A DNA stretch of 64,000 bases from an uncultured Bacteroidota bacterium. GTDB taxonomy: Bacteria; Bacteroidota; Ignavibacteria; UBA10030; UBA6906. How positions within the stretch are numbered: position 1 is the first letter of the stretch; every line of letters begins with the position of its first letter. Position numbers and translations under genes: made by a program. The stretch spans positions 672,001 through 736,000 of the forward strand of contig CAVOYH010000003.1 of the NCBI GenBank assembly GCA_963700635.1, given 5' to 3'. Positions 1-64,000 of the stretch are shown here, one piece after another. Under the pieces are notes generated by a model. It ran no database searches. It had not been told where the DNA came from and was given only the letters and a program-made list of their open reading frames with translations.

Positions 1-552
1 TTGCAGGTTCTGGAGCGTGTTACCGATCAGATCAGTATTGACCAGCTGTCCGTGCATGAAGATCTTGCCGGCAAGGCCGGACCGATGATCGGGCCACAGC
101 AGGTCCGCAGGTTTATGCATCCTTATTTTTCCGCCGTCTGGGATCTGGTGCAGTCGCGCGGCACAAAGATCTTCGACATGGATTCCGACGGAAATGTCTG
201 GCCTGTTCTGGACGAATTCCTCAACTGCGGCATCAACTCCATGCATCCCATGGAACCGGCCGCCGGTATGGATATTGTCGAAGTCCGCAGGCGTTACGGG
301 TCCCGTTTAGCTATCCGCGGCGGCATTGACAAACATGTCCTGCGATTGGATCGTGCAGCAATCCGCACAGAACTTGAGTACAAAATGCAGCCGTTGATGA
401 GAACTGGTGGAACTGTCTTCGGCCTTGATCACCGGATTCCCAACGGCACCCCGATCGAAAACTACCGGTACTACGTTGACCTGGGCCGGGAGATACTCGG
501 CCTCACGCCACGGTCTCCGAACACGCGGGGATGGAAGCGCATGGCGTTCTGA
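1..552 (+). CDS. Uroporphyrinogen decarboxylase (URO-D)-family TIM-barrel protein, 5' truncated by window edge
   Basis: Open frame from base 1; HEDLAGKAGPMIGP, MDSDGN, HPMEPAAGMD, GGIDK, DHRIP motifs typical of URO-D/methyltransferase-like family. Confidence 0.8.
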   Translation: MQVLERVTDQISIDQLSVHEDLAGKAGPMIGPQQVRRFMHPYFSAVWDLVQSRGTKIFDMDSDGNVWPVLDEFLNCGINSMHPMEPAAGMDIVEVRRRYGSRLAIRGGIDKHVLRLDRAAIRTELEYKMQPLMRTGGTVFGLDHRIPNGTPIENYRYYVDLGREILGLTPRSPNTRGWKRMAF

Positions 553-601
553 CCAACGTCAGACCGTGAGCTGTATGAAGAAACTCTCTGTATAACGGAC
601 A

Positions 602-1195
602 ATGACCGATCAACAACTTCGTCCGGTGCCGCCCAACGGCCGCGATGTGACCATGTCAATGGCGCAGGTTAATCTGCTCGCCATCCCCGTCGCCGTCGTG
701 CCCGTGTTGCTGCTCGGTGGATTGTTCGTCCTGGTGAACGGCTGGGGAGCATTGTCATCTTCCCTTGCGCTGTTCCGGCAACCTGTCACGTTCGCCGCTG
801 TTCTGATCGGCGGCATCGTTACCCACGAGCTTCTCCACGGCGCGGCCTGGGCATTTTATGGGAACAAACCTCTCACAGCAATTACATTCGGGATCCACTG
901 GGTGACATTAACTCCGTATGCTCACTGCAGGGAGCCTTTACGGGCTGAAGCATATCGCCTCGGCGCTCTGGCCCCCGCTCTTATCCTGGGCATCTGCCCC
1001 GCACTCCTTGCAATATTCGCGGGTATGTACTGGTTTCTGTTCCCCGGCCTTATATTTACCGCTGCCGCGGCGGGAGACTTCCTGATTGTCTGGATGTTGC
1101 GAGGCGTGCGCTCCTCACAAATGGTCCTGGACCATCCCAGAAGGGCAGGATGTATCGTGTACGATCACATTTCATCCGAGGAATCTCCGACATGA
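602..1195 (+). CDS. DUF3267-like membrane zincin metalloprotease
   Basis: HELLHG (HExxH) in a hydrophobic protein, LAP motif, AAGD and DHP C-terminal motifs. Confidence 0.75.
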   Translation: MTDQQLRPVPPNGRDVTMSMAQVNLLAIPVAVVPVLLLGGLFVLVNGWGALSSSLALFRQPVTFAAVLIGGIVTHELLHGAAWAFYGNKPLTAITFGIHWVTLTPYAHCREPLRAEAYRLGALAPALILGICPALLAIFAGMYWFLFPGLIFTAAAAGDFLIVWMLRGVRSSQMVLDHPRRAGCIVYDHISSEESPT

Positions 1196-2607
1196 GTGTC
1201 TCCATTGAATTCTGGGGTGCAGCGCGCACCGTCACCGGCTCCATGCATTTGCTGCAGGTCGGCAACAAGCGAATCCTCCTTGATTGCGGCATGTACCATG
1301 GACGCCGCGAGGAAGCATTCCAGCGTAACAAGAACTTTCCTTTTGACCCGCGATCCATCGATGCAGTGGTCCTCTCCCATGCGCATATTGACCACAGCGG
1401 CAATCTCCCCGGATTGGTGCGACAGGGCTTTTCGGGTCCGATCTTCTGTACAGGTGCCACCGCCAGTCTCTGCGCGGTAATGCTTAAGGACAGCGCCTAC
1501 ATTCAGGAGCGGGATATCGAGTATGTTAACAGACGGCACAAGAAACGGGGGATTCCTCCCGCCGAACCGCTGTATACCCAGGAGGATGTGGTGGACACCT
1601 CGGCCCTGCTGAAGCCTCAGGAATACAGCGCATCCTTTGAGGTGGTCGATGGCGTACAATGCCGATTTGAAGATGCGGGCCATATTCTCGGATCTGCTTC
1701 GGTTTCTCTCTCTTTGTCTTCCAACGGATTCAAGACAACCCTCGCCTTCTCGGGCGATCTGGGCCGGCCGAATCTCCCCATCCTCCGTGACCCGGTTCTC
1801 ATCGGGGACGAACAGACGGAGTATCTGATCTGCGAAAGTACATACGGCGGCCGTTTTCATAAACCTGTCCGGGATATGGAAGAACAGCTCCTCCAGCCAA
1901 TCCTGCGTGCCATAGAGCGCAAGGCGAAAGTTGTCATTCCCGCATTCAGCGTGGGCCGTACCCAGGAGATCGTCTACACTCTTCATGAACTCAAGAACAG
2001 GGGCCGACTGGATCACCTCCCTGTGTTCGTAGACAGTCCGCTCTCGGTAAACGTCACCGATGTCTTCCGAAAACATGAGGAATGTTTTGACGCTGAAACG
2101 CTTGCCATTCTGAACGCATCAGACAACAATGACCCTTTCGGGTTCGAACAACTGAAGTACATACGGACACTGGAGGAATCCAAGGCGCTCAACGACCGTC
2201 CCGGACCTTTTGTTGTCATTTCAGCATCCGGCATGTGTGAGGGCGGGCGTGTTGTGCATCATCTTGCCAACACCGTGACTGACTCCCGGAACATGGTTCT
2301 TATTGTGGGATATCAGGCGGAACATACACTGGGAAAGCGGCTCGTCATGCGTGAACCCATTGTCAACATCTTCGGAGAGCCCCATGAGTTGCGGGCAGAA
2401 GTTGTTGTCCTCAACTCCTTCAGCGCCCATGCCGATCGAAACGAACTCCTGGAGTACCTGCGACGATTTCCACGACGGCCCCTTCGTCAAATCTTCCTTG
2501 TCCACGGAGATCCCGACCAGGCGGAAAAGCTGGGCACAGCGCTCACCGAGGAACATTTTGGTGATGTGGTCATTCCGGCCCGCGGCAACCGCATCACTCT
2601 TGGTTGA
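1192..2607 (+). CDS. MBL-fold beta-CASP ribonuclease
   Basis: GAARTVTGS, DCG, HAHIDH, AGHILGS, FSGDLG, ESTYG, SGMCEGGR, FSAHAD; start set at ATG 1192 (ATGA overlap with upstream stop). Confidence 0.92.
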   Translation: MSVSIEFWGAARTVTGSMHLLQVGNKRILLDCGMYHGRREEAFQRNKNFPFDPRSIDAVVLSHAHIDHSGNLPGLVRQGFSGPIFCTGATASLCAVMLKDSAYIQERDIEYVNRRHKKRGIPPAEPLYTQEDVVDTSALLKPQEYSASFEVVDGVQCRFEDAGHILGSASVSLSLSSNGFKTTLAFSGDLGRPNLPILRDPVLIGDEQTEYLICESTYGGRFHKPVRDMEEQLLQPILRAIERKAKVVIPAFSVGRTQEIVYTLHELKNRGRLDHLPVFVDSPLSVNVTDVFRKHEECFDAETLAILNASDNNDPFGFEQLKYIRTLEESKALNDRPGPFVVISASGMCEGGRVVHHLANTVTDSRNMVLIVGYQAEHTLGKRLVMREPIVNIFGEPHELRAEVVVLNSFSAHADRNELLEYLRRFPRRPLRQIFLVHGDPDQAEKLGTALTEEHFGDVVIPARGNRITLG

Positions 2608-4550
2608 GCAGACCTATGTCCCCTGCCCGATGGGTGATGGTCCTGGTCTTCTTTCGGGTGTTCCTGTCTGCACCGGTGCAGGCACAGGAAGCGACCGGGG
2701 AAGCCGAGCTGGTGCCATCCCCCGTTGATTCGCTCACCCGGGTCAACTCGGCAAGCGTTGTGTTTGACAAGAATCTGAACACGTTTAACTGGATCGGCCG
2801 GCTTGTGATGGATACCGTTGTTGCCAGCACACGGATCGGACTCGCCGCCAATTATCTTTCCAATATTATTCAGATCGACGGTGCGCCAGGGGGCGCTCCT
2901 CGATCATCCGAGAGTACCCAGCAGACGTTTCGACTCTCCCTTGCCCACCCAATCGATGCTCCCATCGGGCTCCGTACACAATGGTCTTCTCTGGTTTACT
3001 CTGACAACCGGGGGATTGGCCTGAACAATGCCTCCAACCATACGATCCTCGCCGGGATTGACTACACCCCCTGGACTTCGCTCAGCCTTACACCCCTTGC
3101 GGGGTTCCGGTGGGACAGACAGGGATCTATTCACGACCGGGGACTTGTCCTCGACGTCGGGGCTTCACTTCATGACATTGATGTTGATGGGTATCGAATC
3201 CTTGGTGATGGACGGTTCCGTCAGGACCGCCTTGATCCGCGTTTTCTCGAGAATCATTCCGCACATACCAGCATCGAAAAATCCTTCGGACCCCAGTCCA
3301 GTGATAGTCTGTCTTTCGGTTTCTACCGATCGCGCCGTGAATTCTACCTTAACGGAGATAGTGTCATCGAAAGCCGGACGGACCAGGTGTTTACCTTCGC
3401 CAATCTGCTGTCATACGACATCACCCCTTCCCTCGGTGCAAACGTCTTCGTCGGGATTCAGAACCGCGGATTGGACAAAGACGAGCGGCGCATCATTGTC
3501 TTCCCGGTATCTTCCACCTCCTTTGATACACGTGTTGAAGAATTCCGCCTCGATGCATATATGCAGGCATGGTACCGTTCACCTGACGCATCCACATCCG
3601 CTCATCTCCGTTTCGCATACAGTGAGCGGAGTGAAACCCACCGGGCCAAGTCGCCCGACGTGATCACGCCAACGCTCGCTGTGTTGTTTGCCGAACGTAA
3701 CCGGCGCGAACAGTCGAAAGACAATATTGCCCGAAGGGTGTCTCTTGCAGGGGGTATTTCTCTTCCGGTCTCCTCCTCGGACCGTATCCATTTTTCAGGT
3801 TCGGCGACTGTTCTGCGATACGATACCCCGAGCGAGCTGAATCTGGAAGACAGGGACGAGCTGCTGATCGCACTCACAGCGGGCACCCTTCACCGGGTTA
3901 CAAGGCACTTTCACGTCGGCATTACCTTTGATGCGACCATAAGCCATCTTGTGTACCTGCTGGGGGAACGCAGCGCCAACAACAACATCAACCGTGTGAT
4001 CCGGTTGACACCCCGGACAGTCTATTCTCCGGTTCCATGGTTTTACACTCAGAATGCGTTTGAGGTGCTCGCCAATTACACCGTGTATGACTACGAAAAA
4101 CAGGTGGCCCTCGCCAGAAGTTTCTCGTACCGGCAGTTCTCCTGGATGGATTCCACGCGCATTGAGCTGGGGCAGAGGATAGGACTTGACTTTTTCGCCT
4201 ATTTAAAGTTGTATGAACGTGGAATGTTGAAGTGGGACGAGTTTCTCGAACGGACGGAGAATTCAACAACCGACCGCACAATGGCGTTTCAGGTTCGGTT
4301 CTCCCCCAGCAGAACAACGATTTTTGCGCTGGGAATCAGATATTTTAGCCAGTCGCGCTATCTGTTTGAGGATTCCGTCAGGAAGCTGGATACGTTTTTC
4401 AGCAGTGTCGGACCGACCTGTCTTCTTCAATGGGAGGTTGGACCGCACAGTTTTCTCTCGTTTCGAGGATGGTATGAGCGGCGCAAACATTCGGACGGCA
4501 CTTCCCGGTCAACAGCCAGCATGACGGCAAATGTCTATCTCCATTTCTGA
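2604..4550 (+). CDS. Hypothetical outer-membrane beta-barrel protein
   Basis: Signal peptide ending AQA, alternating beta-strand pattern rich in Y/F/R/S, C-terminal VYLHF beta-signal; start may be ATG 2616. Confidence 0.6.
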   Translation: MSRPMSPARWVMVLVFFRVFLSAPVQAQEATGEAELVPSPVDSLTRVNSASVVFDKNLNTFNWIGRLVMDTVVASTRIGLAANYLSNIIQIDGAPGGAPRSSESTQQTFRLSLAHPIDAPIGLRTQWSSLVYSDNRGIGLNNASNHTILAGIDYTPWTSLSLTPLAGFRWDRQGSIHDRGLVLDVGASLHDIDVDGYRILGDGRFRQDRLDPRFLENHSAHTSIEKSFGPQSSDSLSFGFYRSRREFYLNGDSVIESRTDQVFTFANLLSYDITPSLGANVFVGIQNRGLDKDERRIIVFPVSSTSFDTRVEEFRLDAYMQAWYRSPDASTSAHLRFAYSERSETHRAKSPDVITPTLAVLFAERNRREQSKDNIARRVSLAGGISLPVSSSDRIHFSGSATVLRYDTPSELNLEDRDELLIALTAGTLHRVTRHFHVGITFDATISHLVYLLGERSANNNINRVIRLTPRTVYSPVPWFYTQNAFEVLANYTVYDYEKQVALARSFSYRQFSWMDSTRIELGQRIGLDFFAYLKLYERGMLKWDEFLERTENSTTDRTMAFQVRFSPSRTTIFALGIRYFSQSRYLFEDSVRKLDTFFSSVGPTCLLQWEVGPHSFLSFRGWYERRKHSDGTSRSTASMTANVYLHF

Positions 4551-4562
4551 GCGGACGGATAC

Positions 4563-4985
4563 GTGAAACCAGCGCAGACGATTTACAGGATAACATTACG
4601 GAGTACTCCCCGAAGCATAAAGCGTGTGGAGGGTTACATTCAGAAGATCAGTCGCGCGGTCGATCTTGATGAGATTCAGCTTCACAAGCTGATGGTTTCC
4701 CTGACGGAAGCCGTGAACAACGCAATTCTGCACGGTAACCGGTCGGACCCTGAAAGGCGGGTGTGCGTAACATGTGAAGTGCTTCCCGGATGGCTCCTCT
4801 TTGAGATTTGCGATGAAGGCAAAGGATTCCATCCGGAATTCGTGCGCAACCCGCTCAAAGAGGAAAACCTGAAGAAGGAGAGTGGAAGGGGGATATTCTT
4901 AATGCGGACGTTGATGGATAAGGTTGAGTTTGAGCACTTGCCGGAAGGAATGCGTGTCCGCCTCTGGCTCAATCTCAATAAATAA
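4563..4985 (+). CDS. RsbW-like anti-sigma factor / Ser-Thr kinase (HATPase_c_2)
   Basis: EAVNNAILHGN, DEGKGF, GRGIFLMRTLMDKVEF. Confidence 0.88.
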   Translation: MKPAQTIYRITLRSTPRSIKRVEGYIQKISRAVDLDEIQLHKLMVSLTEAVNNAILHGNRSDPERRVCVTCEVLPGWLLFEICDEGKGFHPEFVRNPLKEENLKKESGRGIFLMRTLMDKVEFEHLPEGMRVRLWLNLNK

Positions 4986-5000
4986 ATCCTCTCTTCCCGC

Positions 5001-5702
5001 TCACTGTATCTCGTTGAGAGTCAGTTGCGCCCCCCCTTCACTGTCATTCGGTTCCAACCGCATCAGCAGAAATGCCGACGGGGCATCGGCAACCCAATAC
5101 CGGTAATCGAACGACACCCCGCTCAGATCAACCCGATAGGCCGGAAAGACCGTTTGTTGCCCCTTCACGTTGACCGAAAACATATCTGGCGTTCCGGATA
5201 TCCGTCCGTAGACGGGCTGGGACCGGCCGTAATCCTGGTATCCTACCACCCATGAGTTCCCGGACCCGACGGAAAATGCAGCGATACGCTCCCACTGATC
5301 CGGCGGCACCGGCTGTTTGCGAATACGGGCGATTGTAGACAGGAAGCCATACCTGTAGAGATCGCCGTCGGTGTTTACCGCGATCATTACCGTATCGTAA
5401 ACGGAGAGTGTGCTCCGCAAGATGATGGCGCTGTCCTGTATCGTGGTTACATTACTGAAACCCGGGAGGGTTGCCCCTGTGCTCAGGACTTTCCACGATG
5501 CACGCGAACGGGTTGACGGTCGGCTATAGCCGAACTCATCCAGCAGGACGGCCTCATACAGGAAGGTATCCCCTGTCGTGAAATGCATCGAAAATGGAAT
5601 TGGTTCGGAAATTCCCGTGGTGTCGATGCTCTCACGGCAGGAAAGGGAGAGAGCGCACAGGCAAAAAAGGGCAACCCGCCGGGTTGCCCTTATGGAAGTC
5701 AC
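5001..5702 (-). CDS. Hypothetical lipoprotein
   Basis: GTG 5702 preceded by GAGG SD just after the mdh stop; basic N-terminus, hydrophobic stretch, lipobox-like LSLSC. Confidence 0.6.
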   Translation of the reverse strand: MTSIRATRRVALFCLCALSLSCRESIDTTGISEPIPFSMHFTTGDTFLYEAVLLDEFGYSRPSTRSRASWKVLSTGATLPGFSNVTTIQDSAIILRSTLSVYDTVMIAVNTDGDLYRYGFLSTIARIRKQPVPPDQWERIAAFSVGSGNSWVVGYQDYGRSQPVYGRISGTPDMFSVNVKGQQTVFPAYRVDLSGVSFDYRYWVADAPSAFLLMRLEPNDSEGGAQLTLNEIQ

Positions 5703-5716
5703 TGATCTACCTCGTC

Positions 5717-6926
<1,210 letters not shown>

Positions 6927-6935
6927 GACTAGCCT

Positions 6936-7247
6936 CTACTTGCCAATACTGAGAATTTCGATCTGTGTGAATCCCTGACGGTGCCCGCGCTTGACGCGGT
7001 AACCCTTACGGCGTTTTTTCTTGAACACGATGACCTTGTCACTTCTCCCGTGCTCGAGAATCGCGCCTTCCACATGCGCTCCGGCTACGACCGGGTGACC
7101 CACGACGACACTTTTTTCATCGCCCACCAGAAGGATCCGATCCAGCGAGATCTTGGTTCCGGGTTTTTCATGTAAACTGGGGACGGTAATGCGGTCTTTG
7201 GGAGAAACCTTGTATTGCTTTCCTGCAACTTCCACGACGGCAAACAT
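6936..7247 (-). CDS. rplU: 50S ribosomal protein L21
   Basis: [14 protein letters not shown]...[17 protein letters not shown]; adjacent to rpmA. Confidence 0.99.
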
Positions 7248-7277
7248 CAGCGTATTCCTCTCTCATATAGGAATATA

Positions 7278-7306
7278 AAGGTACCAAATACTCTCAAAAA
7301 AGTCAA
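7278..7306 (-). promoter_or_regulatory. Putative sigma70 promoter for rplU-rpmA-mdh
   Basis: Minus strand TTGACT-N17-TACCTT about 30 nt upstream of rplU. Confidence 0.5.
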
Positions 7307-9444
7307 TCTTTGCCGCTCCGAAAACTGAGGATCCGCAGAGCATTTGCGATTACCGCCAGAGACGCCCCATCATCTGCCAGAATGGCCATCCAGAGGGTGG
7401 CGAAGCCCGTCAGACTTAGCACCAGGAAGAGAAGCTTCAATCCGAGGGCAATACCGATATTCTGACGGATTATCCGCATCGTGAGCCTGCTTACACCCAC
7501 CAGATGGGGAATCCGGTCAATATTGTCCCCCATCAGGACGACATCGGCGGTTTCCAGGGCCGTGTCGTTCCCTGCTCCTCCCATTGCAATACCGACAGTA
7601 GCCGCCGCGAGCGCTGGCGCGTCATTAATGCCATCTCCCACCATGGCCACCGCGCCATAGTCCCTTCCCAGCTGTTCGACCGCCGCCACCTTCCCAGCCG
7701 GAAGTAGTCCGGCCTTCCACCGGTCTATCCCGACCTCTCCCGCGATGGCACCCGCAACCTGTTCATTATCTCCGGAAAGCATCACCACGTCACGGATTCC
7801 TTTCCGCCGAAGGGCCTGCACCACTCCGCGACTATGGGTCCGGAGCTTGTCCCGCAGAGCGATGATACCCAGGGGTTTGCCCGCGACTCCAAGGACAACG
7901 GCGGTTTTCCCTTCCCGGTTCAGGATGTCAACCTGGCGAAGAACCTCAGGCGTACAGCAATGCCGTTCGCGGCAGAATTCGAGATTCCCGAGAACGTACC
8001 CGGCCCCGTTGATGATGGCCGTCACCCCGCGTCCCGGATATGACGTAAAAGATTCGACGGCAATGGTTTCATGGTGAAGCCCACGCCGCACGCTCTCCTC
8101 CACCACGGCTGCAGCAAGATGATGTTCGGACCGGAATTCCAGAGCGGCGGCAACCCTCAGAATCGATTCGGGGGTATCGTGGTTAAGAGCCACCGTGTCT
8201 GTCACCCGCATCCGCCCTTCTGTGAGCGTACCGGTCTTGTCGAATGCAATGACATTCACCGAGTGCAGGGCTTCCAGATGAGTGCCCCCTTTGATCAGGA
8301 TGCCGTGCCGCGCCCCGTTGGTCAACGCGCTCACCAGCGCTACCGGTGTCGAAATGACAAGAGCACAGGGACAGGCAATAACGAGCAGGACTAGCGCACG
8401 GTAGAGCCAGACATCAAACGGGAGAGAAAACAGTACAGGCGGGATCACCGCAACAAGAATGGCAAGAACGAGCACCCCCGGTGTATACACCGCGGCGAAA
8501 CGGTCCACAAGACTCTGCACCGGCGCGCGTTTCTGTTCCGCTTCTTCGATAAGATGAATGATGTGGGCAAGAGTCGTGTCTTCGTAGCGCCGCGTCGCCT
8601 GCACCGTCAGTGACCCGTGACCATTAAGAGCACCGGCAAAGACCGTGTCACCTTCGTTCTTCTCCACGGGAATCGATTCGCCGGTAATCGCAGCCTGATC
8701 GAGGGACGACCTGCCTTCGATCACAACACCATCGATGGGAATGCGCTCACCGGGACGGATCCGTAGGATGTCACCCGGCACCACTTCGGATGCGGAAAGA
8801 GTCTGTTCGGTCGGGCCGCGAAGCACATGGGCCTGCTGGGGTGAAAGTGTGACGAGCGACTCAAGAGCACGGCGGGTGCGGGTGGTGCTGTAGGATTCCA
8901 GCATCAGTGCCACGGAAAAAAGGACAACCACCGCAGCACCCTCGCTCCAGCGGTCAATCGCCATCGCGCCGATTACGGCCAGCGCCATGAGGACATTCAT
9001 ATCCAGTGTTCTGGTCCGCAGCGCCGCGGTGGCCTTGAGCAGAATCTGCCATCCGCCGGTGAGAATAGAGGCAAAAAGCAGGGTACGCACGAGAAGAGGG
9101 GAAAGACCGAGTGATTCCATCGCCATCCCGGCAGCCGCAAGCAGACCGGCAGCCGCGGTCCAGAGAGCCTGTCCGTGGCGTTCCAGAAACGATTGTGGTG
9201 GACGGATTTCCTGTTTGAGACGCCCCCGGAAACCGGCACCCCGCAGATCCCCTAGAACCTGCGTATCGACAACGTCCGCATCAACACGGAGTTCTGAAGA
9301 AAGCAGGCTGAATGTGTAGCGATCATGACCAAGGCTGGCATCCAGCCGTTTGCGGAGAATATGCTCTTCTGTTGCGCAGCAGACTCCGGACACAATAAAC
9401 CGCTTCCGATGCTTCGTCTCCTGATGTCTTCTGTTCTCCACCAC
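7303..9444 (-). CDS. Heavy-metal P1B-type ATPase (Zn/Cd/Pb, ZntA/CadA-like)
   Basis: TGES, CPC, DKTGT, GDGINDAP, ILAD in last helix; N-terminal HMA-like domain GVCCATEE; start set at GTG 9444 after GGAGGAG SD. Confidence 0.93.
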   Translation of the reverse strand: MVENRRHQETKHRKRFIVSGVCCATEEHILRKRLDASLGHDRYTFSLLSSELRVDADVVDTQVLGDLRGAGFRGRLKQEIRPPQSFLERHGQALWTAAAGLLAAAGMAMESLGLSPLLVRTLLFASILTGGWQILLKATAALRTRTLDMNVLMALAVIGAMAIDRWSEGAAVVVLFSVALMLESYSTTRTRRALESLVTLSPQQAHVLRGPTEQTLSASEVVPGDILRIRPGERIPIDGVVIEGRSSLDQAAITGESIPVEKNEGDTVFAGALNGHGSLTVQATRRYEDTTLAHIIHLIEEAEQKRAPVQSLVDRFAAVYTPGVLVLAILVAVIPPVLFSLPFDVWLYRALVLLVIACPCALVISTPVALVSALTNGARHGILIKGGTHLEALHSVNVIAFDKTGTLTEGRMRVTDTVALNHDTPESILRVAAALEFRSEHHLAAAVVEESVRRGLHHETIAVESFTSYPGRGVTAIINGAGYVLGNLEFCRERHCCTPEVLRQVDILNREGKTAVVLGVAGKPLGIIALRDKLRTHSRGVVQALRRKGIRDVVMLSGDNEQVAGAIAGEVGIDRWKAGLLPAGKVAAVEQLGRDYGAVAMVGDGINDAPALAAATVGIAMGGAGNDTALETADVVLMGDNIDRIPHLVGVSRLTMRIIRQNIGIALGLKLLFLVLSLTGFATLWMAILADDGASLAVIANALRILSFRSGKD

Positions 9445-9466
9445 AATCCTCTCCTCCTGCTCCGTG

Positions 9467-10435
9467 TTACCTGTCAAGGGGCGACCAGGGATGCAGACTG
9501 TCCATCGTTTGAACCTTGTCCCGGAGAAACTTATACAACCGCGGGGCGGTATACAGACAGAATACGGCGAACAGCGCCCCGGCAACCAGATCAACAACGT
9601 AGTGATATCGTTGATATACTGTCGCAATAATCAGCAAAATACCATTGATGAGGATGAAGTAGCGTGTGCCCAGCCGGTACCGGACACTAAAAGCCATCAG
9701 GACGAGCGTCATCATGGTATGGCCACTCGGAAAAACATCCCGCTGGGTGGCTGCCATTGCATCGGCGCTGCTGACTCCCATAGGGACAGATTCTCCCACA
9801 TTCACGAACCACCGCAGATAGGGGGTCAGAAACAGCCCGGGAAGTTCCAGATCCAGGGAATTAAAGTCATGGAGTGTGAACCGTGGGCCGACCGCGGGCA
9901 AAGAGAAATAGCCCAGATACGACAGATAGAATCCGTACACGCATGTGAACATAAAAAAATGAAATACCCCGGGGGAATGTTTCCGGTAGAGTTCATAACC
10001 GATGAGCAGGAAGAGGAAGTAAAACAGCGTGTATGCAATCTGCAGGGCCTCTGTCGCAACCGGGTGTCTGAACTGCATTATCCATTCGGTCGGATTAACT
10101 CCAAACACCCACCGGTCAACGGCAATCAGCCAATCGTCGTAGTCAATTCCCTGATGGATCGGTTTAATCATGAAGTAGAGTTCTTTAAACGTGAAGAAAA
10201 CCAGGGGGGCGACATACCAATCGTGGATGTACGCCAGAATTTTCTGCGGACTGGACGCGCGGGCGAGCGCAAGCAGGCAAATCCCGGTGATGATGACACC
10301 GTTGATCATCACCAGGATCCACCATCCGGGGATCCTTCCGGCGAAGATGACGCTGAGGAGGCTCAGCAGGAAGAAGAACGTAATAATCACAACGTCGGCG
10401 GAATGGAAGGCGCGCAACAGGGTCCGGAATTTCAT
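9467..10435 (-). CDS. PAP2-superfamily membrane phosphoesterase/phosphotransferase (AUR1/PAP2_3-like)
   Basis: Multiple TM helices, PAVGPRF, FPSGH, RYHYVVD. Confidence 0.85.
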   Translation of the reverse strand: MKFRTLLRAFHSADVVIITFFFLLSLLSVIFAGRIPGWWILVMINGVIITGICLLALARASSPQKILAYIHDWYVAPLVFFTFKELYFMIKPIHQGIDYDDWLIAVDRWVFGVNPTEWIMQFRHPVATEALQIAYTLFYFLFLLIGYELYRKHSPGVFHFFMFTCVYGFYLSYLGYFSLPAVGPRFTLHDFNSLDLELPGLFLTPYLRWFVNVGESVPMGVSSADAMAATQRDVFPSGHTMMTLVLMAFSVRYRLGTRYFILINGILLIIATVYQRYHYVVDLVAGALFAVFCLYTAPRLYKFLRDKVQTMDSLHPWSPLDR

Positions 10436-11265
10436 TCGCGCGGCCTCCCCTGCGGCTGTACATGCACCAGTTGATTACTCAGGCGTGCGAGTTCTCCGAT
10501 GGACAGTTCTTCCGGGCGGCATTGGAGAACATCCTCAACGTCAGCAGGTGGTTCCTGTCCGAGAAAATATCGCAGCGAGTTTCTGAGAGTCTTACGACGT
10601 TTCCCGAACACGGCCCGCACCATGGACCGGAAAAACCGTTCATCCGTAACAGTCGCGCAGGGTGTAGCACGTATCGTCAACCGTACCAGCGCGGACGTTA
10701 TCTTTGGCCGGGGGTAGAAGACATGCGGTGAAACATCAAAGAGCATCTCAACCTCTGCATAGAACTGACAGCTCACGGAGAGTATCCCATAGTCTTTGGA
10801 CCCCGGAGTCGCGCACAACCGCACGGCCACTTCCCGCTGCATCATCAGCACAGCATCCTGGATGGCGGCACGATGCTCCAGGACGTGGAAGAGGATTGGC
10901 GTGGTAATGTTATAGGGTATGTTTCCCACGACACGGAGCCGTCCCACCCGCGCCGCAAGCGCGGTAAGGTCCACGTCCAGAATGTCCCCGTGAAGAATTT
11001 CGACCGGTGTGCCGGACATGGCCTGTTGCATCTGTGCGATGACGCGGTCGTCCAGATCCACGACAATGAGCTTGCCTGCGTGCGCAGCAAGGTCGTGGGT
11101 CAGCGCACCTTCCCCCGGTCCGATCTCGACAACAGTATCCCCGGGGCCCGGATCGATCATTTTTATGATCTTGCGGGCAGTATTGGGATCGCGGAGGAAA
11201 TTCTGGCCGAGTGAACGACGCGGACGCAGGGGAGGAAAAGCTTTCACGGTCACCCTTCTGGACAT
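10432..11265 (-). CDS. rsmA: 16S rRNA m6,2A1518/1519 dimethyltransferase
   Basis: SLGQNFL, VEIGPGEG, GNIPYNIT, FGKRRKTLRN. Confidence 0.97.
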   Translation of the reverse strand: MSRRVTVKAFPPLRPRRSLGQNFLRDPNTARKIIKMIDPGPGDTVVEIGPGEGALTHDLAAHAGKLIVVDLDDRVIAQMQQAMSGTPVEILHGDILDVDLTALAARVGRLRVVGNIPYNITTPILFHVLEHRAAIQDAVLMMQREVAVRLCATPGSKDYGILSVSCQFYAEVEMLFDVSPHVFYPRPKITSALVRLTIRATPCATVTDERFFRSMVRAVFGKRRKTLRNSLRYFLGQEPPADVEDVLQCRPEELSIGELARLSNQLVHVQPQGRPRE

Positions 11266-11317
11266 TCCCGGATCCTCCGCCTCTGTCCGTCAGAGAAAGG
11301 CGGATACATGAAAAATA

Positions 11318-11346
11318 AATATAGAGAAGCTGGCGGGAAATGTCAA
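11318..11346 (-). promoter_or_regulatory. Putative sigma70 promoter for rsmA operon
   Basis: Minus strand TTGACA-N17-TATATT, near consensus. Confidence 0.7.
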
Positions 11347-11366
11347 CGCGCACACCGGTGGATTCG

Positions 11367-11395
11367 TTGATTTTCAACGTTGAATTAGTTAGCTT
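11367..11395 (+). promoter_or_regulatory. Putative sigma70 promoter for the glycan operon, with a palindrome in the spacer
   Basis: TTGATT-N17-TAGCTT; perfect 12-bp palindrome TTCAACGTTGAA at 11373-11384. Confidence 0.45.
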
Positions 11396-11434
11396 CGTAA
11401 GAATCAACCATTTGGCACTGCCCAGTCCGACCCT

Positions 11435-12502
11435 ATGACTACAACCCCCGATCAGCCGACACAACAAACGGGTACTCCCGCAGCCGGGCCGCAACAACGT
11501 GGCACCCAGCAAGGCCGCTCCCGGCCGCCGCAGCAGCGGAATCAGCCTCAGCAACAGCGAAATCAGCAGCAATGGCCTGATGTCAGCGTCGTCATTCCTC
11601 TCTATAACGAAGAGGAATCGATCAAAGAACTGAATCAACAGCTCCGTTCCACACTCGGCAGAATGAATGTCCGGTACGAAATCCTGTATATCGACGACGG
11701 CAGTACCGACCGTTCGTTCCAGATCCTCCGGGACCTAAAACGGAATGACCGGCATCTTAAGGTGATACGGTTCCGGCGCAACTACGGCAAATCTGCCGCA
11801 CTCTCCGTCGGATTTGAAAAAGCCCAGGGCAACATCGTCTTCACGATGGATGCCGACCTGCAGGACGATCCGTCGGAAATACCCTCCATGAAACGCCGGA
11901 TTGAAGAAGGGTTTGATCTGATTTCGGGTTGGAAAAAAATCCGCCGCGACCCGCTCTCCAAGACCATTCCATCCAGGTTTTTCAATTTTGTCACCGCCGT
12001 ATTGACCGGTATTAAGATTCACGATTTTAACTGCGGTTTGAAGGCGTACCGCCGGGAGGTCGTAAAATCGGTGAATGTGTACGGCGAACTCCACCGTTAC
12101 ATCCCGGTTCTCGCCCACTGGGAGGGGTTCAGGATCGGCGAAATGGCAGTCCAGCACAGGCCGCGCAAGTACGGCAAAACCAAGTTCGGCCTGGGTCGTT
12201 TCTGGAAGGGATTTCTGGATCTGCTCACGGCTCTTTTTACAACCCGGTTCCTCCGCCGCCCGCTCCACCTTTTTGGTCCGATCGGACTGGTGGTCACCCT
12301 TGCCGGTACCGTGATCGACGTCTGGTTGGTCATCGAGTGGATGCGCGGTCTCACGTCTCTCGGCAACAGGCCTTTGTTTCTCGCAGGATCAATGCTGATC
12401 GTTATCGGAATCCAGTTTATCTCACTCGGTCTTCTGGGAGAAATGATCAGCAAGACACGCACCTCGGCAGAGGAGTACTCGATCAGGGAGTTCCTCAAGT
12501 AA
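11435..12502 (+). CDS. GT2 polyprenol-phosphate glycosyltransferase (GtrB/ArnC-like) with Gln-rich N-terminal extension
   Basis: VVIPLYNEE, DDGSTD, RNYGKSAAL, DADLQD, two C-terminal TM helices. Confidence 0.92.
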   Translation: MTTTPDQPTQQTGTPAAGPQQRGTQQGRSRPPQQRNQPQQQRNQQQWPDVSVVIPLYNEEESIKELNQQLRSTLGRMNVRYEILYIDDGSTDRSFQILRDLKRNDRHLKVIRFRRNYGKSAALSVGFEKAQGNIVFTMDADLQDDPSEIPSMKRRIEEGFDLISGWKKIRRDPLSKTIPSRFFNFVTAVLTGIKIHDFNCGLKAYRREVVKSVNVYGELHRYIPVLAHWEGFRIGEMAVQHRPRKYGKTKFGLGRFWKGFLDLLTALFTTRFLRRPLHLFGPIGLVVTLAGTVIDVWLVIEWMRGLTSLGNRPLFLAGSMLIVIGIQFISLGLLGEMISKTRTSAEEYSIREFLK

Positions 12503-12515
12503 CAGTGGGCTGCCA

Positions 12516-13625
12516 ATGACGAAACCATGGGCGTCCGTCGACGCACTAAAACGTGATTGCCGGTGGTTCCGCGGCGATGTTCCATGCGCGCCGCACAAAC
12601 AGTCAGGGAGCCATTGCCGCGAAGCAGATGGCACGGATTGCGCCCACTATGACCCGCAGTCCGGCAACATTCTTATCATCAAACTCGGCGCTATCGGAGA
12701 CGTTGTCCGTACGACTCCCCTCCTCCGCAAGTTCGGCGAGGTGTATCCGACACACCGCATCTGGTGGTTAACGCTTACCCCTGAAATTGTCCCATCATCC
12801 GTTGATGTTGTACTCCCGTTTACACCACAGTCGCTTGCTACACTCGCCGCGATGCAGTTCAGTCTCGTCGTGAACCTGGACAAAGATCCGGAAGCATGCG
12901 CGCTGACTGCTACACTCCGGGCCGATCGTAAAAAGGGATTCACCCTTCTCGAAGGCAAGCCCGCACCGCTCGATGGAGATGCCCACCAAAAATATCTGAC
13001 GGGCGTTTTCGACGATCTCAGCAGGGAGAACACACAAAGTTATATACAGGAAATTTTTACTATCTGTGGATTCGTATTCGAAGGTGAAGAGTATATCCTT
13101 GACAATTTTGCCTCCAGGAACTATCATTGGAAAATCCCGCGTCGCAAACCGGTCGTCGGCCTTAACACGGGCTGTGGCGGCCGCTGGGTCTCCCGCCTCT
13201 GGGCCGAAAAAAACTGGATTACGCTCGCCCGACGCCTGAAAAAAGCAGGGTACGAACCGCTCCTCCTGGGCGGTGAACAGGAACACTCACTGAACCGACG
13301 TATTGCGTCGAAGAGCGGCGCGCGATACCTCGGTCATTTTCCCCTTCCGCAATTCATCAATCTGATTGATCAGTGCAACATCGTGGTAACCGCCGTGACC
13401 ATGGCCATGCACCTGGCTATCGGACTACAAAAGCCTCTCGTCCTCTTTAATAACACCTTCAATGAACACGAGTTTGAGCTGTATGGTAGGGGTGTGATTC
13501 TTAAACCGGAGTTCGACTGTTCCTGCTACTACTCCCCTGTGTGTCCGAACAACTGCATGCAATACCTCCGTGTTGAGACGGTGTTTGCAGGCATTCACAC
13601 CCTCCTCCCCACTCGGTCGTTGTAG
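12516..13625 (+). CDS. GT9-family glycosyltransferase (heptosyltransferase-like)
   Basis: ILIIKLGAIGDVVRTTP, VGLNTGCG, MHLAIGL; Cys-rich N- and C-termini. Confidence 0.85.
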   Translation: MTKPWASVDALKRDCRWFRGDVPCAPHKQSGSHCREADGTDCAHYDPQSGNILIIKLGAIGDVVRTTPLLRKFGEVYPTHRIWWLTLTPEIVPSSVDVVLPFTPQSLATLAAMQFSLVVNLDKDPEACALTATLRADRKKGFTLLEGKPAPLDGDAHQKYLTGVFDDLSRENTQSYIQEIFTICGFVFEGEEYILDNFASRNYHWKIPRRKPVVGLNTGCGGRWVSRLWAEKNWITLARRLKKAGYEPLLLGGEQEHSLNRRIASKSGARYLGHFPLPQFINLIDQCNIVVTAVTMAMHLAIGLQKPLVLFNNTFNEHEFELYGRGVILKPEFDCSCYYSPVCPNNCMQYLRVETVFAGIHTLLPTRSL

Positions 13626-13631
13626 ATTTAT

Positions 13632-15956
13632 ATGGCTAAAACAACCACGAAACAGCGAAGGCACCAGGAACGCCCCACGTGGGAACCGACGGATTGGCAG
13701 TGTATCGGTATCCTGGGCATGCTGACGGGATTCTTCTTCCTGCAGATCCTGCTCGGCAATGCGTTTCTGTGGGAAGACTTCGTCTACCAATGGTATCCTT
13801 TCCGTCAGTTCGCTTCGAGCTCTCTGGCCGGCGGTGAACTTCCTCTGTGGAATCCCTACACCGTTCACGGCATGCCGTTCCTGGCTGAAATCCAGACAGA
13901 AGTCTTCTATCTGCCCATGGCCGCGCTGATGTTCCTCGTCAAGAATGGGCGGCTGGATGTGTTCTGGCTCGAGCTCGTGAATGTGTTGCACTACTTCCTC
14001 GCCGGTGCAGGCATGTTTTTCCTGGCACGATCGTTTTCACTGAATCGGCTTTCCTCCCTTTTTGCAGCCATTACGTTTGCGTTTTCTGGATTTCTCGTCA
14101 CCCATGCCATCCATCAGGTTATCACCGGTGTGGTCGCCTGGTACCCCCTGTTGTTTCTCTTTTTCCGCAACGCTTTATCCTCGCCACGCTGGATGTGGGT
14201 GTTTGTGGCCGGGCTGACGCTGGGACACAGCTTCTTCGGCGGATCGCCCCAGATGTCGCTGTTCTTTTATCTTTTTCTTCTCTGCTATTTCGTCTTTGAA
14301 CTGTTACACCGCAATGGCTTAAAGGGACTGTTCCGGAAACCTGCGATGGTCATGACCGCGCGCGCAGCCGCGGTCGTATTCCTGTCGCTCGGGATCGCCA
14401 TGATACAGTTTCTCCCGACACAGGAACTGTCAGAGTTGTCCGCTCGGGCGCAGATCACATACGCGAAAGGAAGTGAAGGATCGCTTGGCTGGGGTCAGCT
14501 GCTCACACTTCTCGTACCGAAGTTCTTCGGAGTCTCGGACGCACATGCATATACCTACTGGGGGCCCGGTCCCTACTGGCACTACTGGGAGACGTGCGTG
14601 TACTTCGGGGTTCTCCCTCTGTTCCTCACACTGCTCGGTTTCCGCCTTCTCCGCCATCATGCGACGCTGCTCTTCCTGGCCTGCTTCGCCTCCTTTGCGG
14701 TCCTGTTTTCTCTGGGATCAAACTTCTTTCTCCACGCGGTTTTTTTTGACTCCATCCCGGGGTTTTCTTCCTTTCGAAACCCTGCCCGCATGGGTGTGTT
14801 TCTCCCCTTTGTTGGATCACTGCTCTCGGGATTCACGCTGCATCATCTGATGCACGGTATCACCACCGCCGGCGAGACAACCGTGTGGAAACGATGGGTT
14901 CTCATCACAGGGGGCACGGGCGCTGCACTCATTCTGCTCTCCTTGACGGGTATGCTGGACGGCGTTTTTCCATTTCTTGAACAGAGTCAGCCTCGTATGT
15001 TTGTGCGGAAGGAACTTTTTCTGGCTCTGGGGCTCCTGGTCGCAGCTTCCGGAGTCGCCTATGCACTTGTTGTCCGGAAGGGAAGCGGCACATTCCTTGC
15101 TCTTCTCGCCTGCGGACTGGTCTTTGGTGATATGTACATCTTCGGCGCAAACCATAATACAGCTCCCGTCAACCCGGAAGATCATTTCCGGCGGGCAGAT
15201 CCGCTCGTTCGCTTCTTTAAAGCCCAGGACGGAATCTTCAGGGTGAATACCCGGAATTCCCAGGGGATGATCATGGACCGGAACCAGGGCATGGTAGACC
15301 ACCTCTTTACGATGGAAGGATACACACCGCTCTTCCTGCAGAGGATCCACCCGCCGGCATCAACCGCCGAGAAGGCTTTCGACCTGTTGAATATCCGCTA
15401 CTACACGGTAACCGACAGTGCACGAGGAACGCTCGGCCTCCGGGAGCGGGAACAATATCTTCCGCGTGCGTACATGGTGTACGCATCCACCGCAAGCCGT
15501 TCGGGGGAGGAGTCCAGACAACACCTCATGGATTCTGCTTTTGATCCCTGGACCATGGCCGTGATAGAAGACACGTCGCACATTCCGCTCGTGGCGCCAG
15601 AAGTGACTCCTGTCTGGCGGGCAACGATCGATGAGTACCGCAATAACACCATACGGCTAACCGTTGAGTCCGACCACGACGGGTTGCTCGTGCTGAGCGA
15701 GTCGTACTATCCCGGCTGGCGGGCCGTTGTGGACCATCAATCGACCCCTGTGTTCAGAACAAACTATGCTCTGCGGAGTACTCCCGTATCCCGTGGTGTC
15801 CATACCGTCACATTCTCTTTTGAACCGGAGAGTTTCAGCCGGGGACTCTCCATCTCTCTCGGAACTCTGGGCATGTGTCTGGCAGGAATGTTGCTCAGCT
15901 GGAGACGTTCGAGGGTGGCCGCCGTGACGCCGGAAGACAACGGTAAGATCGTATGA
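13632..15956 (+). CDS. YfhO-family multi-pass membrane protein (GT-C type glycosyltransferase)
   Basis: LPLWNPY..GMPFLA, FRNPAR, LPRAY, LVLSESYYPGWRA, many TM helices. Confidence 0.88.
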   Translation: MAKTTTKQRRHQERPTWEPTDWQCIGILGMLTGFFFLQILLGNAFLWEDFVYQWYPFRQFASSSLAGGELPLWNPYTVHGMPFLAEIQTEVFYLPMAALMFLVKNGRLDVFWLELVNVLHYFLAGAGMFFLARSFSLNRLSSLFAAITFAFSGFLVTHAIHQVITGVVAWYPLLFLFFRNALSSPRWMWVFVAGLTLGHSFFGGSPQMSLFFYLFLLCYFVFELLHRNGLKGLFRKPAMVMTARAAAVVFLSLGIAMIQFLPTQELSELSARAQITYAKGSEGSLGWGQLLTLLVPKFFGVSDAHAYTYWGPGPYWHYWETCVYFGVLPLFLTLLGFRLLRHHATLLFLACFASFAVLFSLGSNFFLHAVFFDSIPGFSSFRNPARMGVFLPFVGSLLSGFTLHHLMHGITTAGETTVWKRWVLITGGTGAALILLSLTGMLDGVFPFLEQSQPRMFVRKELFLALGLLVAASGVAYALVVRKGSGTFLALLACGLVFGDMYIFGANHNTAPVNPEDHFRRADPLVRFFKAQDGIFRVNTRNSQGMIMDRNQGMVDHLFTMEGYTPLFLQRIHPPASTAEKAFDLLNIRYYTVTDSARGTLGLREREQYLPRAYMVYASTASRSGEESRQHLMDSAFDPWTMAVIEDTSHIPLVAPEVTPVWRATIDEYRNNTIRLTVESDHDGLLVLSESYYPGWRAVVDHQSTPVFRTNYALRSTPVSRGVHTVTFSFEPESFSRGLSISLGTLGMCLAGMLLSWRRSRVAAVTPEDNGKIV

Positions 15957-17074
15957 AGATCACCATCGTCGGCACGGCATATCCCCTCCGGGGTGGGATC
16001 GCCCATTATAACGCGCTCCTGGCCGAGTCCTTGCAGCAGCGGCATACGGTAAACACCATAACGTTTAAGCGGCAGTATCCTTCATTCCTGTTCCCCGGAA
16101 AGACCCAACAGGAATCTGGTGAGATGCTCCACGTTCCGCCGGCGCCACAACATATTGATTCCATCAACCCCCTCAACTGGATAACAGTCGGCAGAATGAT
16201 CAGGGATGAACGTCCCGATCTGCTGATCTTCAAGTACTGGCTCCCTTTTTTCGGGCCCTGCTTCGGCACGATCGCGCGCATGGCGCGGAAAAACAACCAC
16301 ACCCGGGTGCTCTTTATCTGTGACAACGTGCTTCCTCATGAACGCCGCCCGGGGGACACGGTGTTCACCCGGTACGCTTTCCGTGCAGCAGACTTTTTTA
16401 TCGTACAATCTGCTGCCGTAGAACGGGATCTGCTCACGATCCACCCCGAAGCCGTGTATCGTTTTGCACCACATCCGGTGTACACCATTTTTGGAGAGCC
16501 CGTGGACAAACAGGAAGCGCGGCGTCAGCTGGGTATCGCTGACGAACGGATTGTGCTCTTCTTTGGATATGTCCGGCGTTACAAAGGACTCCATGTCTTG
16601 TTGTCAGCTCTCCATGAAGTACGGAAGGCACTGCCTGTGCGCCTTCTTGTTGTGGGAGAGTTTTATACGGATCAGGCACAATATCAGGAGCAAATAGAAC
16701 AGCTCGGTCTGCAGGATTGCGTCACGGTACACGCGGATTATGTTCCCAATGAAAAGGTCGCATCGTTCTTCTCTGCGGCAGACGTAGTTGTGCTCCCGTA
16801 CCTTTCGGCAACCCAGAGCGGCATCACACAGATCGCCTATAACTTCAACAAACCGGTGATCGCTTCGGACGTCGGAGGACTTGCGGAGGTGATCAAGCAT
16901 GGAAAGACGGGGATCATTGTGCCGCCGAATCAACCGCATCTCCTTGCTGAGGCAATTCTGGACTATTATCATCATGGTCGTGAGGCCACGATGACACCCC
17001 GGGTAAAGGCGGAAAAACAATTGTACTCCTGGGATCACTTTGTGGAAACCATTGAGTCCTTGTGTCAACCCTGA
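15953..17074 (+). CDS. GT4 glycosyltransferase
   Basis: RGGIA, FFGYVRRYKG, PYLSATQSG, SDVGGL. Confidence 0.92.
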   Translation: MKITIVGTAYPLRGGIAHYNALLAESLQQRHTVNTITFKRQYPSFLFPGKTQQESGEMLHVPPAPQHIDSINPLNWITVGRMIRDERPDLLIFKYWLPFFGPCFGTIARMARKNNHTRVLFICDNVLPHERRPGDTVFTRYAFRAADFFIVQSAAVERDLLTIHPEAVYRFAPHPVYTIFGEPVDKQEARRQLGIADERIVLFFGYVRRYKGLHVLLSALHEVRKALPVRLLVVGEFYTDQAQYQEQIEQLGLQDCVTVHADYVPNEKVASFFSAADVVVLPYLSATQSGITQIAYNFNKPVIASDVGGLAEVIKHGKTGIIVPPNQPHLLAEAILDYYHHGREATMTPRVKAEKQLYSWDHFVETIESLCQP

Positions 17075-17119
17075 CCCCGTCACAATATCCTGTCTCCGGT
17101 CCCGGGCGGAACAGTACAC

Positions 17120-17983
17120 ATGGATAGTCCGAGCGTTTATGTCATCCTGGTGAACTGGAACGGCAGGGAGATTACGCTTGACTGCCTTGCCTCACTCCAG
17201 CGTGTCCGGTACCCGGCCATGCGCGTGCTGGTGGTTGATAACGGCTCGGCCGATGATTCCGTAGCCGCCATGCACAGCGGCTTTCCGGCGGTCGAGGTCC
17301 TGGCCCTCGGAGAGAACCGTCGATTCGCAGGAGGAAACAATGCCGGAATGCAGAAGGCCCTTGAGGCGGGAGCGGACTTCATCCTGCTTCTGAACAATGA
17401 CACGATTGTGGATCCGGATTTTCTGCCGCCGCTCCTGGATCGCTTCCAACGCGAGGAGCGCTGCGGCATGGTGGTGCCGAAAATCTACTACCACCATGCA
17501 CCTGACACCCTCTGGTATGCGGGAGGAGAAATTTCCTTCTGGTCAGGGACGATGCGCCACAGGGGAATCCGGGAAGTCGACCACGGACAATATGATTTTG
17601 CAACGGAAACAGACTATGCAACCGGATGCTGCATCCTCCTGTCGCGTGACGTGGTACGGCGTGTTGGAGAAATGGACGAATCGTTCTATATGTACACGGA
17701 AGATGCTGACTGGTCCATGCGCACACGCCGCGCAGGGTACCGCATACTGTTTGAACCCCGCTCACACATCTGGCACAAGCTCTCGGTCAGCACGGGCGGA
17801 CATCTTTCGTTCTTCAAGCTCAGAAACAAACTGATAAGTAATTACCGGTTCTTTGCACGGTATGCGCGCTGGTACCACTGGCTCACGTTCCCATGGCTGA
17901 GTATCATCATCAATGCTGGAGCCGCTCTACGGTATCTGGTGCATACATCTCCGCCGCTGCCGCGCAAACCAACCGCAGCGTGA
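17120..17983 (+). CDS. GT2 glycosyltransferase
   Basis: VNWNG, VDNGS, LLLNNDT, MYTEDADW. Confidence 0.92.
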   Translation: MDSPSVYVILVNWNGREITLDCLASLQRVRYPAMRVLVVDNGSADDSVAAMHSGFPAVEVLALGENRRFAGGNNAGMQKALEAGADFILLLNNDTIVDPDFLPPLLDRFQREERCGMVVPKIYYHHAPDTLWYAGGEISFWSGTMRHRGIREVDHGQYDFATETDYATGCCILLSRDVVRRVGEMDESFYMYTEDADWSMRTRRAGYRILFEPRSHIWHKLSVSTGGHLSFFKLRNKLISNYRFFARYARWYHWLTFPWLSIIINAGAALRYLVHTSPPLPRKPTAA

Positions 17984-18014
17984 GAGCACCCCGATATACC
18001 AACCAGGCCGAGTC

Positions 18015-18818
18015 ATGAAACAGCGACGCCCCCATACCATATACCATCTCGCCCGGAAGTCAGCCGAACATGCAACACGCGGCCAGAGCTGGGCAGGCGA
18101 CTCTGTTGAGGAGAGTATCGGGTTGTGCGCGGCGCAGACAATTGAGCCTGTGTTCCTCAGCACGCTCCCGCGTTCGGGCGCGATTCTTGAATCCGGCTGC
18201 GGACTCGGACGCTGGGTGTTCTACCTTCGCCGGAGAGGGTTTGATCTGACCGGGATAGATCTTTCCGAACCGGCCGTTCAGGTTGCCCTCTCGTACGATC
18301 CTTCTGTCCCCATCATCCGCGATGATGTACTGGGGTCGGCATTCGCTGATGAAACCTTTGCCGCGGCCATTTCGCTGGGCGTTGTGGAACATTTTGAAGA
18401 GGGTCCCGGCCAGGCTCTTGCGGAACTCAGGAGAGTGCTGAAAGATGGAGGGTTGCTGTTCATCTCGGTTCCGACACAGAACCTGATGCGGCGACTCATC
18501 ACCAATCACCTGAAGAGGTGTCATCGCCGGCTTCTGCAGTGGCGCGGGGAATCATTTGTCTTTGAGGAATACCGTTATACACGGAAGGAATTTAACACAC
18601 ATCTGACCCGTAACGGTTTTGAGATCCTCTCGATGGTTCCCGATGATTTTCTTCCGCCCCGCAACATGGGGCTTGTGGTGGACTTTCCGTTCCTGCGGCA
18701 TGCGTCCCGGAAGTGGGAATTAAATCGTCTCGGGCGGATGCTTCGTACCGGTATGAATTTTTTCTCGCCGTGGTGGATATGTGCCGGGACGTTGTGGGTA
18801 TGCCGGAAACAACAGTAG
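18015..18818 (+). CDS. Class I SAM-dependent methyltransferase
   Basis: ILESGCGLG, GIDLS, GVVEHF, LKDGG; start set at ATG 18015. Confidence 0.88.
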   Translation: MKQRRPHTIYHLARKSAEHATRGQSWAGDSVEESIGLCAAQTIEPVFLSTLPRSGAILESGCGLGRWVFYLRRRGFDLTGIDLSEPAVQVALSYDPSVPIIRDDVLGSAFADETFAAAISLGVVEHFEEGPGQALAELRRVLKDGGLLFISVPTQNLMRRLITNHLKRCHRRLLQWRGESFVFEEYRYTRKEFNTHLTRNGFEILSMVPDDFLPPRNMGLVVDFPFLRHASRKWELNRLGRMLRTGMNFFSPWWICAGTLWVCRKQQ

Positions 18819-18843
18819 ACGATCATCTTTATCGGCGGACGGA

Positions 18844-20169
18844 GTGGAATTCGGGAAACATCTTACAAAAAGTCTCTGGGGACTTGCGGACAAGTCCCTC
18901 CCGGTGGCATACGGCATCGGCTATGTGGTCCTCGTGATCCGGGTCCTTCCCGAAGAAGAGTTCGGGAATTTTGTCCTTCTCCAGGAAATATTTCTGATTC
19001 TCTCGGGCCTGGCGACGGCACTTGCACTGCAACCGATGCTGAAGTTTGCATCGGAAGACACACAGGACGCATCCGGTATTATCGTCGTCGGGATCCTGCT
19101 TAACCTGGCCTTTCTGGTGATTTCCTCGGTCCTGATTGTTGTGGCACGTGAGCCTCTTGGAAATCTGCTGCACGCGCCGACTCTTGCACCGTTGCTTCTC
19201 TACATTCCTGTGATGCTGTTCGCATCATTCATCCGGAATATCGCCCTCGTTCTGCTTCAGACCCGCTTTGGCATCAGCAGAATTTTCTGGGTGGATGCGG
19301 TTCACTTCCTCGGAACACCCATCCTGGTCTGGGTGTATTCCCGCATGCATCTGTTTGATTCGGCTGAGGATCTGGTCTTCATCTCCATCCTGTCGCTCTC
19401 TGCATCATCGCTGCTGGGCCTTCTCCTGACGTGGTCCCTCATTCGCTGGACTGCGCGACCGACCGCGCAGGATTTCCGCCGGACATGGGAGTACGGGAGA
19501 TATTCGCTGGGGGGAAATGTCAGCTATCTGGTCTATTCCAGGGCGGACACGTTCATTCTCGCGGCATTTACGGGTCCTGCAGAGGTAGCGGTGTACAGCT
19601 CCGCAAAGGTCTTTACGCGGATTTTTGACATGGTGAATCAGGTTATTCAGATGTTCCTTCTCCCGGGGGTTTCTCTTCTTGCCTCGCGCGGCGAACGTTC
19701 CAGCCTGAAGAGTGTCGTTGAGAAGTCGATCCTCTTTTCCTCTGTGGGCATGTTCGCCCTCATGATCCCGCTTCTTCTGGTATCCGATCCACTGGTCTCG
19801 TTGGTGTACGCGGGCCGGTATCCGGAGGCGGCGCTGATCCTGAAGATCTTTGTGTTTATGGCGCTTGCCGTTCCCGCATTCTCCATCGGCTCGAATGTGT
19901 TGATGGGGCTCGGTGAGGCCCGCGCCAGTTTTGAATTGGGAATTCAAATGCTCGTGGTCTCCGTTGTGGTCTATCTGGTAGCGATCCCATGGCTCGGCAC
20001 AACCGGGGCGGCGCTTGGTGTTGTGGTCTCTTCGTTCGTCATGGCATGGATTGCGCTACGACGTGTCCGTCACTATGTCCCGTTTACCGTGCAGGATGTG
20101 CTCTCCCGCCGGCACGACATTCGCGTGTTTATACGTTCACAAGTCCGGAAGTTCACACGACTCCCATGA
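18844..20169 (+). CDS. Wzx-like polysaccharide flippase (MOP superfamily)
   Basis: About 12 TM helices, EEFG near N-terminus, RADTFIL...VAVYS; GTG start at 18844. Confidence 0.85.
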   Translation: MEFGKHLTKSLWGLADKSLPVAYGIGYVVLVIRVLPEEEFGNFVLLQEIFLILSGLATALALQPMLKFASEDTQDASGIIVVGILLNLAFLVISSVLIVVAREPLGNLLHAPTLAPLLLYIPVMLFASFIRNIALVLLQTRFGISRIFWVDAVHFLGTPILVWVYSRMHLFDSAEDLVFISILSLSASSLLGLLLTWSLIRWTARPTAQDFRRTWEYGRYSLGGNVSYLVYSRADTFILAAFTGPAEVAVYSSAKVFTRIFDMVNQVIQMFLLPGVSLLASRGERSSLKSVVEKSILFSSVGMFALMIPLLLVSDPLVSLVYAGRYPEAALILKIFVFMALAVPAFSIGSNVLMGLGEARASFELGIQMLVVSVVVYLVAIPWLGTTGAALGVVVSSFVMAWIALRRVRHYVPFTVQDVLSRRHDIRVFIRSQVRKFTRLP

Positions 20170-21533
20170 TCACCAGGATCACAGCATATTTCCGGCGTAT
20201 GTTCTTTGAAGGAACTCCGCGCAGCATCCAGACGAAGCAGAACATTGTGGGATTGTTCTTGCTCAGGGGGATTTCTGTAGCAATCAATTTTGTTCTTGTG
20301 CCTCTGACGCTTACCTATCTGTCGAAGGACAAATATGGTATCTGGCTGACCATGAGTTCCATTCTGGCGTGGGTCATGTGGCTGGATGTTGGTCTCGGCA
20401 ACGGCCTGCGGAACCGCTTCGCACTCGCCCTCGCCCACGGAGACAAGAAGCTGGCACGGAGTTATGTCAGCACGACGTATCTCTTCGTCGGCCTGATCAG
20501 TCTCGCTCTGTTCCTTGCCTTTATGGCCATCCAGCCACTGCTCTCCTGGAGCGGCATTCTGAATGCTCCGCCGGCCCTCAACGCAGAATTGACACAATTG
20601 GCAGTAATTGTATTCCTCTTTTTCTGTATCCGCCTGGTCGCGGGACTGATAGGCACCATCCTTGTTGCCGATCAGCAGCCGGCGTTGAGCAGTGTCATGG
20701 AGGTGCTCATCAATGCGTTCTCGCTGGTGGCCATATTCGTTCTGGTCAAGACCGTTCCCGAGTCGCTTTTCTGGCTGGGAACTTGCATGACCGGCATCAT
20801 GGTGGTGGTTCCTTTGATGGGCAACTTCTGGTTGTTCCGCGGGAAATACCGGGAGTATGCACCTTCCTTCCGCTTCGTCCAGGTTGTGCATGCACGCGGC
20901 CTCATCAATATCGGATCGCAATTTTTCGTGTTGCAGCTGGCCGGACTGGTCCTTTTCACCAGCGCCAACATCATTATCACACAGCTGTCTGGTCCCGGCG
21001 ACGTGACACAGTACAATATCGCCTACAAATATTTTGGTGTACCCGCCATGGGATTCACCGTGTTGTTGACGCCGTTCTGGTCTGCATACACGGAGGCGTT
21101 TGCCCGCGGCGACACGGCATGGATCGAGATGACTTTCAGGAAACTGAAGAAAATCCTTTTCCTGTTCTCGATTCTGGTTGTGGCCATGGTTCTCCTCGCC
21201 GACGAGGTCTATCTCCTCTGGATCGGACCTGCGATCCAGATTCCGTTTTCCCTCTCGGCTACGATGGGAGCATATGTGCTGATTGTTGCATGGAGTAGCA
21301 TATTTTCGTACTTTATCAACGGAATTGGCAAAATCCGGCTGCAACTTTTCATCGCTATCATTATGTCCATCACAATGATTCCGCTTGCCCTCTTCCTTGC
21401 AGGACCGCTGGGCCTGGGCACAACGGGTGTCATTCTGGCGATATGCATTGTCCTCCTTCCCGGGGCAGTTCTCTGGCCGATTCAAACGCGCAAACTCCTG
21501 AGCGGCCGCACAACGGGAATATGGACACAATGA
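20166..21533 (+). CDS. Second Wzx/MATE-like flippase
   Basis: YGIWLT, DVGLGNGLRN, PFWSAYTEA; many TM helices; ATGA coupling to upstream flippase. Confidence 0.85.
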   Translation: MITRITAYFRRMFFEGTPRSIQTKQNIVGLFLLRGISVAINFVLVPLTLTYLSKDKYGIWLTMSSILAWVMWLDVGLGNGLRNRFALALAHGDKKLARSYVSTTYLFVGLISLALFLAFMAIQPLLSWSGILNAPPALNAELTQLAVIVFLFFCIRLVAGLIGTILVADQQPALSSVMEVLINAFSLVAIFVLVKTVPESLFWLGTCMTGIMVVVPLMGNFWLFRGKYREYAPSFRFVQVVHARGLINIGSQFFVLQLAGLVLFTSANIIITQLSGPGDVTQYNIAYKYFGVPAMGFTVLLTPFWSAYTEAFARGDTAWIEMTFRKLKKILFLFSILVVAMVLLADEVYLLWIGPAIQIPFSLSATMGAYVLIVAWSSIFSYFINGIGKIRLQLFIAIIMSITMIPLALFLAGPLGLGTTGVILAICIVLLPGAVLWPIQTRKLLSGRTTGIWTQ

Positions 21534-21542
21534 CGTCTCCCC

Positions 21543-22520
21543 ATGAGTCTGACTGATTTCCTCGTTTCTCATTTTGCACCCCTCAGGCGCCGGCTGGCAC
21601 AGTTGAATGATATGACACGTCGCCTCGACGATCTGCAGATGGCCGTCGGCCGTATCGAACAACACCTGACCATTCCTCACGCACAGTCGCGTGTTCCCCT
21701 TCACCGGTACGAATTCAAGGCATATTCCCAGTGGGGGGAAGATGGCATTATCCAGTACCTTATCCATGCACTGCCTATCGAAACATCGGTGTTCGTTGAG
21801 TTCGGCGTTCACGACTACCGCGAATCGAACACACGTTTCCTTCTGCAACACGACAACTGGACCGGTCTGGTGATGGACGCCTCCCAGGAGTACATTAACA
21901 CAATCAAGAAGGATCCTGTCTATTACCGCCATAACCTCCGGGCAGTTCGTGCGTTTATCGACCGCGAAAACATTAATGCGCTTCTTCGACAGAACGATAT
22001 CACGGGTGATATCGGACTGCTCTCCATCGACATTGACGGGAACGACTACTGGGTATGGGAGGCTATTGAGTGTATCACCCCGCGCATTGTCATCTGTGAA
22101 TACGACAGCCTCCTGGGACCCGACAGGAAAGTGGTTACACCGTACAATCCGAAATTCGATCGGCTGCAGGCCCACTATTCGTTTCTCTATGGCGGGGCAT
22201 CAATCGCAGCCCTTGATCACCTGGCGCAACGCAAGGGATATACGCTCGTGGGGTCCAACAGCGCCGGCAACAACGCGTTTTTCGTGCGCACGGACATCCT
22301 CGGCGATATCCCCGCCTCCACCCCCCGTGAAGCATACATCCAGGCACAGTTCAGACATTCACATGATCATGATGGCAGTTATACGTTTCGCCCGTTTGAC
22401 GAGTGTCTGCAGCTGATTGCCGATTTGCCTGTTGTGGACGTCGAACAGAATACAACCTTGCCCATTCGGGACATCTTCCCCGTATCGCCGTCACCTTCAT
22501 CCATCCCTCCACATCGGTGA
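21543..22520 (+). CDS. FkbM-like putative methyltransferase
   Basis: YSQWGEDGII, FVEFGV, LLSIDIDGNDYW, NAFFVR. Confidence 0.7.
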   Translation: MSLTDFLVSHFAPLRRRLAQLNDMTRRLDDLQMAVGRIEQHLTIPHAQSRVPLHRYEFKAYSQWGEDGIIQYLIHALPIETSVFVEFGVHDYRESNTRFLLQHDNWTGLVMDASQEYINTIKKDPVYYRHNLRAVRAFIDRENINALLRQNDITGDIGLLSIDIDGNDYWVWEAIECITPRIVICEYDSLLGPDRKVVTPYNPKFDRLQAHYSFLYGGASIAALDHLAQRKGYTLVGSNSAGNNAFFVRTDILGDIPASTPREAYIQAQFRHSHDHDGSYTFRPFDECLQLIADLPVVDVEQNTTLPIRDIFPVSPSPSSIPPHR

Positions 22521-22529
22521 GGCCGCTTC

Positions 22530-23000
22530 ATGGCTGAAACACTCGGTTCCTTGTGCGACAAGCTGACCGTAGTGAAGCTCAAGGAGTGGCATACGGAAGA
22601 TCCCGCGCGTCTGGAGAACATCCGCCGTCAGGAGCAACAGCTCCAGCAGGAGATTTCCGAGTATCTCGCGGGTGCCTTTGCCGGACAGATTCCGGTTGAG
22701 CGGCTTACCTTCGCATCGAACAAAGTCTACAAGAAAGAAGGGAACCCGGTCCCGGACGTGCAGGGGAATATCGGTGCGGTCTTTTCGCGCCTTGCCGACG
22801 TGAACTGCCGCCTGTGGCACACCCAGGAACAAGTCTATGAATTCGAGAAGGTGCCTGCTGGTGAGAAGGACAATGTCATCAAACAGCTGGCCATTCTGAA
22901 CCTTGAACGCACGCGCTGCATCGATCAGATCGATCGCGTCTTTAAGGATGGTATCGAGGCCCTCCGTGGCCGGGGAACTGCACCGCACGCGTCGTCGTAA
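22530..23000 (+). CDS. Small helical hypothetical protein (DUF6165/DUF4254-like)
   Basis: ETLGSLCDKLTV...K and VNCRLWHTQE...LNLERTRCIDQID motifs. Confidence 0.55.
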   Translation: MAETLGSLCDKLTVVKLKEWHTEDPARLENIRRQEQQLQQEISEYLAGAFAGQIPVERLTFASNKVYKKEGNPVPDVQGNIGAVFSRLADVNCRLWHTQEQVYEFEKVPAGEKDNVIKQLAILNLERTRCIDQIDRVFKDGIEALRGRGTAPHASS

Positions 23001-23011
23001 CGAGGATACCC

Positions 23012-24271
23012 ATGCATCTCATTCATCGTCAGACTTGCCGTGTGTGCGGGTCTTCCGCATTAACCCGCGTCATTGACCTGGGAGAACAGTATTTGCAGGG
23101 GTCGTTTGTCAAGCCCGGTGAGGAACCCCCGCCAGCGCGGCGTATTCCCACAGTCCTGGTACGCTGTAATCCTCTTCTGGACGAGAAAGCATGCGGCCTC
23201 CTTCAGATGGAAAGCACTGTTCCGCCCGAGGTCCTGTATTCGTCATACTGGTACCGGTCCGGAACCAACCAGACCATGCGTTCTCACCTGCAGGAAATCG
23301 CCGAACAGGCACTGACGATGAGCGGACAGGTGGCGGGGCGGGCGCTGGATATCGGCTGCAATGACGGGACGCTGCTCCGTTGTTACCCCGCAACAATGAC
23401 AAAGGTGGGCATTGATCCGTCAGATATCGCGCAGGAGATCTCCGGCGACATCACGGTCATTCAGGATGTGTTTCCTTCAAATGAACTCGTGACGCGTATG
23501 GGGGAGACACTCTTTGACATCATCACATCCATTGCCATGTTCTACGATCTCGAGGATCCCGTCGCGTTTACCCGGGGAATCAAACGGATGCTCGCTCCCG
23601 ACGGCCTGTGGGTCTTTGAGATGTCGTACATGCCCCTTATGCTGAAGATGAATTCCTACGACACCATCTGCCATGAACATCTGGAATACTACAGTCTGGC
23701 GGTGATCGAGAACATCCTGCGCCGCGCCGAGATGAAAGTGGTGAACGCCGAATTGAACAGTATTAATGGCGGAAGTATCCGGTGTTTTGCCACCCACACC
23801 AGCTCGTTTGCCTACCGCAGAGAAGAGTTCGCTCAAAATCTTCAGCGCCTCCGTCAGGATGAATTTGATCTTGAACTCGACACGGACAAACCGTACAAGA
23901 ACTTCCAGGATCATATCAATGTGCACCGGGAAGAGCTGATGTCCCTCCTCAAGAAACTGAAGAAGGAAGGAAAAAGGATCCATCTGTACGGGGCATCCAC
24001 GAAGGGCAATACCATACTCCAGTGGTGCGGTATCGACAACCGTATCGTGGATGTTGCAGCCGATCGCAACCCGGACAAACACGGCGCATTCACGCTCGGC
24101 ACGGATATCCCGATCGTCAGTGAAGAGCAGTCCCGCGCCATGCAGCCGGATTATTATCTGGTCCTCCCCTGGCACTTCAAAGGCGAGTTCCTCCAGCGCG
24201 AGAAGGCCATGCTCGACCGGGGAACCAGGCTTATCTTCCCTCTGCCGACCATTGAAGTCGTCGCACAATGA
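23012..24271 (+). CDS. NDP-sugar C-3 methyltransferase (Methyltransf_13/14 type)
   Basis: N-terminal Zn motif CRVC...C...C, LDIGCNDG, ICHEHLEYY, GGS, YGASTKGN, LPWHF. Confidence 0.9.
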   Translation: MHLIHRQTCRVCGSSALTRVIDLGEQYLQGSFVKPGEEPPPARRIPTVLVRCNPLLDEKACGLLQMESTVPPEVLYSSYWYRSGTNQTMRSHLQEIAEQALTMSGQVAGRALDIGCNDGTLLRCYPATMTKVGIDPSDIAQEISGDITVIQDVFPSNELVTRMGETLFDIITSIAMFYDLEDPVAFTRGIKRMLAPDGLWVFEMSYMPLMLKMNSYDTICHEHLEYYSLAVIENILRRAEMKVVNAELNSINGGSIRCFATHTSSFAYRREEFAQNLQRLRQDEFDLELDTDKPYKNFQDHINVHREELMSLLKKLKKEGKRIHLYGASTKGNTILQWCGIDNRIVDVAADRNPDKHGAFTLGTDIPIVSEEQSRAMQPDYYLVLPWHFKGEFLQREKAMLDRGTRLIFPLPTIEVVAQ

Positions 24272-25137
24272 AGGCGTTGATATTCGGGGCGAACGGGCAG
24301 GACGGCTATTATCTTGCGCAGGCATGCCGGGAGAGAGGGATCAACCCTGTCGCCATCGACCTGTCGGGAGAGATGATCCACGGCGATGTCGGCGACTTTG
24401 ACTTTGTGTCGCGCCTGATCCACGAACACACTCCCGGCTACGTGGTCCATCTTGCCGCCCGTTCCACAACCCGGCACGACGCCCTCTTCGCAAATCATTC
24501 CACGATCAGCACCGGTACCATCAACATCCTCGAGGCAGTCTATCGGGCAGGTGCACAGGCACGGATACTACTCTGTGGCAGCGGCGTGCAGTTTCAAAAC
24601 GACGGTACTCCTATTTCCGAACAGACCCCGTTTGCCGCGACCAGTCCGTATGCGATTGCACGTATTCACTCGGTGTATGCCGCCCGGTATTACCGCATGC
24701 TCGGCGTACAAGCGTATGTGGCCTACCTCTTCCACCATGAAAGTCCGCGGCGTCCCCCCGACCACATCAGCCAGCGGATTGTACAAGCGGTCCGGGCTAT
24801 ACGCGACGGCTCGGGAGAGATCCTTGACATCGGCGACCTCACCGTCGCAAAGGAATGGACCTTCGCCGGGGATGTGGTCGATGGGATGATGCGACTCCTG
24901 GAACAACACACGGTCTTCGAAGCGGTGATCGGTTCCGGGGTGACGCACACTATTCAGGAGTGGATCGAGGTGTGTTTTGGTCTGGCCGGTCTGGATTGGC
25001 GGACGTATGTCCGGCAGAAGGAAGAGTTTCTCCCTGAGTACCAGCGTTTATGCTCTGACCCCGGACTGATCCACAGCCTGGGCTGGACCCCTCGCGTCGG
25101 GTTTGATGAACTTGCATCATTGATGATGCAGTCATGA
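24268..25137 (+). CDS. GDP-mannose 4,6-dehydratase-like extended SDR (divergent active site)
   Basis: GANGQDGYYL, HLAA, SPYAIAR, HESPRR. Confidence 0.8.
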   Translation: MKALIFGANGQDGYYLAQACRERGINPVAIDLSGEMIHGDVGDFDFVSRLIHEHTPGYVVHLAARSTTRHDALFANHSTISTGTINILEAVYRAGAQARILLCGSGVQFQNDGTPISEQTPFAATSPYAIARIHSVYAARYYRMLGVQAYVAYLFHHESPRRPPDHISQRIVQAVRAIRDGSGEILDIGDLTVAKEWTFAGDVVDGMMRLLEQHTVFEAVIGSGVTHTIQEWIEVCFGLAGLDWRTYVRQKEEFLPEYQRLCSDPGLIHSLGWTPRVGFDELASLMMQS

Positions 25138-26216
25138 CCGCCTCTGCCCCGCGCATACTGCTCGGTCACCTTGCTGCATTTGGAGACTGCCTGTATGCCA
25201 CGGTGATCACCAGACAGATCAAACAGGATTTCCCAGGGAGCCATCTGACCTGGGCAATCGCTGCGCCGTTCCGGCAGATTGCCGATGGTAACCCGTATGT
25301 TGACGACATCTGGGAAATTCCCCTGTCGAGAGCCGAAGCCGAATCAACAGGATGGAGAACGTTTGTTGCCAGCGCACAAAGCCGGAAAATCAACGGTGAC
25401 TTTGATCTCCTCTTCCTTACGCAGATTCCGCCCGACAATTTTCAGAATTTTGACGGGACCGTGCGGGCATCCATCTTCCATGGTTACCCCCATCCGATCA
25501 CTGTTCCGCTCGCACCGGTGCTCCGGCTCCCGGCCGGGGACGTGGAGCGTGTCCGGCAATTCGCGGAACAGAATGGCCTCGCACGCTACCGCCATGTAGT
25601 GCTGTTTGAATGTGCGGGACTGAGCGGACAGACTTTCGTCACACAAGATTTTGCTCTCTCGACAGCCCGGTTACTTCTGGAAAAGGGTCTGGACTGTTGT
25701 TTCGTCATTTCATCGGCGAATGCCTTGTCTTCACAGGACCCCCGGATCATCGATGCAAGCTGCCTCCGCTTTCGGGAAAACGCAGAACTCACAAAATATG
25801 CCACCTTGTTTGTCGGCTGTTCGTCGGGTATTACCTGGTTATCAACGTCCGATTGGGCTAAACCACTTCCGACTATTCAGCTCCTACGCAAGGCGACATC
25901 CATTTACGCCTCCATGGTGCATGATGCGGAACATTTTGGACTCCCCCATGATCATATCATAGAGATAACGGACTGCGCTCCCGCTCATCTTGCGCGGTGC
26001 ATCCAAACCGTCATGACAGAAACGTTTCAGGATGCCCGCACGCAATTCCACGAGAGGCTTCGTGTCAACCATCAATTCTACTTCAACATATTCTTTATCC
26101 CGATCGTAAAGCGGGGGCAGGTGAGAAAGGCACTGTCTTCGCTCAGACGGGTCATCCGCCGTTACGGTGTCCGTGCAATCACGGATACGGTGAAGGCAGT
26201 CTTTGAAGACCTCTGA
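25134..26216 (+). CDS. GT9-like (GT-B fold) putative glycosyltransferase
   Basis: LAAFGDCL, NPYVD, FVGCSSGITW. Confidence 0.65.
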   Translation: MTASAPRILLGHLAAFGDCLYATVITRQIKQDFPGSHLTWAIAAPFRQIADGNPYVDDIWEIPLSRAEAESTGWRTFVASAQSRKINGDFDLLFLTQIPPDNFQNFDGTVRASIFHGYPHPITVPLAPVLRLPAGDVERVRQFAEQNGLARYRHVVLFECAGLSGQTFVTQDFALSTARLLLEKGLDCCFVISSANALSSQDPRIIDASCLRFRENAELTKYATLFVGCSSGITWLSTSDWAKPLPTIQLLRKATSIYASMVHDAEHFGLPHDHIIEITDCAPAHLARCIQTVMTETFQDARTQFHERLRVNHQFYFNIFFIPIVKRGQVRKALSSLRRVIRRYGVRAITDTVKAVFEDL

Positions 26217-26219
26217 CAC

Positions 26220-27203
26220 ATGACCACCGCTCCCCAAAAAGTACTAAAGCGTGACGCCCGTCCGGTTCGCGTGACCGTCCTGGTAACAAACTGGAACGGA
26301 CAAGAGTACCTGCGGGAGTGCCTGACTTCCATCGGCGAAATGACCCGCCATGTTCTCTGTGAAGTTGTCGTGGTGGATGATGCCTCCACGGATGACAGCG
26401 TCAGCATGATCAGAACGGTATTTCCCGATGTCAACCTGGTGATCAACCCGGTGAACCTGGGATTTGTGGGGGCCAACAATGTCGGGGTCCGGCATGCGAC
26501 CGGAAGTTATATTCTGCTCTTAAACTCAGACACGGTTCTCCTGAACGACGCCGTGAGTATTCTTGCAGAGTACATGGAACGGCACCCCGATGTCGCCATC
26601 TGCGGTCCGGCCCTGACCGGTGCAGACGGACTGCCGCAGGTATCATACGGCTGGCCCCCTTCCTTTCTGCAGGGGCTTGTTGATGCGTTTTTCCTGAACG
26701 ATCTGTTTCCCGGAATGGGGCTTCCTTCACGCGCCATTGCTCCGGCACCTTCGAACGACGGCGCACGCCCCGTGCAGTATGTAAGCGGCGCTGCCCTGAT
26801 GGTTCGAACCTCTCTGGTAGCGAAGTACGGTTTGTTTGACGACAGATTCAAGGCGTACTGTGAAGAAGTGGATCTGTGCCAACGTATTATGCGGTCAACA
26901 CACTACCGGGTGTTCTTCGTCCCTTCGGCTCACGTCCGCCACTATGAAGGCAAATCATACGGGCAGCTGGGCGCCGGGCGGATTCGCCTGGTATATGAAA
27001 GTTATGACAAGTACCTGGTAAAATACCACGGGAAGGTGTATTCTTTTGCCACACGACTGCTGTATGCCTGGCATTATGCCGTGAAGTATATCCTCCGGGG
27101 AGTTCTCTACCTTCTGGCAACCCCGGAGAAACGTCAGGGTCGCGCCGATGCTTTACGGCATGCGTTGTACAGTGCCCGGTATAGCCTGTGGCCATACGAG
27201 TAA
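26220..27203 (+). CDS. GT2 glycosyltransferase (WbbL-like)
   Basis: TNWN, VDDASTD, LLLNSDT, VSGAALM, YCEEVDLC. Confidence 0.9.
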   Translation: MTTAPQKVLKRDARPVRVTVLVTNWNGQEYLRECLTSIGEMTRHVLCEVVVVDDASTDDSVSMIRTVFPDVNLVINPVNLGFVGANNVGVRHATGSYILLLNSDTVLLNDAVSILAEYMERHPDVAICGPALTGADGLPQVSYGWPPSFLQGLVDAFFLNDLFPGMGLPSRAIAPAPSNDGARPVQYVSGAALMVRTSLVAKYGLFDDRFKAYCEEVDLCQRIMRSTHYRVFFVPSAHVRHYEGKSYGQLGAGRIRLVYESYDKYLVKYHGKVYSFATRLLYAWHYAVKYILRGVLYLLATPEKRQGRADALRHALYSARYSLWPYE

Positions 27204-27213
27204 CGTCAGGGTC

Positions 27214-28395
27214 ATGAAACAACTCCTTTTCTTTTCAGACATCCCATGGGAATATCTCTACCAGCGCCCGCAGCACCTTGCCACGCGTCTGGCAGGGCGC
27301 TGGCCGGTTCTCTGGATAGAACCGGCAACGCTCGGTTCTCCCCGGAAATGGTCCCCCGTCCGCGTACGGGATCACTTTCACGTCCTCACGCTCCCGCTGT
27401 TCCCGCACAATGCCCGTAACCAGCATGTGCGCCGTATCTCCCGGCTCCTGGGCGTTCTCCCACCGGTACGCTGGCTGCTCCATCACGTTCAGCGGATTCT
27501 GATACAACGGGCTCTGCGTAAGCTCAACATCAACCGTAAGACCATCGCTGCTGTTGTCGAGAACTTTCAATTTATTTCGCTCATCGAGTACCTTCGTCCG
27601 ACGACACTACTGTTCGACTACATCGACGATGCATTTGGATTTATTGAGTACCCGGAATACGTGCGGGAAGAGTGGCAACGGACGATCCGACAGGCAACAG
27701 TGATCACCGCTACAACGCCAACCCTTCAACGGCACATTGAACGGGAACGGTCCGTCCACGTGTCGCTGGTGGAAAATGGCGTGGAGACGGCTGCATACAT
27801 GCCGGACAGTCCGCCACTACGACCGGCCGATCTGCCTCCCGCACACAGACCCATCATCATTTATGTTGGTACGATAGCCCGGTGGTTTGATTGTGCGCTG
27901 CTGGAAAAAGCACTGCGCGGGCTCCCGCAGTTTGATTTTGCCCTTGTCGGTCCGGTTCACCCCGAGACTGAGCCCCGGTTGACGGAGATGCGCAAATTTA
28001 CGAACTTGTATGTTCTCGGACAGCGTGCACATACCGCCATACCGGCGTATCTTCTCGCCAGCACGGTCGGGATGATCCCCTTTTCCAGAACCCGTCTGAC
28101 AGAGGGGGTGAACCCGGTCAAGTTGTATGAATATGCGGCGGCCGGTCTGCCGATTGTGACCACCGCATTTTCCGATGATCTTGAACGCTTTCACGATGTG
28201 GCGTTCATCGGCCGCACACCGGAACAGTTCATAACTCTATTACATTCCGCTGTCACACGCGCACGCGAGGACGATTATGTGAAGCGCCTCAGGACCTTCG
28301 CGGTGCAGAACGACTGGAGTACACGGTCCGATACAATCATCTCACTCCTGCTGCAACAGACACACAACCAGAAGAGTGCTGCAGAGCAGCCATGA
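27214..28395 (+). CDS. GT4-like glycosyltransferase (TuaH-like)
   Basis: QRPQHLA, DYIDD, YVGTI, NPVKLYEYAAAGLPIV; ATG 27214. Confidence 0.85.
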   Translation: MKQLLFFSDIPWEYLYQRPQHLATRLAGRWPVLWIEPATLGSPRKWSPVRVRDHFHVLTLPLFPHNARNQHVRRISRLLGVLPPVRWLLHHVQRILIQRALRKLNINRKTIAAVVENFQFISLIEYLRPTTLLFDYIDDAFGFIEYPEYVREEWQRTIRQATVITATTPTLQRHIERERSVHVSLVENGVETAAYMPDSPPLRPADLPPAHRPIIIYVGTIARWFDCALLEKALRGLPQFDFALVGPVHPETEPRLTEMRKFTNLYVLGQRAHTAIPAYLLASTVGMIPFSRTRLTEGVNPVKLYEYAAAGLPIVTTAFSDDLERFHDVAFIGRTPEQFITLLHSAVTRAREDDYVKRLRTFAVQNDWSTRSDTIISLLLQQTHNQKSAAEQP

Positions 28396-28420
28396 CATTT
28401 CCTAAGGACGGGCATACGCC

Positions 28421-30920
28421 ATGAGCCAACAACAAAAAAAGACCACACCGCGCAAGACGACCACCCAGCCGTCGCTCTTTTCCCGGTTTACCCCTTTCCA
28501 GCTTGACCTGGTATGCGTGGTTGTCTTGTATCTCCTTACCCTCGTCGTCTTTCGGGGAATTGTGTTCGAAAACGCAGCGTTCCAGACGGAAGGAGACACC
28601 GCCTCCGCGCTGAGTTATGCAGAAGCCGGTAACAGGATAGCCAGAGCAGAGGGTGTGGATGTGTTGTGGATGCCCAACTTCTTCAGCGGCATGCCCACAT
28701 TCGGCAACGTGGCATATGTTCCCCATGACGTAAGCTACATCCAGACTGTTCTCCAGAGAGTGCTCAACCTGCTCTTTCTGAACGGTAAATGGACCTGGCT
28801 GGTGGTATACTATTTCCTGGGCGGAATATTCATGTTTCTCTTGATGCGTGTGCTGAATTTTTCCAGGATTTCGGCGCTCTTTGGTGCAATCCTCTTCATG
28901 CTTGCGCCATACAACATGGGCCTGGCAACCGAAGGGCATGGTTCCAAGCTGATGGCGCTGAGCTATTTTCCCCTCGTCTTTATGCTTACCCATATGCTGT
29001 TCGAACGCCGCGATATCCTCAGCTTCGGCCTTCTCACCGCCGCCATCGGCACGCTCGCTCTGACCAATCACATGCAGATTGTCTATTATGTCTTCATCGT
29101 CATCGGTCTGTATCTCCTCTACCATGTTGTCGTTGAGGTTCGGCGGGCTCCCGGACGGGCAGCCCTGATCACCGGTCTCTTCGCGGGCGCTCTGGTGCTC
29201 GGTCTCTGCATCGCATCCTATATTTATTTGTCCGTCTATGAATATGCCCAGTTTTCCATCCGCGGAGGAGGCACTGCCGGAGCCCCTGGAGGTCTTGCCT
29301 GGGATTATGCAACGAATTGGTCGTGGCATCCACAGGAGATGTTCACACTCCTCATCCCATCATTTATGGGATTTCAATCCCCCTATTACTGGGGAACGAT
29401 GCCGTTTACGAACTCGACCATCTATCTCGGGATTCTGCCGATTCTGCTGGCCGTTCTGGGCCTTGTGTATAACCGCACCCGCCTCGGCGTGTTCCTGTCA
29501 CTACTCGCAGTGGTCATGATCCTGATCTCCTTCGGGAAACATTTTCCTCTGGTGTACGGAGCGCTTTTTGAGTATATGCCGTTCTTCAACAAGTTCCGGG
29601 TGCCGGTGATGGTGCTTCATCTGCTCCCCTTTGTTGTCGGTATCCTTGCCGGCTATGGCCTGCAGTTTCTCATCAATCCGCCGGAGGGGGTGAAGAAAGA
29701 ACAGATTGCCAGACTCAGCCGCCGGCTCTTGATCATCGGCGGGATCCTCTTTGGTGTTCTCATTCTCGCCACACTGTTGAAGAGCTCTCTCTTCCAGACC
29801 ATGTCCGGATCAATGTTTACCAAAGAAGGCGAATTGGAAGTGCTCCGTCAGGAATACGGAAACCAGGTCAGTCAGGTGATGACGCAGCTAAAACAGGCGC
29901 GCTTTGATGCCCTCTGGAAGGATTTTGTGAAGTTTGTTTTTCTGGCAGTAGCTTCTCTGGGTGTGGTGGTCCTGTTCTTGAAGAAAAAGCTTTCCGTTGT
30001 TGTCCTGTCCGCTGCTGTGTTTGCGCTCCTTCTTGTCGACCTCTTGATTGTCATCAACAAGGGGAACTACATTTCGCCAAAACCCGACTCCCAGCTTGAA
30101 GCACAGTTTCAGGCCGATGCGAACAGTGCAATTCCTTCAGCAACAACCGGGTCTCTTCCGCATTTTTCCGCTCGGCGGTCTCTTTATCGACAACACATTC
30201 GCCTACCATGGCCTGCAGTCCATCGGAGGATACAGCCCGGCAAAGCTGAAGATTTATCAGACCATGCTTGACTCCTGCATGTATGAGGGTGCGGATCCTT
30301 CGTTCCGGCTGAATATGAACATGGTCAACATGTTGAACGCACAGTATCTGATTGCACAGGGACGGTTACCGGAAGACCGGTTCACCCTTGTGAACGTGGA
30401 TCAGGCAAAGCGCATACTGGTGTACCGGAACAATCATGCCCTTCCACGGGCGTATATTGTCGGCGAGGCAAAAATCGCGGCAAGTCCGACAGAGGTCTTC
30501 GCTCTGTTGAATGCTCCTGCGTTTGATGCGGCCCGAACGGCGGTTCTGGAGAAGACCCCGTCCGGACAGATCACCAGACCCGACAGCAGCAGCGTGCAGA
30601 TCACGGGGTACCAGTCACGCCAGATTACAGCCAGTGCATTTACGTCGTCCACGGCGCTTCTGGTCTTAAGCGAGATATACTATCCGGCTGGATGGAAAGC
30701 CTTCATTGATGGACAGGAAACGGAGATTTTGAAGACTAATTACGTTCTCAGGTCCATCGTTATGCCCCCCGGCCTCCATACTGTCGAGTTTCGCTTTGAT
30801 CCGGCGATATACAGCACAGGCTACACACTTTCCAATATCAGCTGGATGGTGGTATTATGCTGTGTGCTGTTCGGACTGTGGCGGATTCCGGCGATCCGGG
30901 CAAAACTGGCACGTCGTTGA
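28421..30920 (+). pseudogene. Second YfhO-family GT-C protein with an apparent +1 frameshift at about 30122 (possibly a sequencing error)
   Basis: LWMPNFFSGMP and FNKFRVP in ORF 28421-30271; GGYSPAKL, LPRAY, SEIYYPAGW in ORF 30048-30920; removing one A from GCG-A-ACA-GTG joins the frames. Confidence 0.85.
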
Positions 30921-30945
30921 CTCTCTCCCTCTGCTTGGCTATATT
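30917..30945 (+). promoter_or_regulatory. Putative sigma70 promoter for BMC shell genes
   Basis: TTGACT-N17-TATATT. Confidence 0.65.
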
Positions 30946-31069
30946 AGTGCACAGTCATGACGGCTCTTCTTAGCCGGAAGGGCTGCAGCTTCACGATGTA
31001 TCAGGGAGGGAATGACTACCCCCTGGTCCCGTAAGGGGAGACTCACTGCACAACAGGAGACACACTCAG

Positions 31070-31363
31070 ATGGCGGATATCTCTCAAGATGCGCTGGGAA
31101 TGGTGGAAACGAAGGGATTGGTCGGATCCATCGAAGCAGCCGACGCGATGGTTAAGGCCGCGCGCGTGACGCTTATCGGCAAGGAAACTATCGGCGGCGG
31201 ATATGTTACCGTCCTTGTTCGTGGCGATGTCGGGGCGGTAAAAGCTGCCACGGATGCCGGTGCAGCAGCAGCCCAACGTGTCGGTGAATTGGTGTCAGTC
31301 CACGTCATTCCCCGTCCCCATGCAGATGTGGAATTGATTCTGCCGAAACGGGCAGCACGGTAA
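31070..31363 (+). CDS. Bacterial microcompartment hexameric shell protein (BMC-H, EutM/PduA/CcmK-like)
   Basis: [35 protein letters not shown]; AGGAGA SD. Confidence 0.96.
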
Positions 31364-31421
31364 TCCACGATTGCTGTCATCGCGCCCCTCCGGGGCGCAG
31401 CGACCACACGATATCACCACC

Positions 31422-31946
31422 ATGATCGATTTTGCGCTCGGCTTGATTGAAACCCGTGGCCTCGTTGGATCCATCGAGGCCGCTGATGTGATGCTGAAAA
31501 CTGCCAATGTACGTCTGGTCGGGAAAGAGATTGTACGGGATGGACTCGTCACGGTAGAAATCGTCGGCGATGTGGCGGCGGTAAAAGCGGCGGTGGAGGC
31601 CGGGGCAACCGCGGCGGGTCGCGTTGGAGAACTTGTCTCACAGCATGTGATTCCCAGACCCGTCGACGATATTGAGTCCCTGCTGGCCAGAGCAGTCACC
31701 GATCGTAAGCATGATCCTCCTGACCATAGACCGGCGGTCAAACCCAAAAAAGCGTCTGAACCCGTACTGGAATTCAAAGAGCCGTCGGAGACGGGTCCTT
31801 TTCAGCAAAGACTCGAAGAAATGACCGTACGTGAACTGCGTACTCTCGCTCGCGAAACCGAAGGTCTGGATATCCAGGGTCGCGAGATCTCAAAGGCAAA
31901 CAAAGACCTCTTGATACGGGAGATACTGAAAGCCCGAACATCATAG
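31422..31946 (+). CDS. BMC-H shell protein with C-terminal linker and small helical (Rho_N-like) extension
   Basis: ALGLIETRG, AADVMLKTA, GDVAAVKAA, HVIPRP, then LEEMTVRELRTLAR...KDLLIREIL. Confidence 0.9.
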   Translation: MIDFALGLIETRGLVGSIEAADVMLKTANVRLVGKEIVRDGLVTVEIVGDVAAVKAAVEAGATAAGRVGELVSQHVIPRPVDDIESLLARAVTDRKHDPPDHRPAVKPKKASEPVLEFKEPSETGPFQQRLEEMTVRELRTLARETEGLDIQGREISKANKDLLIREILKARTS

Positions 31947-31968
31947 GGAATGCTGAGGCCTTACCCCT

Positions 31969-32892
31969 ATGAAAAAACGCCGTTTCCACATCGTCGCCAC
32001 CACCGCACTCATTGGTCTCTTCCTCTGGCTGTCCGTTAACCTCGGTGAACACTACCAGTACACAGTTTCAGCGCCTCTCACCATTTATGAAGTGCCGGAT
32101 GGCATGGCGATCCGCACCCCCGTGCCGCGGTTCGTCCAGCTGAAGTTCCGGGGTGATGGGTGGCGTCTGGCCGGTCTCCTTCTGGGTCCTGACATAAAGG
32201 TGAAGATCCCGTTGAGCGCGCTCCCGCAGGGAAATCGCACGATTACCGTGAATGAAGTTGTCGAACGGATTTCGTTTTCACCGGGCCTGCAATTAGTCGA
32301 TGTAAACCCGGACACGGTTGTTGTGTGGCTTGACCGTCTGAGCACAAAGCGCGTGCCCGTGGTACCCGATTTGATTATTACATTTAAGGAAGGATACGGG
32401 CAGATCGGCACCGTGATGGTATCGCCCGATAGTGTCTCCATCAGCGGCGCTGAATCCGTTGTCGACCGGATCACGTCCTGGAAAACATTCCACACATCAT
32501 TTGAAGAACTGAAAGCGCCAATCGAAGAAACCGTCCCGCTCGCGCAGAGTGACGGTCCGATTGTGCGCAGTTCCCCCTCCTCGGTGCGTGTGCACATCAA
32601 CGTCGAGTCATTTGCTGAAAAAGTGTTTAGTGGTCTGCCCGTGGAAATCCGCGGCGTGCCGGTGAACCGCGACGTCATCTTCATCCCACCCAAGATGGAG
32701 ATTGTTGCCCGGGGAGGTATACGGCAACTGGCAAGCGTATTGCCGGTGGACTTTCAGCTGGAGGTTTTATACGAACGGATACTTGCCGACACCACAGGCA
32801 CCATCGAGGCAGACGTTGTGGCTCCGTCGGGTATCCAGGTTGTCGCACGCAGACCGGAGAAACTCCAGTACATCGTGCGAAAGCGTCTCTAA
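31969..32892 (+). CDS. YbbR/CdaR-like domain protein
   Basis: N-terminal TM (LFLWLSV), repeated beta domains, KRVPV, PDSVSISG. Confidence 0.75.
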   Translation: MKKRRFHIVATTALIGLFLWLSVNLGEHYQYTVSAPLTIYEVPDGMAIRTPVPRFVQLKFRGDGWRLAGLLLGPDIKVKIPLSALPQGNRTITVNEVVERISFSPGLQLVDVNPDTVVVWLDRLSTKRVPVVPDLIITFKEGYGQIGTVMVSPDSVSISGAESVVDRITSWKTFHTSFEELKAPIEETVPLAQSDGPIVRSSPSSVRVHINVESFAEKVFSGLPVEIRGVPVNRDVIFIPPKMEIVARGGIRQLASVLPVDFQLEVLYERILADTTGTIEADVVAPSGIQVVARRPEKLQYIVRKRL

Positions 32893-32964
32893 AGAGAACG
32901 GTGCGGGTGTCCACAACCGGTCTTGTGAGGCATTCGGCAGGGAACAGAAGGAGAACAATTTTCC

Positions 32965-33675
32965 ATGCGATTGTGTATCAACATTGATCATGTCGCCACC
33001 CTCCGCGAAGCCCGGGGTGGCATGGAGCCGGACCCCATCATGGCTGCCCATCTGTGCGAGCTCGCGGGCGCGCATGGCATCGTGTGCCATCTGCGCGAAG
33101 ACCGGCGTCACATCAACGACCGGGATCTGAGGCTCCTTCGGGAAACGGTGAAGACGAAGCTGGATCTGGAAATGGCCGCCACGGATGAGATTGTAAAAAT
33201 CGCCATTGACACACTTCCTGAACTTGTGACGTTTGTCCCCGAGCGCAGGCAGGAGCTGACCACGGAGGGGGGGCTGGATGTCCGCGGACACCGGCATCAT
33301 CTCCGCGACATTATCACGGAAATGCATCGCCATGAGATTGAGGTAAGTCTGTTTATCGATCCGGTGACAGAACAGGTGGAAGCTGCAGCGGAGGTGCAGG
33401 CGGACAAGATTGAAATTCACACGGGGGAATATGCCAATGCAGGTTCCGAACGCGAACAACTGGCTCTGCTGGAGATCGTGCGGGGCGCGGCACGGCATGC
33501 GCGGGAACTTGGCATGGGCGTCAACGCCGGCCACGGCCTCAACTACCTGAACATCCTCCCCTTCAGAGAGATCGAGGAGATTGAAGAAGTCAGCATCGGG
33601 CACGCTATAATTTCACGCGCCCTTTACGTGGGTCTCGACCGTGCAGTGAGAGAAATGGGTGACCTGGTTAGATAG
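32965..33675 (+). CDS. pdxJ: Pyridoxine 5'-phosphate synthase
   Basis: NIDHVATLREARG, HLREDRRHI, TTEGGLD, NAGHGL, SIGH. Confidence 0.98.
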   Translation: MRLCINIDHVATLREARGGMEPDPIMAAHLCELAGAHGIVCHLREDRRHINDRDLRLLRETVKTKLDLEMAATDEIVKIAIDTLPELVTFVPERRQELTTEGGLDVRGHRHHLRDIITEMHRHEIEVSLFIDPVTEQVEAAAEVQADKIEIHTGEYANAGSEREQLALLEIVRGAARHARELGMGVNAGHGLNYLNILPFREIEEIEEVSIGHAIISRALYVGLDRAVREMGDLVR

Positions 33676-33683
33676 ACCTCTGT

Positions 33684-33758
33684 CTATCCCCTCGCGAGCA
33701 CCCAAACGACAAGCAGCGTCAGAGTAGCGAAAACAAGAACTCTTGGCAAGGATTTCAA
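33684..33758 (-). CDS. Candidate 24-aa single-TM small protein MKSLPRVLVFATLTLLVVWVLARG
   Basis: TTG start preceded by G-rich SD GAGGGGGGAGGG; one hydrophobic helix; not in the ORF track. Confidence 0.3.
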   Translation of the reverse strand: MKSLPRVLVFATLTLLVVWVLARG

Positions 33759-33855
33759 GAACCCTCCCCCCTCGTTGTGATCTCTCTCCCTCTTTTTGTC
33801 ACAAACGGGCATGTCTGCAGAAATTCGGATGGCAGACCTGCTTTTCCCGTCGATT

Positions 33856-34998
33856 TCAGGCCCTTCTCAAAATCACCATGGCACTCAACACCATGAGAGC
33901 TGCGACAACGAAAAGAGCCGCGTGGAATGTCCCGGTGGAGTCATAGACAAGTCCGGCAAGGATCGGCGCCGGCGCCGCAAGGATGTTGGCGGAAAAAAGG
34001 AGTCCGTACACTTGTCCGACCCGGGCCGTACCCCATACACGCGCGACAGCCGATGCGTACAGGACGAGTACTCCTCCGTAGTTAAAACCTGCCACCATCG
34101 CAAAGACAACAAGTCCGGCACCGGTGCCACAGGAAAATACAATCACCGAACACGCCTGGAAGATGAGATTTGCACTGATGACTGTGCGCAGTTCCGTCCG
34201 GTCGAACAGATATCCCCACGTTAACCGTCCAAGAGCATTCGCAACCGCAAAAAGCGACACTGCCGCGACTCCTGTTGTTAACGCCCCGGCTGTTGACAAT
34301 TCTTTCAGGTTGGCATTAATCATAAAACCCGCAGCAAGTCCCGTGACCATCGCCAGATAGAGCAGCCGGAATGTGGGGTGAGATACTATTGCTGTTGTGG
34401 AGAGAAGGGGCGGCTCAGATGTAGTTGTTCCGCTGGGAAACCGTAATGTGCGGGAGGCCAGAGACGTCACACCGCAGAAGAGTATTCCCAGAACCAGAAA
34501 TACGTAAAATGGTGATGTGCTTCCTGCGATCAACCACAAACCTGAGACCTGACTGATCAAAGCCGCCCCTCCGCCAAACCCCGCAACGGCAACTCCTGTC
34601 ACTAGCCCTCTACGTTCGGGAAACCACCGCACCAGGACTGCAATGGGCACGACATACGCACACCCGACGCCGATCCCTGCAAGAAGTCCGATTCCCAGCA
34701 CGGTGAACACAAAATGGTAAGAACCCAGCGAAGCAAGAATCCAGCCGGAGCCAAAAAGAATTCCCCCCACCAGCGCACAACGTTGCGGACCCAAGCGGTT
34801 CAGGATCGTTCCGGCAAAGAGCATCGTAGCCGGAAATGCGAAATAGAAGACTGTGAAGGGAAGCTGTACCGTAGCCTGTGAGAGTCCCGTGGTCTCACGG
34901 AGAGGCAGCACAAAGACAGACCATGCATACGTCGCCCCCAGACACATCTGGAGGCCGAGGGATGCAACAATGATCAGGGAACGACGGGGCGTGTTCAT
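33856..34998 (-). CDS. MFS transporter, oxalate:formate antiporter (OFA)-like
   Basis: LGATYAWSVF, WFPERRGLVTG, GFGGGA, NALGRL, about 12 TM helices. Confidence 0.88.
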   Translation of the reverse strand: MNTPRRSLIIVASLGLQMCLGATYAWSVFVLPLRETTGLSQATVQLPFTVFYFAFPATMLFAGTILNRLGPQRCALVGGILFGSGWILASLGSYHFVFTVLGIGLLAGIGVGCAYVVPIAVLVRWFPERRGLVTGVAVAGFGGGAALISQVSGLWLIAGSTSPFYVFLVLGILFCGVTSLASRTLRFPSGTTTSEPPLLSTTAIVSHPTFRLLYLAMVTGLAAGFMINANLKELSTAGALTTGVAAVSLFAVANALGRLTWGYLFDRTELRTVISANLIFQACSVIVFSCGTGAGLVVFAMVAGFNYGGVLVLYASAVARVWGTARVGQVYGLLFSANILAAPAPILAGLVYDSTGTFHAALFVVAALMVLSAMVILRRA

Positions 34999-35006
34999 AC
35001 GTGGCG

Positions 35007-37322
35007 TTACAACGGATCCCGCTCAACGCCAAGTTCCCAGCGCCGGCTTTGCCGCATCAGCGAATCAAAATAGTGACTGTTGGGATTCGTCTGCAATCTC
35101 CCATTCGCCTTCAGCAAATCCACCATTAAGTCGTAGCTATCCCCCGTTGACGTGTACAGGAATCGCATGTGCCTGTCAAATGTGTAGTTGAGGATTGGCT
35201 CCGAGGGCCATCCCGGCGGGATATCGGGGCCTAATCCGTCACTGATGCACGCCGTGATTCGTCCGAGCCGCTCATCAACCTTTGTAAACAGAGCTGAATT
35301 TCCCTTGCTTGAGCCACGGAAGGCATCTCCCACGGCCGTGCGCGGAATCAGGATATAGTATTTCTCCCTGGCTGCAACGGGGGCATCACAGCGGTACTCT
35401 CCTTGTGTCGGAGAACAGCCATCCATCTGTCCGACTTCCAGAACTGCAACAAAGGCACGCCGGTATGCATTGTTGACGCCACAGGCAACAATCTCTTTCA
35501 CCCCATCCTGATCCACATCTCCGACTTCGATATCTGCCACATGTCCGACATGGACGTATTGTTCCCGTATTGTACCGTCGCGCCCATTCAGGCGCACGAC
35601 AAAACCTGGAAATGATGGTGTGTGCGACCCCGAAACAAACACATCCGGAGCGCCCTCCACACCGGTATCCATGACCACGATGTCTGAGTTACAGTAGGTT
35701 CCTCCGAGGGTTTCCTGCTTTTCTGGAAAAAGCGCCCTGGGAATGATCGTCGTTCGCCAGAGAAAAGTTTCTTTTTGAATGGACCATGCGCACACCTCAT
35801 CGTGTACCACCAGACGATCCGAACTGGTCCGGACAAATACGATATCGGGAACATGATCTCCATCAAAATCGCCGAAACCGTGCCCCTTCTGTGCCACCAT
35901 AGTGCTGACAAGACGTGTCCCCTTCTCAACAGTGGCCCTTCCTACGGTGATGTCCCCTATCATCTTTCCGTACCGGTTCTGCACCGTAAGTCTGTCGCCT
36001 GCATATTCCACCGATACAGGAATCTTATCCCATGATCCCGACAGGTGCCAGAGTGTCAACAGAACGAGCCCCGAGGATGCGACAAGTGCCACACTGCGGG
36101 TCTTTTTCTGCCATATCCTTCGGGCGGTATGAGCGACCAGACCCGACCGGGTATGCCGTGTCACCCGCCGGTCATAAAACACTTCCCGCACATGCCGCAC
36201 CCCGATCACATCCAGCACGCGGTGTGGATGATCCTTTGAGAGTGCCGCAATCAGACTTTCGGCAACGGTCAGGTGGTTCCTGGGGACGACCACGGCCGAG
36301 AGAGGGGAATAGAATACTGCTTCGAGTTTCTGTGGAAGCGTGCCCTCGTCAACGGGCATGACCGATCCGTCGGGATCCACATCTCCGGTGATTGCCACTG
36401 ATGAAAGGACGTCGTATTGTTCGCGTTGTCCGGCAGCGCGTGTTACGCCGGCGATGAGGAGGACCGCCAGGGCGAGGTTTGCCGACCCGCCTTCGTGCAG
36501 GGTCTGTTTGCCGCGGAACGTCGCATGGCCGCGCACATAGTTCCGGGCTATACGTGGCTGCATTTGTTCCAGTACGCTCCGCGCCGCTCTTGCCGAAGTG
36601 TCCCACACCGCTGCATGAACATCCTTCACTCCAAAGACGGCCACATCGGAATGCAGCTCATCTTTTTCGCCTCCTGCCGCACCGGTGATCTGAAGTTCCA
36701 GCATCTGCATTCCTCCCCACGATGCCGGCGCCGCACCCTCTGTCAGGCCATGTTCGACGACAGGAACAAAACAGGAGTTGGAGGATCGTTGAAGGGCAGA
36801 TTCCCAGTGTGCCTGGATTATGCGCAAGGAGGTGGAAACCGGGTGACCCGACGCTTCAACTTCGGCTGTCCACCGGCGTACCCGTTCAAACAAAGGCTCG
36901 CGACCCTCCTCTGGTACCGGCACGGTTGATCCCGGATCGCCACCAGCATCAAGAACCTGCCATGCCCTGTCCCGATCACCCGCGTACAGATACAACTCCG
37001 CCAGCCGTAATCGGATTTCATGTTCAATTTCTGCAAACATCGGTTCTAGGGCAAACCCTGAAACATCGTCCGCCAGAACTGCCAGCGTACGATGGAGTGA
37101 AGCAAGTGGCTGGGGGGAGAGTCCGAATGTCGGCAATTCCTGGATCGTCCCCTTCAGCCTTGGAAGGCAATCACGGATATACGATTCGTATACACCTGCC
37201 TCTTGGCCAAGAAAGGAGAGAAAATGGTCGAGTGCAACGATATCCTGAAGGGAAGAGTGGGGATAAGCGAGTGTGACAAGAAGGGTCTGGTAGTGCTGCT
37301 CGACCGTGAGAGGATTGTGCAT
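35007..37322 (-). CDS. Single-pass membrane protein: helical N-domain + AAA-less Lon (S16) protease domain + TM + FG-GAP repeat ectodomain
   Basis: HEGGSANLA (Ser280), VAITGDVDPDGSVMPV, PQKLEA (Lys332), VVVP.N, DVIGVRHVREV parallel the Lon protease domain; TM about aa 410-427; GDFDGDHVPDIV and GDVDQDGVKEIV repeats. Confidence 0.8.
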   Translation of the reverse strand: MHNPLTVEQHYQTLLVTLAYPHSSLQDIVALDHFLSFLGQEAGVYESYIRDCLPRLKGTIQELPTFGLSPQPLASLHRTLAVLADDVSGFALEPMFAEIEHEIRLRLAELYLYAGDRDRAWQVLDAGGDPGSTVPVPEEGREPLFERVRRWTAEVEASGHPVSTSLRIIQAHWESALQRSSNSCFVPVVEHGLTEGAAPASWGGMQMLELQITGAAGGEKDELHSDVAVFGVKDVHAAVWDTSARAARSVLEQMQPRIARNYVRGHATFRGKQTLHEGGSANLALAVLLIAGVTRAAGQREQYDVLSSVAITGDVDPDGSVMPVDEGTLPQKLEAVFYSPLSAVVVPRNHLTVAESLIAALSKDHPHRVLDVIGVRHVREVFYDRRVTRHTRSGLVAHTARRIWQKKTRSVALVASSGLVLLTLWHLSGSWDKIPVSVEYAGDRLTVQNRYGKMIGDITVGRATVEKGTRLVSTMVAQKGHGFGDFDGDHVPDIVFVRTSSDRLVVHDEVCAWSIQKETFLWRTTIIPRALFPEKQETLGGTYCNSDIVVMDTGVEGAPDVFVSGSHTPSFPGFVVRLNGRDGTIREQYVHVGHVADIEVGDVDQDGVKEIVACGVNNAYRRAFVAVLEVGQMDGCSPTQGEYRCDAPVAAREKYYILIPRTAVGDAFRGSSKGNSALFTKVDERLGRITACISDGLGPDIPPGWPSEPILNYTFDRHMRFLYTSTGDSYDLMVDLLKANGRLQTNPNSHYFDSLMRQSRRWELGVERDPL

Positions 37323-37419
37323 AGGAGCTCATGAGACTGCACATCGTACAAAGGGCTCAGGACGCGAGTGGCGGCCAACGGAAAATTCGGCGTGACACGG
37401 ACCGGTGAAGTTACCGGCT

Positions 37420-38265
37420 TTATCCGTACAGTCGCAACACGAAATCCCCCTCCCCTGCGGGGAATTCTCCTGCTCCATGGATCAGAATGCTCAACACGGC
37501 GTCAGACGGAGTCTTCACCAGTGCCACTGCTGGCAGGGCGGGATTTCCCTCGTCATACACACGGACACGGATGAGATCTCCGTTGTTCGTCACCTCGATT
37601 GTACAATGGTGGTCGTTCTCACCCTTCGTGTAGGCGATGGATTTCTCCAGGGGCAGGTCATTTCGGCCGAACGTAACTGTCGCCACCGGTATGCGAAGGA
37701 GTCCTTCGATCTGGGACCAATCACGCGGTTCCATTGCCGGCTGTAACTCAAAACCAACCTGCCCCCGGTCGTCCGTCACAAACTCGCCTATATCCGGAAG
37801 GGAGATCAGCACAACTTCTCGTTTATGCGGATCTTCCGTATGGACGTACAGGCGGTATGCATGCGCATCACCCTCACGCCGTATTCGTACAAGGGTGTTT
37901 TCGGGTTCAGATGCCAGTGTTGCGACCGTTTCGTCAAATCCACGGGCCAACGTCCGGGGTGTCATCGCCGCGAGCACCGTCGTATATCTGCCGTGCAGCG
38001 TGTGCATGTCAGGCCGGGGTCTGAAAGGGATAAGCCGGATGGTCGTTGCTGATGGGATAATCTTCTTCATAACTTCTGCGAGAAGATCTTTCTCCAGAGC
38101 CCCGGCGGTTACCATCGTCGCATAAAACTCCCGCTGCGCTTCCTCCACGGCCCTGCACCCCGGGCACCGGGCCAGATGTTCCCGTATTTCTACGAGTGTG
38201 GCAGCATGCAGTCGCTCAGGGGCGACAATACTGAGTTCGATTGTATGTTCGTCAATATGGTTCAT
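37420..38265 (-). CDS. Soluble zinc-binding anti-sigma factor-like protein (zf-HC2/ZAS)
   Basis: H3...H30-LAR-C34-PG-C37 (HxxxCxxC) at N-terminus; no TM helix; beta-rich C-terminal part. Confidence 0.75.
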   Translation of the reverse strand: MNHIDEHTIELSIVAPERLHAATLVEIREHLARCPGCRAVEEAQREFYATMVTAGALEKDLLAEVMKKIIPSATTIRLIPFRPRPDMHTLHGRYTTVLAAMTPRTLARGFDETVATLASEPENTLVRIRREGDAHAYRLYVHTEDPHKREVVLISLPDIGEFVTDDRGQVGFELQPAMEPRDWSQIEGLLRIPVATVTFGRNDLPLEKSIAYTKGENDHHCTIEVTNNGDLIRVRVYDEGNPALPAVALVKTPSDAVLSILIHGAGEFPAGEGDFVLRLYG

Positions 38266-38342
38266 TGTTACTATTGGTTATGCGCAAATCTCTCCTCCCA
38301 CAGAAATCCGCCGTTCTCTCTCCACCGGTTGGGGAGAGCCAA

Positions 38343-39374
38343 TCACGGAACTTTTCCGATCCCCAATTCCCGTCTGATTTGTCGTACAAACGCCGCCCTT
38401 GCGAGTTTTACCAGGTATTCAAATCGACACCGGTGCTCCTGATGATATTGTTCCAATGTCAGCAAGGGTATTCCCGCGGCGAGATGGTCATGGTACGAGG
38501 TGGCGTGTCCGTCGTTTAAAATGAACTCAGCCCGGAGAATCGCCTGAACAGCTTCCCTGTAGGCGCTGAATGTTGTTTCAGCCACCGTTCCTTTCTCTAC
38601 ATAGAGCCTGTGCTTTTTGTCAAATACAGCAGTCACCGTTCCGGTGATTGCCGCTTCAAGTTCTTCCGGACGGATCGCCGATGAAGTGTCCGTCTCTTCC
38701 GGGGTTGTTGCAACACCGATGCGCAAAAAGGCCGTGCGGATCAGCAGGCCAAGCAGCGTTAACGGATAACTCCTCCGGTAGATATTCTGTTGATCCAAAA
38801 TACATGCAACACGATCCATCACTTCAGGCATGACGCTCTTTCCCGAGAGGTCCACAACAAGGAGGCCCTCAAGATATTCCCAGGGGATCTCCGGCAGCTG
38901 CCGGATGTGCTCGGTCTCTGTCGTTACCTGCACCCACAACTCGCCGTTGCGGCGATCTTCAGTCAACCGGGAATTCTTCCGGATGGCATTGCGGATATTG
39001 CGAAGTATCTTTTCCAGAGAGGGATCGGACTCTTTATAGAGCCGTGACAGTTGCTGATGGACTTTACTGTAGACGAGGCGGCGGGTGAAGGAAAGAAGCT
39101 CCTCTTCGGAGAGCGAGTCCCATCCAAGGGGCGTATAGTATGCGTGCAGTTGAACGAATCGTCCGCTTCCATCCCGTTCATAGAGGGGCCCGATACAGTC
39201 GACAGCGAGATCATGAACAGAAAGACCAAAAAAATCGGGATGGATGGTACGTGCGTGGATTCTCTTATGAAGATAGACCGTGGCAATCCGAATCGTCAGG
39301 GCAACATACGGCTGCATATCCGTCGTTGTCGGGTGCGGCGCGAGAATGCGTCGGAGGGCTTCGCTGAGATGCAT
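38343..39374 (-). CDS. Divergent ECF-like sigma factor (putative)
   Basis: Region-2-like HDLAVDCIGPLY...FTRRLVYSKVHQQLSRLYK; C-terminal region-4-like FEYLVKLARAAFVRQIRREL; directly upstream of a ZAS gene; ATG 39374 with AGGGG SD. Confidence 0.55.
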   Translation of the reverse strand: MHLSEALRRILAPHPTTTDMQPYVALTIRIATVYLHKRIHARTIHPDFFGLSVHDLAVDCIGPLYERDGSGRFVQLHAYYTPLGWDSLSEEELLSFTRRLVYSKVHQQLSRLYKESDPSLEKILRNIRNAIRKNSRLTEDRRNGELWVQVTTETEHIRQLPEIPWEYLEGLLVVDLSGKSVMPEVMDRVACILDQQNIYRRSYPLTLLGLLIRTAFLRIGVATTPEETDTSSAIRPEELEAAITGTVTAVFDKKHRLYVEKGTVAETTFSAYREAVQAILRAEFILNDGHATSYHDHLAAGIPLLTLEQYHQEHRCRFEYLVKLARAAFVRQIRRELGIGKVP

Positions 39375-39424
39375 TGTTCCCCTGAATGTCAGCAGCAGCA
39401 ATGCCCCGTGGGGGCACTGCCGTA

Positions 39425-40024
39425 TTAGTCGCGAATCTCCAATCTCCGGATCTCATCCCGCAGGCCCGCGGCCTTCTCGTAATCCTCTTTTTCGATCGCC
39501 TGCTTCAGCTGTTGATGGAGCTGTTCGAGACGGGTAAGCTTGTTGGGTGGCTGATCTTTTGGTGCTGCAGCGGCTTTGGGTGGTTTTGCGCCTCCCCCCT
39601 CTTTCTGTTGTGCTTCCTCTTCTTCTTCCTCCGGCACAAATGACGCTTCGTCCATAACGCCACCCGCCACAAAAATCTGCGCGCCATACCGGACGGCGAG
39701 GGCGATCGCATCACTCGGACGGGAATCAATGAGCTGGTTGTCAATATTCAGCTTTGCGTAAAATGTCCCGTCGCGCAGGTCGTCAATCGTAACATCCATC
39801 AGTTCGGAACCAAACGATGTGATGATGTTTTTCATCAGATCGTGCGTCAGCGGTCGTGGCGGCTTGATCCCCTCCATTTCCAGGGCGATTGACTGCGCCT
39901 CGGCCTGCCCGATAATAATCGGCAGGCGGCGGGTCCCTTCGACTTCCCGGAGAATCAACGCATACGCTCCGCCACTGGCGGGATTTGTTGAGAGTCCTAG
40001 TATATCAACCAGCACGCGTTCCAC
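39425..40024 (-). CDS. Bifunctional nuclease family protein (DUF151) with C-terminal UvrB/UvrC motif
   Basis: LPIIIG, PPRPLTHDL, DSRPSDAIALA, AIEKEDYEKAAGLRDEI. Confidence 0.93.
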   Translation of the reverse strand: MERVLVDILGLSTNPASGGAYALILREVEGTRRLPIIIGQAEAQSIALEMEGIKPPRPLTHDLMKNIITSFGSELMDVTIDDLRDGTFYAKLNIDNQLIDSRPSDAIALAVRYGAQIFVAGGVMDEASFVPEEEEEEAQQKEGGGAKPPKAAAAPKDQPPNKLTRLEQLHQQLKQAIEKEDYEKAAGLRDEIRRLEIRD

Positions 40025-40097
40025 ACTATACTCCTTCCCTGGGTCAGCTCCTCATCGCCCTGGTCTCGATGATCGTCATGCATCCATCACGGTCTGT

Positions 40098-41069
40098 CTA
40101 TTTCCCGAGCGCCTGCTTTAACTGCGATGTCAGTTCGGGAAGAATCTCGAACACATCTCCCGCAATGCCATAGTCTGCAATCTGAAAGATCGGGGCGTCT
40201 TTATCCTTGTTGATGGCCACAATGTACTTCGACGATGACATACCTGCAATATGTTGAACCGCCCCGGAGATTCCGCATGCAACATACAGTGTCGGAGACA
40301 CCGTCTTCCCGGTTTGTCCAACCTGTTCGTCGTGCGGGCGCCAGCCGGCATCCACCACAGCGCGTGACGCACCCACCGCCGCACCGAGCACATCAGCCAG
40401 CGATTCCAGCAGAGCAAAATGCTCCGGCCCTTTCATTCCGCGACCGCCGGAGACGATGATGTCCGCTTCTGTGACATCAGGCCGGCCTGTGGAAACTTGT
40501 ACATCCTTAACGACAGTGACAAAGTCGGCCGGATCAAGCGCCACTGACACCGACTCGACGGTCGGATCACTGCCTCCCGGGGTCGCGGTGAAGACGTTCG
40601 GGCGCAACGTAAACACCTTCACCGGCGTTGTCACACGCACATCCACGAGCGCCTTTCCTGCATACACCGGCCGCGTCGCTATAATATCGCCGTTCTCAAC
40701 CTTGAGATCCACGCAGTCGCCTGCGAGACCCGCCTTCAGCTTCAGGGCAACGCGGGGGGCAAGGTCTTTCCCCATCTGGCTCGCGGGCAGGAACACGATT
40801 CCGGCACCCTGTTTCGTTGCCACCTCGGCGATCACTTTTGCGTATGCAACGCTGGCATGCGCGGCGAGTGTTGGATCATCCACAACCACAACACGTGATG
40901 CGCCGAACTGTCCGAGTTCCTTTGCCATGGTAGTGATGCCACTGCCAACGACAAGGGCACAGAATTCGGCTTTGAGTGTGTCGGCTACGCCCCGCGCTGC
41001 ACGAATGGTCTCAAACGAGGATTTCTTAAATTTTCCATCACGATGTTCGGCAAATGCAAGAATAGTCAT
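40098..41069 (-). CDS. etfA: Electron transfer flavoprotein alpha subunit
   Basis: [34 protein letters not shown]. Confidence 0.96.
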
Positions 41070-41070
41070 A

Positions 41071-41817
41071 TCAGATCACCTTGGCTTCGTCATGCAACAA
41101 TCGGAGCAATTCAGGGATTGCGGTTTTGTCGGTCCCGATAATTTTGCCGGATGATTTTGCCGGCGGTTTCCGCATCGCATCGGTGACCACCCGGGATTCG
41201 GCTGCAGCCGCTGGTTTCTCTTCAATCGGCTTGCTCTTGGCCGCCATGATCCCCTTGAGTGACGGATAACGCGGCTCGTTGAGCCCTTTTTGTGCAAGAA
41301 ATACTGCCGGGAGTTTTGTCTCAACCGTTTCATGCCCGCCTTCGATTTCGCGCTGGCAGACAACCTTGTCCTCCTGGAGGTCAACCTTGACAACAACTCC
41401 CACAGAAGGCATATCGAGCATTTCCGCCACAGACGTGCCAACCTGTGCATCGTCAAAATCGATGGATTGTTTGCCGAAGAGGATCACATCCGGGGCAAGT
41501 GTGCGCAGCTCCGCAGCGAGACCAAAAGCAACGGAATATGAGTCCCGTTCCGCCTCATCCACAAGCAGCACAGCCCTGTCAGCACCCATGGCCAGGGCTT
41601 TGCGGAGCGTTTCTTTGTGTTTTTCGCCACCCAGGCTAATGACCACCACTTCCCCCTTAAACTTGTCACGTATGCGGAGGCCCTCTTCGACGGCGATTTC
41701 GTCATACGGACTCATGATAAAATTCACCCCTGTGCGGTCAATACCTTTGTTATCGGGGGCGATTTTGATCTTTGTTTCCGTATCGGGGACATGGTTTATG
41801 CAGACTGCAACCTTCAT
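41071..41817 (-). CDS. etfB: Electron transfer flavoprotein beta subunit
   Basis: [38 protein letters not shown]. Confidence 0.96.
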
Positions 41818-41894
41818 CCAAATGGTCTCCTGTGTTGAATTATGGTGTTCCGGAGCCGGGACTGCTCTTCACGGAATCTCTGGGGGAGTATAGA

Positions 41895-41923
41895 AATATA
41901 CCATCCCACGCCCCCAAAGGCAA
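41895..41923 (-). promoter_or_regulatory. Putative sigma70 promoter for etfBA operon
   Basis: Minus strand TTGCCT-N17-TATATT. Confidence 0.55.
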
Positions 41924-41930
41924 CCGGGCT

Positions 41931-41959
41931 TTGACTTTGTCCGATGATTTCCGTATTGT
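41931..41959 (+). promoter_or_regulatory. Putative sigma70 promoter for rpsT
   Basis: TTGACT-N17-TATTGT. Confidence 0.55.
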
Positions 41960-42013
41960 ATATGTTCAGTACCTTAACTGTTGACGTAATCCTTTTTTTG
42001 GAGAAGCAGCCGG

Positions 42014-42268
42014 ATGGCTCAGCACGAATCGGCGGAAAAGAGGGCCCGGCAGTCGAAACGCCGTGCAGCCCGTAATGCCCAGTGGAAATCGCGCATGCGT
42101 AATGCCATCAAGCGCGTCAGGACCACAACGGACAAAGACAAAGCAAAGACCGAATTGAACAAGACGGTAAAGCTGCTCGACCAGCTCGCCGCGAAGGGCG
42201 TGATCCACAAGAACACAGCATCCAACCAGAAGTCACGCCTCACCAAGCTTGTCAACTCCCTGAAGTAG
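42014..42268 (+). CDS. rpsT: 30S ribosomal protein S20
   Basis: SAEKRARQ...KSRMRNAIK...KGVIHKNTASNQKSRL. Confidence 0.98.
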   Translation: MAQHESAEKRARQSKRRAARNAQWKSRMRNAIKRVRTTTDKDKAKTELNKTVKLLDQLAAKGVIHKNTASNQKSRLTKLVNSLK

Positions 42269-42853
42269 CTTTTCGAGCACTTCAAGGCGTTCACGAAAGC
42301 GTCCGGCCTCCCCCGGGCGCTGTTGCATCAAGAGACGGTATGCCGCAACAGCCGCCCTGTACTCACCTTGCTGCGCATAAATCTCAGCCAGTGTTACGGT
42401 CATTCGTTGCGGTACCTCGCCGTCGCTTCCTCTGCTGTCCTGTGATGGCGTAGCTTCCGGACTCTGCGTTCGTGCTCCCTCCGGCGAGCGTGATGACCCA
42501 AGGCGATCCCTTCCCTGCTTCACTCTCTGCAACTGGCGCAGCATAAAATCTATGCTGCTCTCTTCCTTGCCGGGTGTCGAAGGACCCTTCTGGGACTCTT
42601 CGCCCGAGACACGCCGTAACGCTTCGCCGACTTCCTTGAGTCCGGGAACAAGCTGATTCACTCGCAGAAACTGTGCCGCCGCATCGTCCGGCTTACCGAG
42701 ATCTTCATAACATCGCCCGAGAATCCAGTACCCTGTGGCATAGTCCGGATACTTCCGCGTACCACCCAGACAGAGGCTCAGGGATGCTGCGACCTCGCCC
42801 CTGACAAGCAACTCCACGGCACGTTCTGCAAACCGCGGAGCGATCTCCTCCAT
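42233..42853 (-). CDS. TPR-containing hypothetical protein
   Basis: YPDYATGYWILGRCY and TVTLAEIYAQQG TPR-like motifs; start 42853 or 42862. Confidence 0.75.
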   Translation of the reverse strand: MEEIAPRFAERAVELLVRGEVAASLSLCLGGTRKYPDYATGYWILGRCYEDLGKPDDAAAQFLRVNQLVPGLKEVGEALRRVSGEESQKGPSTPGKEESSIDFMLRQLQRVKQGRDRLGSSRSPEGARTQSPEATPSQDSRGSDGEVPQRMTVTLAEIYAQQGEYRAAVAAYRLLMQQRPGEAGRFRERLEVLEKLLQGVDKLGEA

Positions 42854-42863
42854 CCCGACCATC

Positions 42864-44336
42864 TTACCTACCACCGCTCGGCCGCCGGGCATGATATGCA
42901 TGCTTCACCGACAGGACAGAGACAAAGGAAAATCCCAGGAAGAACATCAGCTGAAAGGGAACCGCCGCTATTTCAAGAAAATAGACCGACGCGACCACTC
43001 CGATCAGACAGTACAGCGCGAGCACGACTTCCAGAATCACCGTCGCGCTGATCTTGATCGGCACATAACTCTTGTCACGCCACGAATCCGTCTTTGCTCG
43101 TATGGAGTACTTGGGTGTGCGTACAAATTCACTTTTCCGTTTGAAAAGACCTTCGAGCACGGCCCGGCTGTTATTGACGGCAAACCCCATACTGCCAGCC
43201 ATAAAGATCGGGAAAAGGAAAATCCGTTTGCGCCAGTCAACATAGACATCTTTTTGCGAAAATAGATAAAAAAGAAATGAACCGATAAACGCAAAGACAA
43301 AGACCGACATAAATACAAAATAGATGTCGTGCGCACCTGCATGCTTGATGAACACCAGCGGCACATTCAGTATTCCCGCCAGCACGATAAACGGAAAGAC
43401 GAGATTGTTCGTGAGGTGGAATGTCGCATGAACCTTGATCTTCAGCGGGAGCGCAGATTTCCAGACCTCCGGAAGCATTTTCCGGGCCGTTTCGATCGCT
43501 CCCTTGGTCCAGCGGAATTGCTGGGACTTCAACGCATTAATCTCTGAGGGCAGCTCTGCGGGAGATGTGACGTTGTTGAGATATTTGAATTTCCAGCCGC
43601 GGAGCTGTGCCCGGTAGCTGAGATCAAGATCTTCGGTAAGGGTATCCGCCTGCCAGTTGCCGGCATCCAGGATACATTCCTTTTTCCAGATGCCCGCTGT
43701 GCCGTTGAAGTTGATGAAGAACCCCACCTTGTTCCGCACGGACTGTTCGATGACAAAATGTCCATCCAGCGCCATGGCCTGTGTGCGGGTAAGCAGTGAG
43801 TAGTCGGCGTTAATATGTTCCCACCGTGTTTGCACCATACCGATCCGCGGATCGGCGGAGAAGTGTGGAAGTGTCTTAAGCAGGAAGTCCTGCCGAGGAA
43901 CAAAATCGGCATCGAAGATGGCAATAAATTCTCCGCGCGCGTTTGTCAGTCCTTCTTTGAGAGCACCGGCCTTAAATCCCTGCCGGTTCGCACGCCGGAC
44001 CTGCTTGATGTCAAAGCCGAGTTTCTGATACCGCTCCACATGCTCCGCAACAAGATCCACCGTCTCATCGGTCGAGTCATCGAGCACCTGAATCTCCAGC
44101 TTGTCCTTCGGATAGATCATTGCGCATGCGGCATCAATAAGGCGCCCGACGACATACACCTCATTGTAGACGGGAAGCTGCACGGTCACCACAGGATACG
44201 TATCCAGCGTCTTGACGGTGGGCTGTATCCGGGTGCGGAACTTCAAATAGTAATAGATCATAATAAAACCGTGCGACCCGAATACGAAGAGGATCGTTAA
44301 TGCGCCAATGTAGGTAAAGAGGATGATCTCTTCCAT
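42864..44336 (-). CDS. Processive GT2 glycosyltransferase (cellulose synthase-like, CslA type)
   Basis: QLPVYNE, DDSTD, KAG, FDADF, TEDLDL, QQFRW; C-terminal TM helices. Confidence 0.92.
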   Translation of the reverse strand: MEEIILFTYIGALTILFVFGSHGFIMIYYYLKFRTRIQPTVKTLDTYPVVTVQLPVYNEVYVVGRLIDAACAMIYPKDKLEIQVLDDSTDETVDLVAEHVERYQKLGFDIKQVRRANRQGFKAGALKEGLTNARGEFIAIFDADFVPRQDFLLKTLPHFSADPRIGMVQTRWEHINADYSLLTRTQAMALDGHFVIEQSVRNKVGFFINFNGTAGIWKKECILDAGNWQADTLTEDLDLSYRAQLRGWKFKYLNNVTSPAELPSEINALKSQQFRWTKGAIETARKMLPEVWKSALPLKIKVHATFHLTNNLVFPFIVLAGILNVPLVFIKHAGAHDIYFVFMSVFVFAFIGSFLFYLFSQKDVYVDWRKRIFLFPIFMAGSMGFAVNNSRAVLEGLFKRKSEFVRTPKYSIRAKTDSWRDKSYVPIKISATVILEVVLALYCLIGVVASVYFLEIAAVPFQLMFFLGFSFVSVLSVKHAYHARRPSGGR

Positions 44337-44386
44337 AGCAAGTATTTTTGTCAGAAACCTAAGTTGTGAATGGAACTGAGTGGCAG

Positions 44387-44899
44387 TCACCAGCCAGATA
44401 CTGTTTCAAGCAAGACATCTTCACTGATTTTCCGGATCGCTTCTTGCATTCCCGCCTTCCGTTGTGACACGCCACCTCCGGAGTCGTAGTCCCCCCAGTT
44501 GGAAAAATTCTTTTCCCAGACCTTGCGGCGTAGTTTCATGTCCTGAAATGTGAACTTGACCGACATGGTGATGCGGCGTTTGCTCACCTGCTCACCCTGC
44601 TCGACAACGGAGGGTGCATCGGTCACGGTAACGATGGACCCGACCAGCAGCGCATCTGCGGTACTCCGATCGGCAACCTGCAGACTGTTGTCGTTGATAA
44701 AGAGATCCGTCACGGACCGTGTCACTTCCTCCCGCAATCCAGGTTCACCGAATCCCGACTGATCGTCGATCAGTGGAACGGCGATGGTTTTCAGATGTGA
44801 CGGGACAGAAGCCCCGGTAAAGGAATAGACGCATCCGGTAACAAGGAACGCAACCGTGCAGGCAAAGATGTGTACGGGGCCGGTGTTCCGTCTTTTCAT
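44387..44899 (-). CDS. lptE: LptE-family lipoprotein
   Basis: Lipobox VTGC, YSFTGAS, ending SGW; context downstream of sigma54-type regulator as in Bacteroidota. Confidence 0.7.
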
Positions 44900-46062
44900 C
44901 CGTGCTCCCTCGCATCCAGCCCGTATTCCTTGATTTTTCTGTACAACGTGCGCTCGCTGATGTGAAGGGCCCGTGCGGCAACGCGGCGGTTGCCTTTGTA
45001 CCGCTCGAGGGCTTCGCTAATCATGCGCCGCTCCATTGTCTCCAGCGAGAGGTTCGCGGGCTCCACAGCCTCCCGGGACTCGTCCGGATCCGCGTTTCCC
45101 GACCGGTACATGTCCTGCGTTTGCAGATGGTCGAGAAGTTCATTTTTGAGGTCCAGAATACTTCCCTTGATGTCAAGCAATGCACGGAGGATCAATTCTC
45201 GTTCCGCCTGTTCAACGCTCCTGCCGACGGGAACCGGGAGATTTCTTTCTTCCGTAACACCCCGGAACTCTTTTAAGTATTTCTGCACATCCTGCGGTTC
45301 AAGATGGCGGCCGTTTTCCAGGATCAGCATGCTCTCCACCACATTGCGCAATTCCCGGACGTTTCCGGGCCAGTGATAGGATTGGAGGAGCGCCAGCGCC
45401 GAAGGGCTGATGCCGGCAAACGGCACGTTGTTCCTGCGGGAGATTTCAGCTGCAAAATGCCGAAAGAGCACGGGAATATCTTCCACGCGCTTCCGGAGCG
45501 GGGGGATGCTGATATTCACCGACCGGAGGCGGTAAAACAGATCTGCGCGGAACCGCTGCGCCTGGACTTCCACCTCGAGGTTTTTATTTGTTGCGGCGAT
45601 CACGCGCACATTCACTGTCCGCGATACCGATGAACCCACACGGAGAAATTCGCCATTCTCAAGTATCCGCAGAAATTTTACCTGCGCCGAGAGGGGTAAT
45701 TCACCCACCTCGTCGAGAAAGATACTCCCCCCGTCAGCCAGCTCGAAGTACCCCTTTCGCTGTTCCGATGCGCCGGTAAAGGACCCGCGCTCATGCCCGA
45801 ACAACTCACTCTCGATGATACCTTCGGGGATGGCGCCACAGTTCACGGTAATCAGGGGCTTTTTGCTGCGCGGGCTGGCTTCATGGATCGCTTTGGCGAT
45901 CACCTCTTTCCCGACGCCACTTTCCCCCGTCACGAGCACGGTGATATCTGTCGGTGCGACCTGTTCAATCACGTCAACGATTTTCCGTATTTCCATGGAT
46001 TCGCCGACGATACCATGCTCTTCCTGGAAACGGTCTGACTGTATGCGTACCGCTGCGTCCAT
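44896..46062 (-). CDS. Sigma54-interaction (bEBP-like) AAA+ regulator with Fis HTH, no input domain
   Basis: [52 protein letters not shown]. Confidence 0.93.
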
Positions 46063-46068
46063 AATCCC

Positions 46069-46869
46069 CTAGCGTGAAATCACCATCGTATCAATATTTA
46101 GTTTCGTCTTGACCCCTGCCGCCGCCGTCTTGGCTTCATCATACGTGGCGTAGTCCCCCACGAGCACAATGAACAGCGCACGGGTATTGCGCACTTTGCT
46201 GACCAGTTCGGTTGCGTATCCCAACGATTCAAAACGCGCTTTCTGAGTTTCTGCGTTTGCATACAACGTGAATGCGCCCACCTGAAGAGAGAAACGCACC
46301 GGGATGGCCGTGTCCGACGGAATCTCCGGCGAAGACGGAGCCGTCTCTGCTGGAGTTGCCGTTGTTTGCGGCGCCGGGTCTGCCGTGGCCTCCGTCCCCA
46401 CGGGGGGCACTGGTGAAGGTTGTGGAGACGCCGATGGCACCACCGGAACCCGGCTGTGGTCCATCCGTGTGTCGTCCGCAGCCTCCCCGCCGTATGGCGA
46501 CGCAGGATAGCTGCTCTTCAGCTGGGCCAGCTTGAGCTCGGCCGTGCGATACAGTCCGAGGGCGTAGTAGAACTGATACACCTTATACAACGCATCATCG
46601 GCCCATTCACTCTGTGGAAAGTTGTCAACAATGCTCTGGTACGTACGCACGGCGTCGGCGCCTTCACGGGTCAGAAGCGCCTGGAGGTACAGCACGCCGG
46701 GGTTATTCGGATACTTGCTGATCAAAGACGGAAGCTGTTCACGAACGGCATCGTCGGCGCCGGCGTTCACCTGTGTTACCAGTTGCTGGATGTCCGGGGC
46801 GCCTCCCTGTGCGGAAAGGGTGTGTATCGATATCATACATGTCACAACGACAACCAGAGAACGCATCAT
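46069..46869 (-). CDS. Secreted TPR + SPOR domain protein
   Basis: Signal peptide, TPR-like (FPQSEWADDAL), Pro/Thr linker, SPOR FSLQVGAF...VLVGDY. Confidence 0.85.
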   Translation of the reverse strand: MMRSLVVVVTCMISIHTLSAQGGAPDIQQLVTQVNAGADDAVREQLPSLISKYPNNPGVLYLQALLTREGADAVRTYQSIVDNFPQSEWADDALYKVYQFYYALGLYRTAELKLAQLKSSYPASPYGGEAADDTRMDHSRVPVVPSASPQPSPVPPVGTEATADPAPQTTATPAETAPSSPEIPSDTAIPVRFSLQVGAFTLYANAETQKARFESLGYATELVSKVRNTRALFIVLVGDYATYDEAKTAAAGVKTKLNIDTMVISR

Positions 46870-48224
46870 GCGGCCTCTCCTTCGGTTTTCTGTGCGGCAA
46901 CCGGATTTCCGAACAGGGTCGCAGAATTGACTCGCTGAATGAGAATCGGGAGTGTCTGTCCGGTTGTTTCGCTCCCGTGCGGGAAGATAACGGTTTTATT
47001 GGTGTCGGTTCGACCCATAAAAGCTGTTTCCGATTTTTTGCTCGGTCCTTCCACAAGAACCGGCACAATAGTATTGACGAGGTGTCTATTCAGTTCCAGC
47101 GAGATCTCCTGTTGCATCGCCACAATCCCGGTTACACGCGCACTCTTCACTTCGTCCGGAATGTCGTCTCCCATTTCCCAGGCCTTCGTTCTTTCCCTGG
47201 CAGAGTACATGAACGTGTATGCACCGTCGTAGCGCACTTCGCGCATCAGTGACACGGTCATCCGGTGTTCGTCCTCGGTTTCCGTGGGAAACCCGGAAAT
47301 GATATCTGTGGTCAGGCTCACGCCGGGAATGGCGCGCCGGATTTTCTCCACGAGACGCATGTACTCCCCGACGGTGTACGTCCGGTTCATGAGCGAGAGA
47401 ATACGGTCGGATCCGGATTGAACGGGGAGGTGCACATACTTGCAGATATTCTCCTCCGTCGCAAGAGTTTCAATCAGCACATCCGACATATCCTGGGGAT
47501 GTGAAGTGGTAAACCGGATGCGCATCGAACGATCGACAGCAGCGACAGACTTGATCAGGGCAGCGAAGTCCACATCCCCGTCGCGGTACGAATTAACATT
47601 TTGTCCGAGCAGCGTGATTTCCCTGTATCCATGGTCGGCGAGCCTGCGGACTTCCTGGAGGATGCTGGTCAACGACCGGCTTCTCTCACGGCCCCGGGTG
47701 AACGGAACGACACAGAACGAACAAAACTTGTCGCACCCCCGCATCACGGAAATCCATGCACAAATACCCTCTGTTCGTAAGGGTTCGATATCATCGTATG
47801 TCTCGACACGTGACAGCCTCACGGCGATACCTTTTTCTCCCCCGAATGCGCTGCTCAGGAGATCGGGCAACTTGCGGTATTCATCCGGGCCAACGATCAG
47901 ATCAACCAGCCGTTCCTCTTCAATAAACTGCTCGCGCAGCCGTTCGGCCATACACCCGAGAACCCCCACGACAAGGTGAGGGTTGGTCCGTTTGTGTGCG
48001 TTGATGAGCCCAAGCCGCCCCCTGATTCGCTGTTCAGCGTTGTCGCGTATGGCGCATGTGTTCAGAAGAACAACGTCGGCCTCTGACATTTCGCCGGTAA
48101 ACATATACCCGCGGGATCTCAGAATCCCCCCGACGAGCTCACTGTCGGCCAGGTTCATCTGACATCCATAGGTTTCCACGTAGATTCGACGTGGGGTATT
48201 CAGGTGCACTGATTGGGAGTCCAT
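46866..48224 (-). CDS. miaB: tRNA-2-methylthio-N6-dimethylallyladenosine synthase
   Basis: TYGCQMN, NTCAIR, GCMA, CDKFCSFC radical-SAM motif, C-terminal TRAM domain. Confidence 0.97.
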   Translation of the reverse strand: MDSQSVHLNTPRRIYVETYGCQMNLADSELVGGILRSRGYMFTGEMSEADVVLLNTCAIRDNAEQRIRGRLGLINAHKRTNPHLVVGVLGCMAERLREQFIEEERLVDLIVGPDEYRKLPDLLSSAFGGEKGIAVRLSRVETYDDIEPLRTEGICAWISVMRGCDKFCSFCVVPFTRGRERSRSLTSILQEVRRLADHGYREITLLGQNVNSYRDGDVDFAALIKSVAAVDRSMRIRFTTSHPQDMSDVLIETLATEENICKYVHLPVQSGSDRILSLMNRTYTVGEYMRLVEKIRRAIPGVSLTTDIISGFPTETEDEHRMTVSLMREVRYDGAYTFMYSARERTKAWEMGDDIPDEVKSARVTGIVAMQQEISLELNRHLVNTIVPVLVEGPSKKSETAFMGRTDTNKTVIFPHGSETTGQTLPILIQRVNSATLFGNPVAAQKTEGEAA

Positions 48225-48238
48225 TTTGAGGGCTGACA

Positions 48239-48267
48239 AATTTACCTACAGAGTGACAGAAAAGCAA
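48239..48267 (-). promoter_or_regulatory. Putative sigma70 promoter for miaB operon
   Basis: Minus strand TTGCTT-N17-TAAATT shortly upstream of ATG 48224. Confidence 0.4.
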
Positions 48268-48453
48268 TTTTGGCAGATTAGAAATTCGTTAATTCCTTTT
48301 AATGTGACCCCTTTTTTGTCTTTTTTCTCCATATTGTGACAATACGGCAGATATGCTTGTTAATTTTCTGAACCCCTGTGTTTCAAAATCACTTTGAGTT
48401 GCGTATCTTTGGTCTGCAATCCGGCAAATTCTAATGACCTACATAAAGACCCC

Positions 48454-49440
48454 ATGAAACCCAACAATTTGATGACCGATATTCACACCAAGGCCAAATC
48501 CCTTAAAAAGACCATTGTTCTCCCCGATGCCACGGATGAGCGCACCATCCAGGCCGCCCGCATCCTTGTAGATCAAGGACTGGCCTCTCCGGTGCTCATT
48601 GGTGATACCGGTACAATTGAAGCGGGAATAAAAAAGACAGCTACATCTGCGGATGGAATCCAGATCATTGATCCTTCACGCTCGGACCATCTGGAAAACT
48701 TCTCCGGAATCTTCTGCGAGCTCCGTAAATCCAAAGGACTCGAACTCGCGCAGGCGCGTCAGTTGATGCATCAACCGCTTTATTTTGGGGCAATGATGGT
48801 GAGGCAGGGGCTTGCCGCGGGCAGCGTGGCCGGCTCTCTCTCCACGACGGGTGACGTTTTGCGGGCAGCGATTCAGGTTATCGGACTGGCCGAGAATATT
48901 TCCATCGTTTCAAGTTTCTTCCTTATGGTGTTTCCCCATCAGGTGTACTCGTTTGCCGACAGCGCAGTGGTCCCAGATCCTACCGTCGAACAGCTTGCAG
49001 ACATTGGCATTTCCACTGCGGACAACCACCGTAGGCTGACCGGCGAAGAGCCACGAGTGGCCATGTTGTCGTTTTCGACAAAAGGAAGTGCTGACCATCC
49101 GCTTATTGAAAAAGTACAGAAGGCAACCGAGCTGTTCCGACAGAAGCGGCCTGATTTGATTGTGGACGGCGAGGTTCAGCTCGATACAGCGATCGTGCCG
49201 AAGGTTGCAGCATCAAAAGCCCCGGGGAGTCCGCTGGAGGGAAAGGCCAATGTCCTCATTTTCCCCGACCTCAATGCGGGAAACATAGGGTACAAACTGG
49301 CACAGCGTATGGCCGGCGCGGACGCAATCGGTCCCGTCGTGCAGGGTCTTCGTAAACCGGCATTTGACCTTTCCCGTGGATGTAGCGTCAGCGATATCGT
49401 GAATGTGGTGGCGATTAATGCGATTGTTGGAGCAGCGTAG
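48454..49440 (+). CDS. pta: Phosphate acetyltransferase (short PTA_PTB form)
   Basis: [49 protein letters not shown]. Confidence 0.95.
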
Positions 49441-49447
49441 GACCCGG

Positions 49448-49469
49448 GAGGAGCGCCGGGGGGCTCCTC
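49448..49469. terminator. GC-rich hairpin between convergent pta and ABC permease
   Basis: GAGGAGC...GCTCCTC 7-bp stem; no clear U-tract. Confidence 0.3.
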
Positions 49470-50301
49470 ATGCTGTTCGTCCCGTCATCACACTCCACAA
49501 CCAGGCAACACCCAATCCCACCGATGCGACGCCCACGATGGCAGGTGAGGCCGGAACATCCAGGAGGAATGCCAGATATAATCCCACGAGGGGAGTAATC
49601 ACGCCGATTGTCACAGACACCAGAAAAATTGATTTCACCCTCCGTACGAGCAGCATGGCCGTTACCGGGGGCACAACCAGAAATCCGAACACAAAGAGGT
49701 CCCCTACCATATGCGTGGCCAGCGAGATGACCATGCCGGCGATCAGATAGAACACCATCTCCCACGCGCCCGCCCTGTACCCCTGTGCTGCTGCACTATC
49801 GGGATCAAATGAGACAAATGTAAATTCCTTGTAAAACAGCACATGTGCCGCCATCGCAACCACAAAACCCCCGAGCATGAGAAAAAACAATTCCGGAGTA
49901 ACAAAGAGAATATCACCACGCAACAGGCTTTCTATTTCTGCGACATCGACCCGCGCCGTTTTCTGCATGATAAGCAGTCGTGCCGTCACAGACGTAACGA
50001 AAACGACCCCGAGCACCGCGTCGCGGGGTGTCTTTTTTCCGGTGAGCAGACGGGAGATGATCACCACGGTCACCATGGTTGCCGCGAGTGCGCCAAGGGT
50101 ATGTGGGACGGCAAGAAACGGCAGAAACGTGATCGCCAGACCTAGCACCGACACCTGCGTGAGAACCGCCCCGAGAAAGACGACTCGTTTGGCAACGATA
50201 TAGACACCGAGGTACGCACAGGCTATCCCCACGAGAACACTGCCGTAGACGGCATACGGGAATTCCCGGAAAAGGATTCCGAACACTTCAATGGGGTTCA
50301 T
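49468..50301 (-). CDS. Zn/Mn ABC transporter permease (ZnuB/MntB-like)
   Basis: LGVYIVAKRVVF, LLRGDIL, YKEFTFVSFDP; many TM helices. Confidence 0.9.
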   Translation of the reverse strand: MNPIEVFGILFREFPYAVYGSVLVGIACAYLGVYIVAKRVVFLGAVLTQVSVLGLAITFLPFLAVPHTLGALAATMVTVVIISRLLTGKKTPRDAVLGVVFVTSVTARLLIMQKTARVDVAEIESLLRGDILFVTPELFFLMLGGFVVAMAAHVLFYKEFTFVSFDPDSAAAQGYRAGAWEMVFYLIAGMVISLATHMVGDLFVFGFLVVPPVTAMLLVRRVKSIFLVSVTIGVITPLVGLYLAFLLDVPASPAIVGVASVGLGVAWLWSVMTGRTA

Positions 50302-51064
50302 GGAACCCTCCCACCGTAACAACAATATGTCCGCCGATATGATCAACCTTTACGGGAACTCCATACAGTGCCGAGAGGTGCGGTCCCGTGAGGATCTCAC
50401 GAACCCCGCCAACCTGAAAGAAGTCTTTTTCCACGATGGCAATCTGCTCGACATGATTTGCGACGTCATCAAGCAGATGAGAGACCATAATGATGGTCAA
50501 CCGTTCCTGACGGTGTAATGTGCCGATCAGGTCAAGGATTGCAGTGCGTGATGCAATGTCCATCCCGCTTGTGGGTTCATCCAGAATGAGAACGTCGGGT
50601 TCGGATGCCAGCGCGCGCGCAATCAATACCCGTTGCTTCTGTCCGCCGGAGAGATCACGAAAGACCTTTTTGGCAAGATCATCAATGCCCGCCTGGTGAA
50701 GGGCGTGGAGCACGGTTCCACCCTCGCCTTTTCCGGGGAAACGGAACATTCCGATCTGCCTGTACCGTCCCATCATGACCACGTCGGCTGCGGTATAGGG
50801 AAGCACAGAGTCGATCCTGTCGCGCTGAGGAACATACCCGAACCGAAGAGGACGTCCGTCGGGGAACGATGCGCTGCGTGAACCGGATCGGATCTTCAGG
50901 ATTCCAAGAATCGCACGCAAAAGGGTCGTCTTTCCTGCCCCGTTCGGTCCGACGAGTCCGACATATTCACCCTGATGGATGCTCAGAGAAATATCCCGAA
51001 GGATGATTTTACGGCCGTACCCGAGTGTTACCCGATCAAGATGGATGAGTGTATGTGGTGTCAC
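50288..51064 (-). CDS. Zn/Mn ABC transporter ATP-binding protein (ZnuC-like)
   Basis: GPNGAGKT, GYVPQ, LSGGQKQR, LDEPT, SH. Confidence 0.93.
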   Translation of the reverse strand: MTPHTLIHLDRVTLGYGRKIILRDISLSIHQGEYVGLVGPNGAGKTTLLRAILGILKIRSGSRSASFPDGRPLRFGYVPQRDRIDSVLPYTAADVVMMGRYRQIGMFRFPGKGEGGTVLHALHQAGIDDLAKKVFRDLSGGQKQRVLIARALASEPDVLILDEPTSGMDIASRTAILDLIGTLHRQERLTIIMVSHLLDDVANHVEQIAIVEKDFFQVGGVREILTGPHLSALYGVPVKVDHIGGHIVVTVGGFHEPH

Positions 51065-51936
51065 TGTAATGCTTTCGCAAGAGTTTTTGTGTTGTATTCC
51101 ATAAGACTGATATACCCGGTTACCCCGTCAACACCACCGCTCGAAGTGGGGAGCCGGAGCACTTGTGCGCCTGTTGCCCGCGCGATCTGGTCTGCGGCGC
51201 TGGAATCATAGAAGGGCTCAACCACAATGGCCTTGATGCCTGAATTCCGGACCAGCGTGATCAGCTCGGCCGTGTGACCCGGGCTGGGGGAAATCCCCGG
51301 TTTGGGCTCAACCTGATCCGCGACCGTCAATCCAAGCCAGGCCGCAAAGTAACTCCAGCTTCTGTGAAACGTGACAACTTTTCTTCCCCTGAAGGGTTTC
51401 ATGGCGCGTTCCCACCCAACGATCATCCCATCGAGTGTTTTCAGATATGCCTCAGCGTTGGCGCGAAAGTACGGTTCATCAGAAGGGGATTTGCGCACAA
51501 GAGCCTGGACGATGTCTTCCACCACGATCCGCACATTTCGGGGATCAAGCCAGTAATGAGGGTTCCCAAAGCGGTGGACATCACCCTGGCTGGCGTCGGG
51601 TCTTGCGGGAATCTCGAGCTTCTGAATACGTTTTGAGAGGTCCACCACTTCCAGCGTGGTATTCCGTGACCCGTCCACGATCTGCGGAGCCCACAGTTCG
51701 AGATCCATTCCAATGATCAAAAAGAGATCGGCGGATTTAAGCTTCATCATGTAACTTGGTTTGATTTCAATGTAGTGGGGATTCTGGTCGCCCCGCACGA
51801 TATAGTCCACGGCAACCCTGTCTCCACCAACCTGCCGGGTCAGGTCGGCAATGTCGGGTAACGATGTCACAACCCGTACCGTTGCCTGTGCAACACCGGC
51901 CAGCAAGACGGTGACAAGAATCAAAAAGAATTTCAT
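51061..51936 (-). CDS. Zn/Mn ABC transporter substrate-binding protein (ZnuA/TroA-like)
   Basis: Signal peptide, NPHY, GDVH..GNPHYWLDP, TFHRSWSYF. Confidence 0.92.
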   Translation of the reverse strand: MKFFLILVTVLLAGVAQATVRVVTSLPDIADLTRQVGGDRVAVDYIVRGDQNPHYIEIKPSYMMKLKSADLFLIIGMDLELWAPQIVDGSRNTTLEVVDLSKRIQKLEIPARPDASQGDVHRFGNPHYWLDPRNVRIVVEDIVQALVRKSPSDEPYFRANAEAYLKTLDGMIVGWERAMKPFRGRKVVTFHRSWSYFAAWLGLTVADQVEPKPGISPSPGHTAELITLVRNSGIKAIVVEPFYDSSAADQIARATGAQVLRLPTSSGGVDGVTGYISLMEYNTKTLAKALQ

Positions 51937-51974
51937 ACTGCTGCTCCTGTGGTCATACAAAGGGAGAATCGTAT

Positions 51975-53114
51975 CTAAAATGGATGTGCCCTGTGAGGGC
52001 CCAGAGAGAAGAGCGCCTGAAGCGCAATCAGATTTACCGATTGCGCGCCAGCCGGTTCTTCGGTTCGTGTATGCTGATACTGAATACGCAGACCGAGCGT
52101 CTCTTCAACCGGATAAAATCCCAGGAAAAGCGCCAGACCGGAAGCTCTCTCGCTTGTGCTGTACGGCGATTGCGTCCAATCGAATCGTATTCCTGCACTG
52201 TACGTCTTCAGGAATTGATAATCCACGTAAAGATACATTCCGGCGGAACGGATGGTCCTTTCTTCGGGATTGCCCCCTGCGGCCAGGAACGGATTCAACT
52301 CCTGATCCTGTTGCGCTTTCCTGATGTTCTGAAGAAACTCACCCTGAACCACAAGCGCGGTATAGGCATCGGGCCTGTACTTGTATTTGAAGTCAAGATT
52401 ACCATACCAGAACCGATGCCGGTGGTAGGGATCGTGGATCCCGGTATATCCGCTCAACCCGATTTCCAGGTCGCTGTTGTCAGCGAGAGCGAGAAAACCC
52501 GTCAATCGGGCTGACGTTGCATAAAACGGACTCCCCCCTGTTGAATCGGCAATTCCCGGACCATTCTTGATTGCCAACCCGCGCAAGAGGTCCACAGTCA
52601 GTCTTGTATAGAGGTCGCCCGTCGGAAGCAGGACGCTGGCCGAGACCCCGAGATCGTTAAGCCCGCTTTCGCCGAGGAATCGTTCCTGCGACAGGGGCTG
52701 GGTGACAAATGGCCAGACATGGGGATGCATCAGGTTAAGTTTCCCGAACTCCGCCCGGTATTTGCCGAACCGGATGTTCAGGTCGAGTGGTAACCCCCGC
52801 AACACCGTAACGTACACCTCCTCGATACCAAGCCTGGAGCTTTCGAGATCAGGTCCGGGAAGCGTCAACACCAAATCACCTTTCGCAAACGGGTTAAGAT
52901 ATGCCTGCATGGCAAGTTCGAGTTCTTCAAAAGCGAAGTCAGGTTGACTGAATTGTCGTTTTCCTTCAGCAAGTTTTTCCCCGTCGTTGGTCTGGACAAG
53001 AAAACGGGGAATCACACTGATCTCAGGGTTCCCAGAAGACTGGCAAAACGTGTTGGACGGTATGAGTGTCGCCATTGCCAGTACCACTGGCATCCATGGT
53101 GCAGGACAGTGCAT
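51975..53114 (-). CDS. Outer-membrane beta-barrel channel associated with the metal ABC importer
   Basis: ATG 53114 with GGAG SD, signal peptide, EELEL/IEEVY/FGKYRAEFG porin-like motifs, C-terminal GPHRAHPF. Confidence 0.7.
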   Translation of the reverse strand: MHCPAPWMPVVLAMATLIPSNTFCQSSGNPEISVIPRFLVQTNDGEKLAEGKRQFSQPDFAFEELELAMQAYLNPFAKGDLVLTLPGPDLESSRLGIEEVYVTVLRGLPLDLNIRFGKYRAEFGKLNLMHPHVWPFVTQPLSQERFLGESGLNDLGVSASVLLPTGDLYTRLTVDLLRGLAIKNGPGIADSTGGSPFYATSARLTGFLALADNSDLEIGLSGYTGIHDPYHRHRFWYGNLDFKYKYRPDAYTALVVQGEFLQNIRKAQQDQELNPFLAAGGNPEERTIRSAGMYLYVDYQFLKTYSAGIRFDWTQSPYSTSERASGLALFLGFYPVEETLGLRIQYQHTRTEEPAGAQSVNLIALQALFSLGPHRAHPF

Positions 53115-53187
53115 AAAGATCTCCAAAGACAAGTGTGACACACATGAGCGGATCCGGGCACTCCCGTTGGCTCTGCCCGGTCGCTCT

Positions 53188-54420
53188 TTATCGATTAAAC
53201 GGCACGCTGATGGATCCAAGCACCACAGACCGAGATGCTCCGGTAACGGACGGCAGATTCGTTGGATGTCCGGCCAAGGTTTCATTCGCGAGAATCGCAA
53301 AACAGATCGCCTCTTTGGCATCCGCATTCATACCGCAGGCCTCCGCAGTTTCTACGCGCACGCCGCCGAACAGCTCGCGCAGACATTCCAGGAAGAACCG
53401 GTTCCGGGCTCCTCCCCCGCTGACGATAATCTCATCCACCTGCATCCGATTCTTCACAAACCGGATGTACGCATCGTGCACTGCCAGGGGGGTGAGCAGT
53501 GCAACGGTATGAATGATATCGTCCGGCAGCATGCCTCTGCTCTTTTCCAGGATCAATTCCACGAACTGTTCCCCGAACACTTCACGCCCTGTGGACTTTG
53601 GAGGTCGCTGGCGAAAATAGGGGTGCCGGCTCAGCGGGGTGAGTAATGCGGGAATGATGTTTCCCCGGGAAGCAACACGCCCGTCGCGGTCAAACCGGCG
53701 ACCATAGAAATGTTTCATCAGAGCATCCACGACCATATTCCCGGGACCGGTATCAAAAGCAAACACGTCTTCTGCTGTGCATCCTTTGGGGAGTACGGTG
53801 ATATTTGCTATACCGCCGATGTTGAGGAGAATCCGACCGGATGTTTTGGAACGGAACGTAAGCCAGTCGAAGTAAGGCACAAGCGGCGCACCCTGCCCGC
53901 CCGCCGCCATGTCTGCAATCCGAAAGTTTCCAACCGTCGGTATCCCGGTCAACGTTGCAAGGGCTGATGGATCGCCGATCTGCAGGGTGGCCCGGATAGG
54001 TTTGCCTGCAATTTTCACAGAGTGGGGAAGGTGGTGGACAGTTTGGCCGTGTGATCCGATCAGGGTGATGTGCCGCATTGACACCCTGGCCTTGCGGGCG
54101 ACGAGACGCACGGTATCGGCATACAGATGAGCAAGCAACATATTGAGCCTGGTGAGATCGTCAACCCGGGCAGTTTCAGCGCGGGAATTCCGCAGCAGCA
54201 TGGACCGAACCGAGGGTGGAAAGGGGCGTTCCACGTATGCAAGTTGTTCGAACCGAGTTGTCACACCAGTGCCCCTCACCCGGAGCAGCACCGCATCGAT
54301 ACCATCCAGAGAGGTCCCCGACATCAACCCCACAATCAGTTTTTCGCGCTTCCGGAGGGTCTGGGAGTCCCGGCGTACCCGGGACGTCCGCATTCTGCTA
54401 CCCGTTTTGTCAATCGGCAT
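53188..54420 (-). CDS. anmK: Anhydro-N-acetylmuramic acid kinase
   Basis: GLMSGTSLDGID, GSHGQT, GGQGAPLVP, NIGGIAN, DTGPGN, KSTGRE, KEA; start could be 54393. Confidence 0.97.
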   Translation of the reverse strand: MPIDKTGSRMRTSRVRRDSQTLRKREKLIVGLMSGTSLDGIDAVLLRVRGTGVTTRFEQLAYVERPFPPSVRSMLLRNSRAETARVDDLTRLNMLLAHLYADTVRLVARKARVSMRHITLIGSHGQTVHHLPHSVKIAGKPIRATLQIGDPSALATLTGIPTVGNFRIADMAAGGQGAPLVPYFDWLTFRSKTSGRILLNIGGIANITVLPKGCTAEDVFAFDTGPGNMVVDALMKHFYGRRFDRDGRVASRGNIIPALLTPLSRHPYFRQRPPKSTGREVFGEQFVELILEKSRGMLPDDIIHTVALLTPLAVHDAYIRFVKNRMQVDEIIVSGGGARNRFFLECLRELFGGVRVETAEACGMNADAKEAICFAILANETLAGHPTNLPSVTGASRSVVLGSISVPFNR

Positions 54421-54487
54421 GGTGTTCCATCCCTGTATTTGGAGCTTCCTTCTTCATTCTTATCCCTCTCCTTCGTATCTTCTTTCT

Positions 54488-55354
54488 ATGCCTTCGCCTC
54501 CGCTCCTCGGTACCCACGTTTCTGTCGCGGGTGGTATACACACCGCGTTTGACCGGGCTACAACTATCGGTTGCGCCACGATGCAGGTCTTTGTCAAAAA
54601 TGCCAACCGTTGGAATGCCCGCCCGTTGAGCGAATCGGACATCCAAAACTACAAAACTGCGGCTGCCGGTGCAAGCGTCAGTCCGGTAGTCGCCCATGCA
54701 GCATATCTGATCAATCTGTGTGCGGTTCAGCCCGAAACGTTACAGCGGTCCCGGTTGGGCTTCGAAGATGAACTACGTCGCTGTGAAGCGCTGGGTATGA
54801 TGGGACTTGTCGTCCATCCCGGAGCCCACATGGGCGCCGGCGAGGGAGAGGGAGTCCGGCAGATCGCAGAATCACTCAATATCATCCATCTGCGCACGCC
54901 GGAATTTTCTACGCTCACCGTGCTCGAAGTCACTGCCGGTCAGGGAACAGCGATCGGGTACAGGTTTGAACATCTCCGAGACATCCTCGACCGGCTTGAT
55001 GAACCGGCCCGCGCAGGAATCTGCCTCGACACATGCCATGCGTTTGCCGCAGGCTACGATATCCGCACGGCGGAAGGATGGGAAAACCTCTTGCAGGATT
55101 GTGAGGCAACGGTCGGAATACACCGCCTCAAGGTAATTCACGTCAACGATTCCCAGAAGGATCTTGGTTCACGCCGTGACCGGCACGAACATATCGGCAA
55201 AGGAAAAATCGGTGTGGAAGGATTCCGTTTTCTGATGAACGATCCCCGCCTGTCCGGCGTTCCCAAAATCCTCGAAACTGAAAAAAGTGAAGACATGCAC
55301 GAAGACGTAGAGAACATGAATCTGTTACGATCCCTGCTCCGGAGCCCTGAATGA
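54488..55354 (+). CDS. nfo: Endonuclease IV
   Basis: GTHVS, HAAYLINL, HPG, DTCH, HVNDS, DRHEHIG, ILET. Confidence 0.96.
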   Translation: MPSPPLLGTHVSVAGGIHTAFDRATTIGCATMQVFVKNANRWNARPLSESDIQNYKTAAAGASVSPVVAHAAYLINLCAVQPETLQRSRLGFEDELRRCEALGMMGLVVHPGAHMGAGEGEGVRQIAESLNIIHLRTPEFSTLTVLEVTAGQGTAIGYRFEHLRDILDRLDEPARAGICLDTCHAFAAGYDIRTAEGWENLLQDCEATVGIHRLKVIHVNDSQKDLGSRRDRHEHIGKGKIGVEGFRFLMNDPRLSGVPKILETEKSEDMHEDVENMNLLRSLLRSPE

Positions 55355-57798
55355 CCCCACGTCCGTTCGCCATCTTCTGTGTCGCTGTGTTGTGCACATT
55401 TCTCTCACACGCACAGGAACTGTTTCCGGTCCGGGATGCGGGCGAAGCACGGAATCGGAGTTACGACGTCCTGCACTACCGCATTGAGGTCTCGTTTGAC
55501 GAACCCGGCCGCACCGTGTTCGGCAAAGTGACAACAACTCTGGTTCCGTTCAACACGGGATTCCGGGTGCTTGTCTTTGATGCGGAGGAGATGCACATCC
55601 AGAAGGTGTCGCTCCGATCGGGGTTACCCCTTTTGTTCGAACAGGACTCCACGACCGTCACGATCTCTCTGGACAGGGGGTACAGTCTGTATGATACGAT
55701 AACGGTTTCTCTGGAATACTCGTGCACTCCGAGAAAAGGGCTCTATTTCGTTCAACCCGATTCCGGATATCCGGACAAGCCGCGCCAGATATGGACCCAG
55801 GGTGAAGACATGGACAACCACTTCTGGTTTCCATGTTACGATTTTCCAAATGACAAGGCCACCTCGGAAGTTATCGCCACGGTTTCGCGTGATCTGACCG
55901 TCCTCTCCAACGGAGCCCTGCTGGGAATCCGGGAGGACAAGAAAGCGGGAACACGGACTTTCCACTGGAAACAATCCAAGCCGCACGCTTCCTATCTGAT
56001 TATGCTGGCCATTGGCAAGTACACGGTGATCCGCGAAAACGCCGGCGCTGTTCCGCTCGAGTACTATGTGTATCCTCATGCCGTCGAGGACGCACGTATC
56101 TGTTTCCGGGAAACGGCGGATATTATGCGGTTCTTTAACGAGAAAATCGGATTTCCTTATCCGTGGGAGAAGTACGCCCAGGTTCTTATTCATGAATTCG
56201 TCGTGGGCGGGATGGAGAATACCAGCGCAACAAGTTTGATGGATGATGCCACCGTTTTTGACGCGCGTGCGCGGGTCGACCATTCGCCGACGAGCCTGAT
56301 TGCACACGAACTGGCACATCAGTGGTGGGGGGATGTGGTCACCTGTAAGGACTGGCGGCATCTCTGGCTCAATGAAAGTTTCGCCAGTTATTTTGATCCG
56401 TTGTATCACGAGACTACGCTTGGCAGGGATCAATTCGATTTTACCATGTATGAAGCTCAGAGAGCGGGCATCAACGCCGACAAGACGCTCGGCCGCAAGC
56501 CCATTGTGAGTGTGGGTTCCTACGGAACCAACCTCTATCCCCGCGGCGCTTCAGTTTTGCATATGCTCAGATTCCATCTCGGCGATGAGCTGTTCTGGCG
56601 CGCCCTGCGTCACTATATCACGAAACACCAGTTTACTTCTGTTGAAACAAATGACTTCAAAGTCGCCATCGAAGAAGCAACGGGTCAGAATCTGTACTGG
56701 TTTTTCGACCAGTGGGTGTACGGGGCCGGATATCCGGTATTCTCCGTTACCTCATCATGGCAGGATTCCTCGAAAAGACTCCTTCTGCGTGTCACGCAGA
56801 CGCAGACCATGGACAGCCTTACCGGAGTCTTCCGGACCCCGGTTGACATCGAGGTGACGACTGCACGGGGCGTTTCAACACACCGGGTCATGATCACCGT
56901 ACAGGATACCGTTTTTTCGCTGCCGATCCCCTTTGCCCCGCGACTGGTTATTTTTGACAAGGGAAACTGGCTGCTCAAGGATCTCCAGTTCACAAAGTCC
57001 ATCGAGGAGTGGATTGTGCAGGCCGAAGAGGCGAGCAGTCCGATCGATCGTCTCCGCGCGCTCGACCATCTCATGACCGTTGACGATTCCGCCAGAATAC
57101 TTCCGATCGTGACCCGGCGGGCGGATTCTGATTCTTTCTGGGCTGTGCGTCAGGAAGCGGTCCAGATGCTCGGAATGGTGAGCGGAGGCTTTGCCCCCTC
57201 CCGACCGGAGGCACATGATGCGCTCCTCCGAGCGGCGCGGGACAAACACCCGGCGGTCCGGGGGACTGCGATTGCATTCCTGACGGATTCCGGCGATGTA
57301 GGGATGATCGCCGCTCTCCGTGAGGCATTGCGTGATTCCAGTTACACGATAGTGGCACGGGCGTTACGTGCGCTTGCCAGGGCAGCGCCGGATGAAGCCC
57401 GAGCGACGATTCCATCATACCTGGACATGCCCTCGCACGGCCATGTGATTGCATCAGCAGCACTGTCGGCGCTTGCAGAGGTTGATACCGTCATGGCGCG
57501 GCAGCACGCAGTAATCCGTGTGCGTTACGGGAATCCCCCGCCTGTACGTGGGGCGGCGCTGCGCATCCTGCGCCGGTTTGCCGCACATCGATCGATCTCG
57601 GCCGACGTGTTCCTGCCTCTGCTCATGGAGAGAAGCGTGTGGTTACGTAATGCTGCAATCGCCGCACTGGGTGACTGCGGTGGGACAGAATCGTTGCCGT
57701 CACTCGACGCGATCGGGGCTGATTCCAAAAATCCCTCAGCGAAGATCGCACGGCAAAGTGCGACGAAAATCCGTTCACGCGGCGAATCGAAAGGGTGA
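55351..57798 (+). CDS. Secreted M1-family aminopeptidase with C-terminal HEAT repeats
   Basis: Signal peptide, WFPCYD, GGMEN, HELAHQW...WLNE, YPRG, helical repeats. Confidence 0.93.
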   Translation: MTPRPFAIFCVAVLCTFLSHAQELFPVRDAGEARNRSYDVLHYRIEVSFDEPGRTVFGKVTTTLVPFNTGFRVLVFDAEEMHIQKVSLRSGLPLLFEQDSTTVTISLDRGYSLYDTITVSLEYSCTPRKGLYFVQPDSGYPDKPRQIWTQGEDMDNHFWFPCYDFPNDKATSEVIATVSRDLTVLSNGALLGIREDKKAGTRTFHWKQSKPHASYLIMLAIGKYTVIRENAGAVPLEYYVYPHAVEDARICFRETADIMRFFNEKIGFPYPWEKYAQVLIHEFVVGGMENTSATSLMDDATVFDARARVDHSPTSLIAHELAHQWWGDVVTCKDWRHLWLNESFASYFDPLYHETTLGRDQFDFTMYEAQRAGINADKTLGRKPIVSVGSYGTNLYPRGASVLHMLRFHLGDELFWRALRHYITKHQFTSVETNDFKVAIEEATGQNLYWFFDQWVYGAGYPVFSVTSSWQDSSKRLLLRVTQTQTMDSLTGVFRTPVDIEVTTARGVSTHRVMITVQDTVFSLPIPFAPRLVIFDKGNWLLKDLQFTKSIEEWIVQAEEASSPIDRLRALDHLMTVDDSARILPIVTRRADSDSFWAVRQEAVQMLGMVSGGFAPSRPEAHDALLRAARDKHPAVRGTAIAFLTDSGDVGMIAALREALRDSSYTIVARALRALARAAPDEARATIPSYLDMPSHGHVIASAALSALAEVDTVMARQHAVIRVRYGNPPPVRGAALRILRRFAAHRSISADVFLPLLMERSVWLRNAAIAALGDCGGTESLPSLDAIGADSKNPSAKIARQSATKIRSRGESKG

Positions 57799-57801
57799 GT
57801 C

Positions 57802-58783
57802 ATGGCGTTGTATCGCGTTGTTCTCGTATGTGCTCTTGCATTCGGAATCTGCTGCAATGGATGCCGGCACACTCCCAGGAGAGCATCTCCAGCTGAAAAC
57901 TCGCAGGGATCGTATTCCAGGAGGATCAGTTTTTTCGTCTTGTGATCTTCGGGATGAGAGACGCAGCAGAGCGGGAAGGAATGGAACTGCTCGAAGGCAA
58001 ACAGTGCAGGAAGACCCGACAAGGAAATCCAACTGGTGAACACGTATATTGCACAGGGAGTTGACGCTATAATTATTTCACCTCTCAAGTTGCACGCGCT
58101 TCGATTAGTGCCCTGGAGCGCGCACGATCCCGGGGAATCGTTGTGATCACATACAATACCACTGTCGCACGGGACATCCCCACCGCCTACATTGAAAGCA
58201 GCCAGGAAGAACTCGGCGCTTTAACCGGCAAAGCTGCTCGTGCATATATTGAGCATACATTGGGAGGCAAGGCGGAGGCGGCATGCCGGCATTCGATTCA
58301 CAAGCACCTGAACAGAGCAGGGCACGAAGAGAGGGATTTGTTTCCCAGATTGTCTCCCTGCCCGGAGTCAGGGTTGTCTCCACACAGGATGCCTGGCTGG
58401 CTGAACAGGCGGTGAAAAAAGCGGGGGACATCCTCACGGCAAATCCGGAGGTTAACGTGCTCTGGGCGGCAAATGAAGGCGGAACCGTCGGCGCCGTGAT
58501 GGCAGTAAAAAATTCAGGTAGGGCCGGCCGGATTGTTGTATTCGGTACCGATTCGGGGGAACAACTTGCAGACTTTCTTCTGGCCGACGACGGTATCCTC
58601 CAAGCTGTCACTGGCCAACAGCCATTCGCAATCGGTGCACAGTCCGTTCTGACTGCGGTCAAGACCCTCAGGGGAGAACCTGTGGAAAAGAGGATCTACT
58701 CTCCCGGGGCGTCTGCTCACACGCCAAAATCAGGATGATGTTCGACAATTCAAAGCAGAATTGCAGAAGACCCTGAACAGTGA
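57802..58783 (+). pseudogene. Sugar ABC substrate-binding lipoprotein (RbsB-like) with several frameshifts, probably sequencing errors; end approximate
   Basis: Fragments in different frames: MALYRVVLVCALAFGICC, AGIVFQEDQFFRLV, EIQLVNTYIAQGVDAIIISP, VITYN, WAANEGG, VFGTD, QQPFAIG. Confidence 0.8.
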
Positions 58784-60278
58784 CAAGCCTGGAACTTCAA
58801 GGGAATATCCAGGTCTTTTCCCAGGCACTCTCGGCCCTTAAAGACTTTACCGTTCACTGGGAGGGCGGCAAGATACATGCCCTGATCGGTCGTAACGGTG
58901 CCGGCAAGAGCACACTCGTCAGAATACTGACCGGCGCCCTGTCACCAACAACGGGAACGATTACGCCTGAATGGCAGATCCCCCGCAGGTTTCGGTCCCC
59001 TGTTGACGCACACCGGGTAGGTATTGCGGCAGTCTGTCAGGAACTAAGTCTGCTTCCCGATGTAAACGTTGTTGAAAATGTCCTTCTCGGACATTTGCCG
59101 GTTCGCCGGGGGATTATCCCTGGGCGTATCGATTGGCAGGCTGCGCAACAACGTACCCGTGATCTTCTGGATCGTCTGCACGTTTCCCTGCCTCTCGGTG
59201 TTCCGATCCGCCACCTTTCGGTCGCCCAGCAGCAGCTGGTAGAGATCGTCAAGGCCATGGGATCCTCGCCCGATGTCCTCCTCCTCGACGAACCGACCTC
59301 GGCACTTTCCTATACTGAGGCGCAGAGCGTGTTTTCCCTCCTGAGGACCCTCGCTGACAATGGTGTTCTCATTATTTACATTACCCATCGGCTCCAGGAG
59401 ATACGTCCTCTGGCAGATACCGTGACAGCACTTCGGGATGGGGTTTCCGGAGGAACTGTTTTGTCAGAAGAAGCGACCCCCGGGCGAATGGTGACAATGA
59501 TGTTCGGGGAGAATATCCGGTTTACACGCATGGTGGAACACTCTCCAACATCATCCGTAGTGCTGGAGGTCCGCGGCCTGACCCACCGCCGGCATTTGCC
59601 GACGTGACGTTTTCTCTGCACGCCGGCGAACTGCTGGGCATTGCAGGTTTGATGGGTTCAGGCCGCACAGAACTACTACGCACACTTGCCGGTGCAGACG
59701 CCGCTGACGCCGGGGTGATGGTGATCGACGGGAGCGTCTGTACTCCCCGCACGCCTGCGCAAATGAAGCGCCTTGGCATCGTGATGACTCCCGAGAACCG
59801 TAAGGACCATGGTCTTGTCGCGTTGATGAATACACGCACCAATATCTCCCTGGCAAGTTTGGATCGACTCGCGCCATATGCCATCACCAGCCGGCGGCGT
59901 GAAGACGAGGTTGTTACCCGCATGAAGCGCGAGCTACATCTTTCTGTCCCTAATCCTGAATCACCCGTCTCCTCACTGAGCGGCGGCAATCAGCAGAAAG
60001 TCGTACTCGGAAAGTGGCTGGCGACTGCGCCGCGTGTACTGCTTCTGGACGAACCCACGCGGGGCATCGATCTCAAGACAAAAGTACAGATCTTTCAGAC
60101 CATCCTTCGTTTGAGCCGCCAAGGAATGGGAATTGTCATCGTCTCCAGCGAATTTGAAGAGCTGCTCCTTCTGTGCCACCGGCTCATGTTCATGCGGCAC
60201 GGACGCATCACCGGCAGCACCGACGCGGGATCGGTGCGCGTCGAAGACCTTCTTGCTCGATGCATGGAATCGTCATGA
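58780..60278 (+). pseudogene. Sugar ABC ATP-binding protein (RbsA-like, two ABC domains) split by a frameshift at about 59597
   Basis: GRNGAGKSTL, QQQLVEI, LDEPT in 58780-59607; GLMGSGRTE, LSGGNQQKV, DEPTRGID in 59604-60278. Confidence 0.88.
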
Positions 60279-61252
60279 TCAATCGTGTGCGCCAGTTTGC
60301 TCTTGAGATTGTCCTCGTTGCCATGTGCGCTGTCCTGGCCTGGATGGCGCCGGGGTTCTTCACCACGGAGAATGTGCTCAATGTCCTGCGCAACAGTTCA
60401 ATGCAGGGAATTATCGCACTCGGGATGACCATGGTTATCATTGCAGGGGAGATTGACCTCAGCGTGGGATCAGCCGTCGCGTTTGCCGGTTGCTGGACAG
60501 CCTACATCACCGGTGTCCTGACCGGTTCCGCTCTGGGATTTGCACCGACTATCGCAGTCCCTGTGGCTATCCTCATCACAGTCGCGACTGGGCTTTTCGT
60601 GGGATCCTTTACGGGGTTCCTGCGAATGCAGTTTCGGGTACCATCATTCATCACGACCCTTGCACTTCTGACGGGTCTTAGTGGAGTGGCAGAACTGATA
60701 ACCGATGGATTTCCTCTGACGCCTTTTCCGCATTGGTACAACACTCTCGGCGGCGGATACCTCGCGGGAATACCTATTCCGGCTCTGGTGTTTCTTTGTG
60801 TATATATTATTACCCATGTGTTGATGAATCACACGGTCTTCGGCCGGTCTGTGTATGCTGTTGGCGGGAATTCTGAGGCAGCCCGATTAAGCGGAATACC
60901 GGTAGGCCGCATCAAGATCGCAGTCCTGGCTATAACAGCATCTCTCGCCTCGATTGCCGGCGTCTTACAATCCTCGGAAATCATGTCCGGCACCGCCACG
61001 ACAGCGAAGGGATGGGAGCTGGATATTATTGCAGCGGTAATTATTGGTGGTACCAGCCTTGCGGGGGGATCGGGAACAGTCCGCGGTACTATGGTCGGAA
61101 TCATCTTTTTGGGAGTGATAATCAACGGAATGACTCTTCTGAATATCAGCGAGTACTGGCAACATGTGGTCCGTGGGGCGCTCATCCTCACCGCAGTGCT
61201 CCTGAACCGCGCGCAGGACATGCGATCAAGGAACCAGGGAGTACGCGTATGA
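60275..61252 (+). CDS. Sugar ABC transporter permease (RbsC-like)
   Basis: GEIDLSVG, FGRSVYAVGGN.EAARLSGI, ELDIIAAVIIGGTSL.GG.G. Confidence 0.95.
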   Translation: MINRVRQFALEIVLVAMCAVLAWMAPGFFTTENVLNVLRNSSMQGIIALGMTMVIIAGEIDLSVGSAVAFAGCWTAYITGVLTGSALGFAPTIAVPVAILITVATGLFVGSFTGFLRMQFRVPSFITTLALLTGLSGVAELITDGFPLTPFPHWYNTLGGGYLAGIPIPALVFLCVYIITHVLMNHTVFGRSVYAVGGNSEAARLSGIPVGRIKIAVLAITASLASIAGVLQSSEIMSGTATTAKGWELDIIAAVIIGGTSLAGGSGTVRGTMVGIIFLGVIINGMTLLNISEYWQHVVRGALILTAVLLNRAQDMRSRNQGVRV

Positions 61253-62274
61253 ACGGCTACGAACGTATCACCGCTGCACTCCGTGGAGATTGGCCGGACA
61301 GGGTTCCCGTCATGCTGCACAATTTCCAGATGGCTGCGCATGAGAACGGACTTACCATGGAACACTACCGCCGTGATCCGCATGCACTCGCCGGTTCGTT
61401 TATTGCAGCGGTGGAACGGTATGGATATGATGGCGTCCTGGTCGATGTGGACACCGCAACTCTTGCCGGGGCCGCCGGTGCGCCCATCGATTTCCCGGTG
61501 TATGAACCCGCGCGCGTCCGGGGTGGTCGTATGCACACTCTGGGTGAGATCTCAACGCTCCGTGCGGTGGATCTGGGCACAGTGGAACGGGTACAGGTGT
61601 GGCTCGAAGGCTGCCGCCTCCTGAAAGAGCATTTCGGCGACGAGGTGTACCTCCGCGGGAATTGTGATCAATCCCCCTTCACGCTTGCAGCACTTCTTCG
61701 CGGTCTCGACGGCTGGATGACCGATCTGCTCGATCCCGAACGGTACGAAGACATCACCGGTCTCCTCGAGTACTGCACCGGGCTGACCACGCAGTTTCTT
61801 TCTCTGATGGCGCAGACCGGTGTGCATATGGTGTCCAATGGCGACAGCGCAGCCGGACCGGACCTGATTTCCCCCACGCTGTACCGCCGCTTTGCTTTGC
61901 CGTACCAACAACGTGTTGTGGCGGCGGCGCATGAACGAAACCTTCCGTATGTACTGCATATCTGCGGCGATACGGGACGTATCCTCGAGGATATGCTGGT
62001 AACCGGGGCAGACGGACTTGAACTTGACTACAAAACCGATCCGGTACGAGCCCACGAACTCCTGCGGCACCGCACCGCTTTCATCGGCAACATCGATCCC
62101 AGCGGCGTGCTTGCCCGGGGTACGCCCGGAGAAGTTGCCGCATCCGTTGATGCACTCCTTCAGATTTTTTCTGATACGCCTCGCTTCATTCTGAATGCGG
62201 GCTGCGCGCTGCCGCCGGAAACTCCCTCCGAGAATCTCCGCATGCTCATGACCACCGCACGGGAGTTCCGATGA
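61249..62274 (+). CDS. URO-D-family / MtaA-CmuA-like methyltransferase-fold protein
   Basis: ERITAALRG..PDRVPV, SPFTLA, GDS, ISP, LHICG, GNIDP, ILNAGC. Confidence 0.88.
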   Translation: MNGYERITAALRGDWPDRVPVMLHNFQMAAHENGLTMEHYRRDPHALAGSFIAAVERYGYDGVLVDVDTATLAGAAGAPIDFPVYEPARVRGGRMHTLGEISTLRAVDLGTVERVQVWLEGCRLLKEHFGDEVYLRGNCDQSPFTLAALLRGLDGWMTDLLDPERYEDITGLLEYCTGLTTQFLSLMAQTGVHMVSNGDSAAGPDLISPTLYRRFALPYQQRVVAAAHERNLPYVLHICGDTGRILEDMLVTGADGLELDYKTDPVRAHELLRHRTAFIGNIDPSGVLARGTPGEVAASVDALLQIFSDTPRFILNAGCALPPETPSENLRMLMTTAREFR

Positions 62275-63350
62275 CACGACACAACGCCGCGGCTCTGGAG
62301 CAGCTCGGATGGCAGCCGTTTTTTGAAGACCACTTCACCGGGTATGCAGAGGAAGGACTGGCACCGGCACGTGTGATCATCCGGCAGAAGAACCGTTATA
62401 CCCTCTCCGACGGTAAACAGGAATGGTCAGCCGAGATCGCAGGCCGGATTCATTTTACTGCCCGGACCTCCGGTGATTACCCGGCCGTGGGCGATTGGGT
62501 GGTTATCCGTCCGCGTCAGGAAAAAGACGGAGCAACCATTCTCGCCATCCTTCCCCGCAAATCTTCGTTTGTCCGGAAGATCCGGGGGATTCGGGAAGAG
62601 GAACAGGTGATTGCGGCAAATATTGACACCGTATTCCTCGTCAACGGATTTGACGCGGGTGTAAACATCCGCCGAATCGAACGCTACCTCGTGATTGTTG
62701 CAGAGAGCGGTGCCCGACCGGTGGTTGTGTTAAACAAGGCTGATCTCGACCCGGACGCGGAGGAAGTTGTGCGGGATGTTCGTAGTGCCATGCCATCCAT
62801 CCCCATTGTCGTAACCAGTGCCATAACAGGATCAGGTCTGGAATCCCTCCTTGACTACGTCGACGCCGGGCAAACCGCCGCATTACTCGGGCCGTCAGGC
62901 GTCGGGAAATCCACCATCGTCAACTCCCTGCTGGGCGAGGAGCGGTTTGCAACAGACGAGGTCCGCAGTGCTGACCGGAAAGGACGGCATACAACGAGCC
63001 ACCGTGAACTTGTCCGGCTCCCGGGAGGGGTCCTGGTTATTGACACCCCGGGAATGAGGGAACTGCAGTTGTGGGAGGGAGAGGAAGGAATCCAGGATAC
63101 GTTCGACGATATCGAGAAACTCTCCTCCGAGTGCAAGTTTCGCGACTGTAAACACACAGGTGAGCCGGGATGTGCAGTACAGGCGGCAGTCATTGAGGGA
63201 ACACTGGAACCGGACCGGCTTGCCAGCTTTGCAAAACTACAGCGGGAGGTTGCGTATCAGAAGCGCCGCACCGACAAGGCTGAACAGTTGCGGGAAAAGC
63301 AGCGTTGGAAGAAGTTAACGGCCCGGCACAAGCGCCGGTATAAGAATTAA
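62271..63350 (+). CDS. rsgA: Ribosome small subunit-dependent GTPase A
   Basis: AVGDWV, AANID, NKAD, GPSGVGKST, GRHTT, DTPG, CKFRDCKH..EPGC. Confidence 0.96.
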   Translation: MTRHNAAALEQLGWQPFFEDHFTGYAEEGLAPARVIIRQKNRYTLSDGKQEWSAEIAGRIHFTARTSGDYPAVGDWVVIRPRQEKDGATILAILPRKSSFVRKIRGIREEEQVIAANIDTVFLVNGFDAGVNIRRIERYLVIVAESGARPVVVLNKADLDPDAEEVVRDVRSAMPSIPIVVTSAITGSGLESLLDYVDAGQTAALLGPSGVGKSTIVNSLLGEERFATDEVRSADRKGRHTTSHRELVRLPGGVLVIDTPGMRELQLWEGEEGIQDTFDDIEKLSSECKFRDCKHTGEPGCAVQAAVIEGTLEPDRLASFAKLQREVAYQKRRTDKAEQLREKQRWKKLTARHKRRYKN

Positions 63351-63605
63351 CTCTCGCCTTGTTCGGGACCCGGAACGGCCGCGAACGATTGAGAACGGGG
63401 CAACCGCCTCAGTTGCCGGGCCGCGGAGGACGCGGGCGGGCAGAAGAAGAAGCCCCTTTAGAAAGGAAAACAGCGCATCCGCCGTAATCCCGATCAATCT
63501 GAATGGGAGAAGAAGAAGCCACACAATCGGATAGAGCACCAGCGCCAGCAGGGCCAGCGGCCAGCAGACGACCAGAAGGATGAGCCAGAGAAGAAATTTG
63601 GTCAT
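63315..63605 (-). CDS. Small hydrophobic membrane protein
   Basis: ATG 63605 with GGAG SD; MTKFLLWLILLVVCWPLALLALVLYPIVWLLLLPFR; C-terminal extent uncertain. Confidence 0.65.
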   Translation of the reverse strand: MTKFLLWLILLVVCWPLALLALVLYPIVWLLLLPFRLIGITADALFSFLKGLLLLPARVLRGPATEAVAPFSIVRGRSGSRTRRELILIPALVPGR

Positions 63606-63694
63606 AACACGTCTCCATATCGGTGCACGCATATTCACTGGGCCAGTTTTACCCGTGTGGTGAACCGGTGCCGCAGACGACAAGCGTCGTCAAC

Positions 63695-64000
63695 TTACAG
63701 ATAGTACAGATACTTCACTTTGGCAACCCCCACGCGAGCCGCGGTGCGCATCCGGCGCGCTGGGGTATCGGACAGTCCCGCCTCCACAACATTCCGGCGC
63801 TCCTGCACCTCATTAAACGCGAGGTAGATCCAGCTCTTCGGGAGGAAGTTATACGAAAACAAGACCCCCACGATCATTTGTTCCATCTGATCCGATGATC
63901 GCAGAAAGAGATTGTCCATGTACACCCGGAGGTTGAGGTTGTTTACCGGTGTGAAGGAAATGAACGGTCTTGCATTGTAGGTAATGTCCTCGACTCCTCC
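63695..64000 (-). CDS. C-terminal fragment of an outer-membrane beta-barrel protein (DUF5916-like), 5' part outside window
   Basis: Frame open from 64000 (GGVEDITYNARPFISFTPVNNLNLRVY...) ending LFSYNFLPKSWIYLAFNE...VAKVKYLYYL. Confidence 0.6.
   Translation of the reverse strand, partial: GGVEDITYNARPFISFTPVNNLNLRVYMDNLFLRSSDQMEQMIVGVLFSYNFLPKSWIYLAFNEVQERRNVVEAGLSDTPARRMRTAARVGVAKVKYLYYL

Follow-up and report, generated by a model that had tools for sequence, protein, structure and literature searches.

A putative receptor-type Lon-like protease with a β-propeller ectodomain, encoded beside putative anti-sigma-like and sigma-like proteins in Bacteroidota

In the classical systems, an anti-sigma factor embedded across the membrane is cleaved by two distinct enzymes, the site-1 and site-2 proteases. 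Among Lon-type proteases, the membrane LonB enzymes have a transmembrane helix that interrupts the ATPase. A different arrangement is set out in the sections of the CalpL reports drawn on here (bioRxiv 10.1101/2024.05.08.593097; PMC11417357), in which the protease CalpL is activated by ligand-induced oligomerisation and cleaves the anti-sigma factor CalpT within LAA|A, exposing an LAA degron and leading to release of the sigma factor CalpS. The same preprint, in those sections, describes CalpT as MazF-like plus DUF2080, gives a C-terminal VAA as the degron of RseA, and presents Craspase (TPR-CHAT)–Csx30–CASP-sigma as a tripartite protease/inhibitor/sigma cascade (bioRxiv 10.1101/2024.05.08.593097).

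Here we analyse a locus in a 64,000-nucleotide stretch of DNA from an uncultured Bacteroidota bacterium (the window, to which all positions refer; every feature given below lies on its reverse strand). The locus encodes P0001, a protein that combines a Lon-type proteolytic domain with a transmembrane helix and an extracytoplasmic propeller. What is new about it is the genomic context, in that the P0001 gene follows two conserved genes, up2 and up1.

Architecture and conservation of P0001

The P0001 gene occupies positions 35007..37322 of the window (stop codon 35007-35009) in the open reading frame listing, and its translation is a receptor-type Lon-like protease of 771 residues. The start is supported by the MxNPL.. 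N-terminus, which is kept from residue 1 in homologues, and the AlphaFold2 model of the protein has a mean pLDDT of 93.6. A first-pass annotation of this DNA had picked out a series of motifs, all of which occur in the 771-residue translation (HEGGSANLALAV, VAITGDVDPDGSVMPV, LPQKLEAV, VVVPRNH, LDVIGVRHVREV, RRIWQKKTR, GDFDGDHVPD, GDVDQDGVKE and LAELYLYAGDRDRA); the coordinates it gave for the codons of Ser280 and Lys332 are correct. The architecture that it proposed, an AAA-less Lon protease inside, an N-in transmembrane helix and an FG-GAP-type propeller with Ca loops outside, is supported by profile searches, hydrophobicity, AlphaFold2 modelling and conservation.

Residues 176–393 (36144..36797) make up a Lon (S16-type) proteolytic domain without an AAA+ module before it. 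P0001 has the Lon proteolytic-domain fold: profile searches matched the proteolytic domains of LonB proteins, the family profile reaching E 2.1e-7 in the PDB and a further match E 4.9e-7, and in the profile alignment to the proteolytic domain of A. fulgidus LonB, hEGrSAn falls on vEGDSAS and KveAa on KIEAA. This alignment places a predicted Ser-Lys dyad at the homologous Lon positions, with Ser280 (codon 36483..36485, read as 36485-36483), the predicted nucleophile, on the Ser of the first motif and Lys332 (codon 36327..36329, read as 36329-36327), the predicted general base, on the Lys of the second. Across a 108-member family alignment spanning 22-44% identity, Ser280, Gly278 and Gly313 are each conserved in 108/108 members, Lys332 in 106/108 and Thr312 in 102/108, with Ser in the remaining six; at the level of sequence, the dyad looks intact, as had been suggested. 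Against Pfam Lon_C, P0001 itself scores 12.5 bits (E 0.11; cut-off 21.1), and L034, a variant member of the family, passes that cut-off with 29.8 bits. The reported lack of a Walker A/B motif also stands, as the Walker A pattern G....GK[ST] is absent from the sequence and neither Pfam nor NCBIfam detects an AAA domain; a Pfam match to SAVED is likewise absent. Membership of the ATP-dependent LonA/LonB class was considered and rejected, because P0001 lacks the AAA+ module and its residues 1–175 are all-helical in the model. A canonical Lon-like match is found elsewhere in the same genome.

The protease domain is preceded by an all-helical cytoplasmic domain (residues 1–175; 36798..37322), which we propose to be a docking domain, with AlphaFold2 helices at residues 4-19, 24-62, 70-86, 94-113, 117-124, 144-157 and 162-177. 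Its earlier description as TPR-like is not supported: there is a single sub-threshold TPR_14/TPR_19 match at residues 102-127 (E 0.064 and 0.11), and the model shows long helices, one of them at 24-62, and no TPR array. The domain scan found no DNA-binding signature in this region, which the fold searches scarcely covered. On the other side of the protease domain lies a single transmembrane helix (residues 407–429; 36036..36104), which is the top Kyte-Doolittle segment in 7/7 homologues, corresponds to an AlphaFold2 helix at 407-427 and includes the sole strongly hydrophobic segment of P0001, at residues 411-429. In 7/7 homologues, 4-6 Lys/Arg residues occur in the 15 positions before this segment compared with 0-2 after it, in agreement with the N-in topology first deduced from the positive-inside rule.

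Beyond the membrane helix, residues 430–771 (35010..36035) form an extracytoplasmic β-propeller sensor domain with a C-terminal helical cap. The ectodomain has an FG-GAP/integrin-alpha-type β-propeller fold with DxDxDG-type Ca loops: a structural search returned the β-propeller fold, and both of the loops originally read as Ca-binding repeats are conserved among the 108 family members. Loop 1 (residues 485–493, DFDGDHVPD; 35844..35870) has the family consensus DxDGDGxNE, or in full D485-x-D/N-x-D489-G-x-N-E, with D485 in 98/108 and D489 in 99/108 members. Loop 2 (residues 602–610, DVDQDGVKE; 35493..35519) follows the consensus D602-x-D/N-x-D606-G-x-x-E610, with D602 kept in 102/108, E610 in 94/108, D606 in 85/108 (and Asn in a further 18) and G607 in 88/108.

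Proteins with this architecture constitute a large but unnamed family. In a library of 1.84 billion proteins, P0001 has 1701 relatives with a threshold of E<=1e-3, 828 with one of <=1e-10 and 222 with one of <=1e-30 (the last counted as representative clusters), full length in most cases, and in a 301-genome sample of the phylum the family is found in 33 genomes and 23/143 genera. Since the library relatives are numerous and the key residues are conserved in the 108-member alignment, the pattern is beyond chance. Every relative with a source name is annotated 'hypothetical protein', an Atlas search returned 'hypothetical protein' clusters only, and the literature covered, with subscription journals outside it, yielded no description of a protein joining a Lon-like domain, a transmembrane helix and FG-GAP repeats, or of an FG-GAP anti-sigma factor; the expectation that this would not be an already characterised family is thus upheld.

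The gene cassette and its two other products

The P0001 gene is one of three that co-occur, adjacent to one another, across Ignavibacteria-like and Balneolaceae genomes. A pair of open reading frames of the sizes of up2 and up1 lies directly upstream of the P0001 family gene in 11/11 loci with enough upstream DNA and is followed by 1-3 tandem protease copies, and tblastn with the up1 of the window gave a match in 8/13 loci. In the 301-genome sample, 33 genomes carry the P0001 family, 34 carry up2 and 32 carry both, counts that overstate the number of independent observations because related genomes are not independent. For 38 of the 43 P0001-family matches in this sample, an up2 match lies within 3.4 kb on the same contig and strand. 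Exceptions to the gene order occur: in three genomes (G121, G177 and G265) up2 is on the downstream side of the protease gene.

An MFS transporter gene (33856..34998; Pfam MFS_1, E 2e-27) lies 8 bp downstream of the P0001 gene and is possibly co-transcribed with it. The link is uncertain; outside the window, this neighbour was seen only at locus L001, at a greater distance. A promoter/terminator scan of 33500-40100 found no terminator signal above chance, its counts being at the level of shuffled sequence (5 vs 4.2 and 8 vs 5.8). The genes downstream of the cassette vary between loci, so that no regulon is evident. The cassette is flanked by etfAB, a bifunctional nuclease gene, pdxJ and ybbR, with synteny in loci L001 and L003. 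PADLOC gave no match for the protease, up1, up2 or 7/8 other neighbours scanned, its sole match being a generic AAA+ neighbour of the sigma-54-activator type, 8 kb away. At some loci, secreted carbohydrate-binding proteins are encoded nearby.

The gene next to that of P0001, up1 (37420..38265), encodes a soluble protein of 281 residues with an anti-sigma-like (zf-HC2-type) N-terminus, likely a soluble anti-sigma-like inhibitor and our proposed substrate of the protease. Its N-terminal helical module contains an HxxxCxxC motif (residues 30–37, HLARCPGC; 38155..38178). Against Pfam zf-HC2, up1 gives E 0.011 and 16.3 bits, under the 22.2-bit cut-off, and a zf-HC2 scan of its own genome matched the HxxxCxxC site at 18.9 bits; 4/5 of the other zf-HC2 matches in that genome lie ~300-400 bp from a Sigma70_r2 match. 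Among 13 up1 orthologues, no Pfam family other than zf-HC2 recurs (4/13 at E<=1, best 0.0058), and NCBIfam anti-sigma models match up1 at E 0.07-0.13. A PDB profile search with up1 returned nothing meaningful (best E 0.003, a designed Ig protein). The HxxxCxxC motif is present in 5/13 orthologues, those of the Ignavibacteria type, and the Zn ligands are missing in the eight of the Balneolaceae type. Further along the chain lies a VLAA motif (residues 97–100; 37966..37977), which we propose as a cleavage site and latent C-degron: [VI]LAA occurs at residues 75-117 in 30/31 database homologues of up1 and in 12/13 locus orthologues, the exception, in L003, reading VMAA.

The outermost gene of the cassette, up2 (38343..39401), encodes a protein of 343-352 residues (in a database the gene is called from Met10, position 39374), our proposed output regulator. 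Its modelled N-domain may resemble sigma domain 2; sequence profiles give a sigma identity no support. Sigma factors account for 16/17 listed structural matches of the N-domain in one search and 20/21 in another, the sole non-sigma entry in both lists being the RNA-guided transcription complex 9n9q; queried with the up2 model, Foldseek gave no match at E<=1e-3. Among sequence-based comparisons, Sigma70 Pfam models matched 0/17 up2 members at E<=1, hhalign against ECF sigmas of the same genome gave only 1.1% and 0.9%, the 14 Sigma70_r2 matches in the genome do not include up2, and a PDB profile search gave no meaningful match (best E 0.29). Named leads from the Atlas were weak (HTH_psq 0.87, Sigma70_r2 0.84, Sigma70_r4 0.83). 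For residues 127-350, a region barely covered by the fold searches, no sigma domain 4 was among the structural matches listed.

Six fetched loci carry a two-gene sister variant, with up2 followed by a protein of 467-515 residues that contains an HxxxCxxC motif, a transmembrane segment and a propeller. By hhalign, this membrane-anchored protein aligns both with the up1 N-terminus (98.3%, E 2.2e-14) and with the transmembrane segment and ectodomain of P0001 (100%, E 1.2e-50), indicating that an up1-type N-terminal module and a P0001-type membrane helix and propeller are joined in one polypeptide beside up2. HxxxCxxC is invariant in these variants (6/6), and [VI]LAA is absent at the equivalent position in 6/6. 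A zf-HC2-like module followed by a transmembrane segment and a sensor is exactly the classical membrane anti-sigma layout, as in RseA and RsiW, and the two- and three-gene variants may be regarded as a natural experiment on how the functions of a membrane anti-sigma factor can be divided between a receptor protease and an inhibitor that is soluble.

A possible signalling route and its alternatives

Because its gene adjoins a likely anti-sigma/sigma-like gene pair, P0001 probably lets a signal from outside the cell alter gene expression. On balance, we lean towards a cassette of three genes for signalling across the membrane, in which P0001 is the sensor-protease, a non-CRISPR transmembrane counterpart of CalpL–CalpT–CalpS, for which we infer cleavage, binding and sigma activity. 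The initial suggestion of a receptor protease thereby gains independent support, short of proof, from the conserved gene cassette and from the sensor/anti-sigma-like fusion variant. In the proposed route, a periplasmic ligand would bind the P0001 propeller and change how the Lon domains in the cytoplasm are oligomerised or oriented, with the extracytoplasmic sensor in place of the cytoplasmic cA4 sensor of CalpL. The ligand might be a polysaccharide, as suggested by the propeller type and the carbohydrate-binding neighbours at some loci. The activated protease would cut the linker that follows the inhibitory N-terminal module of up1, probably at VLAA, the new ...LAA C-terminus of up1 could act as a degron for housekeeping AAA+ proteases, and up2 would be released to act on transcription.

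A bolder version of this route we hold tentatively, as something that could be true but that we would not bet on: that the cassette represents a hitherto unrecognised mode of trans-envelope signalling in the Bacteroidota/Ignavibacteria/Balneolaceae group, in which a ligand-gated, membrane-spanning, ATP-independent Lon protease would replace the sensor, site-1 and site-2 steps within a single polypeptide and cut up1 at VLAA to unmask a degron. In that case up2 would be a sigma-like factor beyond current sequence models, and the cassette a non-defence relative or forerunner of the CalpL–CalpT–CalpS logic.

Several other readings of the same data have to be weighed. A purely binding, non-catalytic role for the Lon-like domain, like that of the modules in RadA/Sms or ComM, is scarcely credible given the retention of the Ser, the Lys and the TG threonine (or Ser in its place) at 22-44% identity, a pattern that marks an active site maintained by selection. 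Alternatively, the domain might cut its own chain and free the N-terminal helical domain as a signal, making P0001 a membrane-tethered regulator; self-processing does occur in some Ser-Lys proteases, and the N-domain is conserved from residue 1 and is without an assigned function. We give this very little credence, since no conserved candidate site, Ala-rich or otherwise, stood out at residues 160-185, the N-domain has no DNA-binding signature, and both the VLAA motif of up1 and the fusion variant would be left unexplained. The cassette could also be wired differently, with the protease acting on up2 or another substrate, or keeping the pathway off by constant turnover, and with up1 as an adaptor. 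Adjacency links the three genes without saying which product is cut, and the helical N-domain, which has no assigned role, and the altered gene order in three genomes would suit such wiring as well; we nevertheless consider it unlikely, because the near-invariant VLAA belongs to up1 and is confined to the variant that has the protease, because this motif matches the CalpT cleavage motif as given in the CalpL sections cited above, and because the two-gene variant shows the up1 N-module to be the element that is coupled to the sensor.

It seems improbable, too, that P0001 is a membrane-anchored protease for housekeeping or quality control, the Lon-type equivalent of FtsH or archaeal LonB, with the propeller as a scaffold and the neighbouring genes unrelated. 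General degradation of folded proteins needs an AAA+ unfoldase, which P0001 lacks, and a housekeeping role fits poorly with the patchy distribution of the family, the occurrence of tandem protease paralogues, the tight coupling to up1 and up2, the presence of the same ectodomain on anti-sigma-type proteins and the canonical Lon-like match elsewhere in the genome, even though the closest sequence matches of P0001 are LonB-type proteolytic domains and archaeal LonB is membrane-bound according to the part of the source used here (PMC3391209). An anti-phage defence module resembling CalpL–CalpT–CalpS, triggered by an envelope event during infection, is suggested by the proposed protease/anti-sigma/sigma logic, which the sections cited describe for CalpLTS and Craspase-Csx30-CASP-sigma. 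This is a remote prospect, as PADLOC is negative for all three cassette proteins and nearly all neighbours scanned, the locus sits among etfAB, the nuclease gene, pdxJ and ybbR in a setting that is syntenic in L001 and L003 and is no defence island, and the sensor faces the periplasm.

The reading that we favour, with P0001 as the sensor-protease of a signalling cassette, is directly testable because cultivable carriers of the family exist, among them Gracilimonas tropica DSM 19535, G. mengyeensis DSM 21985 and Rhodohalobacter sulfatireducens WB101. If it is true, the Lon-protease/anti-sigma/sigma logic, so far known only from the CRISPR-associated CalpL system, would extend to ordinary environmental sensing, and up2 would be a candidate new family of sigma-like regulators missed by domain databases.

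Comparison with known systems

As far as the cited sections on CalpL describe it, P0001 shares with that protein an AAA-less Lon domain, an N-terminal helical domain, a fused sensor and a gene position next to those of a putative soluble inhibitor and a candidate sigma-type factor, and the near-invariant VLAA of up1 resembles the LAA|A cleavage motif of CalpT. Measured against the CalpL pattern, the neighbours here are zf-HC2-like under the cut-off in the case of up1 and sigma2-like by fold only in the case of up2. The sensors differ, that of P0001 being a periplasmic β-propeller behind a transmembrane helix whereas CalpL has a cytoplasmic SAVED domain that binds cA4, and so do the settings, since CalpL belongs to type III CRISPR and our cassette is without CRISPR or defence context. 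The inhibitors are also distinct, up1 having a zf-HC2-like N-terminus in contrast to the MazF-like plus DUF2080 composition given for CalpT in those sections. CalpL was not found by a Lon-only profile at E<=10 and is absent among the 50 structural matches listed; these negative results leave room for a relationship, and the resemblance is one of logic, not of demonstrated homology. Craspase offers a further tripartite protease/inhibitor/sigma cascade, as described in the same preprint sections, but its protease is caspase-like, of unrelated fold, cytoplasmic and activated by an RNA-guided complex.

Among Lon-type proteins, P0001 differs from the LonB type (archaeal membrane LonB; B. subtilis LonB/'Lon protease 2') in having no AAA+ ATPase, a Ser-Lys spacing of 52 residues, a transmembrane helix placed after the protease domain and a large ectodomain. 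MtaLonC, the BrxL C-domain, RadA/Sms and ComM are soluble, cytoplasmic proteins with chaperone, phage-restriction or DNA-repair roles, and none of them has a transmembrane helix and ectodomain. With RseA-sigmaE and RsiW-sigmaW, the proposed route would have in common an outside signal relayed through proteolysis of an anti-sigma factor and an Ala-rich C-terminal degron; here, however, the inhibitor is soluble, and it is the membrane sensor that carries its own cytoplasmic Lon-type protease. If the proposal is true, the P0001 family would be a compact alternative to multi-protease regulated intramembrane proteolysis, in which one protein takes over the sensor, site-1 and site-2 steps.

Domain architecture and active site of P0001

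P0001, the proposed receptor protease, is encoded by a single open reading frame (ORF; 35007–37322, minus strand; 771 aa), whose translation contains every peptide quoted in the first-pass annotation and bears out the codon positions given there for Ser280 and Lys332. Single-sequence scans returned weak family matches, to Pfam FG-GAP_3 (E 1.6e-5; 25.9 bits, cut-off 26.9), NCBIfam LonB (E 0.005) and Pfam Lon_C (E 0.11), and the motif-based assignment of that annotation therefore needed deeper tests. A PADLOC scan of the protein gave no match. Relatives numbered only six by word-indexed search and, by an exhaustive HMMER scan covering 1.84 billion representatives, 1701 at E≤1e-3, 828 at ≤1e-10 and 222 at ≤1e-30; they are mostly 700–800 aa long and align end to end, and family members named at source are called ‘hypothetical protein’.

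Conservation of Ser280 and Lys332 among homologues, on which the earlier reading had been staked, is near complete: in an alignment of 108 members (22–44% identity to P0001), S280 is invariant, as are G278 and G313 (108/108 each), K332 is kept in 106, and T312 in 102, with Ser in the remaining six. The family profile matched A. fulgidus LonB at E 2.1e-7, aligning the family motifs hEGrSAn and KveAa with vEGDSAS and KIEAA, while a Lon-domain-only profile made from 18 cassette proteins matched B. subtilis LonB at 4.9e-7. The protease domain is a member of the Lon proteolytic fold, and these LonB matches, with their aligned and near-invariant Ser and Lys motifs, support the predicted Ser–Lys catalytic pair. 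Scanning P0001 for the Walker A pattern and for AAA domains (Pfam, NCBIfam) found neither, as the annotation had held. In an AlphaFold2 model built with the 108-member alignment (mean pLDDT 93.6), residues 1–175 are all-helical; the description of this region as TPR-like fared less well, P0001 showing one sub-threshold TPR-like pair (102–127). A modelled helix at 407–427 coincides with the sole strongly hydrophobic segment, which is flanked in 7 of 7 homologues compared by 4–6 K/R residues on its N side and 0–2 on its C side, in keeping with the N-in transmembrane (TM) helix predicted earlier. P0001 carries a helical domain and a Lon-like protease with a conserved active site on the cytoplasmic side of the membrane, and an FG-GAP-type propeller outside it.

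Linkage of the protease gene with up1 and up2

Two ORFs lie upstream on the same strand, encoding up1, the soluble anti-sigma-like proposed substrate (37420–38265, minus; 281 aa), and up2, the sigma2-like proposed output regulator (38343–39401, minus; 352 aa); a Pfam scan of both gave no significant match. The start of up2 (39374–39401, minus) is uncertain: the longest ORF begins at TTG, but Met10 is the start in every homologue and in the gene call of the database, giving 343 aa.

We compared 13 related loci from Ignavibacteriota, ‘Chlorobi’, Chitinophagales-labelled MAGs and Balneolaceae, and tblastn detected up2 in 12 and up1 in 8 of them. Where the upstream DNA extends far enough (11 loci), the ORF order is always ~335 aa, ~250–300 aa and 707–803 aa; the ORF maps show one to three tandem copies of the protease gene per locus. 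Across a phylum sample of 301 genomes (143 genera), the family occurs in 33 genomes (23 genera), up2 in 34 and both in 32, these counts being taken over related genomes, which are not independent observations. Of the 43 family matches in that sample, 38 have an up2 match within 3.4 kb on the contig and strand that they occupy; G293:C160 (at the edge of its contig), G112:C14, G177:C38 and a pair on G241:C54 are the five that do not. In three genomes (G121, G177 and G265) up2 lies downstream of the protease gene instead. The genes for the protease, up1 and up2 form a linked cassette.

Four loci (L003, L005, L008 and L009; for example L008:1223–8313) carry two to three tandem protease paralogues behind one up2–up1 pair, which suggests that several sensors feed a single regulator pair. 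One 499-aa variant (L034:2749–4248, in G245:C70), beside up2 and a short up1-like ORF, lies above the Pfam Lon_C cut-off at 29.8 bits and stops at the TM segment, lacking the propeller; it could be a form without a sensor, or an artefact of assembly or reading frame.

Elsewhere in the window, a lone BMC-domain shell protein (31371–31946, plus; E 2.8e-27) ends in a tail with a weak match to Rho_N (E 0.013), and no microcompartment enzymes were noticed near it. The coding sequence of a large YfhO/PTPS_related-type membrane protein (28421–30920, plus) is divided between two ORFs (616 and 290 aa) that overlap, of which the second matches the YfhO C-terminus (E 1.6e-9); a frameshift or an error in sequencing may account for the division. 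The RtcR_PspF2 models of PADLOC detect a sigma-54-activator-type AAA+ protein (44896–46062, minus) at E 1e-109, which most probably reflects general AAA+/HTH similarity and not a role in defence.

Proposed identity of the partners and the two-gene fusion variant

The sole recurring Pfam family in up1 is zf-HC2, matched by 4 of 13 orthologues, all below the cut-off (best E 0.0058); Zn ligands are present in the five Ignavibacteria-type orthologues and missing from the eight Balneolaceae-type ones. Among the six zf-HC2 matches of the genome that contains the window, up1 comes fifth, and four of the other five sit about 300–400 bp from a Sigma70_r2 match. A [VI]LAA motif at aa 75–117 occurs in 30 of 31 database homologues of up1, the exception being a 189-aa fragment, and in 12 of the 13 locus orthologues (L003 has VMAA); at the corresponding site it is missing from all six membrane-anchored variants, the fusion proteins described below.

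The AlphaFold2 model of up2 (pLDDT 82.2) gave no Foldseek match at E≤1e-3. With residues 1–126, the matches listed in two VIA-align runs were all sigma factors except 9n9q, an RNA-guided transcription complex, in both lists; scores were 7.2 for pro-sigmaK, 6.9 for BldN, 6.8 for SigW and 6.4 for sigmaS, and RpoS region 2 aligned over 95 of 96 residues at 6.0. Pfam Sigma70 models matched none of 17 up2 members, and hhalign against the ECF sigmas of the same genome gave 1.1% and 0.9%. Because the modelled N-domain resembles sigma domain 2 in these lists while the sequence tests are negative, we use the label ‘sigma2-like’ only and do not call up2 a sigma factor, an identity to which the model points weakly.

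About one third of the family matches in the 301-genome sample span the ectodomain only, in ORFs of roughly 470–570 aa. Six such loci were fetched. In each, tblastn detects an up2 homologue (E 5e-13 to 3e-38), directly followed by a 467–515-aa protein that combines a propeller with a hydrophobic segment, a DKNPSYAR motif and, close to its N-terminus, an invariant HxxxCxxC. In profile–profile comparison, its first 64 columns matched the up1 N-terminus (98.3%, E 2.2e-14) and columns 130–476 the TM/ectodomain of the Lon-like family (100%, E 1.2e-50). Since it matches both, this fusion protein is, as judged from sequence, the up1 N-module and the P0001 sensor in one chain. An ectodomain tree of 19 of 24 rows, the other five being left out, parts the two-gene from the three-gene form by one branch (support 100/99). 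At a further locus (L043:473–2884, in G109:C3), directly 3′ of an up2 homologue, an 803-aa protein combines an HxxxCxxC N-terminus and a TM segment with two tandem propeller ectodomain copies.

Proposed signalling route and comparison with known systems

We propose that a ligand at the propeller would activate the cytoplasmic Lon domains, probably via oligomerisation, and that up1 would be cut at or near VLAA; the new LAA end would expose the up1 N-terminal fragment to degradation, and up2 would then be freed. Propeller relatives and downstream genes offer leads to the ligand. The relatives include, as weak matches, polysaccharide lyase and carrageenase-type propellers. In four loci the next gene downstream encodes a T9SS-sorted (Por_Secre_tail) protein with Dockerin_1 and either Laminin_G_3 or CBM_4_9 (L006:8347–11748, L007:8490–11153, L012:7792–9705, L013:7872–9830); in L001 it encodes a DUF362 protein whose T9SS tail is weak (L001:8566–9993). 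Rhodohalobacter locus L008 has a DUF4953 Met-zincin and then a GH43 enzyme (L008:8385–12174), and in L009, where the GH43 gene alone was scanned, such an enzyme lies two ORFs further along. These genes downstream of the cassette are possible regulon members. In the window, an MFS transporter gene lies 8 bp downstream of the P0001 gene.

Full-text literature searches, with subscription journals outside their coverage, turned up neither a Lon-like protein with a TM segment and FG-GAP repeats nor an FG-GAP anti-sigma factor. The fusion protein of the two-gene form is organised like the classical membrane anti-sigma factors. For the three-gene form, the precedent is CalpL–CalpT–CalpS. CalpL, an AAA-less SAVED-Lon protease, oligomerises upon cA4 binding and cleaves the anti-sigma factor CalpT within an LAAA motif, at the bond joining A204 to A205; the LAA degron thereby exposed, which the authors compare with that of RseA (VAA), brings about degradation by the proteases of the cell and frees the ECF-like sigma CalpS (bioRxiv 10.1101/2024.05.08.593097; PMC11417357). 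The same three roles are proposed for the up2/up1/P0001 cassette, with a periplasmic propeller where CalpL has SAVED. We rejected P0001 as a CalpL, as it lacks SAVED, CRISPR context and detectable sequence similarity, and as a LonA or LonB, as it lacks AAA+. The protease/anti-sigma/sigma logic is already known; what is new is its form as a receptor protease that spans the membrane, together with the partners and distribution of that form.

Follow-up and report, generated by a model that had tools for sequence, protein, structure and literature searches.

A sigma-like protein, a soluble zinc-type anti-sigma and a membrane-bound Lon protease as a candidate transmembrane signalling module in Ignavibacteria

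The locus

Three co-oriented neighbouring genes lie on the minus strand of a 64,000-nucleotide stretch of DNA from an uncultured Bacteroidota bacterium of the class Ignavibacteria, here called the window. An ORF check found all three reading frames to be real as described. A TTG at 39401, upstream of gene 1, would give a product of 352 aa; the ATG used here is aligned with the first Met of relatives. The features are as follows.

38343..39374, minus strand: gene 1, sigma-like protein, 343 aa (ORF from ATG)
39027..39374, minus strand: sigma-2-like N-terminal domain of gene 1, residues 1-116 (structure comparison, VIA)
37420..38265, minus strand: gene 2, soluble anti-sigma, 281 aa (ORF)
38071..38265, minus strand: ZAS anti-sigma domain of gene 2, residues 1-65, with H3/H30/C34/C37 (conserved ligands, profile)
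37966..37977, minus strand: VLAA of gene 2, residues 97-100, candidate Lon cleavage site and degron (aligned [LM]AA)
35007..37322, minus strand: gene 3, receptor-protease, 771 aa (ORF)
36783..37322, minus strand: N-terminal helical domain of gene 3, residues 1-180, predicted docking site of gene 2 (complex model)
36123..36782, minus strand: AAA-less Lon (S16) protease domain of gene 3, residues 181-400 (alignment, profile)
36483-36485, minus strand: Ser280 codon of gene 3
36327-36329, minus strand: Lys332 codon of gene 3
36030..36098, minus strand: single TM helix of gene 3, residues 409-431 (hydrophobicity)
35010..36020, minus strand: extracytoplasmic FG-GAP-like sensor domain of gene 3, residues 435-771 (Pfam, comparison with paralogues)

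As a sequence-only reading of this DNA had stated, the triad sits between housekeeping genes, namely a bifunctional nuclease with a UVR motif, ETF alpha and beta, an MFS transporter and PdxJ, and these neighbours are unchanged within the genus. The same reading had seen neither cas genes nor an array in the window. This holds: PADLOC found no cas genes among the three genes and 44 of the 53 other greedy ORFs of at least 100 aa, and a search of the window for closely spaced direct repeats returned 0 families.

Domain make-up of the three proteins

The protease domain of gene 3 is that of an AAA-less Lon with a Ser-Lys dyad, as previously proposed. Residues 265-382 match the A. fulgidus LonB protease domain (E=2.8e-4), with GGSA/GDSA and QKLEA/QKIEA aligned, and the family profile finds the same domain (1z0e) as its closest solved relative (E=2.7e-11). 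G278, S280, T312, G313 and K332 are invariant in 13/13 aligned relatives, and Pfam finds no AAA+ domain in the protein. The single TM helix and an FG-GAP-like outside domain, both expected from the sequence, were also recovered. The most hydrophobic stretch covers residues 409-431, RSVALVASSGLVLLTLWHLSGSW, with RRIWQKKTR just before it and hence positive charges at its N-terminal side; relatives exceed the TM threshold (Kyte-Doolittle 1.7, 19-residue window) at the matching position. The outside domain is probably an FG-GAP-like beta-propeller, the Pfam FG-GAP_3 match (E=1.6e-5) scoring 25.9 bits, just under the cut-off of 26.9.

In gene 2, the N-terminal ZAS domain is followed by a linker, then by VLAA, and last by a C-terminal region without recognised fold. 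Its assignment as a soluble ZAS-type anti-sigma is supported on several grounds. The ligand pattern H3...H30xxxC34xxC37 (local sequence HLARCPGC) is invariant in 31/31 aligned N-termini, which were chosen by H30, C34 and C37, H3 not being part of the criterion. Against the PDB, the ZAS family profile retrieves RsiW (5wuq_C, E=3.2e-4) and 3hug_B (E=5.4e-3), both chains of anti-sigma complexes. The best 19-residue Kyte-Doolittle window of gene 2 reaches 1.54, under the TM threshold. At the aligned VLAA position, [LM]AA occurs in 28/29 soluble partners, and the sole exception (L051) has no Lon gene in its fetched locus. Membrane-type partners differ: any [LVIM]AA within 130 residues after CxxC is found in only 6/19 of them. 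VLAA may be where Lon cuts and may serve as a degron.

Gene 1 belongs to a large and unannotated family with 912 cluster representatives at E<=1e-3. Its AF2 model (pLDDT 92.6) comprises three parts. Among the VIA rows covering residues 1-117, 15/18 are sigma-factor entries, the best being 9m84_F (Z 8.3, rmsd 2.8, 91 aligned); the likeness to sigma domain 2 thus stands at Z values of at most 8.3, a range that VIA itself terms common for helical domains. Residues 117-231 are modelled as a helix/beta-hairpin domain and residues 232-343 as a four-helix domain, the kin of both being unrecognised, and structure comparison of residues 117-343 detected neither a sigma-4 nor a sigma-3 fold. No sigma model of Pfam or NCBIfam matches gene 1 of the window. 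Across 120 family members, the matched families listed (25 of 41 from Pfam, 25 of 26 from NCBIfam) include no sigma family, and hhalign of the family against eight ECF sigmas of the same genome gives a probability of only 1%. A shared promoter motif was sought upstream of 49 gene-1 relatives, and none was found. The earlier label of sigma factor is therefore half supported: the resemblance of the modelled N-terminal domain to sigma domain 2 stands, whereas the C-terminal folds and sequence signal of a sigma factor did not appear.

Conserved linkage and two architectures

Co-occurrence of the triad in other genomes had been proposed as a check, and it was found. Lon-bearing relatives keep the triad in 8/8 fetched loci of other genomes. 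In these, tblastn recovers the sigma-like and Lon genes in 8/8 and the ZAS gene in 7/8, the eighth ZAS ORF being recognised by its motif. Among 27 Lon-domain matches in 301 genomes of the phylum, the window's own not counted, 22 have a gene-1 match no more than 3.5 kb away on the same strand of the same contig; a 23rd is on a 2.6-kb contig whose end falls inside the ZAS gene, and four (G146:C14, two in G272:C54 and G210:C38) are without a nearby gene-1 relative. In class-level relatives the gene order becomes Lon, sigma-like, anti-sigma, with adjacency kept. The triad forms a conserved module, and its adjacency is not a matter of chance: it recurs in the loci of other genomes and in the phylum sample.

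A survey of 40 loci fetched by gene-1 matches alone, with 41 gene-1 relatives, reveals two architectures. In 15/41 the gene is followed by a soluble partner and a Lon receptor; in 22/41 the next gene encodes a membrane protein whose outside domain is the same as that of gene 3, and 19 of these 22 carry HxxxCxxC in their first 80 residues; 4/41 have neither partner type. Gene-1 paralogues thus pair either with the two-protein set or with a one-protein anti-sigma in which ZAS domain, TM helix and the same sensor are joined. In a quick tree, partner type tracks gene-1 phylogeny: it changes 5 times, whereas shuffles average 19.3 and 0/200 of them are as low. This paralogous form, a classic membrane anti-sigma with the same sensor, and the [LM]AA motif are new beyond the sequence-only reading. 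Since the paralogues fuse the N-terminal domain to an outside sensor, they point to an extracytoplasmic input.

Docking and the proposed mechanism

A complex model of the protease and the anti-sigma, suggested earlier as a check, predicts that gene 2 docks on the N-terminal helical domain of gene 3. Three runs gave ipSAE values of 0.66, 0.64 and 0.68, the best of 3 controls 0.00; the mark applied is reached by 58/80 solved complexes and 2/110 mismatched pairs, counts that are rough because own alignments were used. The runs have at least 68% of contacts in common, and the pLDDT of the partner does not fall below 74. On gene 3, the predicted interface spans residues 1-20 and 44-54, among them P4 and E8, both invariant; on the ZAS protein it involves R127, conserved in at least 90%. 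The confident contacts include neither the VLAA residues nor Ser280.

With slightly better than even confidence, genes 1-3 are read as a three-protein transmembrane signalling module with signal-triggered Lon cleavage of the anti-sigma. In the resting state, the anti-sigma domain at the N-terminus of gene 2 would keep gene 1 bound, and the middle domain of gene 2 (about residues 80-170) would sit in the cytoplasm on the N-terminal helical domain of gene 3. Once the FG-GAP-like domain perceives a signal on the outer side, the AAA-less Lon domain would become active, probably via an altered oligomeric state of the receptor. The active protease would then cut gene 2 in the loop bearing the conserved VLAA, and the remaining fragment, ending in -LAA, could be removed by ClpXP-type proteases. 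Removal of the anti-sigma would free the gene 1 protein, which may bind RNA polymerase and redirect transcription. A full-text literature search found no description of such an arrangement, and the triad is probably an undescribed route from an outside signal to gene expression.

Known systems and competing explanations

A close parallel is CalpL-CalpT-CalpS of type III CRISPR (10.1101/2024.05.08.593097), which combines an AAA-less Lon protease, having a sensor domain and an N-terminal docking domain, with a soluble anti-sigma and an ECF-like sigma as output. There CalpT docks on the CalpL N-domain, as gene 2 is predicted to do on gene 3, and is cut in LAAA with exposure of an LAA degron; the near-invariant [LM]AA of gene-2 partners recalls this site. 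CalpL senses by a cytoplasmic cA4-binding SAVED domain, gene 3 by a TM helix and an outside domain; CalpT is MazF-like plus DUF2080 whereas gene 2 is of the ZAS type, and a kinship between the two was rejected, as Pfam finds neither domain in gene 2. The CRISPR context of CalpL has no counterpart found around the triad, and the CalpL versus gene 3 profile comparison (E=0.35) detects no sequence kinship beyond the Lon core.

In an unlikely alternative, gene 3 is a membrane tether or co-anti-sigma, and the signal frees the anti-sigma/sigma-like complex by conformational change or partner switching; the Lon domain would then act in quality control, process its own protein or turn over other substrates. 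The docking model, with the anti-sigma away from the active site, fits this, as do the mechanisms given for soluble anti-sigmas in a 2022 review (conformational change, partner switch, mechanosensing complex; PMC8999054). The CalpL substrate, however, likewise binds at the N-domain, with cleavage occurring in trans (10.1101/2024.05.08.593097). Against mere tethering also stand the dyad, invariant in every aligned relative, and the confinement of [LM]AA to Lon-linked partners.

In RseA/DegS/RseP/ClpXP and RsiW/PrsW/RasP, membrane anti-sigmas undergo regulated intramembrane proteolysis after an outside signal. Signal-triggered cleavage as proposed here shares the path from outside signal to anti-sigma proteolysis and a C-terminal Ala-Ala degron for ClpXP; RseA exposes VAA (10.1101/2024.05.08.593097). 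The RsiW ZAS domain resembles that of gene 2, and the paralogous membrane anti-sigma loci look classic. Unlike the anti-sigmas of these systems, gene 2 lacks a TM helix; sensor and protease are here one protein, and a cytoplasmic Lon-domain cut would replace site-1 and site-2 proteases.

A little less likely than tethering is that gene 1 is not an initiation factor but another regulator or effector that reuses a sigma-2-like domain as a handle for an anti-sigma-like inhibitor; the switch might then operate as proposed, with an output other than holoenzyme promoter recognition. The undetected sigma-4, the missing sigma-70 family signal and the C-terminal two thirds without clear PDB relative (best 8j2y_B, Z 7.8) speak for it. 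The preponderance of sigma entries among the N-terminal VIA rows speaks against it, as do the sigma/anti-sigma complexes that supply the best PDB matches of the partner ZAS domain, and a gene order and membrane-paralogue layout as in ECF pairs.

Gene 2 resembles RsrA/ChrR in being soluble, in its H/C-x(n)-H-x3-C-x2-C zinc motif and in the position of its gene directly after the sigma gene. In RsrA/ChrR, redox or singlet-oxygen stress in the cytoplasm brings about a conformational change, and oxidative stress is the usual input of soluble ZAS proteins (PMC8999054). The present module, by contrast, always comes with a linked membrane protease. With its full H-H-C-C set, gene 2 might mainly be such a thiol/redox sensor, freeing its partner on oxidation, and the Lon receptor a co-regulated accessory, for example clearing oxidised anti-sigma or resetting the system. 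This is distinctly improbable: throughout one large clade (L055, L057-L063, L068, L069) other residues replace the zinc ligands while the Lon receptor is retained, so that the module can do without zinc, and the membrane paralogues fuse the same N-terminal domain to an outside sensor.

That the module serves anti-phage defence in the manner of CalpL is very improbable in spite of the similar tripartite logic, since PADLOC matches none of the three proteins, the ORFs covered hold no cas genes and the window no closely spaced direct repeats, Pfam detects neither a SAVED nor a CARF domain, the sensor is extracytoplasmic, the housekeeping neighbours stay the same within the genus, and up to 3 full-length gene-1 copies occur per genome, as in ECF-type systems.

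Archaeal LonB is membrane-anchored, and its protease domain is the nearest solved one to that of gene 3; it is an AAA+ general protease, in contrast to gene 3 with its specific partner set. In Craspase (Csx29 TPR-CHAT, Csx30, CASP-sigma), as described in 10.1101/2024.05.08.593097, a protease cuts a sigma-bound inhibitor and releases a transcriptional response, as proposed for the present module; that protease is a caspase-like CHAT enzyme activated by RNA-bound Cas7-11, whereas gene 3 has a membrane sensor and a Lon domain.

Organization of the locus

Three genes lie head to tail on the minus strand, separated by intergenic gaps of 77 and 97 bases. Their coordinates and ORF lengths are those assigned to them from the sequence alone.

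38343-39374, minus strand, gene 1, ORF of 343 aa (sigma-like protein)
37420-38265, minus strand, gene 2, ORF of 281 aa (putative soluble ZAS anti-sigma)
35007-37322, minus strand, gene 3, ORF of 771 aa (putative Lon receptor-protease)

Gene 1 starts at the ATG at 39374, which aligns with the first residue of its relatives, as a TTG at 39401 does not. The triad is flanked on one side by a bifunctional-nuclease/UVR gene and the genes for ETF alpha and ETF beta, and on the other by an MFS transporter gene and pdxJ. Scanning of 34700-39700 for promoters and terminators yielded chance-level signals only. The short spacer separating gene 1 from the nuclease/UVR gene (39375-39424) contains an inverted repeat rich in G+C that lacks a following T run, and then AGGGGA ahead of the ATG. 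A promoter-like site was not detected in this spacer, and gene 1 may therefore be transcribed by read-through from upstream.

Conservation of the triad

Nine of 41 related genomes, the window's own included, have a near-full-length relative of gene 3, and relatives of genes 1 and 2 are found directly upstream of the gene-3 relative in all eight loci fetched. Three congeneric genomes retain the housekeeping neighbours; in remoter genomes the neighbours differ and the triad persists. Of 301 genomes sampled evenly across the phylum, 34 have gene-1 relatives and 22 have a match to the cytoplasmic part of gene 3. Twenty-two of the 27 gene-3 matches outside the window's own have a gene-1 match at most 3.5 kb away on the same contig and strand, one is on a 2.6-kb contig that ends inside a gene-2 relative, and four (one on contig C14 of genome G146, two on C54 of G272 and one on C38 of G210) have no gene-1 relative nearby. 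Relatives at the class level (loci L077, L078 and L080) follow the order gene 3, gene 1, gene 2. These counts rule out a chance adjacency of three genes; the arrangement noticed in a single sequence recurs both in the fetched loci and around most of the Lon-domain matches of the phylum. In genome G210 the Lon part and the sensor part occupy separate ORFs (L078:5863-7596, plus strand; L079:2861-4966, minus strand), and these split genes could be pseudogenes or assembly errors.

Genes located 3' of the Lon gene vary from locus to locus (S8 and M6 peptidases, CBM/BNR and T9SS-tail proteins, DUF362, YkuD), and therefore no regulon can be read from context. Genes for secreted proteins come just after the module at L014:1206-4463, L015:8662-12012, L019:8121-12326 and L018:7922-8503. 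The large secreted products in these four loci, namely an S8 subtilase, an M6 peptidase, a CBM4_9/BNR protein and a T9SS-tail protein, are possible targets, not conserved across loci.

Gene 1, a sigma-like protein

Gene 1 belongs to a large family, which counts 912 cluster representatives (50% identity) at E<=1e-3, of which 225 remain at E<=1e-30. Among the 150 listed, most have 288-388 aa, and the name given in the sources, where there is one, is 'hypothetical protein'. An AF2 model built from 120 sequences has several domains (pLDDT 92.6, pTM 0.63). When this model is compared by VIA, sigma factors account for 15 of the 18 listed rows covering residues 1-117, headed by 9m84_F (ShbA; Z 8.3, rmsd 2.8, 91 aligned residues) and including 8vjl_B (pro-sigma-K, 7.5), 6dxo_A (BldN, 7.4) and 5wuq_A (SigW, 7.3), together with AlgU, sigma-E region 2, CnrH, sigma-32, SigB, SigK, R. 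sphaeroides SigE and sigma-S. In several rows the matched chain was taken as the sigma factor from the title of the entry, and the Z values are individually middling by the tool's own scale. Residues 1-116 are assigned as sigma-2-like because of the uniformity of the list, not because of any single Z value; by its modelled fold, this part of gene 1 resembles a sigma-2 domain (regions 2.1-2.4).

Residues 117-343, folded separately (pLDDT 92.2), have no sigma-3 or sigma-4 relative among the entries listed by VIA-wide or Foldseek. Residues 232-343 form a four-helix domain, with helices in the order long, medium, short and long. VIA-wide returned only assorted helical proteins for residues 117-343, the best being 8j2y_B (Z 7.8); neither lambda Q (Z 6.4) nor TFIIB (Z 5.4) stands out in this list. 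Foldseek gave no match at E<=1e-3 with either the full model or that of residues 117-343. Gene 1 matches none of the sigma models of Pfam (Sigma70_r2/r4) or NCBIfam, and no sigma family is among the Pfam and NCBIfam families listed for 120 relatives. Alignment of the family by hhalign with eight ECF sigmas of the same genome reached a probability of 1%, phmmer and a family profile retrieved nothing relevant from PDB sequences, and a related-locus search with a single protein as query found no relative. In the ESM Atlas the clusters nearest to gene 1 are unnamed, and clusters with sigma70 r2 or r4 come no higher than 0.84 and 0.83 and serve merely as leads. A comparison of paired k-mers upstream of 49 gene-1 relatives revealed no shared motif (maximum count 6, versus 4-6 in shuffled sequences).

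Gene 1 is named 'sigma-like' because one of the defining domains is present and the second was not found. The sigma factor of the sequence-only reading is thus retained for its sigma-2-like fold; a sigma-4 domain or a match to a sigma70 model was not found. With no sigma-4 domain found, no sequence signal and no upstream motif in 49 loci, gene 1 may be something other than an initiation factor.

Two architectures of the gene-1 partner

The partners of gene 1 were counted in 40 loci, chosen by a gene-1 match alone and holding 41 gene-1 relatives. For fifteen of these relatives the next genes encode a soluble protein (190-285 aa) and, after it, a Lon receptor. Twenty-two relatives are followed directly by one membrane protein, usually of ~440-515 aa (two have ~800 aa), and four by neither type. 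The membrane partners begin, in 19 of 22 cases, with the MxHxDEHTLELxxL...HLxxCxxC domain of the soluble partners; they have a TM helix around residues 105-140, and their outside domain is that of gene 3. This one-protein form is a textbook membrane anti-sigma. As an adjacent partner of either type follows 37 of the 41 relatives, gene 1 has by gene content what is expected of a sigma factor, a predicted cognate anti-sigma encoded alongside. ZAS and outside domains thus stand elsewhere on one polypeptide, beside a gene of the gene-1 kind; in the window they are split, and the outside domain is fused to a Lon protease instead. The existence of two architectures independently supports three points, namely that gene 2 would be the cognate inhibitor of gene 1, that the outside domain would be the sensor and that the Lon domain would have taken over the coupling between inhibitor and sensor.

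A quickly computed maximum-likelihood tree of 49 gene-1 relatives, with a backbone too weak for counting origins, shows partner type to be strongly clustered (5 changes versus a mean of 19.3 after shuffling, with none of 200 shuffles as low) and the Lon-linked type to fall into two groups or more. Both architectures coexist within each of two genomes (G003 and G178). Two tandem Lon-receptor genes lie behind a single sigma-like/anti-sigma pair at L016:6591-11401 (a locus from an earlier fetched set, outside the 40), L045:828-5386 and L063:700-5083, which suggests two sensors feeding one output. The ~800-aa membrane partners, at L041:1624-4065 and L047:3473-5884 (both minus strand), contain the outside sensor domain twice. 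In L070, a 142-aa ORF (1805-2233, plus strand) lies between the gene-1 relative (496-1506) and the membrane partner (2884-4545); by eye we take it to resemble an IS200/IS605-type transposase, and it would be an insertion splitting the sigma-like/anti-sigma pair.

Gene 2, a predicted soluble anti-sigma

No TM helix was found in gene 2, and its set of zinc ligands is complete (H3, H30, C34 and C37, in the pattern H/C-x(23-27)-H-x3-C-x2-C near the N-terminus). In an alignment of the N-termini of the window protein and 30 relatives, picked only for HxxxCxxC and an adjoining gene-1 relative, H3 is outside the selection criterion and is invariant in 31 of 31. The two best PDB matches to the profile of these 31 N-termini are RsiW (5wuq_C, E=3.2e-4) and 3hug_B (E=5.4e-3), the latter presumably from the SigL-RslA complex. 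Together, these features support the soluble ZAS anti-sigma that had been proposed at this position. Pfam zf-HC2 scores below its cut-off on the window protein (16.3 versus 22.2 bits) and matches eight of 29 family members at E<=0.05. It is the only Pfam family found in gene 2 and 29 relatives, the remainder of the protein having no family match, and an identity of the CalpT type (MazF-like plus DUF2080) was rejected on this result. Placement in the ESM Atlas resembles that of gene 1, with unnamed nearest clusters and leads only. Zinc ligands are replaced in one clade that retains the Lon receptor, which argues against a purely redox-sensing role and makes the label 'ZAS' invalid for the gene-2 family as a whole.

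Apart from the first Met, the only strongly conserved positions in the alignment of 29 soluble partners are A99, A100 and R127. The two alanines are part of an [LM]AA motif carried by 28 of the 29, the sole exception coming from L051, a locus without a Lon gene. In the membrane-type partners, any [LVIM]AA within 130 residues after CxxC is seen in only six of 19. The exceptional soluble partner (L051:5235-6059, minus strand) has no zinc ligands and has QIQA in place of LAA, no Lon receptor having been found in its locus; it may represent a third control mode for the sigma-like family.

Gene 3, a probable receptor-protease

Database models recognize little of gene 3: at E<=1, Pfam detects only FG-GAP_3 (E=1.6e-5, slightly below cut-off) and a faint Lon_C, and NCBIfam only the Lon part of TIGR00764. 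In a search of PDB sequences, residues 265-382 align with the protease domain of A. fulgidus LonB, with matching columns around the catalytic Ser and Lys (GGSA with GDSA, QKLEA with QKIEA). A profile of 13 relatives retrieves 1z0e (E=2.7e-11), followed by many Lon proteases. G278, S280, T312, G313 and K332 are invariant in all 13 aligned relatives. The Lon Ser-Lys protease domain of the sequence-only reading is thus upheld, and the invariance of the dyad and its neighbours makes an active protease very probable. Neither Pfam nor NCBIfam detects an AAA+ module as in LonA/LonB; gene 3 is therefore an AAA-less Lon, like CalpL.

Residues 409-431 are the most hydrophobic stretch of the protein and are preceded by RRIWQKKTR. 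By the positive-inside rule, this basic segment would place the first 400 residues on the cytoplasmic side of the membrane, with residues 435-771 on its outer side. The outside part, with weak similarities to FG-GAP, rhamnogalacturonan-lyase-11 (PL11 lyase) and lectin propellers, is probably a beta-propeller, and its similarity to the PL11 lyase and lectin propellers suggests glycans or Ca2+ as candidate ligands.

Docking model and proposed mechanism

A model of the complex between residues 1-400 of gene 3 and gene 2 gave ipSAE values of 0.66, 0.64 and 0.68, against 0.00 for the best of three controls. It thereby passed, in the comparison suggested for protease and anti-sigma, the mark of the tool, which 58 of 80 solved complexes attain, as do 2 of 110 mismatched pairs; these counts hold only roughly for a model made, as here, with custom alignments. 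The runs share at least 68% of contacts, and the pLDDT of the partners is at least 74. In the modelled interface, Lon residues 1-20 and 44-54 face gene-2 residues 81-90, 112-144 and 167-169; P4 and E8, both invariant in gene 3, are part of it, as is R127, which is conserved in gene 2. The model supports, but does not prove, docking of gene 2 on the N-terminal domain of gene 3. VLAA (gene-2 residues 97-100) lies in a loop between two interface segments; it is outside the confident contacts, as is Ser280.

The triad is judged a probable system for the regulated proteolysis of an anti-sigma. With its outside domain occupied, the receptor-protease would cut the docked anti-sigma at or beside LAA, and the remaining fragment would then be degraded; cleavage, cleavage site, degron and trigger are all inferred. 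The new signalling system of the sequence-only reading finds support for its greater part in comparative evidence and one complex model, its sigma identity being only half borne out and its proteolytic step a prediction. A broader proposal is tentative and somewhat on the doubtful side. It envisages a widespread, annotation-invisible family of sigma-like initiation factors, combining a sigma-2 domain with a new C-terminal promoter-binding domain. In one branch, control would lie with single-pass receptor proteases of a new class, in which a beta-propeller outside senses a ligand and an AAA-less Lon inside cuts the docked soluble anti-sigma at the conserved LAA, creating an ssrA-like degron. 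The signal would thereby pass directly from receptor through protease to transcription without intramembrane proteolysis, by a route that arose when a classic membrane anti-sigma was split.

Should the proteolytic mechanism prove right, a function would be given to three protein families named at most 'hypothetical protein', one of them with 912 50%-identity representatives. For synthetic biology, a receptor converting an outside ligand into a single specific cytoplasmic cut would offer a compact component. The two architectures, side by side and sometimes in one genome, represent a natural experiment on the rewiring of a pathway by domain splitting.

Relation to known systems

Systems based on regulated intramembrane proteolysis share with the module the ZAS domain of the anti-sigma and, probably, the logic of an Ala-Ala degron. 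Their anti-sigmas have a TM helix and an outside domain, whereas the anti-sigma of the window has no TM helix; the paralogous loci have the form typical of intramembrane proteolysis. For soluble anti-sigmas, a 2022 review of non-canonical ECF control gives conformational change, partner switch and mechanosensing as mechanisms, and a word search of it does not find 'Lon' (PMC8999054). If the mechanism is true, it would be a fourth control mode beyond the three in that review. Full-text searches of openly available main texts turned up no account of the arrangement, so that an earlier mention in, for example, supplementary ECF-group tables is possible.

A close parallel in logic is the CalpL-CalpT-CalpS system. 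According to its published description, CalpT docks on the N-domain of CalpL and is cut in trans by a neighbouring subunit, in an LAAA stretch; this exposes LAA as a degron, comparable to VAA in the handling of RseA by ClpXP (10.1101/2024.05.08.593097). Degrons of the ssrA type are mentioned for mycobacterial anti-sigmas in the abstract of another report (10.1101/491043). The modelled docking of gene 2 on the Lon N-domain and the LAA-containing candidate cut loop resemble CalpL and CalpT. In contrast, CalpL has a SAVED sensor that binds cA4, for which gene 3 has no Pfam match; kinship with gene 3 is not detectable beyond the Lon core, CalpL reaching only E=0.35 in the profile search; and CalpL belongs to a type III CRISPR context, whereas neither cas genes, among the ORFs scanned, nor repeats were found in the window, as had been noticed from the sequence, and PADLOC gives zero matches for the three module proteins. 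On these grounds (no SAVED, no CalpT-type domains, no CRISPR context and kinship limited to the Lon core), the module is, by its sequence features, one that would work like CalpL-CalpT-CalpS without being a member; if true, it would be the first non-CRISPR, transmembrane counterpart of CalpL logic. Elsewhere in the window, a 388-aa protein (44896-46062, minus strand) matches the PADLOC RtcR_PspF2 model (1e-109) across its AAA+ part and is most likely an ordinary sigma-54-dependent activator rather than a defence gene.

Follow-up and report, generated by a model that had tools for sequence, protein, structure and literature searches.

A conserved LAA island in a ZAS-like anti-sigma protein as a candidate cut site and ssrA-like degron for a membrane Lon-like protease

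Introduction

Is an LAA tripeptide in the middle of an anti-sigma-like protein, encoded between a sigma-like protein and a membrane Lon-like protease, the place where that protease cuts and, after the cut, a degron? That bacteria relay envelope signals to the transcription machinery by degrading anti-sigma factors in a regulated way is textbook knowledge. RseA, a membrane protein, is cut by a periplasmic site-1 protease (DegS) and then by an intramembrane site-2 protease (RseP), and the routes known to us employ either two membrane proteases in turn, as for RseA, or a cytoplasmic, cyclic-nucleotide-gated protease (CalpL).

In the RseA/sigma-E pathway, as summarised in a recent preprint, a signal from outside leads to a cut that exposes a VAA degron, and ClpXP then frees the sigma factor (bioRxiv 10.1101/2024.05.08.593097). 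The same preprint reports that CCaCalpL cuts CCaCalpT within LAAA, between A204 and A205, that the new ...LQLAA end is a C-degron, which lowers GFP fluorescence, and that the substitution A204D in CCaCalpT blocks release of the sigma factor (bioRxiv 10.1101/2024.05.08.593097). A first-pass annotation of our locus had invoked CalpT cleavage as exposing a C-terminal degron, and this precedent is confirmed by the preprint, in which the CCaCalpT end is indeed LAA.

The locus lies within a window of 64,000 nucleotides from an uncultured Bacteroidota bacterium, to which all coordinates refer; the features described are on the minus strand. The first-pass annotation had proposed that the Lon-like protease cuts the anti-sigma-like protein after A100 and that ClpXP degrades the fragment left behind.

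Results

A three-gene module of sigma-like, anti-sigma-like and protease genes

By searching genomes across the phylum we collected loci with a conserved gene order, in which a sigma-like gene is followed by a ZAS-like gene and by a third gene, whose product is a membrane-bound Lon-like Ser-Lys protease bearing an FG-GAP ectodomain. Of 36 distinct loci, 35 have the ZAS-type gene beside the sigma-like gene. In public sources, the relatives of the anti-sigma protein and of the protease are all named 'hypothetical' or carry no protein name, and none of the PADLOC defence models matches any of the three proteins.

The ORF at 37420..38265 (stop codon included) encodes a soluble, ZAS-like anti-sigma protein of 281 residues that contains ...HGRYTTVLAAMTPRT...; its best 19-residue Kyte-Doolittle mean, 1.54, falls inside the β-domain, and no stretch reaches transmembrane grade. 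The AlphaFold2 model, built from a 124-sequence alignment, has a mean pLDDT of 89.4 and places helices at residues 6-14, 21-33, 35-53 and 59-69, a strand at 75-80, and further strands within 113-280, with residues 81-112 devoid of secondary structure. Residues 1-69 (38059..38265) form a helical anti-sigma domain with the motif H30-x3-C34-x2-C37, delimited from Pfam, profile and fold comparisons. The Pfam zf-HC2 model (PF13490) matches it with 16.3 bits, below the gathering cut-off of 22.2 (E 0.011), and the NCBIfam anti-sigma models score far below their cut-offs. H3, H30, C34 and C37 are invariant in all 27 closer members, and C37 is retained in 93 of the 124 family representatives described below. 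A family profile searched against the PDB finds RslA (3hug_B, E 5.2e-4), which is also matched by the predicted structure of the N-domain in VIA-align (Z 6.2, rmsd 3.3, 62 residues aligned, 24% identity), together with RsiW (5.5), PupR (5.2) and MucA (5.0), all at middling Z values; a Foldseek search of the PDB with the anti-sigma model gave no match at E ≤ 0.001. The sequence match is weak, and the profile and fold comparisons agree with it in pointing to a ZAS-type N-domain. The H-x3-C-x2-C motif is shared with the ZAS anti-sigmas RsrA, RslA, RsiW and ChrR, as is the helical anti-sigma domain; unlike in these, the partner is no recognisable ECF sigma factor and the Pfam score stays below its cut-off. 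To our knowledge, neither C-terminal partner domains of the kind found here nor an LAA linker is among the features of described ZAS proteins.

Behind the linker, the model shows two β-sandwiches. The one at residues 113-192 (37690..37929), with the conserved blocks TVATLASE, LVRIRRE and YRLYV, is where the protease N-terminus is predicted to dock, as judged from conservation and a predicted complex. The one at residues 193-281 (37423..37689), delimited from the AlphaFold2 model, gave middling VIA-align matches to TRAF/MATH-like and Ig-like sandwiches (Z ≤ 6.9). No CalpT chain appears among the best 50 VIA-align matches listed for the anti-sigma protein, most of which fall to residues 193-281, and this absence does not exclude a resemblance.

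The protease gene (35007..37322; 771 aa), assigned from its ORF, Pfam and homologues, encodes an N-terminal helical domain, a Lon S16 domain, a single transmembrane helix and an FG-GAP ectodomain. With the single sequence, Pfam Lon_C reaches 12.5 bits, under its cut-off of 21.1, and the family profile reaches Lon proteolytic domains in the PDB down to E 3.3e-7; neither Pfam nor NCBIfam reports an AAA+ family. The predicted catalytic residues, identified by conservation and alignment to LonB, are S280 (36483..36485), which falls at the position of the Lon serine in A. fulgidus LonB, and K332 (36327..36329). Both are invariant in 14 of 14 sequences, and serine and lysine are jointly retained in 31 of 32 distinct Lon-like ORFs, which argues that something gets cut; the exception, L033, has no alignable lysine, yet its partner anti-sigma protein retains MAA. 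Judged by these residues, the protease is likely active. Its residues 1-54 (37161..37322), which open with a conserved NPL-VE--FQ-L start, are the predicted docking surface for the anti-sigma β-domain, again from the predicted complex and conservation. The single hydrophobic helix spans residues 410-429 (SVALVASSGLVLLTLWHLSG; 36036..36095), with RRIWQKKTR just before it; the best 19-residue Kyte-Doolittle windows there score 1.61-1.63, and homologues are hydrophobic at the same position. Residues 430-771 (35010..36035) make up a predicted extracytoplasmic sensor domain with an FG-GAP-like repeat, recognised by Pfam (FG-GAP_3 at residues 557-612, E 1.6e-5) and by blastp, in which the ectodomain proves homologous to that of ZAS-TM proteins (E 1.3e-23, 2.0e-16 and 2.2e-14). 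Those ZAS-TM-ectodomain proteins pair with the same sigma-like family.

The sigma-like gene (38343..39374; 343 aa) was characterised from its ORF and by fold comparison, and comparison with homologues favours a start at the ATG at 39374 over one at the TTG at 39401. The protein has no sequence match in Pfam, NCBIfam or the PDB, profiles searched against the PDB gave nothing meaningful, and Foldseek found no PDB match to the model at E ≤ 0.001. In the AlphaFold2 model (pLDDT 89.9), residues 1-116 match sigma region-2 domains by VIA-align, among them pro-sigmaK (Z 7.5), SigW (7.2), CnrH (6.6) and sigmaE region 2 (6.6). For a helical domain these fold scores (Z ≤ 7.5) are middling, and we call the protein sigma-like. 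Its nearest clusters in the ESM Atlas are unnamed, and clusters bearing Sigma70_r2/r4 come only at 0.83-0.84, which serves as a lead only.

A conserved LAA island within a variable linker

Codon mapping places V97-L98-A99-A100-M101 at 37963..37977, exactly where the first-pass annotation had put VLAAM (V97, 37975-37977; L98, 37972-37974; A99, 37969-37971; A100, 37966-37968; M101, 37963-37965), and the tripeptide L98-A99-A100 itself at 37966..37974. Its presence in one protein is within chance: from the composition of the 281 residues about 0.26 occurrences of LAA are expected, at least one LAA arises in 4563 of 20000 shuffles (23%), and in 559 of 20000 it falls within residues 81-112. Its conservation is beyond chance.

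The anti-sigma family counts 150 representatives at E ≤ 1e-3 (50% identity). For conservation we used 124 representatives, one per 50%-identity cluster and 240-330 residues long, drawn from 152 proteins, whose alignment has a mean column identity of 18%. Among these 124, L98 is retained in 107, A99 in 116 and A100 in 119; 103 carry LAA, 7 carry MAA, and 114 have AA at positions 99-100. By information content, A100 ranks 1st, A99 3rd and L98 8th of 281 columns. Around the motif, columns 86-95 and 103-109 are variable and gapped, and across the linker as a whole (residues 81-112; 37930..38025), delimited by AlphaFold2 and conservation, the same holds for all columns apart from 97-102, so that the linker has no second conserved island. 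The alignment of homologues that the first-pass annotation had proposed thus finds what it anticipated, a conserved LAA island with variable linker around it.

The profile of conservation bears on what the island may do. Over residues 95-100 the information rises from 0.90 through 1.28, 2.41, 3.39 and 3.80 to 4.02 bits, and it drops to 1.53 at residue 101, which is the shape expected for a C-terminal degron that ends at A100. If the cut is placed after A100, L98-A99-A100 are the predicted P3-P1 residues. Within the 114 AA-bearing members, P4 (residue 97) is V, L or I in 101 and P1' (residue 101) varies, with M in 43, Q in 24, A in 14, K in 9, D in 8 and other residues in the rest. P2' (residue 102) is moderately conserved, with T or S in 88 of the 114; the motif therefore reaches beyond A100, which would be superfluous for a pure degron and counts against the degron reading. 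The distance from A100 to T116 is 13-15 residues in 107 of the 114, across a spacer of unconserved sequence, and this near-fixed spacing contrasts with the upstream spacer from P80 to L98, which varies from 10 to 18 residues.

LAA had been placed between the helical part and the β-rich domain, and the AlphaFold2 model, with helices at 6-69 and strands at 113-280, bears this out. Residues 98-101 are the sole segment with pLDDT below 50, and the ten-residue blocks 91-100 and 101-110 average 59 and 58, against 92-97 in the β-domain; low pLDDT at the motif is a property of the model and no proof of disorder. The model nevertheless gives no sign that LAA is buried in a folded domain, the motif lying in the least confident, apparently unstructured segment. 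With a conserved island in such a segment, two of the three grounds on which the first-pass annotation would have given up its idea, lack of conservation and burial, do not apply; the third was cleavage mapping elsewhere. The predicted product also has the anticipated size of about 11 kDa, residues 1-100 amounting to 11.26 kDa.

The motif follows the protease

Each of the 29 distinct loci where a Lon-like gene lies alongside has [LM]AA (25 LAA, 4 MAA), and two of three loci without such a gene have lost it; the count comes from related genomes and not from independent events, and the contrast rests on these three protease-less loci. At the two losses, the motif position reads S-A-G (G034/L006) and I-Q-A (G221/L025), the β-domain being otherwise kept; a search of the G221 genome, which is 99% complete, found no Lon-like gene anywhere. 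The third locus (G367/L011) retains LAA, and a different contig of its genome carries two orphan Lon-like genes. Across these loci, the motif and the Lon-like protease go together.

Predicted docking of the anti-sigma protein on the protease

The predicted complex of protease and anti-sigma protein scores 0.69, and the best of three controls 0.00. The 0.69 mark was attained by 116 of 157 solved complexes and by 2 of 215 mismatched pairs, counts that hold only roughly for our complex, for which self-made alignments were used. Three runs share at least 75% of their contacts, with a pLDDT of at least 74 for the partner. In the predicted interface, residues 1-20, 44-54 and 193-195 of the protease meet residues 81-90, 111-144 and 167-169 of the anti-sigma protein, which suggests that the first β-sandwich docks on the protease N-terminus. 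None of LAA (98-100), S280 and K332 is among the confident contacts, so the complex says nothing either way on where the cut would fall. Docking would explain why the family conserves its other blocks; LAA falls outside that explanation and needs one of its own.

The host tag and the ClpXP genes

The tmRNA tag of the host is ADYNYALAA, whose last three letters are identical to the LAA motif. The genome encodes ClpX (615.5 bits; cut-off 370.75) and, adjoining it, ClpP (331.4 bits; cut-off 308.6). Like the ssrA tag end, the motif occurs in the two [LM]AA variants: of the tags of 13 genomes from the phylum, nine end in LAA and four in MAA. Unlike the tag, the motif is internal, would become a degron only after a cut, and is not added by trans-translation. 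The idea that the choice between L and M in the motif follows the tmRNA tag of the same genome was rejected, as the two do not match up: G008 has an LAA tag and an MAA motif, and G411, G178, G233 and G367 have MAA tags and LAA motifs.

Discussion

A proposed mechanism and its alternatives

We consider it somewhat more probable than not that LAA is the cut site of the Lon-like protease and, after cutting, a C-terminal degron that mimics ssrA. The mechanism of the first-pass annotation is partly supported: whatever in it lends itself to computation turned out as anticipated. The support comes from elements that were computed (the motif, its conservation and disordered context, protease co-occurrence, predicted docking, the host tag and the ClpXP genes), and from these we infer cleavage after A100 and degradation of residues 1-100 by ClpXP, as well as how the sigma-like factor is held, the signal sensed and the degron exposed. 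At rest, the ZAS-type N-domain (1-69) would hold the 343-residue sigma-like protein, and the first β-sandwich (113-192) would keep the anti-sigma protein docked, at the inner membrane face, to the helical domain with which the protease begins. A signal at the FG-GAP ectodomain would activate Ser280-Lys332, possibly in a neighbouring protomer (cf. CalpL filaments), and the protease would cut the flexible linker directly behind A100, at a distance of 13-15 residues from the domain that is docked. The 11.3-kDa fragment so produced would end in ...TTVLAA, much as the host tag ends in ...YALAA. ClpXP, or some other factor that recognises tags of the ssrA type, would unfold and degrade this fragment and leave the sigma-like factor free.

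LAA could also serve the protease solely as recognition and cut site (P3-P1), with no ssrA-like degron and no ClpXP step; the sigma-like factor would then come free as the anti-sigma domain is split from a docking domain tethered to the membrane, or through some other instability of the fragment. Conservation that covers P4 and P2' resembles protease subsites, the L/M choice is independent of the genome's tmRNA tag, and this view accommodates the constant distance to the docking domain and the joint occurrence with the protease equally well. We nonetheless hold this to be unlikely: both the information peak at A100 with the sharp drop behind it and the identity of the tripeptide with the end of the host tag would have to be coincidences, and, in the two CalpT systems studied, the cut fragment stays on the sigma factor, its release in CCaCalpT having needed the degron.

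A further step removed is the thought that LAA serves for binding and is not cut at all, be it as a pseudosubstrate that occupies the Lon-like active site or as a peptide that takes up its fold against the sigma-like protein or the protease; the signal would then pass when the LAA contact is released, or by way of a cut at another place. Any short linear motif that becomes folded when it binds would typically look like this, conserved within a linker modelled at low confidence; nothing in the predicted complex places a scissile bond, and tracking of the protease fits a protease-binding motif as well. The confident interface, however, comprises residues 81-90 and 111-169 and not 98-100, the dyad kept in 31 of 32 ORFs argues for cutting at a place for which the linker offers no other conserved island, and Lon-type CalpL is known to cut at LAA|A, all of which makes a pure binding motif quite improbable. 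That LAA is structural, an edge strand or part of the hydrophobic core of the β-domain conserved for folding only, is scarcely credible. The neighbouring conserved blocks TVATLASE and LVRIRRE are strands and TVLAA has a strand-like composition, but AlphaFold2 shows no secondary structure over 81-112 and has its confidence minimum at the motif, beside a confidently modelled β-domain, and two protease-less members have lost the motif with the β-domain otherwise retained.

Relation to known systems

CalpL-CalpT-CalpS, a type III CRISPR system, likewise comprises three genes, whose products are a Lon-type Ser-Lys protease devoid of an ATPase, an anti-sigma factor and a sigma-like (ECF-like) factor, and the domain order of the protease, with an N-domain, a Lon domain and a sensor on the C-terminal side, is the same. 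The C-terminal part of the anti-sigma factor docks on the protease N-domain in SsCalpL-CalpT10, a contact solved there and predicted here, and CCaCalpT is cut at an Ala-rich, poorly structured site (LAA|A), much like the site predicted here. The sensors differ, with a cytoplasmic SAVED domain that binds cA4 in CalpL and a transmembrane helix with an FG-GAP ectodomain in our protease, for which Pfam gave no SAVED match. CalpT has MazF-like and DUF2080 domains, neither of which appears in a Pfam scan of our anti-sigma protein at E ≤ 1, in place of the ZAS helical domain and two β-sandwiches found here; the partner corresponding to CalpS has 343 residues and no sigma family match by sequence. Since the protease is no closer to CalpL (marginal similarity, E 0.09) than to ordinary Lon, and the anti-sigma protein lacks the CalpT domains, we regard this precedent as an analogy and not as homology.

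With RseA/sigma-E the proposed route would share the outside signal, the exposed C-terminal xAA on an anti-sigma fragment and removal by ClpXP. It would differ in that the anti-sigma protein is soluble and that one membrane Lon-like protease both senses and cuts, in one step instead of two. A full-text literature search, with subscription journals mostly outside its coverage, found the CalpL papers and no paper on a membrane Lon-like/FG-GAP protease with a ZAS anti-sigma protein.

Significance

Many Bacteroidota-type genomes could possess an undescribed one-step route, in which a membrane Lon-like sensor cuts a pre-docked zinc anti-sigma protein at a copy of the ssrA end and ClpXP frees the sigma-like factor, replacing the classical membrane anti-sigma factor with its site-1 and site-2 proteases; we put this forward tentatively and with less conviction than the cut site and degron themselves. 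Since this sigma-like family and this ectodomain are also found in a direct wiring, as ZAS-TM-ectodomain proteins, the protease relay would be an evolutionary replacement. The sigma-like family involved is invisible to sequence searches of Pfam, NCBIfam and the PDB. The reading yields a precise, falsifiable prediction, namely that the cut falls after A100 and that AA-to-DD mutants would be blind to it. If it is true, it would add a third wiring to those known, with sensor and protease in one membrane protein and a soluble anti-sigma protein parked on it, and the logic of exposing an ssrA-like end would grow from two known cases to a family of 150 representatives at 50% identity.

Conservation of the LAA motif in the anti-sigma linker

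The 281-aa anti-sigma ORF (window 37420..38265, minus strand) reads ...HGRYTTV-L98-A99-A100-MTPRT..., and codon mapping places V97 to M101 exactly on 37963-37977 of the same strand, the interval marked by the first-pass annotation. A single LAA in one protein has little meaning: about 0.26 are expected by chance from the composition of the anti-sigma, and shuffling it yields at least one LAA in 4563 of 20000 cases and one within residues 81-112 in 559 of 20000. What counts, accordingly, is its conservation and its position in the protein.

An exhaustive HMMER search collected 150 representatives of the anti-sigma family (clustered at 50% identity) at E ≤ 1e-3, of which 73 reach E ≤ 1e-10, most of them 270-290 aa long; of 152 proteins, the 124 with a length of 240-330 aa were aligned, and those below or far above this range, for the most part fragments, were excluded. 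At a mean column identity of 18%, L98 is retained in 107/124 sequences, A99 in 116/124 and A100 in 119/124, ranking 8th, 3rd and 1st by information content over the whole anti-sigma. Residues 95-100 carry 0.90, 1.28, 2.41, 3.39, 3.80 and 4.02 bits and residue 101 carries 1.53 bits, while positions 86-95 and 103-109 are gapped and variable, so that the conserved island within a variable linker for which the first-pass annotation had proposed to look is indeed seen in this alignment. The tripeptide at 98-100 is LAA in 103 sequences, MAA in 7 and any xAA in 114; with LAA numbered as P3-P1, P4 is V, L or I in 101 of these 114 and P2' is T or S in 88, and P1' is unconstrained (M, Q, A, K, D and others).

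An AlphaFold2 model computed with the 124-sequence alignment (mean pLDDT 89.4) has a four-helix N-terminal domain (residues 6-69), a strand (75-80) and a strand-rich C-terminal part (113-280). Residues 81-112 have no secondary structure, and residues 98-101 are the only segment with a pLDDT below 50; the burial of the motif in a fold, which had been considered in the first pass, is thus not seen in the model. By sequence and model, the N-terminal domain appears to be ZAS-like, with a zinc motif (H30-x3-C34-x2-C37), a match to Pfam zf-HC2 that stays under the cut-off (E 0.011), a family profile match to RslA (3hug_B, E 5.2e-4) and VIA-align matches to RslA (Z 6.2, 62 residues, 24% identity) and to RsiW, PupR and MucA (Z 5.0-5.5). 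Two beta-sandwiches make up the C-terminal part, for which the fold matches are generic only. Residues 1-100 compute to 11.26 kDa, in agreement with the sigma-binding fragment of ~11 kDa predicted earlier.

The three-gene module

The 343-aa protein encoded upstream of the anti-sigma gene (38343..39374, minus strand) has no sequence match in Pfam, NCBIfam or the PDB. When its AlphaFold2 model (pLDDT 89.9) is compared with known folds, about 15 of the best 50 rows are sigma region-2 domains matched to residues 1-116, led by pro-sigmaK (Z 7.5), SigW (7.2), CnrH (6.6) and sigmaE region 2 (6.6), with SigB, SigK, sigma32, SigE, WhiG and others below; for a helical domain such Z values are only middling, and sigma-like is a reasonable but tentative designation for the modelled protein. 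A TTG at 39401 is the listed start of its ORF (352 aa), but homologues begin at the position of the ATG at 39374 (343 aa, MHLSEALRR...), the more likely start.

Downstream of the anti-sigma gene lies the 771-aa Lon-like protease (35007..37322, minus strand), which comprises a helical N-terminal region, a Lon S16-type domain, a single hydrophobic helix (410-429) with basic residues just before it, and an ectodomain in which an FG-GAP-like repeat is recognised. Against A. fulgidus LonB the protein gives E 2.8e-4, and with its family profile Lon domains are hit down to E 3.3e-7, about 45 Lon sequences being among the matches listed; Pfam and NCBIfam report no AAA+ module. The Ser-Lys dyad of Lon aligns with S280 and K332, both invariant in 14/14 aligned homologues; of 32 distinct Lon-like ORFs, 31 have the complete predicted dyad. 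The exception is a divergent copy (L033, G395:C14:306314-309790) without an alignable catalytic Lys, whose ZAS-like ORF has only 176 aa and still carries MAA. Since the intergenic gaps are short (37323-37419, 97 bases; 38266-38342, 77 bases) and all three genes share a strand, the arrangement is consistent with one operon.

The anti-sigma profile finds matches in 57 of 401 genomes, a sample from across the phylum, at E ≤ 1e-5, N-domain-only matches included, and the single sequence in 19 of 61 close relatives. HMMs of all three proteins were built and run over the fetched loci: of 36 distinct loci, 35 have a ZAS-type gene adjoining the sigma-like gene, and the remaining one (L012) stops at a contig edge. 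Among the 32 distinct loci with a full family-type anti-sigma (the fragmented locus L031 being excluded), a Lon-like gene is adjacent in 29, all of which carry [LM]AA (25 LAA, 4 MAA). At a locus without adjacent protease in genome G034 (L006), the motif is S-A-G, and the sole Lon-like gene of that genome adjoins a second family member, which retains MAA; at another, in G221 (L025), it is I-Q-A, the Cys motif is lost too, and no Lon-like gene was found in this 99%-complete genome; the third, in G367 (L011), retains LAA, and two orphan Lon-like genes lie elsewhere in that genome, on a different contig. The genomes are related and the contrast comes from these three loci; its direction is that expected of a protease-dependent motif.

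Further copies vary in their arrangement. In G367, contig 21 carries Lon-like/FG-GAP genes of 828 and 776 aa without sigma-like or ZAS neighbours (L038 and L040), and contig 41 the sigma-like/ZAS pair retaining VLAAQ (L011/L043); the module can therefore be split. L031 (G359:C5:169270-172662), with the sigma-like and ZAS-like genes each in three short ORFs and an open Lon-like ORF, looks like a decaying copy. In one relative, a single contig carries two full-length family members in opposite orientation, separated by about 4.4 kb (G194:C12:5319-6164 and G194:C12:10576-11391).

Predicted docking and fixed spacing

The complex of protease residues 1-410 with the anti-sigma was predicted from alignments of 14 and 124 rows, respectively. 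Its three runs scored 0.67, 0.69 and 0.69, while none of three controls exceeded 0.00; of 157 solved complexes 116 reached this mark, as did 2 of 215 mismatched pairs, a calibration that is rough here, where own alignments were used. The runs have at least 75% of contacts in common, with a partner pLDDT of at least 74. The confidently predicted interface sets protease residues 1-20, 44-54 and 193-195 against anti-sigma residues 81-90, 111-144 and 167-169, the conserved protease start NPL-VE--FQ-L lying against the likewise conserved strands TVATLASE, LVRIRRE and YRLYV. The score of this model could echo the solved complex of the SsCalpL N-domain with CalpT10; the sequence similarity of the Lon-like protease to CalpL is marginal (E 0.09).

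Independently of the docking model, 13-15 residues separate A100 from T116 in 107/114 members, over a spacer of variable sequence; upstream of the motif, the spacer varies from 10 to 18 residues. Judged from the alignment, this suggests a constant tether between motif and docking domain, the constraint to be expected from an enzyme that is docked and acts at a defined distance.

Proposed cut site and degron, and alternatives

The motif is most likely P3-P1 of a protease cut site and, subsequently, an ssrA-like C-degron: the Lon-like protease would cut the anti-sigma behind LAA, which would then mark the sigma-holding fragment. It is highly probable that LAA functions as a linear motif linked to the protease, and a cut at or adjacent to it is probable; the full chain, in which a cut after A100 is followed by removal by ClpXP or an equivalent, we favour by a little. 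The predicted complex would account for the other conserved anti-sigma blocks and not for LAA, and has confident contacts at neither residues 98-100 nor S280/K332, so that the cut is neither placed nor excluded by it. The least improbable of the alternatives, though still unlikely, is that LAA is cut but plays no part as a degron. We consider it improbable that LAA is instead a binding or pseudosubstrate motif, for which association with the protease would also be expected, and scarcely credible that a tripeptide in an unstructured linker is purely structural.

The window genome encodes a tmRNA tag ADYNYALAA, clpX (615 bits) and an adjoining clpP (331 bits), and the tags of 13 phylum genomes (L045, L059-L070) end in LAA in nine and MAA in four (eight and four without the window genome), the same two variants permitted in the motif, both of which ClpX in these members presumably takes. 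Since the L/M choice in the motif does not follow the tag when genomes are compared one by one, this likeness is weak backing for the degron.

Relation to known systems

A precedent is described in a preprint by Smalakyte et al. (bioRxiv 10.1101/2024.05.08.593097): cA4-activated CCaCalpL cleaves CCaCalpT in the motif LAAA, at the A204-A205 bond; in vitro the N-terminal fragment remains on CalpS, and its new ...LQLAA end acts as a C-degron in E. coli, which the authors liken to the VAA end of RseA and ClpXP. A204D abolishes CalpS toxicity, and the degron reduces GFP signal. They further describe cleavage in trans by an adjacent protomer of the filament; the protomer that binds CalpT has the cut site on its far side. 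The first-pass annotation had rendered this literature accurately.

By our comparison, the module would resemble CalpL-CalpT-CalpS in its mode of working while standing outside that family: SAVED, MazF-like and DUF2080 domains are absent, and defence models scanned against the three proteins gave no match. In contrast to RseA-type signalling, the anti-sigma is soluble, and sensor and protease are one protein. No published description of the module was found in a full-text library that covers few subscription journals. Cleavage exposing an xAA degron is a principle already known; no description is known of the sigma-like family or of a wiring in which one protein is both sensor and protease, and the prediction of LAA as cut site and degron is sharp and testable.

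The sigma-like family also pairs with proteins of 467-562 aa that combine the same ZAS N-domain with a transmembrane helix and an ectodomain (L034:1-1686, L035:1501-2901, L036:1498-2952) and have no Lon-like gene alongside. Their ectodomains are homologous to that of the window protease (35010-36035; blastp E 1.3e-23, 2.0e-16 and 2.2e-14, ~25% identity over ~230 residues). With ectodomain and sigma-like partner in common, the same predicted sensor and output therefore occur in two wirings: one with the sensor built directly into a classical membrane anti-sigma, the other divided between a sensor-protease and a soluble anti-sigma bearing the LAA linker. This observation backs a signalling role for the module.
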